From the IMG/VR virus record IMGVR_UViG_3300025789_000033: DNA of 20,000 nt, one strand, 5' to 3'. The DNA comes from an uncultured virus (IMG/VR IMGVR_UViG_3300025789_000033). Lineage: Duplodnaviria; Heunggongvirae; Uroviricota; Caudoviricetes. A program made the translations under genes and the position numbers. Below the pieces are notes generated by a model, which was not told the DNA's origin, searched no databases, and saw only the letters and a program-made list of their open reading frames with translations. Positions 1 through 20,000 of this stretch are shown here, one piece after another. Each line of letters opens with the position of its first letter. The first letter of the stretch is position 1.

Positions 1-3000
1 CAAACGTTGGAGTAGTTCTTGAAGCAATGCCGTTGGTTAATAACGATGTGACACCGTTAAACAAACTAGTAATTGTAGAACTAATAATTGTATTGTTAAT
101 TACAGAGAATGTTGAATTAACATAGGTAACTTCAGTTGACTCAATTGTTGCTTTTTCTGCTAGAATAGCAAGTCTAGCTGTGTTTAATGTAGAGCTAGCA
201 TTACTAGTAGTTGGAGCATATAATGTTGGTGTTGGCGTACTAACACTGCCAACAATACCTGCAATAGTTGTTATGTTGTTTGCTATCGAAGTGCTAACAA
301 TGTTAGCATTACCTAATGTTTGATTGATGTATTGGTATACACTTTGTTGATAAACAGTTGAAGGTGATACGTTATTGATAATTGCTTGACACAATGTATT
401 AATATAATTAATAGAAGCAATAGTAGCCGTCTGCTCATATGAAGCAATTTGTAGGGTATTACCGATCCAATATTGAAGGCCTGCGTATACGCTTTGGCTG
501 TTACCGCCATACATAAAGTCATAGATCAAACTCCACACTATAAACTTAACATCTCGTTGGCATGTAGTTGAGCTATAACTTAATGTTGGATAGTTGACCA
601 ATAGGAAGGCAACAATTTCAGCTTGAATAAATGATAAGTTATTCAATAATAAATCTCTTGCACTAGTCACACCAACATTTGATTGATATGTTTCTATTAA
701 GAATAATATTACGTTTGCTTGAACAGTTGATAAACCATTTAGAATAATTGTTCTTGATGAACTGTTGGCCGCATAGGTAGTACCGTTAGCATATGTTGGA
801 ACAACTAGTGTAGGCCCACTAGCAACCCCACCATTGATAATAGTAATGACGTTAGTTACTAGTGTGCTTGCGGCAGCGGTTGCAGTACCGGTTCCGGCAC
901 TTGTTGATTGTACTGTTGTATTTCCAGTGGTTCTAGAATATAATGTTCCTGGAATAACAGATGCGATTACAGAGTTCAAATGTGTATATGCACTGGTAAC
1001 TGATGAAAGTTCTGTAGAAATAGTGTTTACATTTGTGCCAGTGAAATAAGCATCGGCAGCCGCGACGGTAGCAGTATTACCACTGTAGATTAAATCAAAT
1101 GTTATAGCATCAATGATGTATCCAGTGTCACGTCGGCAATTTGCCTCGTTATACATCGAAATGCTACCAGGATTAAGGTTTGCATTGATGTATGCAATGG
1201 TTTCATCGATTAAAAACTGTCGGTTGTTTTGTAATTGCTGAGCACTAATATTAATGCCCGCAGTAGGATTATTATAAGTCCAAGTTATACTTGGCGCACC
1301 ACTAGTGCTGACATTATTGATAATAGTAGTAATCACACTCATACTGGCTGTAATGGCAGCGATAGCGGCAGTATTAGTTGGAATCAAGCCAATGATTTCA
1401 TCACGAGCAAAGTTAAGACCAGCAATAGTCTGCGCCTTTTGAGAAGATGTTACTACAGAACTATAACTTCTAATATAGGCAAACGCGGCAGTAATTGAGC
1501 GATAATTAGTACCAAATATTAAATCGTCTAGTACAGCATTAACAATAATACCAACATCTCGACTACACTTTGATTGATCAAATGTAAATGTTGAATTATC
1601 ATTAGTAGTTGGCAATGCACCAAACACAACTGCAGGAAGACTTCCACCTGCAATGATACCTTGAATAAGTGCAATACTGTTTTGTATTGATGTAACAGCA
1701 GATGGTAGATTTGCAAAAGATGCATCTGAAGTGATAGTATTCGCAAGATCTGATAATGTTGCGGATACTTGACTTGGTCCAGTTGTAGAAACAGACATTA
1801 TACCTGCATGTGTGGTAAGCACAAATGGTGATCCACCTGCTGACAAACTAATTTTAATATTTGCACTGTCTACTATAGACTGAATGTAATAGGTTGTTCC
1901 AGAAACAATATTACCAAAACTTGTTCCTGTGAATGTAATAGGACTACCAACAATCATACCTAGTGTTGATAATACTGTTACAGTATTAGTAACTGATGTA
2001 GTGTTAACCGTTGAAGTATTAACTATAGTAGCGGCAGTGTCTAAACCAGTAGCCGCTACATTAAAGTTTCTCGCAACTTGGATGCTTCTTAGATTTGATC
2101 CAAAGATCATATCATATAGGATTGCATCAATTACTTGACCTAAGTATGTTTGAGTATTAGCAGTGCTGTAAGAAAAGTTAAGAACTTGATTTTTAGCATA
2201 GTTAACGGCATCAATTATTTGAGTTAAATTGTTGCTAAGTATGTCACTGTTATATGCATTAAACAATATTGATGCTTGTGTTGTAGAGTTAAAATTTGTA
2301 CCTAATACAGTATCATATCCAACAGCATCAACAATATTTGAAATGATGCTAGCCCATCTAGACTTGTCAAATGTAAATGTGTTTACATATTTCTTGTTAA
2401 GATAAGCAATGGTTTCAGCTTGAATAAAAGATTTATTTGCTTCTAATATAGCTGCCGCATCTGTATAACCTACTATTCCGCTATTACCGCCAGTAAGGGT
2501 AATACTCTGTATTGTACTAAAAGTTTGTGTAGGTCCAATTGTATATGCGATTCGTTGTCGATATGGTCCAGGTTCAATTGATGATAATGCAATAAGATTT
2601 TGTGCTTGTAGAGCTGCCGCACCTACAGTTTTATAAGCATACTGCCACGCACGACCTTCGCGTCCTGCAGGAGTTCTAGTTTGTAAATCGTCTCCGTTAG
2701 TTTTAACGTATAAATTTGTTGTGCTGTAGTTTGTATTGTTATCTACATAAAATTTTGTAGCAGCCTGTAAGTCATCAGCGCCATTAGGAGTACCAGCGCC
2801 AGCCATTGAACCAGGATGATCGTTTAGATTTAATTTCCCGGTCATTGTATCGCCACCGCGATATACGGTGTGCTTACGTTGCATTGCTTCAGTACTTACA
2901 TAGTTACTGGTTAAAGTTGCATCGTAATCGATATCAGATGTTTGCGGAGTAGCTGGTTCTTCACGAATTCTCAATGCCTTGGCAACTACACCATTATATG

Positions 3001-3490
3001 TTCCTACATAATTATTATCAGCATAATTCTTTGTAACTGCCAGTTGCCCAATGGTAGTAGTAATATTTTGTGAAGCATATAACGCATTGAAATCATCAAC
3101 TATCTGCTGGCTTGGGTCGCCTAAATTACCAATACTAAACTGATTTGCGTTGATACTTGCACTTAGCGTTGGACTAGGATCATTGTTTAATCGAGCACTT
3201 AGAGCCGCAATTGTAATTTTTGTAGGGTCTGAAGTAGTAATACCAATACCAGTTCCTGCAACAATAGTTCTAGCACTTAGTGATCCGCCAGTAGTATCGG
3301 CCATGATAATTTGATTGGCACTATATGTCGATGGAGCATCAGACAAATTAGTGAATCTAATAGTACCACCTGCACCAAAAATAGCATATAACTCGTTAAA
3401 GTTACTGTTTACCTTTTGGAAACTTGTACGGATACTGTCACCAGTTCCGTCATTACCTTGTACGCCAATATCAATTATTTGTTGTGTCAT
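1..3490 (-). CDS. Very large virion structural protein (baseplate/tail-associated), 3' end beyond the window, >1160 aa
   Basis: Not in the ORF track because no stop lies in the window. ATG at 3490, 2 nt after the erpA stop, with GGAG upstream. Translates MTQQIIDIGVQGNDGTGDSIRTSFQKVNSNFNELY, the T4 gp9/gp10-type N-terminal motif. Also contains GDTMTG and AATKFYVDN fibre motifs. The same frame was open wherever I spot-checked it, down to base 2 (...GIASRTTPTF). Confidence 0.85.
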   Translation of the reverse strand, partial: MTQQIIDIGVQGNDGTGDSIRTSFQKVNSNFNELYAIFGAGGTIRFTNLSDAPSTYSANQIIMADTTGGSLSARTIVAGTGIGITTSDPTKITIAALSARLNNDPSPTLSASINANQFSIGNLGDPSQQIVDDFNALYASQNITTTIGQLAVTKNYADNNYVGTYNGVVAKALRIREEPATPQTSDIDYDATLTSNYVSTEAMQRKHTVYRGGDTMTGKLNLNDHPGSMAGAGTPNGADDLQAATKFYVDNNTNYSTTNLYVKTNGDDLQTRTPAGREGRAWQYAYKTVGAAALQAQNLIALSSIEPGPYRQRIAYTIGPTQTFSTIQSITLTGGNSGIVGYTDAAAILEANKSFIQAETIAYLNKKYVNTFTFDKSRWASIISNIVDAVGYDTVLGTNFNSTTQASILFNAYNSDILSNNLTQIIDAVNYAKNQVLNFSYSTANTQTYLGQVIDAILYDMIFGSNLRSIQVARNFNVAATGLDTAATIVNTSTVNTTSVTNTVTVLSTLGMIVGSPITFTGTSFGNIVSGTTYYIQSIVDSANIKISLSAGGSPFVLTTHAGIMSVSTTGPSQVSATLSDLANTITSDASFANLPSAVTSIQNSIALIQGIIAGGSLPAVVFGALPTTNDNSTFTFDQSKCSRDVGIIVNAVLDDLIFGTNYRSITAAFAYIRSYSSVVTSSQKAQTIAGLNFARDEIIGLIPTNTAAIAAITASMSVITTIINNVSTSGAPSITWTYNNPTAGINISAQQLQNNRQFLIDETIAYINANLNPGSISMYNEANCRRDTGYIIDAITFDLIYSGNTATVAAADAYFTGTNVNTISTELSSVTSAYTHLNSVIASVIPGTLYSRTTGNTTVQSTSAGTGTATAAASTLVTNVITIINGGVASGPTLVVPTYANGTTYAANSSSRTIILNGLSTVQANVILFLIETYQSNVGVTSARDLLLNNLSFIQAEIVAFLLVNYPTLSYSSTTCQRDVKFIVWSLIYDFMYGGNSQSVYAGLQYWIGNTLQIASYEQTATIASINYINTLCQAIINNVSPSTVYQQSVYQYINQTLGNANIVSTSIANNITTIAGIVGSVSTPTPTLYAPTTSNASSTLNTARLAILAEKATIESTEVTYVNSTFSVINNTIISSTITSLFNGVTSLLTNGIASRTTPTF
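490..2450 (-). repeat. About five degenerate protein-level repeats (FIxxExxAY...CxRDxxxIxxAxxxDLxxGxN) within the large structural protein
   Basis: Manual translation gives CQRDVKFIVWSLIYDFMYGGN (Cys 560-562), CRRDTGYIIDAITFDLIYSGN (Cys 1136-1138) and CSRDVGIIVNAVLDDLIFGTN (Cys 1565-1567), plus Cys-less copies YLGQVIDAILYDMIFGSN and ISNIVDAVGYDTVLGTN. Confidence 0.8.
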
Positions 3491-3492
3491 CT

Positions 3493-3816
3493 TTATACTC
3501 CGAAACTGCTACCGCAGCCGCATGTGTTTGTTGCGTTTGGATTCTTTATAGTAAAACTACTACCCATTAACTCTTCTTTATAATCTATCTCAGCACCAGT
3601 TAGATACGTCATGCTCATTGCATCTATTAGTACTCTAAATTCATCTAAGGGGATTTCAAAATCGTCTTCGTTCGCTACTTCATCTAAGGTAAAACCATAA
3701 CTAAAACCGCTACACCCGCCGCCTTGCACGAAAGTTCGTAGTGCTAAATTTGGGTTTCCTTCGTCATAAAGGATATCTTTGATTTTTGTTTTTGCTGATT
3801 CTGTAATTGTAATCAC
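3493..3816 (-). CDS. erpA: A-type Fe-S cluster carrier protein (ErpA/IscA/HesB family)
   Basis: GGGCSGFSY and C-terminal CGCGSSF signatures. The start is probably GTG at 3816 (MITITESAK), with GAGG upstream, rather than ATG 3852. Confidence 0.93.
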
Positions 3817-3836
3817 ACTTGTAGCCCTCGATTGAG

Positions 3837-3873
3837 TATTTATCAATACCATTTTATAACCTTAATGTAAATA
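3837..3873. promoter_or_regulatory. Divergent pair of T4-late-like TAAATA promoter motifs
   Basis: GATAAATA on the minus strand (core 3837-3842) before erpA and the structural gene; TAAATA on the plus strand (3868-3873), 5 nt before ATG 3879. Confidence 0.6.
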
Positions 3874-3878
3874 CAAGT

Positions 3879-4166
3879 ATGTACATTGGAACTGAATTTC
3901 GAGAGAATCATTACGTGCGAACTAGCAGTCGTGGGAAGACCCATACCTATAGTCGTAAAAAAACCGTATTGGTATTACGGTGTGATTGTTGCGGAGAAGT
4001 GTTTAACCGAGATAAGGGTAATATGGATCCTAATAGGTTAAACAACAACTTCTATCATGTATGTGGTGATTGTGATGCTAAGAAATTTGCACAAAGCAAA
4101 GGCATCGAAAGCAAGCATATTTGGGATATGCCTGTTAGTAGTCTTAAGACGCTAGGCCAACTCTAG
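3879..4166 (+). CDS. Small putative zinc-ribbon protein
   Basis: 95 aa with CDCC and CGDC pairs and a basic N-terminus. Fills the gap between two minus-strand genes and has TAAATA upstream. Confidence 0.7.
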   Translation: MYIGTEFRENHYVRTSSRGKTHTYSRKKTVLVLRCDCCGEVFNRDKGNMDPNRLNNNFYHVCGDCDAKKFAQSKGIESKHIWDMPVSSLKTLGQL

Positions 4167-4975
4167 CTTTTGTAATCTGGATCGCCTGGATGTATTTGAC
4201 TATATCCACGCTTCCATTCTTTTCTATATTGATCAGCTGGAATAAGTCCAGAAAAATCCAATTTCTTAGCAACTCTATCTTTGAGTTGCGGGTAAAGTTT
4301 TTGTATATACGCTTTATCTTTACTGCGAGGACCTATTGTGGTATAACTTCCCGGCTCAGTTTCATAACCTACATACCACTCGGTAGGTGCAGTCTTTCTT
4401 GGAGGATTACCGCTGGTAAATCCGTTGTCATGTATTTGTAATTTTTTAGGATCTGTATAATCGTTCTGCGGTTGGGGACCGGTATCATCAGTCGATTGAG
4501 CTAAGGGATTTTTACCTTCTTTGCGCCACGGTGTAATTTTTACACCTGTCGCACGAGCATGATCAAAAAAACCTCTGGGGATTTTTAAGTCAGGATCATA
4601 TTGGATTTCGACTACAAATGGTGATTTTATAGGAATAGGTTTAAATACCTGTTCTTCTGTTTCATATTTGTAATGCATCATAGCACCGACTTTAGGAACT
4701 ACTTTGTAGCCGTGCTGACGTAGAGCATTTTTATCTATAACAAATTGAGCCACACCATGCCCGTAGGGAAAATGCAAGTATTGATTACGAGTTAGACTTA
4801 TGCGTGGAATAGATTCTTCACCATTTTCTTGATCCATATCTTGATCAAAGTCAAAGGGCTCTTGAGGTTTTAAAGCACCACTTTTTAATATCTTCATCAT
4901 AGTAGGGCCGTCTGGCACTCCGTGATATAAGAATTGATCGTTTACACCTTCGTCTAATATTTCTCGGATTTTCAT
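4163..4975 (-). CDS. Hypothetical protein with putative ADP-ribosyltransferase-like N-terminal domain
   Basis: 270 aa. LYHG ... ISLTR ... ETEEQV spacing resembles the ART-fold H/S/E strands. N-terminus is MKIREILDE. Confidence 0.55.
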   Translation of the reverse strand: MKIREILDEGVNDQFLYHGVPDGPTMMKILKSGALKPQEPFDFDQDMDQENGEESIPRISLTRNQYLHFPYGHGVAQFVIDKNALRQHGYKVVPKVGAMMHYKYETEEQVFKPIPIKSPFVVEIQYDPDLKIPRGFFDHARATGVKITPWRKEGKNPLAQSTDDTGPQPQNDYTDPKKLQIHDNGFTSGNPPRKTAPTEWYVGYETEPGSYTTIGPRSKDKAYIQKLYPQLKDRVAKKLDFSGLIPADQYRKEWKRGYSQIHPGDPDYKS

Positions 4976-4981
4976 AATATA

Positions 4982-5545
4982 TTATTTATTTTCTAGACCA
5001 ATCCTACTTGAGATAATATTCCAGTTCATAATTTTCCACTGGTTATTGAGATATGATTTTTTGTCACTTCCGTAATCGAATTGAAACGAGTGTTCCCACC
5101 AATCAATTAAGAGTACAATATCCATCTTAATTTCGTGATTTTTAATAGTTTTAATCTTACCATCGCGAGCTAGATATACCCAACCACTGCCCTGTATTTT
5201 CATTGCTTCTTTTTCAAAAGCATCTGTAAACTTATCAAAAGTCCTAAAGTGTTTAGTGATAAACTCTCCAGCAGATCCGTCTGGTTCGTTTGATCTACTA
5301 GGTTTTTGAAACTGTGTAAAGTATATGTCGTGTAAGAACGCACCAGCTTCATTAAAATCAGCATCACCTTCACCGTCATTAAAACGGGTAACATAGGCTT
5401 TATATAACTTGCCATAATGATAGTTAATAGTATCCACACTCATACTAGGTTCTAGATCGTCCTTGGCATAGGGCAACTTGGTTTGAACTAGGGTTTTAGG
5501 ACTTTTACCTTCGTTTAGAGTGATATGCTTAATAAAGTTGTACAT
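4982..5545 (-). CDS. Fe/Mn superoxide dismutase family protein
   Basis: LPYAKDDLEP, NYHYGK, FLHDIYF, GSGWVYL and DWWEH motifs; the four metal ligands (H, H, D, H) are present. Confidence 0.92.
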   Translation of the reverse strand: MYNFIKHITLNEGKSPKTLVQTKLPYAKDDLEPSMSVDTINYHYGKLYKAYVTRFNDGEGDADFNEAGAFLHDIYFTQFQKPSRSNEPDGSAGEFITKHFRTFDKFTDAFEKEAMKIQGSGWVYLARDGKIKTIKNHEIKMDIVLLIDWWEHSFQFDYGSDKKSYLNNQWKIMNWNIISSRIGLENK

Positions 5546-5549
5546 AATG

Positions 5550-5568
5550 ATATTTAGCGCATAAATAT
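5550..5568. promoter_or_regulatory. Back-to-back TAAATA late-promoter-like motifs (palindrome ATATTTA-gcgca-TAAATAT)
   Basis: Minus-strand core 5551-5556 lies 5 nt from the SOD ATG. Plus-strand core 5562-5567 is followed by AGGAG and ATG 5587. Confidence 0.6.
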
Positions 5569-5586
5569 TCTACAGGAGATTTAACT

Positions 5587-5814
5587 ATGTTAAAATTTAT
5601 TAAAAGTTTTTTTGCTAAAAAACAAGCGGCAGTTGCAGAAGTGCCTTACAAGGTAGAAGTTGCTCCAGTAGTAGAACCAACACTAGTTGCAGTTCAAGCT
5701 ACAGAAGCAATGGTCGAATCAGTTGCACCTGCTAAAAAGCCACGTAAGCCTAAAGCAGAAAAAGCACCAGCTGTTAAAAAGCCACGTGCTCCAAAAACGC
5801 CTAAAGTAGTTTAA
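5587..5814 (+). CDS. Small Lys/Ala/Pro-rich basic protein
   Basis: 75 aa with an AGGAG RBS; C-terminal PAKKPRKPKAEKAPAVKKPRAPK tail of histone-H1-like composition. Confidence 0.75.
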   Translation: MLKFIKSFFAKKQAAVAEVPYKVEVAPVVEPTLVAVQATEAMVESVAPAKKPRKPKAEKAPAVKKPRAPKTPKVV

Positions 5815-6826
5815 GTTCTTTAGCCTGCTCATAAAGAGCAAAACTTGCAAGGTTTTTACCTTTGGATTCGCACATGATATCGTGCGAGTTTAAAAAGCTC
5901 AGAGCCCATTCGTTAGTACTTTTATTCCAATAGAAGTCAGAGTGTGCTCTGAGCTTTTGCTTTTTGTAACCTGCTGTTAATAGTTCAGCATGACGGGGCA
6001 TTATGCTAGTGTCATGATCCACGAGATAATCTTCACGAGATACTGAATAATGCATAGTAGGGCGCAAACCGCGCCAACTGTCCACGACACGCATAACACG
6101 ATGATCTTGGTTACTGATATATTCCCCTTCACGTATCCAATGATGGTGAATATCAAGCACAATAGGAACGATATCGCTAATAGTAAGACAGTCATCTAAC
6201 CCCCATGAGTTTTCTTCGTTTTCAATTGTAATACAGTTGCGGGCCTCTGGCGATAGTCGTTGGTACGCACGGCGGATACCATCTGGACCTTGTTTACCCG
6301 AGATGTGGACATTGATCTTAAAGTCTTGAAATGACTTACCGTAGCCCATGAACCTTGCCATATCTGCATGATATTCAAACTCCTCTATGGAGCGACCAAC
6401 AATGCCTGGATTATCACTTGCCAAGACAGTAAACTGACCAGGATGAAAAGACAACCTAACATTGTGCTTACGAGCAACATCACCCACTTCTCTAAAATGC
6501 CGCTCGCAGTAGGCCACGACGTCAGCACGATGCCAAAAATAACTCCAATCAGCTTGAGTATATACAGGTAAAATATCACTACTAATACGAACCATACGTA
6601 AATGTTCATTCAAAGTTCCTACTCTAGTTACAAGTTTTCGGGTAGATTCGATGTTCTGAACCATTAGGTCCCACAGTTTTTGTTCTGCTACTTCTTTAGT
6701 TTGGCGATTAAGCCAAGCTACTGTAGTACTGCCTGTGTTGTATTGTTTAGCATCGTCATTTTTGTCGATACCGTTAACCTGATGAGGATGGTCAATCCAT
6801 TTACATGCGAAGCCTATACGTTTCAT
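5801..6826 (-). CDS. uvsE: UV damage endonuclease (UvsE/UVDE)
   Basis: RIGFACK, RISSDILP, RLSFHPGQF, TIENEE, LDIHHH and AHSD motifs. The real start is likely ATG 6826 (MKRIGFACK), overlapping the upstream TAA. Confidence 0.92.
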   Translation of the reverse strand: MKRIGFACKWIDHPHQVNGIDKNDDAKQYNTGSTTVAWLNRQTKEVAEQKLWDLMVQNIESTRKLVTRVGTLNEHLRMVRISSDILPVYTQADWSYFWHRADVVAYCERHFREVGDVARKHNVRLSFHPGQFTVLASDNPGIVGRSIEEFEYHADMARFMGYGKSFQDFKINVHISGKQGPDGIRRAYQRLSPEARNCITIENEENSWGLDDCLTISDIVPIVLDIHHHWIREGEYISNQDHRVMRVVDSWRGLRPTMHYSVSREDYLVDHDTSIMPRHAELLTAGYKKQKLRAHSDFYWNKSTNEWALSFLNSHDIMCESKGKNLASFALYEQAKELKLL

Positions 6827-7008
6827 TACCAATGCCTTATGACGCCTGCGATTATAAAAGTGTTTGTAAGTACATATGATAACACAATTAGGGTACGAAT
6901 GCAAGCAATTCGGTCTGATTCTTTGTCCGTATTGCCTGCTTTCTCACCTAATGCTTTGGCCCAAATGCGCCAAAAATACTTAACCTTCGTATGTAGCCGA
7001 ATTAGCAC
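6826..7008 (-). CDS. Small predicted membrane protein (WRIWAKALGEK...IIAGVIRHW)
   Basis: Fills the queD-uvsE gap exactly, with its stop overlapping the uvsE ATG, and has a hydrophobic C-terminal segment. Start uncertain; the nearest in-frame GTG is at 7008, inside queD. Confidence 0.65.
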   Translation of the reverse strand: MLIRLHTKVKYFWRIWAKALGEKAGNTDKESDRIACIRTLIVLSYVLTNTFIIAGVIRHW

Positions 7009-7507
7009 CGTGTTCAAATACTTCAACTGATTTAATCCTAACGGTTGGATTGATTGGGTAACGCATATCACCAGACGCTAAAAGCTCAGCCATTTTGTCA
7101 TAGCACATTTTGGCAAACATTTCACAGCCTACTCCCGGTACAATGCGTAGATCACAGATACCTTGACGGCGGTATGGTTCAACTTGAACACGATCTGGAT
7201 TGCCATCGTGCTCTGGATTACTGCTCCAGCCTGACATTTCTTTAAAACGATCTAACATTGGATCATCTTCTGCAATAACCAATGTGTGATCGAACATAGA
7301 GTCTGCCCACGCTTTGAATTCTTTGAGTCCACCGAAGTCCATGCACCAGTTTTTATCATCTAGTGTGTCACATTCAAAGATTAGTTTAATACCAATTGAA
7401 TAACCATGCAATGTCGAGCAATGACTGTGTGTGGCACGCCATTGTCTAAAACAGCATGAAAGTCCGCGGTCATTACCGTATGTTTTTGTTGAGTAAAATT
7501 TTGCCAT
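6980..7507 (-). CDS. queD: Divergent 6-pyruvoyl-tetrahydropterin synthase / QueD family (T-fold) protein
   Basis: CSTLHGY, MDFGGLK, FDHT, CEMFAK and VEVFEH motifs; AGGAG RBS. Confidence 0.85.
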   Translation of the reverse strand: MAKFYSTKTYGNDRGLSCCFRQWRATHSHCSTLHGYSIGIKLIFECDTLDDKNWCMDFGGLKEFKAWADSMFDHTLVIAEDDPMLDRFKEMSGWSSNPEHDGNPDRVQVEPYRRQGICDLRIVPGVGCEMFAKMCYDKMAELLASGDMRYPINPTVRIKSVEVFEHGANSATYEG

Positions 7508-7577
7508 TGTTATCTCCTAAAAGTAGCAATGACATGCAGAGTTTATATTGCGGGATGAATGCCTAAGTCCGCATATA
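7502..7577 (-). ncRNA. Candidate cis-regulatory RNA (preQ1-I-like H-type pseudoknot) in the queD leader
   Basis: UGCGG/CCGCA stem, loop ending CAUC, A-rich linker AUAUAAAC, loop GGCAU complementary to downstream AUGUC, and an alternative helix UGUCAUUG/CAAUGGCA over the start codon. Confidence 0.5.
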
Positions 7578-7580
7578 GTA

Positions 7581-7608
7581 ATTATACACTTTTATAGTGT
7601 AAGGTCAA
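7581..7608 (-). promoter_or_regulatory. Sigma70-like promoter for queD-orf-uvsE
   Basis: TTGACC-16 nt-TATAAT; a TACACT-n5-AGTGTA inverted repeat spans the spacer and overlaps the -10. Confidence 0.7.
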
Positions 7609-7610
7609 TG

Positions 7611-9632
7611 TTATTGGTTAGCAATCATTCCAAACCCTAACCACTGACCAGGGTTACCAGCAACAGTACATACCCATCCAACATAGCTATTGGCAGTCGG
7701 CGCAGTATTCCAGCAAATATCGCCAGCATTATAAGTACCGCTTGTTGGAGATGATGTATTATTAGTAAATCGCTTGTTGCCAAGGCTAACATCACCGTTC
7801 ACAGCAAAACTTAAACTTGGATCAGGGTTATTAACACCTACTGTTAGTGCGCCAAATACTTTAACAGTTTTGCGTGTGTTGGATTTGTCACCTAACACAA
7901 TTTGATTCATATCACTGCTTAAGATGTTAGTCTGTTGGTTAGTGATGGAAACAATTCCGCCGAAGTTAATGTTAGAAGTTGTAATATCAACACTGTTTGT
8001 ACCGTCATTCAACAACAACGATTTAACTTTAACATTGCCTTGACTTGCATCTACATCGTTGCTAAATGTGCTTGGACCTGTAACGGTTAGTGATTCTAAT
8101 GATCCAACAGTGGTTAAGCTACTAGTAACAATGCTTGATCCTAATCCAGTGCTAGTAATAACACTTCGTCCACCGATCAAATAACTTTGATCAGAGTGTA
8201 GGTCTAAACTTTCGCTACTATACAATCTATCAGGGCCAGCCATCATAATCAGCTGTCTAGGCGCACCCGTTCCGGACCACACTAATCCTAATCCGTAGAT
8301 ACTAGTATCACTAGTTGCTTGGAATTGTAATGGGCTAGTTCTATCAATTCTAGTATCTGCTACTAGGTTACTAACATTCAATGTACCGTAAATATTTACA
8401 ACCGCATTTTGTCCAGCGGCATTTCCAAAGTTAACTTCTCCACTATTTTTTACAGTAATACGTGCAATATTGTCTGTAGTAATTTCAAGATCGTGACTAC
8501 TGTGAGTTCCGATCGAAGCTACATTAGTTCGTGGACTGCCAATTCCAATTTCAACATTGTTATCAACAATACTAAAACTTGCATTAGGCTCGTCTGTGCC
8601 AATACCGATTCTGTTATAGGTACTGTTAATAAAGACAAACTCACTAAGTGTAACGTCACCTGATACTGCTAGACTTTCTAGTGTACCTATTGTTCTTAAA
8701 CTACTGTTGACAATAGTTGAACCTAAAGTGCCGTTAGATAATACAGGCACATTGTCAATTCTAAAACTAGCATTTACATCTAAATCAAAATTGGCATTAG
8801 TCCATAATCTAGAACCATTACGATAAACCAGCATGTTATCACTAGTGCCAGTTACCCAATGTATACCCTGTCCATTTAACTGCTGTTCAGTGTTGGCAGT
8901 GAAGTTGCCTAGCTCAAAAGCCGCACCCGATTCTGTAATTACTTGGCTAGCTTTAATAGTTTGAGCTGTTAGGGTTCCAGTGATAGTCACAGGACCATCG
9001 ATCTCAACACTGTTATTAAATTTAGTAAGTCCGTTAATCTCAGTAGCACCGTCAACTGTCAACGCCTGTAGTCTACCTAGAGTCTTTAAGTTACTGCCAG
9101 TAACACCTACGCCTAATGCTGTTTGTGATAGAACCGGTGATCCGCTGATATAATAGCTTTGGTCTACACCTAAATCAAGTTCTATAGTAGATGCTAGTCT
9201 GCCGTTTTTGTAAAGTAGTGAACTTACAACACTCGGCCCAACTTTCCAAACGAGACCCTTGCCATTTAAATCAGCATTTTGCATGCCTGTAAATGTTAAT
9301 GGCTCTCTAGTTTCTTGTGTTACATCTGCAATTAAATTAGCAACAGTAATTGTATTTGCAACAATGTTGCCAGATATAATTAAATCTTTAAGGAATCTAG
9401 TGTCTTCAGAAACACTAATAGTTCCATCTACAGTTAAGTTTCCAGCAACTTGTACGTTACCGTCAAGTTTTTTAGTTCTAATAGTATCAACAGTAGCCAT
9501 GCCGTTAGACACGATAAGACTAGTTTGACTAGCTAAATCTTGTATACCGGTGCTTTGGAATTGTGTGATTACACCGCCGGAAACTTTGTTTCCACTTATA
9601 GAACCGTCTGGGATAATTGTATTGTCAGCCAT
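7611..9632 (-). CDS. Tail fibre-like structural protein with three internal repeats
   Basis: 673 aa, rich in G/S/T/N/V, with SSLTTVGSLESLTV-type repeats, an RIGIGTDEP fibre motif and a C-terminal PTSGTYNAGDICWN...GWVC...W module typical of phage tail proteins. Confidence 0.75.
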   Translation of the reverse strand: MADNTIIPDGSISGNKVSGGVITQFQSTGIQDLASQTSLIVSNGMATVDTIRTKKLDGNVQVAGNLTVDGTISVSEDTRFLKDLIISGNIVANTITVANLIADVTQETREPLTFTGMQNADLNGKGLVWKVGPSVVSSLLYKNGRLASTIELDLGVDQSYYISGSPVLSQTALGVGVTGSNLKTLGRLQALTVDGATEINGLTKFNNSVEIDGPVTITGTLTAQTIKASQVITESGAAFELGNFTANTEQQLNGQGIHWVTGTSDNMLVYRNGSRLWTNANFDLDVNASFRIDNVPVLSNGTLGSTIVNSSLRTIGTLESLAVSGDVTLSEFVFINSTYNRIGIGTDEPNASFSIVDNNVEIGIGSPRTNVASIGTHSSHDLEITTDNIARITVKNSGEVNFGNAAGQNAVVNIYGTLNVSNLVADTRIDRTSPLQFQATSDTSIYGLGLVWSGTGAPRQLIMMAGPDRLYSSESLDLHSDQSYLIGGRSVITSTGLGSSIVTSSLTTVGSLESLTVTGPSTFSNDVDASQGNVKVKSLLLNDGTNSVDITTSNINFGGIVSITNQQTNILSSDMNQIVLGDKSNTRKTVKVFGALTVGVNNPDPSLSFAVNGDVSLGNKRFTNNTSSPTSGTYNAGDICWNTAPTANSYVGWVCTVAGNPGQWLGFGMIANQ
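8076..9269 (-). repeat. Three ~75-aa repeats in the fibre protein
   Basis: GxGxxW...DL...(Y/F)xIxxxxV...LG...SxLxTxGxLxxLxVxG at ~9269-9048, ~8879-8658 and ~8300-8076. Confidence 0.8.
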
Positions 9633-9666
9633 GGATAAACACTCTCTTTTGAGTATTTATCCACGG
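9629..9666 (-). promoter_or_regulatory. 16-bp hairpin containing a TAAATA late-promoter motif in the 5' arm and the start codon in the 3' arm
   Basis: CCGUGGAUAAAUACUC-AAAAGA-GAGUGUUUAUCCAUGG, with two G-U pairs; TAAATA at 9654-9659. Confidence 0.75.
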
Positions 9667-9674
9667 ACTAGGAC

Positions 9675-10877
9675 TTAGTTAGATGCTTTAAGAATAATGA
9701 TTTCTTCGTTTAAACGACCATTTAGGCGTGTATCAGTGGCATTAATCTCATCTAAGAACTTACGCAACTGTATCTTACCTGCCGCTTTAAACTCTTTGAG
9801 CTTTTCTTCTGGCTTGCGTAGTGTCTTCTGTACGCTGGTAGTTTCGTTGAAACCAGTAATACTCGCACCCTTAACACCTAGTTCTTTATATTCTTCTGCA
9901 ATATATCGTCCTAGCTTACGACTTTTCGTGTTATAAGTCCACACTTCTTTAGCACCGATAATATCAGTAGGATTGATACTAACAAGTTTCAATGGCTCGC
10001 ATGATTTCATGTACTTGAGTTTAGCAACAATCTTTTCTTTAGGTTGTGATTTTTTAGCACGAGGAGCACGATTAACTTTGGCTTCTTGAGCCAGCATGTC
10101 GCATGCACTTGAAATTTCTTGATAGAAAGCAATTAAGTTACGAATTTGCTTTTTAGTACGATGACTGTATGCTTCTTTCAATTGCTCATCAGCATTACCG
10201 CTAGCAAGCTCTTCAAGCTCAGCTAAATCTCTGGCATACAAGTTTTTAATAATACGAGCATGCGCGGCTTTAACGTCCTTACCCTTGAGCAAGTTAAGTA
10301 CTTTGAACGCTTTTGGATCAAAGTTTTCTGGATCTGTTTGGAAACCTTCAATAGCATCTTCCAATTCTTCAGTCATGCGATATGATGCTTCACGTACACG
10401 TTCTTGAATTGAAGGTTGAACAACTGTAGGCTTTGCGGCTTCTGCAGCCTTAGCATCATCTTCGTCAATGTCATTTTTACCATCTGCGATGACCTGCACA
10501 ATTTGTCCACGCAACCAAGCAGATGTATCACGTCCGTCATTAAAGTCTGCACGAACTGCGGGCATGCCGCGAAGCAAACAACTAGCAATAGCACCCATTG
10601 TAGTGTTGCAACGATTGTCTTTGGTTTTCTTAAAAGCGGCAATGTCTTCTTTAGCACAGCCTACAGTAGTCATCCATTTAAGTACCGCAGGTTTTAGATC
10701 CTTACCGTTAAATTCTAAACGGTAGTATTCCATGGCGTGATGCCAATGACGCAAAAATTGATTTGCATCCATTTGTTCAACATTGTCCCACACGGGGCTG
10801 TGATCCTTAGCCGCTTTGGTACGATGAGCAGTTACCTGCTTTTTAGTAACTCGAGTTTTGGTTGCTACTTTAGCCAT
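9675..10877 (-). CDS. Hypothetical phage protein (400 aa, charged, likely helical; probable early gene)
   Basis: Long ORF with an AGGAG RBS and a consensus sigma70 promoter; no recognisable catalytic motif. Confidence 0.85.
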   Translation of the reverse strand: MAKVATKTRVTKKQVTAHRTKAAKDHSPVWDNVEQMDANQFLRHWHHAMEYYRLEFNGKDLKPAVLKWMTTVGCAKEDIAAFKKTKDNRCNTTMGAIASCLLRGMPAVRADFNDGRDTSAWLRGQIVQVIADGKNDIDEDDAKAAEAAKPTVVQPSIQERVREASYRMTEELEDAIEGFQTDPENFDPKAFKVLNLLKGKDVKAAHARIIKNLYARDLAELEELASGNADEQLKEAYSHRTKKQIRNLIAFYQEISSACDMLAQEAKVNRAPRAKKSQPKEKIVAKLKYMKSCEPLKLVSINPTDIIGAKEVWTYNTKSRKLGRYIAEEYKELGVKGASITGFNETTSVQKTLRKPEEKLKEFKAAGKIQLRKFLDEINATDTRLNGRLNEEIIILKASN

Positions 10878-10908
10878 TTTTCACTCCTGTGTGTTAAACA
10901 ATATACAT

Positions 10909-10937
10909 ATTATAGCAGTATTCATTGCCGGTGTCAA
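10909..10937 (-). promoter_or_regulatory. Consensus sigma70 promoter (early-type)
   Basis: TTGACA-17 nt-TATAAT with an extended -10 TG. Confidence 0.85.
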
Positions 10938-11845
10938 CCTAAAGATCTATTTAAAATTTTGGTTTTTATACCTTCGCCCAGCCTTTCAGCAGTTCGACAG
11001 TTCCATTTTTCACCAAAATGCATAACATCTCGAGCCAAATTCTCAGGTAACATTTCCCCTTTAGAAATATCTGCCCAAATTATATCGTCAAAAGTGATGT
11101 TCAATTGCTGTTCCCACATTGTATCATAAGTCCAATTATATACAGGAATATCAGCCAGTCTCCATAGCGACATAGTTGAATGGTACATCATTAAAGAATT
11201 ATACTCGTCTGCTTTATGTTTAACCATCATGTTGTAGAATGTAGATAAGTAGGGCTCGCCTTCATGCAGGTCCCATGGGCCGAGCATTCCACTTTTTTCT
11301 AAACTTTTATACATCATTCTGCTAGGGTCGGGCCATTGTATAATTACAAATTTTGGTCTAATACTAGTTGAGTTTTTTAAAAATAATAATGAGTTTAGAT
11401 AAACCAATTCAGCACTTCCACCACCCTTGGCATGATTAATCACAGGCATATTTAATTTTTCACTTAGAATGGTTGACCACATTTCATCTTCAGCTAGCCC
11501 TTCCCCTTCAGTAAAACTACAACCAAAGACCATAAAGAAATTACCATCAGTTACTTCAGATAATTCCTTACTTCTATAACCTAATTTATTACGAGTATAG
11601 GTAATTTTTTTAGTAGCATACTTCCAAGTAGGTCCCATCTTTTCTAAATTTACTGAGTCATAAAGTTTTTTACTGTCAACACCTGACCATTCATATACTA
11701 GGTCGCCATTTGGGTTGTACGGTGGAGGAAAGGCTACAGCAATTCCGTTATAATTATCAACTTGATTGATAAATTTATCTTCAAATCCAGGATGATGATC
11801 ACGGTGATTAGCCGGGTTATCCATGTTTACTTCGTCTTTAATCAT
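10934..11845 (-). CDS. SGNH/GDSL-like hydrolase or acyltransferase-fold protein
   Basis: FGCSFTEG (block I with GCS), INHAKGGGS, VIIQWP and C-terminal RDVMHFG (DxxH). Confidence 0.7.
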   Translation of the reverse strand: MIKDEVNMDNPANHRDHHPGFEDKFINQVDNYNGIAVAFPPPYNPNGDLVYEWSGVDSKKLYDSVNLEKMGPTWKYATKKITYTRNKLGYRSKELSEVTDGNFFMVFGCSFTEGEGLAEDEMWSTILSEKLNMPVINHAKGGGSAELVYLNSLLFLKNSTSIRPKFVIIQWPDPSRMMYKSLEKSGMLGPWDLHEGEPYLSTFYNMMVKHKADEYNSLMMYHSTMSLWRLADIPVYNWTYDTMWEQQLNITFDDIIWADISKGEMLPENLARDVMHFGEKWNCRTAERLGEGIKTKILNRSLG

Positions 11846-13202
11846 TCACTAATTCCTTGCATGTTTGATAAAAATTATTCATTTCTGGAAATGTTTTTAT
11901 AAAATCAGTGTTACGTCTAGAATCGTGCTCATTAAACCAAGCATAAAAATCATTTCTTCCTGTATTTAAAGTTTCTTGAGAATATGTTGTAGTTTCCATA
12001 TAATCAACTACTCTTCGAAATTTTTCATATTCTAATTCTGAAAATTTATCACTTGCATGCCCAAGATTATCTTTTATAAAATTTAAACTAGTATGCATAT
12101 ATGGCATGAACTCTTCTTTGGGAAGAATGTTTATATCATATTGCAAGGGTTCTTTAAGATAAGGAGTGTCAAATCTAATTCTATGCTGTTCAAGTTGCGG
12201 ATACCATCCATATAGTCTACGCCATTCTAACAATTTTTCTAATAGAGTCTTAAACCCAGTCACTGATAACGCATTAAATGTTATCATAAATGTAATTGGA
12301 TTTTTAGTTTTCAACATGTATGTGTGAAAATTGTATTCCCAAGACTTTAAGTCTAAACCTGTTCGAATATATTCTGCAGGAGCACCCCAGGTATCTAAAC
12401 TAGTAAACAGTTTAAATCCTTTAATCTTTTTTTCAAGTCTAAGTTTTTCAACTTTTTCAGCCAGTCGTTCAACTAGAATAGGCTTAACGCCTAGGTTACT
12501 GTTAATATTTAATTCTAAGTTTGGCAAAGGATTACGATCCAAATCTTCTAATAATCGCCAAGTTGATTTTTGTAATAATGGCTCGCCACCTGTAATACGT
12601 AAAATGTTTAGTGTCTTGCTAACAGTTGGCCACCATTTCCACCATGCTTCTACATATGGGTTTGTTTCTTCATCATATATAACCAATTTGTCAATACCAA
12701 AATAATGATTCTTAACAGGATACGGACCGTGTTCTTTGATTTCTTTATAGTAGGCGCTTGATGCTTTAGGATGACAGTACCCGCATTTGAAATTACATTC
12801 GTTGCCAAACGACACTTCAATATATTCAGGATTAACATTAAAGTCTGGACCTTCTGCAACAATTTCGTTAAGGCGGCTTTCTGTGTATATACTAGCATTG
12901 CGCTCATGTCGGTCGCTAATATAGTCTTCGCCTAGTGCTTCAATATTCCAACAGTATTGGCATCCACTAGGCTTCTCGCCGTTTAACATTTCTAAACGTT
13001 GAGTTTTCTTTTCATTTGTATTATGAATAGCACTAGGATTAAATTTAATCTCATCTAACGGAATAGTATGCGGGGCAGGGTGATAACAACTATGTGTTTC
13101 ACCTGACTGCAAATAGATAGTAGTATGATGCCATTTAGCAAGACAGAATGTTTTACTAACTGTATCGGTTATATCTTTTATTTCAAATATCTTTTGTTTC
13201 AT
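11838..13202 (-). CDS. Radical SAM protein with N-terminal twitch/SPASM-like Cys cluster
   Basis: CNFKCGYC (CxxxCxxC), TGGEPLL and INSNL; N-terminal CLAKW...SCYHP...CQYCW. Confidence 0.9.
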   Translation of the reverse strand: MKQKIFEIKDITDTVSKTFCLAKWHHTTIYLQSGETHSCYHPAPHTIPLDEIKFNPSAIHNTNEKKTQRLEMLNGEKPSGCQYCWNIEALGEDYISDRHERNASIYTESRLNEIVAEGPDFNVNPEYIEVSFGNECNFKCGYCHPKASSAYYKEIKEHGPYPVKNHYFGIDKLVIYDEETNPYVEAWWKWWPTVSKTLNILRITGGEPLLQKSTWRLLEDLDRNPLPNLELNINSNLGVKPILVERLAEKVEKLRLEKKIKGFKLFTSLDTWGAPAEYIRTGLDLKSWEYNFHTYMLKTKNPITFMITFNALSVTGFKTLLEKLLEWRRLYGWYPQLEQHRIRFDTPYLKEPLQYDINILPKEEFMPYMHTSLNFIKDNLGHASDKFSELEYEKFRRVVDYMETTTYSQETLNTGRNDFYAWFNEHDSRRNTDFIKTFPEMNNFYQTCKELVND

Positions 13203-13774
13203 TTATCTTTCATAATATAGTGTACACCGATGCTTATCCGTAATGGACTATTCTTAGGTGCTTCAGCTTTATGATGAATATTCGCCGGAAACAAAACTGC
13301 TCTGCCTTTTTTGTACTGACATCTAAAGATTTCAGTTTTATGATCAGTGTCGTAAAACACTGTGTCACCGTCACTATCATTTACATAGTAAACTAGTACC
13401 CAGGCAATCGGATCTGGATAATCAATATGAGGATTAAGATCAAACCCTCGTAAGGTTCCATTAAACCGCACCCGTGCTAGTCTAACTACTTCTAAGTCCG
13501 GCAACGCTTTAGGTATTACATCAATAGTTAGCGCATCATTTATTAACTTGTTGATACTGTGAAACTCGTTAACTTCTCGATTGGTCAAATCAAATGTTAT
13601 ATAGCTCAATGCCCATTCTTTTCCAGCATCATGCATTGCATCAATTTCAATCCAACTCCATGGGATGCCCTTACTAATTTTTTCTATGTAAGTTTCAAAC
13701 CATGGTGGGAATATATCATCAAGTACGATAATTTTACTAGTATCTACTTCGTCTTTTAATTTTCTTAGGTCCAT
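13199..13774 (-). CDS. 2OG-Fe(II) oxygenase superfamily protein
   Basis: HID...YYVNDSDGDT...H...RIS: an HxD...H triad plus the 2OG-binding RxS. Confidence 0.88.
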   Translation of the reverse strand: MDLRKLKDEVDTSKIIVLDDIFPPWFETYIEKISKGIPWSWIEIDAMHDAGKEWALSYITFDLTNREVNEFHSINKLINDALTIDVIPKALPDLEVVRLARVRFNGTLRGFDLNPHIDYPDPIAWVLVYYVNDSDGDTVFYDTDHKTEIFRCQYKKGRAVLFPANIHHKAEAPKNSPLRISIGVHYIMKDK

Positions 13775-14595
13775 AGACTTTGACGGATTTTGATTAGACG
13801 AATCATCATAGCTTCGTCTTCTGCTTCATAAGCCTTTTCAATCTTTTGAAGTAGCTTGTGTGCTTTGTCACTAGCCTTTTTCAGTTCAGGATCTTTTGGT
13901 TCGCTAAAACTCAAACGGCCACCGTTAGCCGCCCGTTGTGCCTCGCAGGCCGCGGTCCAGCCACTTGCTTCATAAGGATCTGGACGATTGCGGTATGTGG
14001 TAGTCCACCAAGTGTACAACTCGATAATTTCTTTTGCGGCAATGGCTTGATAAGTTGGCTCTGCCTTGTGCTTTTCACCTTCTTCCAAAAACTCTTCGTT
14101 AGTAAGAGTACTTGCCCATGTCAAATAGGCTAAGCCGGCTTCTGGGCAACGCCAAGTGCGCCAGCGCAACCATCCGCTACGGTACCAAGGAACATTGTAC
14201 TTTACTCGTTCCTCGTCATTCCACATTACATAGTGCCATGCTTGTTCGATTTCAACAAAGTTAACAAGTTCGTTAAAAAGACAAGGGAGAAACCGATTAC
14301 CAACGTCACTCCAATTACCAGGACGGATATCACGAGGGTGGGCAGTAAGAGCGTGACTCTTACTAACCCAACGATTGTTGATGTAGTATCTGATGTCATT
14401 TAATCGGTTCATAGGCCAGTTTACAAAGTTTTGTACTGCATCCAACGCTTCTTCGGCTACCCAATAACGAAAATTGTGACGCATTTGAGCAGTAGTACGC
14501 CACTCGTCCCACTCCTCGCTTGTAGCCGCACCTAGTTTAGCAGTACCTCGAATCCAATCTGCAAACTTACTGCATGACCAATAATTGTTTCTCAT
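13765..14595 (-). CDS. Hypothetical Trp-rich phage protein
   Basis: 276-aa ORF with an AAGGA RBS, tightly packed in the ligase operon. Confidence 0.8.
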   Translation of the reverse strand: MRNNYWSCSKFADWIRGTAKLGAATSEEWDEWRTTAQMRHNFRYWVAEEALDAVQNFVNWPMNRLNDIRYYINNRWVSKSHALTAHPRDIRPGNWSDVGNRFLPCLFNELVNFVEIEQAWHYVMWNDEERVKYNVPWYRSGWLRWRTWRCPEAGLAYLTWASTLTNEEFLEEGEKHKAEPTYQAIAAKEIIELYTWWTTTYRNRPDPYEASGWTAACEAQRAANGGRLSFSEPKDPELKKASDKAHKLLQKIEKAYEAEDEAMMIRLIKIRQSLWT

Positions 14596-14596
14596 T

Positions 14597-14965
14597 TTAT
14601 TCCTTAATAAATTGTGCCAGCTGTGGAGGTTCCCAGCCCACAGGCTTCAATACCTTACCATCTTCACGCTTTCGTACTTTACCTGTATCTTTATCAATCT
14701 TAGCAAAGTTAGTACGCATTACTTCTTTCCAACCACCTTCTGCATCAAACCCTGCTGAATGAATAGCACCAATAGTAACAACTAATATGTCAATCAGCGC
14801 ATCTAACGTTTCAACTTGATCATTATTATTAATAGCTTCTTTGAGCTCTTTAAATTCTTCGTCAATTAAATTAACATATAATTTAAATTGATTGTGATTA
14901 AAACCTTCAACTGATTGGTCACATGCCCGCATAAATTTTTCTTGATCACGAAATGGATTTGTCAT
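14597..14965 (-). CDS. MazG-like / all-alpha NTP pyrophosphohydrolase
   Basis: LIDEEFKEL...ETLDALIDILVV...EVMRTNFAK...REDGKVLKP pattern. Confidence 0.85.
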   Translation of the reverse strand: MTNPFRDQEKFMRACDQSVEGFNHNQFKLYVNLIDEEFKELKEAINNNDQVETLDALIDILVVTIGAIHSAGFDAEGGWKEVMRTNFAKIDKDTGKVRKREDGKVLKPVGWEPPQLAQFIKE

Positions 14966-16290
14966 TATATTTTTTCACCTTTTGTAAAACCACGGAATCC
15001 TTTAAATCGAGGAAACCGTAAACTGTATGTACCGTCTTGATTCTGTGTTACTGCATCTGCTCTTACCTCGACGATATTGCCAAGTAATTCACTACGTGAA
15101 TTCCAAAAAGAATCACGATTACTATCAGTAAAACCTGAACCCACATTAACTTTGATCGCTTTTCCATCATCAACTCCTTCACACACAAATGCACCAAGTT
15201 TACCTACGTTTTTACCTGTGCCTTCTTCTACTGCAACTACTTCCAATGATACTTCAATAAATGGCTTTAACTTCAACCATGCAACGCTACGCTTACATTC
15301 ATACCCAGCATTAGGATCTTTAATCATAATACCTTCGTAACCGCCCGCAACTGCCTTGGCATTAATTTCTTTATAACGAGCTTGTCCTTCGTCTGTGTCC
15401 AAATCAACTAGCTCGTTGGCAACATAGGTCACATTAGGCAACAATGCTTGATTAGTTTCAACCCAAAACTTAACCATGCTACTGCGTGTGGTTTGATCTT
15501 TATCATACACACTTTGCTCAAAGTCTGCTAAGGGTAGCACATCAAACAGGTTAAGGATAGCATCACCTGCTTCTACATTGTCCTTGCGGTGTACTTGCTT
15601 CATCAAGTCCTGGAAACTAGAGCTCATAATCTCGCCATCTAGTACAACGTCCATACTCTTACTAGAACCTTTTTGCTTGATTACGCTGGCAATCTGTTCT
15701 GCTATGTGAGGAAAGTTATTAAGTTCTTTGCCATTACGGCTAAACATGTCAACACGGCCGTCAGCACGAACGATTGTAATAACACGGACACCGTCAAGTT
15801 TGACTTCGATGAGTTTCTTCCCTGTGACCTTAGCTTCGTGATTAGCACTGTCATGAGCAAGCTGACAACCAAAAACGGGAATAGCGTAACTAGCATATTT
15901 TTTCTCTACTACTTTGTTAATTGTTTTTTCGCTTACACCACAGCGTAAGTCTTTAATAAGGATACGACGATACCAGCCATTCCATTCTTTCTGTGTGGCT
16001 TGTTTAATTAATGCATCAACGGCATCACGGGCGGCATTGCCTGTGAGGTCACGATTACGTAAACGCTCAACGATGCCAATAAAAGTATTCCAATCAAGCC
16101 CAGGGCCATCTTCATCTTGTTTCTCCGGTATTTGTTTAAGTCCAAACGTAATCATTGAATCTAGTGCTAAACGGCAACCTTCAAAGAACTCATTATTACC
16201 ATCTTGGGCAATGACTTCGATAATAGCTTCTTTGTTTAGGCGTGATGGGTGACTTTCCAAATCCCAAATGTGATCAGCACAACGACTCAT
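14965..16290 (-). CDS. lig: ATP-dependent DNA ligase
   Basis: EVKLDGVR (KxDG), SRNGK, LDGEI, EGIMIK, WLKLKP, VGSGF and SLRFPRF motifs. Confidence 0.95.
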   Translation of the reverse strand: MSRCADHIWDLESHPSRLNKEAIIEVIAQDGNNEFFEGCRLALDSMITFGLKQIPEKQDEDGPGLDWNTFIGIVERLRNRDLTGNAARDAVDALIKQATQKEWNGWYRRILIKDLRCGVSEKTINKVVEKKYASYAIPVFGCQLAHDSANHEAKVTGKKLIEVKLDGVRVITIVRADGRVDMFSRNGKELNNFPHIAEQIASVIKQKGSSKSMDVVLDGEIMSSSFQDLMKQVHRKDNVEAGDAILNLFDVLPLADFEQSVYDKDQTTRSSMVKFWVETNQALLPNVTYVANELVDLDTDEGQARYKEINAKAVAGGYEGIMIKDPNAGYECKRSVAWLKLKPFIEVSLEVVAVEEGTGKNVGKLGAFVCEGVDDGKAIKVNVGSGFTDSNRDSFWNSRSELLGNIVEVRADAVTQNQDGTYSLRFPRFKGFRGFTKGEKI

Positions 16291-16320
16291 AATAGCTCCA
16301 ATAGTTAACTGTATCTATGT

Positions 16321-16349
16321 ATTATACAGTCTAATTATCAGTATGTCAA
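16321..16349 (-). promoter_or_regulatory. Consensus sigma70 promoter for the ligase operon
   Basis: TTGACA-17 nt-TATAAT, followed by GGAG and the ATG at 16290. Confidence 0.85.
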
Positions 16350-17063
16350 GTAGTTTGTGGTCTTAAATGGCTTGCCGTAGTAGGCATTTTCCAATTGGCG
16401 TATAACTAGATTTCGCATACGTCGTATAATTGGATGATTGTGATTCCAATTGAATGCTTTTAAATAATCACACCAAGTAGAATTTTTGTGTCTGCGACAT
16501 TGGTTTGAATCTAAGTATTGTCCAATAGCAGTAGGGTTGTATCCAAACCGATCAATTAATTCACATGCAGAATTAAATGCGTGGGCACCCATTTCGTCAG
16601 TATCTCCGTAGTACTCTTGTTTTCTACGGTCTTTGGCATATTCTGCTGTGCTCTGATATCCCGGAATGTTTTTAAAATTACGACTGCGAAATTGTCGCAT
16701 GTGTACTATTTCGTGTAGTACAACATCTGCAAACCGAATAGCCATGCGCTTGAATCGATAGTGTGTTAATTTTATTTTAGTATCATTAGGATTATAATTA
16801 AAATTAACCTCAATTGACGGTTTTTCTTTAGCATCTAATATACTGTAATAAACTCCTCCCATAAAAACAAAACCTGGGGTAGTCGGAGCATACAGACACT
16901 TTTTAAGTTTAATAGGTAAGTGTGATTTAACGTGCTTGTTAATACGTTTTTGAATTTGGCTAGGAGATAGCTCCTTGCCCACTATTTCACTGTTAAGCGA
17001 ATAGAACATAGAGTACAGATTACTTCGGGTAATTTCCGACCAATCAAACGGTAGTTGGGCCAC
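16338..17063 (-). CDS. HExxH zincin-like putative metallopeptidase
   Basis: VLHEIVHMRQ with downstream YY...DEMGAHA as candidate third ligand; GTG start with AGGAG. Confidence 0.65.
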   Translation of the reverse strand: MAQLPFDWSEITRSNLYSMFYSLNSEIVGKELSPSQIQKRINKHVKSHLPIKLKKCLYAPTTPGFVFMGGVYYSILDAKEKPSIEVNFNYNPNDTKIKLTHYRFKRMAIRFADVVLHEIVHMRQFRSRNFKNIPGYQSTAEYAKDRRKQEYYGDTDEMGAHAFNSACELIDRFGYNPTAIGQYLDSNQCRRHKNSTWCDYLKAFNWNHNHPIIRRMRNLVIRQLENAYYGKPFKTTNYLTY

Positions 17064-17069
17064 AGCACA

Positions 17070-17100
17070 CTCCTAGATATACTATTTATAGTATACTAGG
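17070..17100 (-). promoter_or_regulatory. TATAAATA late promoter at the apex of a hairpin that overlaps the RBS
   Basis: CCUAGUAUACUA-UAAA-UAGUAUAUCUAGG-AG, 12 bp with one bulge; exact T4 late consensus at 17083-17090. Confidence 0.75.
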
Positions 17101-17131
17101 CTTACCAATTATCTACGTATTTTATGGGGTA

Positions 17132-17920
17132 TTAAATGCCTCTAATCCAATATTTGTCCGGAGACCAATCTAGCATTTTTGCATACTTACTTCTAAGGTG
17201 TGAGTGGAACACGGTATTTTTCAATAAATTTTGAGCAATATGCGCCCAATCAGCATCTGGAACAATACCTAATTTTGGACCTAAATAAGTACGTACATAA
17301 TTGTAATGTGCTTCTGGTGTAGGATGCGGATCAGTATAGTCAACTAGTTTTCCAGTTTGTAGTTCCCACTCTTCATTTTTACAAGTGAACATGGGATAGT
17401 GATTGACAAAAAACTCGTTCAGGGGAGGAGACCATTTATCTGTTGAGAAAACAGATTTATATTTTTCTAGTTTGGGAAATTGATCAATTGGCTTGATCAA
17501 ATCGTTCATAGTAAACATAGCCCAGGTACAGGGCAAAGTTTCTAATAATGCTGTAGACAACTTAATAAAGTTATAGGTGTGCATCATGAAGCTTTCTTCT
17601 TGCCAATACTGCTCTACCCAAGATTGAGGATACTGCGGATTAAGCAATACACTACCACCGCAGTTCCACCCAGTAGGAGCCCAGTTCTTATTAGAGTGTA
17701 AATCAAATCTATGAAAATCAGTCCACTGAATTACAATGGTATCATCTTGAGTAATGTCGTTAGTGACAACTAACTCAGCAAGACGTTCTGCAATAGCACG
17801 ATTGCCAAATCCGCTATTACCCCAATTTTCAAAATGATCGTATTCTTTACCAAGCATGTCAGCCCAAGTAGGCCAATGATACTTGGTAAAGCTACAACCT
17901 ACTACAAACAAACGTCTCAT
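17132..17920 (-). CDS. SGNH/GDSL-like protein
   Basis: [22 protein letters not shown] and DPHP motifs. Confidence 0.7.
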
Positions 17921-18504
17921 CTTTTGGTGATAATCTCGTCAATCAATCCAAAATCCAACGCTTCCTGCGCACTCATGAAGTTATCACGTTCCATAGCGGA
18001 ATAAAACTCTTCAAATGTTTTTCCCTTGCTATTATGGTTAACATACAGCTGGGTTAAATTCTGCTTCATTTTTAGGATCTCTTTTACTTGGATTTCCATG
18101 TCAGTAGCTTGTCCGCCAGCACCGCCGCTAGGTTGGTGAATCATGTGGCGAGCGTTAGGTAGCATTTTGCGTTTGCCAGGAGCGCCAGCAGTGGCGAGTA
18201 AACTACCCATTGAGCAAGCCTGTCCCATAACGATGGTTTGGACGTCTGGCTTGATAAACTGCATAGTGTCGTAAATTGCCATGCCAGCGGTAACAACACC
18301 GCCAGGACTATTAATGAAAAAATGAATATCCTCATTACCTTGACTTTCTAAAAATAATAGTTGAGCTACTAACAAACTAGCAGAATGTTCATTAACATCT
18401 GTATCTAACATAACAATACGGTCTTTAAGCAGTCGACTGTAAATATCATAACTACGTTCACCTCGGGCTTCGGTCTCAATGACCATTGGTACTAAATTTG
18501 GCAT
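17917..18504 (-). CDS. clpP: ATP-dependent Clp protease proteolytic subunit
   Basis: [24 protein letters not shown] (Ser), MIHQP (His) and ERD (Asp). Confidence 0.96.
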
Positions 18505-18719
18505 TACATCTCCATTGTTAAAGTAAATTCTTTGTCGTGTTGGCTAAGATAGTAACTAGCCAATTTAAACATAGTACGTGCATGCTCAATATCTACAGGC
18601 ACAATAATACGTTCGCCATCACGCAATTGGCGTAATTCTTCTGCATCTTGTAATGCTACCTTTTCCATGGCTTCGTAATCACGAGCCATTTCCATTAATT
18701 CAATTTCGTTATATATCAT
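18504..18719 (-). CDS. Hypothetical protein
   Basis: 71 aa; start and stop overlap the neighbouring genes (ATGA and TAATG). Confidence 0.7.
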
Positions 18720-19003
18720 TCTGCTGGCTCGTACGTAGCTTCAAATATATCCGGCTTGCAGGCATAAAATTCGCCTTGCACACCTTTGATAATCCAATCG
18801 CCTTCTGTGGCAATATGCTTGACAGTTAAATGGACACCGTCTTCTAGTGTGCCAATTTCTGCTTCTCCCTTGGCAGTAAGATGTCGTTGTTTACTAACAT
18901 TTCCCAATGCTTTGCCACAAAATGCTTCTAAGTTGGCAATACCTTCATCTGAGTAGATAAACTGGATTGCATCAATTACTACTGGTTTTTTTCTAAACTT
19001 CAT
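18716..19003 (-). CDS. Conserved small phage protein (MKFRKKPVVIDA...GDWIIKGVQGEFYACKPDIF)
   Basis: Recognisable widespread phage family of unknown function; start reassigned to ATG 19003, which has GAGG upstream. Confidence 0.8.
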   Translation of the reverse strand: MKFRKKPVVIDAIQFIYSDEGIANLEAFCGKALGNVSKQRHLTAKGEAEIGTLEDGVHLTVKHIATEGDWIIKGVQGEFYACKPDIFEATYEPAE

Positions 19004-19469
19004 TTGTTTCCTCAATACCTTCATACTGGGCAAGTTGCTTTTTGAAAGTTTCAAGTTGCTCAATCAAATTAGTAACACCGCCATGGTTCATAGTGATAGC
19101 ACTATATCCCATTTTGAACTCTAGACGATTCTCACTAGTCATTCCTAATGTGTAATAGGTCACAGTAGGCTTTTTAGGTTCAGGAATATAACCGCCACCA
19201 TCACCTCCACCGTGTTCAGGCTCTTTAGGAAATGGAACTACATTACTGGGTTTCTTTTTAAACATATCAAACATATGATTCTCTTTCATATTAAGCCAGC
19301 GAGCCAGCGGATTACACATTAAGGGTAAAGCCACCATAACAAGCCATACCAACTCTACAAGCATAGTATAGTCTCTATAAGGGCTAAAAGCAACTAATAC
19401 GGTTATACTAAGATAAAGAACACCGCTCCAGAAGAGCCAATGACCTCCGGAGCGAGCAAACAGTTTCAT
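18993..19469 (-). CDS. Hypothetical membrane protein (two N-terminal TM segments)
   Basis: Two hydrophobic stretches in the first 55 aa, then a G/P-rich linker and a soluble domain. Confidence 0.7.
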   Translation of the reverse strand: MKLFARSGGHWLFWSGVLYLSITVLVAFSPYRDYTMLVELVWLVMVALPLMCNPLARWLNMKENHMFDMFKKKPSNVVPFPKEPEHGGGDGGGYIPEPKKPTVTYYTLGMTSENRLEFKMGYSAITMNHGGVTNLIEQLETFKKQLAQYEGIEETNEV

Positions 19470-19470
19470 A

Positions 19471-19956
19471 TTACTGAATCGGGAATGGTGATACTAAAAT
19501 ACGTGGTTCAATATAGACAGGCTTAGCCTTGCCATCTTTATGATCCACACACAATACCCATGTACCATCAGCTGATGCCGGACTGTACAATCCGTTTGGA
19601 TCTGCTTGTGGCAGAGTCACGTAGCCATGAGTGCCATCACCGCCAACACGCATTGGATTGGTGTACTGTGTAGCATAAGGCAAGCCAAAGCCAACCGAAT
19701 CACATACTTTAGTTAGTTGGTTATTCATACCAACCAAATAGGTTGTAGTGGGCATACTACGGTCACGCAATTCAAGAATATCTTTGAACATACGCTTTTC
19801 AGCAAAGTTAGTGATTGCTGGCATACCAACTGACTGTACAGCCTGCAGGCTTAATTCTTCTTGCTTACGGCGCTCGATCTGAGTTGATGTTTCATGCGGG
19901 GCATCACATGCTGTCAAAAGTGTTGCGACAGCGGCAAGGGCTAGGATACGTTTCAT
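19471..19956 (-). CDS. Putative lipoprotein
   Basis: MKRILALAAVATLLTAC signal peptide with lipobox; GAGG RBS. Confidence 0.8.
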   Translation of the reverse strand: MKRILALAAVATLLTACDAPHETSTQIERRKQEELSLQAVQSVGMPAITNFAEKRMFKDILELRDRSMPTTTYLVGMNNQLTKVCDSVGFGLPYATQYTNPMRVGGDGTHGYVTLPQADPNGLYSPASADGTWVLCVDHKDGKAKPVYIEPRILVSPFPIQ

Positions 19957-20000
19957 TTTACAAACCTCGGAATTTTGGCTTCAGTGCCATGATATTGAAA
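19953..20000 (-). CDS. Probable 3' end of an upstream gene (partial)
   Basis: Open frame FQYHGTEAKIPRFVK* whose TGA overlaps the lipoprotein ATG (ATGA). Confidence 0.4.
   Translation of the reverse strand, partial: FQYHGTEAKIPRFVK

What the first reader, a model, noticed from the sequence alone, without database searches (positions are those of the whole stretch)
7502..7608. Candidate phage riboswitch: variant preQ1-I-like pseudoknot with an expression platform upstream of queD
Seen: a ~100-nt intergenic gap, long for this tightly packed window, with a TTGACC-16-TATAAT promoter. The predicted +1 (~7574) falls right at the start of AUGCGG-ACUUAGGCAUUCAUC-CCGCA-AUAUAAAC-UCUGC-AUGUC-AUUGCUACUUUU-AGGAG-AUAACA-AUG. 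UGCGG/CCGCA form P1, and loop GGCAU (7563-7559) can pair with AUGUC (7535-7531) as an H-type pseudoknot. A mutually exclusive 8-bp helix UGUCAUUG (7534-7527)/CAAUGGCA (7509-7502) covers the AUG and encloses the SD. Known: class I preQ1 riboswitches have a 5-bp P1 ending GG, a loop often ending CAUC-CC and an A-rich 3' tail, and they control que genes. Here the usual UUC after GG is missing and the loop and tail are longer. Inference: a variant aptamer (preQ1, preQ0, a pterin or another guanine-derived ligand), or a protein-binding site, acting as a translational ON switch when the pseudoknot forms.
Basis: partly seen in the sequence, partly recalled or inferred. Interest (0 to 1): 0.85.

Follow-up and report, generated by a model that had tools for sequence, protein, structure and literature searches.

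The report
Phage queD-leader pseudoknot riboswitch candidate
The short leader before this uncultured lake phage's queD-like gene folds into a small RNA pseudoknot that hundreds of uncultured phages keep through compensating base changes; it resembles the smallest preQ1 riboswitch, is in no RNA catalogue, and seems wired to switch translation on.

Summary
Window 7573-7531 (- strand) encodes an H-type pseudoknot: P1 UGCGG/CCGCA, P2 GGCAU/AUGUC. A competing 8-bp helix (7534-7527 with 7509-7502) covers the start codon.

Relatives support the structure. In 102 aligned phage leaders, 92.1% of pair cells are paired (70.9% shuffled; 29-51% slid). Ten of 12 pairs change on both sides. Seventeen loop positions are fixed in at least 100 of 101 rows.

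The strand after the fixed UCUGC pairs with the AUG or Shine-Dalgarno region in 122 of 124 unique leaders, through several platform designs. The base after CAU covaries with position -1 of the AUG in 69 of 71. Forming the knot should therefore free the start site: an ON switch.

The motif sits almost only before PTPS/QueD-family genes (76 of 80 pattern hits), once per jumbo-phage record. No Rfam 15 model reaches gathering, and RF00522 misses it.

It shares the closing G-C pair, the specificity-type C and the A-rich tail of preQ1-I, but not L1, the UCUGC or the OFF wiring. The ligand is untested. Relatives carry FolE, a QueE-like gene and a phosphoribosyltransferase, but no clear QueC or TGT/DpdA.

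Earlier agents of this scan noted the same motif on other genomes.

The parts
7603..7608 (-). -35 hexamer TTGACC of the leader's own promoter
   Evidence: 11 of 12 with the -10, spacer 16. The same arrangement stands in many class-A relatives.
7581..7586 (-). -10 hexamer TATAAT. The predicted start near 7574 lies just before P1.
   Evidence: In 42 of 124 unique leaders a sigma-70-like promoter lies upstream of P1, and 23 of them have 7 nt between the -10 and P1. The start itself is not mapped.
7569..7573 (-). P1 5' strand UGCGG; its last G is invariant
   Evidence: P1 98.6% paired; 4 of 5 pairs change on both sides; closing G-C in 102 of 102.
7564..7568 (-). L1 ACUUA, with invariant C7567 and U7566
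   Evidence: C and U in 101 of 101; the first base varies.
7559..7563 (-). P2 5' strand GGCAU
   Evidence: P2 86% paired; 6 of 7 pairs change on both sides.
7554..7558 (-). L2 UCAUC. C7554, next to P1, sits where preQ1-I has its specificity base.
   Evidence: U, C, A and the final C each in 100 of 101; the fourth base is U 75, C 16, A 9. Review PMC11625349, sections 4 and 8.
7549..7553 (-). P1 3' strand CCGCA
7541..7548 (-). A-rich tail AUAUAAAC, always 8 nt, with invariant A at positions 3, 5 and 7
7536..7540 (-). Invariant UCUGC between the tail and P2; no pairing partner found
   Evidence: 101 of 101 at each of the five positions. The rows from L081 onward were found with a pattern that holds these letters; the 52 unique leaders found by protein keep them too.
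7531..7535 (-). P2 3' strand AUGUC, the switching strand shared with the alternative helix
7527..7534 (-). 5' arm of the start-codon-sequestering helix, UGUCAUUG
   Evidence: part of the minimum-free-energy fold; covariation.
7514..7518 (-). Shine-Dalgarno AGGAG, enclosed by the sequestering helix
7502..7509 (-). 3' arm of the sequestering helix, CAAUGGCA, holding the AUG (7507-7505)
6980..7507 (-). Regulated gene: PTPS/QueD-family protein of 175 aa with a CxxxHGY motif
   Evidence: Pfam PF01242 at 5.4e-16. phrog_2389 at 4e-36. NCBIfam QueD TIGR03367 at 35 bits, below its cut-off of 89. Nearest solved chain 7v0f_A, E 0.0017.

Best explanation
The leader RNA of the phage's queD-like gene is a two-state translational switch.

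OFF state: P1 forms, and the strand just after the fixed UCUGC pairs with the start-codon region, enclosing the Shine-Dalgarno sequence. This is the lower-energy nested fold of the window's leader.

ON state: the same strand pairs with the P1 loop to close a compact H-type pseudoknot. The knot has a 5-bp P1 and a 5-bp P2 (up to 7 bp in relatives). Its loops are L1 N-C-U, L2 UCAHC, an 8-nt A-rich tail and UCUGC. This frees the ribosome-binding site.

The fixed loop bases most likely form a pocket for a small molecule with a guanine-like face: a 7-deazaguanine, a pterin such as the enzyme's substrate, or a related purine. The pocket would be built much like that of preQ1-I riboswitches. Binding would stabilise the knot and switch translation on.

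Shown here: both helices, their mutual exclusion, the conservation and the gene association. Inferred: that a ligand rather than a protein tips the balance, what the ligand is, and the direction of the response in vivo.
For: Structure. P1 and P2 covary: 92.1% of cells are paired against 70.9% in shuffles and 29-51% when slid. Ten of 12 pairs change on both sides, and 0 of 500 shuffles reach the covariation score.

Geometry. P1 is always 5 bp and the tail always 8 nt plus UCUGC. Seventeen unpaired or closing positions are fixed in at least 100 of 101 rows.

Switch.
- In 122 of 124 unique leaders, the fold of the platform pairs at least 3 of the 6 bases after UCUGC with the AUG region (85) or the SD region (38).
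- In 123 of 124 the AUG is fully paired or at least 3 of 4 SD bases are.
- The platforms differ in design: an AUG helix with ..CAUUG/CAAUG.., an AUG helix with ..CAUC/GAUG.., an SD hairpin CCUAUG/CAUAGG, or direct pairing to GGAGAC. All use the same strand.
- The base after CAU pairs with position -1 of the AUG in 69 of 71 (C-G 40, U-A 28, A-U 1). The base before CAU pairs with +4 in 68 of 71.

Specific gene link.
- 76 of 80 pattern hits precede a PTPS/QueD homologue. One more is a cut ORF of the same kind and 3 are chance hits.
- By protein-first sampling, the motif stands before 79 of 79, 74 of 75 and 25 of 38 genes of three PTPS subfamilies.
- There is one strong copy per jumbo-phage record, 59-62 bits, with the next hit at 18 bits.

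Pocket-like features shared with preQ1-I as described in PMC11625349, sections 4 and 8: an invariant closing G-C, an invariant C just before the P1 3' strand that is preceded by U or A in 84 of 100, and an A-rich L3.
Against: - No binding of any ligand was or could be tested.
- RF00522 gives no hit at the motif, even at E up to 10 per record.
- L1 lacks the uridine that follows P1 in preQ1-I. The fixed UCUGC is not among the class I features given in the review sections read.
- An ON switch on a biosynthetic gene is unusual for an end-product sensor.
- The window's leader folds no better than shuffles (z -1.27).
- The swap test is only moderate. Own partners are more stable than foreign ones: P2 -5.24 against -3.64 kcal/mol, alternative helix -9.24 against -7.32. 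But a median of 17% and 31% of foreign partners do as well. One cause is that there are few distinct strand variants, 32 for P2b.
- Rows L081-L160 were found with a pattern that fixes part of the motif, so invariance there is partly by construction.
- Related sequences inflate shuffle controls.
- Eight cultured phages with the gene have no leader at all, so the control is dispensable.
Confidence: 0.6

Rival explanations
1. A protein-operated translational operator. A phage or host protein binds the pseudoknot or the alternative fold and sets translation. It could be the QueD-like enzyme itself, or a RegA- or gp32-like repressor. The parallel is the T4 gene 32 leader pseudoknot (recalled, not tested).
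For: - The setting is a phage, and the element is an H-type pseudoknot at the 5' end of a leader.
- There is one regulated gene per genome.
- No known ligand class fits cleanly.
- The fixed UCUGC could be a protein contact.
Against: - The motif is kept, with the same loop letters, before PTPS proteins that have diverged greatly. Three subfamilies score phmmer E from 1e-13 to 1e-112 against the window's protein.
- It occurs on contigs from 4 kb to 380 kb.
- Autoregulation by so divergent a protein would predict co-variation of RNA loops and protein, which is not seen.
- The closing G-C, the adjacent C and the A-rich tail match a known small-molecule pocket plan.
Confidence: 0.15
2. A ligand-free structural element. 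The two folds would set a fixed or temperature-, Mg- or kinetics-dependent translation level. For example, the knot could form co-transcriptionally and hold the site open for a time. No specific effector would be involved.
For: - Both folds exist and compete.
- Folding energy is ordinary.
- Some phages do without the element.
Against: Seventeen fixed loop or closing positions, and fixed loop lengths over hundreds of divergent copies, are far more than helix competition needs. The platforms vary freely while the knot's loops do not.
Confidence: 0.1
3. An ordinary member of the preQ1-I family (RF00522) that binds preQ1 and turns the gene off.
For: - The gene is of the que pathway family.
- The fold is an H-type knot with a 5-bp P1 closed by G-C, a C before the P1 3' strand and an A-rich tail (review).
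Against: - RF00522 does not hit the motif in the window.
- It does not hit the motif in five relatives at E up to 10. The 22 weak hits, best 13.8 bits against a cut-off of 39, all lie elsewhere.
- No Rfam family reaches gathering in 20 diverse loci.
- P2 does not hold the SD. Its 3' strand instead competes with a helix that hides the SD or AUG, which is the opposite wiring.
- L1 and the UCUGC differ.
Confidence: 0.03

Closest known systems
preQ1-I riboswitch (Rfam RF00522; types I-III, as described in review PMC11625349, of which I read the abstract and sections 4 and 8)
   Same: - A small H-type pseudoknot in a 5' leader.
- A 5-bp P1 closed by a conserved G-C pair.
- A conserved C directly 5' of the P1 3' strand, preceded by U or A.
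- An A-rich L3 after P1.
- A link to a gene of the GTP-to-7-deazaguanine route.
- Translational control through P2.
   Different: - The RF00522 model does not recognise it.
- L1 is N-C-U(U/C) instead of a U directly after P1.
- P2 is 4-7 bp and does not contain the SD.
- A fixed UCUGC lies between the tail and P2.
- The P2 3' strand alternates with a helix that hides the SD or AUG, so knot formation should turn the gene ON, not OFF.
- It was found on phage contigs only. One of 80 examined hits in cellular genome assemblies was genuine, and that lies on a 5.5-kb contig of a metagenome bin.
- The review text holds no mention of phage or queD.
preQ1-II and preQ1-III riboswitches (RF01054, RF02680; review sections listed, section 8 read)
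   Same: Pseudoknotted sensors of a 7-deazaguanine that act on translation.
   Different: They are HLout pseudoknots about twice the size or more, with a different recognition mode. Neither model reaches gathering score in the window or in 20 diverse loci, nor E 10 in window 7400-7700.
ON riboswitches on enzymes that consume or respond to the ligand, e.g. adenine (add), glycine (gcvT), ZTP, PRPP (recalled from general knowledge, not tested)
   Same: The logic: ligand binding frees the ribosome-binding site or prevents termination, so the gene is made when the compound is present.
   Different: The folds are unrelated. Here the ligand is unknown.
T4 gene 32 leader pseudoknot (autoregulatory protein site; recalled, not tested)
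   Same: A phage H-type pseudoknot at the 5' end of an mRNA leader that controls translation.
   Different: It works by cooperative protein binding and is not linked to a metabolic gene. There is no evidence of a protein partner here.
freshwater-2 RNA (RF02980)
   Same: The only Rfam model with any score on this leader (15.8 bits, E 4.4). It occurs in the same group of lake jumbo phages.
   Different: The weak score comes from the promoter-spacer hairpin and the SD/AUG. Good copies lie at other loci of the relatives: 60 bits (over the 49.9-bit cut-off) in G001, then 48, 36 and 29.6 bits (below it) in G002-G004. It is a different RNA.

Membership tests
preQ1-I riboswitch (RF00522) | Scores at or above the family's gathering score with the Rfam covariance model | tested here: not met
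   No match at gathering in the window. None at E up to 10 in 7400-7700. In five related records, 22 weak hits (best 13.8 bits, cut-off 39), none at the motif. Nothing at gathering in 20 diverse loci.
preQ1-I riboswitch (RF00522) | H-type pseudoknot of P1 and P2 | tested here: met
   P1 98.6% and P2 86% of cells paired. Ten of 12 pairs change on both sides. Slid controls give 29-51%.
preQ1-I riboswitch (RF00522) | Conserved G-C pair closing P1 (the pocket floor) | tested here: met
   G-C in 102 of 102 rows. Feature taken from the review, sections 4 and 8.
preQ1-I riboswitch (RF00522) | Specificity cytosine directly 5' of the P1 3' strand, preceded by U (type I) or A (types II, III) | tested here: met
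   C in 100 of 101 rows. The base before it is U 75, C 16, A 9. Whether it reads a ligand is untested.
preQ1-I riboswitch (RF00522) | Uridine in L1 directly after the P1 5' strand (U6), part of ligand recognition | tested here: not met
   The first L1 base is A 39, U 32, C 30 of 101. It is followed by an invariant C and U.
preQ1-I riboswitch (RF00522) | A-rich L3 running from P1 straight into the P2 3' strand | tested here: inconclusive
   The 8-nt tail has invariant A at positions 3, 5 and 7, but a fixed UCUGC follows before P2. I could not see the review's consensus figure.
preQ1-I riboswitch (RF00522) | P2 buries SD bases, so the ligand turns the gene off | tested here: not met
   The SD lies 13 nt or more downstream of P2. 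The P2 3' strand competes with a helix that hides the AUG or SD in 122 of 124 leaders.
preQ1-I riboswitch (RF00522) | Binds preQ1 (or preQ0) specifically | not testable with these tools
   Needs in-line probing or ITC.
Riboswitch (general) | A conserved aptamer joined to a variable expression platform, with mutually exclusive folds, in a 5' leader | tested here: met
Riboswitch (general) | Direct binding of a small molecule changes the fold and the expression | not testable with these tools
freshwater-2 RNA (RF02980) | Scores at or above gathering (49.9 bits) | tested here: not met
   15.8 bits on the window leader. The strongest matches, one of them over the cut-off, lie at other loci of the relatives.
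QueD / PTPS (COG0720), the regulated gene | Matches family models; CxxxHGH zinc/catalytic motif (motif recalled from memory) | tested here: inconclusive
   PF01242 is over its cut-off and phrog_2389 scores 4e-36. NCBIfam QueD scores 35 bits against a cut-off of 89. The motif reads CxxxHGY in all 15 proteins inspected. Activity is untested.

The most novel reading that the evidence does not exclude
This would be a riboswitch class of its own, found so far only in phages. It would read a guanine-faced heterocycle and feed the signal forward. The ligand could be 7,8-dihydroneopterin triphosphate made by the phage's FolE, which is the QueD substrate, or a 7-deazapurine intermediate such as 7-carboxy-7-deazaguanine. 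Translation of the QueD-like enzyme would switch on only when the compound is there.

The pathway it serves would not be the usual QueC/DpdA route of DNA base exchange. It would be a FolE - QueD - QueE - phosphoribosyltransferase route to a 7-deazapurine nucleotide. That chemistry is recalled from the tubercidin and toyocamycin pathways and was not tested. If so, these lake phages make a modified nucleotide before replication.
Probability: 0.25. Interest if true: 0.9.

Novelty: new variant of a known kind. Interest (0 to 1): 0.8.

Why it matters
If a ligand is confirmed, this would be a widespread riboswitch class known so far only from viruses, and I recall none described. It would also reverse the wiring of the smallest known riboswitch fold, from OFF to ON.

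It offers a roughly 45-nt natural aptamer with fixed geometry. It would also give a direct handle on an unexplored phage pathway that starts from GTP.

The several independent platform designs on one aptamer make a clean natural experiment on how pseudoknot switches are wired.

The motif is abundant. The protein scans found 347 relatives of the window's gene and at least 596 of a second subfamily in IMG/VR. Nearly all sampled loci carry the motif.

My literature searches found no description of it. The library lacks most subscription journals, and I saw no supplements.

Tried and rejected
- **Own genome.** None is held for this window.
- **Cultured phages by DNA.** blastn of 1 kb around the leader found only short coding matches in three Pseudomonas phages. 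blastn of three leader types found noise only.
- **Cultured phages by protein.** tblastn with three PTPS types found 105, 105 and 78 records, all under 60% identity. Eight were fetched: pf16, RHph_I1_18, ACP17, X1, R5C, Mendera, BUCT-ZZ01 and Pan1. In seven the gene abuts or overlaps the gene before it, and X1 has a 30-nt gap. The model finds nothing there, best 11.3 bits. No cultured carrier was found.
- **Cellular genomes.** One of the 80 is a true copy (L288, 42.7 bits). The rest score 21.2 bits or less, which the pattern itself explains.
- **Other regulated genes.** I looked for a wider regulon in five jumbo-phage records and found none; FolE is not preceded by the motif. Of the radical-SAM relatives of the L011 gene, only the identical L338/L339 carry the extra copy. 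L340 has the motif only before the following gene.
- **UCUGC partner.** GCGGA/UCUGC pairing appears in the window's centroid fold, but it cannot hold where P1 is GAGG, GUGG or GUCG. Rejected.
- **Short ORFs in the leader.** AUG-CGG-ACU-UAG, and the AUG inside P2, are not conserved in other classes. Rejected.
- **RNA evidence.** Four lake metatranscriptome runs hold contigs 90-95% alike over 7430-7663, reaching upstream of the -35. They are contigs from relatives and may include DNA. They show no start, end or strand, so they say nothing on the transcription start.
- A second covariance model with P2 as structure, and the metagenome scan.
Full report
**What is in the window**

All sizeable genes in the window lie on the - strand, and the content is that of a large phage. 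It includes tail-fibre-like proteins, a prohead protease, a DNA ligase, MazG, a UvdE endonuclease, an Fe/Mn superoxide dismutase, a twitch radical-SAM protein and a 2OG-Fe(II) oxygenase. No whole genome is held for it. GenBank phages share only a 78-nt coding match.

The gene after the finding, 6980-7507 (-), belongs to the PTPS/QueD family:
- PF01242, E 5.4e-16.
- phrog_2389, 'QueD-like', E 4e-36.
- NCBIfam QueD at only 35 bits against a cut-off of 89.
- Nearest solved chain 7v0f_A, E 0.0017.

**The observation**

- The gap is 103 nt (7508-7610).
- TTGACC-16-TATAAT (7608-7581) matches 11 of 12 positions. It is the best promoter-like site within 6500-10000, although such sites are not enriched there.
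- P1 is 7573-7569 with 7553-7549.
- P2 is 7563-7559 with 7535-7531.
- The competing helix is 7534-7527 with 7509-7502.

The nested minimum-free-energy fold of the leader is P1 plus the competing helix, at -15.2 kcal/mol. The z-score of -1.27 shows that energy alone proves nothing.

**Relatives**

A protein scan of IMG/VR with the QueD-like protein found 347 relatives, of which the best 80 were kept (80-97% identity). Of the 79 with upstream DNA, all carry the same leader motif. One of them, L007, has a G in place of the closing-pair C.

Of the 80 fetched:
- 77 are real copies.
- 76 of these precede a PTPS/QueD homologue (phmmer E 1e-13 to 1e-112).
- One more precedes a cut ORF of the same type.
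- 3 are chance hits without P1.

Together this gives 157 copies and 111 distinct cores.

Protein-first sampling of two other PTPS subfamilies is free of the pattern's bias:
- 25 of 38 carry it at 36 bits or more, plus two weaker hits. The 11 without any hit include the most distant, at 49-71% identity.

**Structure**

A covariance model (R1) was built from 111 sequences with P1 as its structure. It scores the window at 63.2 bits, with nothing else above 6.6 bits.

On its alignment of 102 hits I counted P1 and P2 together:

| Measure | Result |
|---|---|
| Cells paired | 92.1% |
| Cells paired, shuffled | 70.9% |
| Cells paired, partners slid | 29-51% |
| Pairs with changes on both sides | 10 of 12 |
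| Shuffles reaching the covariation score | 0 of 500 |
| P1 cells paired | 98.6% |
| P2 cells paired | 86% (some rows are out of register by one base) |

P1 shows C-G, A-U and U-A at its middle pair, and its closing G-C is present in 102 of 102 rows.

Shuffles ignore relatedness, so these figures overstate independence. The slid controls keep relatedness.

Loop lengths are rigid, and 17 loop or closing positions are fixed in at least 100 of 101 rows:
- the closing G and C
- C-U in L1
- U-C-A and the last C of L2
- three alternate A in the tail
- UCUGC

About half of these rows were found with a pattern that holds many of these letters. The 52 unique protein-found leaders show the same letters.

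**The switch**

In 124 unique leaders, I folded the stretch from UCUGC to 12 nt past the start on its own.
- In 122, at least 3 of the 6 bases after UCUGC pair with the AUG region (85) or the SD region (38).
- In 123, the AUG is fully paired or at least 3 of 4 SD bases are.

The designs differ:
- ..CAUUG.. with ..CAAUGGCA, as in the window.
- ..CAUC(AAACUU).. with ..GAUGGC.
- Short forms such as AAGUCAUC with GAUGACUU, where the protein starts M-T-Y.
- A hairpin CCUAUG..CAUAGG that takes in the SD.
- Direct pairing of UGUCUU with GGAGACA.

Among the 71 leaders with CAU in this strand:
- The next base pairs with position -1 of the AUG in 69 (C-G 40, U-A 28, A-U 1).
- The base before pairs with +4 in 68.

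So one strand pairs in turn with the P1 loop and with the start region, and both pairings are kept by compensating change.

A partner-swap test agrees, but only moderately. Own partners average -5.24 against -3.64 kcal/mol for P2, and -9.24 against -7.32 for the alternative helix.

There is no U-rich terminator in the leaders, so the control should be translational. Knot formation should free the start site, which makes this an ON switch. The direction is inferred from structure, not measured.

**Promoter and start**

A sigma-70-like promoter stands upstream of P1 in 42 of 124 unique leaders. In 23 of these, 7 nt separate the -10 from P1.

Lake metatranscriptome contigs of relatives cover the leader. 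Being contigs, they say nothing about ends.

**Comparison with what is known**

- No Rfam 15 family reaches its gathering score in the window or in 20 diverse loci.
- In 7400-7700 the only matches at E up to 10 are noise. One is freshwater-2 at 15.8 bits against 49.9.
- RF00522 run alone over five related records gives 22 weak hits, none at the motif.

I read the abstract and sections 4 and 8 of the review PMC11625349.
- Shared with class I: the H-type fold, the closing G-C floor, the C next to the P1 3' strand preceded by U or A, and the A-rich L3.
- Not shared: the U directly after P1 in L1, any counterpart of UCUGC, and burial of the SD in P2.

The review text has no occurrence of 'phage' or 'queD'.

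The motif therefore works like a preQ1-I-type knot but fails the family's model and two of its defining features. I file it as a new variant, not as a member.

Five literature searches found no description of such a leader. The library lacks most subscription journals, and I opened no supplements.

Eight earlier notes of this scan, on other genomes, reach the same reading. I re-derived each point here.

**Context that bears on the ligand**

In five related records, three of them 98-100% complete jumbo phages:

| Gene | Result |
|---|---|
| FolE | 5 of 5 over the cut-off |
| QueE model | matches radical-SAM ORFs of 285-302 aa in 5 of 5, below the cut-off |
| QueC | at best a partial match (1 of 5 over the cut-off, 65 of 210 positions) |
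| TGT/DpdA (PF01702) | 0 of 5 |

One of the QueE-like ORFs hits the PHROG 'QueE-like' family at 2e-48. It lies near FolE and a phosphoribosyltransferase.

Each record has exactly one strong copy of the motif, before the PTPS gene. FolE has none.

The same gene set, QueE - phosphoribosyltransferase - QueD - FolE, is annotated in Synechococcus phage BUCT-ZZ01. A phosphoribosyltransferase also sits beside the radical-SAM/PTPS pair in L011.

This argues against a simple 'preQ1 end-product' logic. It leaves open a 7-deazapurine intermediate, the pterin substrate, or another guanine-faced compound. ON switches usually answer to a compound that the enzyme uses or removes (general knowledge), which favours the substrate or an upstream signal. 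This last step is inference.

**Distribution**

- In cellular genome assemblies, 1 of 80 examined pattern hits is genuine. It lies on a 5.5-kb contig of a metagenome bin, before the same gene, so it is probably phage DNA.
- All eight cultured phages examined lack a leader before the gene, and the model finds nothing.
- DNA runs holding the stretch are labelled freshwater metagenomes.

**Verdict**

This is a real, abundant, uncatalogued pseudoknot leader with two covarying, mutually exclusive folds.

It is most likely a translational ON riboswitch for an unidentified guanine-faced ligand (0.6). The rivals are a protein-operated switch (0.15) and a ligand-free element (0.1).

Noticed in passing
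L011:1345-1396 (identical in L012, L338, L339): A second full copy of the motif (50.6 bits) lies 1.6 kb upstream of the queD copy. It stands before a 312-aa radical-SAM gene that starts with TTG. Its platform hairpin is kept, but the SD is replaced by an A-rich run. A phosphoribosyltransferase gene precedes it. In the 72%-identical relative L340 the radical-SAM gene has no such copy.
   Followed up: partly
L092:192-225: A degenerate copy (25.1 bits) has UUCGC in place of UCUGC and 4 of 5 P1 pairs. It stands before a 309-aa class I methyltransferase gene that lies directly upstream of the regular motif and the PTPS gene. It could be a decayed duplicate or a variant.
   Followed up: partly
G001:C1:171875-171946 (L353:476-547); also G002:91516-91585, G003:222546-222615, G004:187533-187591: Good matches to the Rfam freshwater-2 RNA (60 bits, over the 49.9-bit cut-off, in G001; 48, 36 and 29.6 bits, below it, in the others) lie in the related jumbo phages, far from the queD leader. 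In G001 the match stands directly before a 135-aa ORF of no known family, followed by a virion structural gene. This metagenome-derived family may therefore be a phage leader.
   Followed up: partly
window 7585-7601 (-): Inverted repeat TACACT-N5-AGTGTA fills the promoter spacer and overlaps the -10. Some relatives keep it with compensating changes (TACGCT/AGCGTA in L040, ACGC/GCGT in L073); others do not (L014, L047). It could be an operator, or a weak end-of-gene hairpin for the tail-fibre gene.
   Followed up: no
L352 (G003:C1:144000-158000): FolE, a cupin or cysteine-dioxygenase-like protein, a phosphoribosyltransferase and a QueE-like radical-SAM gene lie within 6 kb, about 50 kb from the motif-bearing queD-like gene. 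Neither a clear QueC nor any TGT/DpdA was found in the five records. The set recalls routes to 7-deazapurine nucleosides rather than DNA base exchange (recalled, untested).
   Followed up: partly
window 6980-7507 (-) and the PTPS genes of L081, L082, L083, L087, L092, L094, L098, L103, L116, L128, L131, L148, L152, L158: All 15 inspected proteins read C-x3-H-G-Y where I recall C-x3-H-G-H in bacterial QueD. The His that I recall as the first zinc ligand is not evident either. The cultured-phage homologues are annotated QueD-like.
   Followed up: no
L074, codon 6 of the queD-like gene: An in-frame TAA follows ATGGCAAAATTTTAC while the leader motif is intact. This is a broken gene or an assembly error.
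   Followed up: no
window 4982-5545, 5801-6829, 11838-13202, 13199-13774, 14597-14965 (-): The window carries an Fe/Mn superoxide dismutase, a UvdE UV endonuclease, a twitch-domain radical-SAM protein (NF033640, 325 bits), a 2OG-Fe(II) oxygenase and a MazG-like pyrophosphatase. This is a rich set of auxiliary genes for a lake phage.
   Followed up: no
window 5587-5814 (+): This is the only sizeable ORF on the + strand in an otherwise one-stranded region: 75 aa, rich in A/P/K repeats (..KKPRKPKAEKAPAVKKPRAPKTPKVV). It lies in the 255-nt gap between the SOD and UvdE genes.
   Followed up: no
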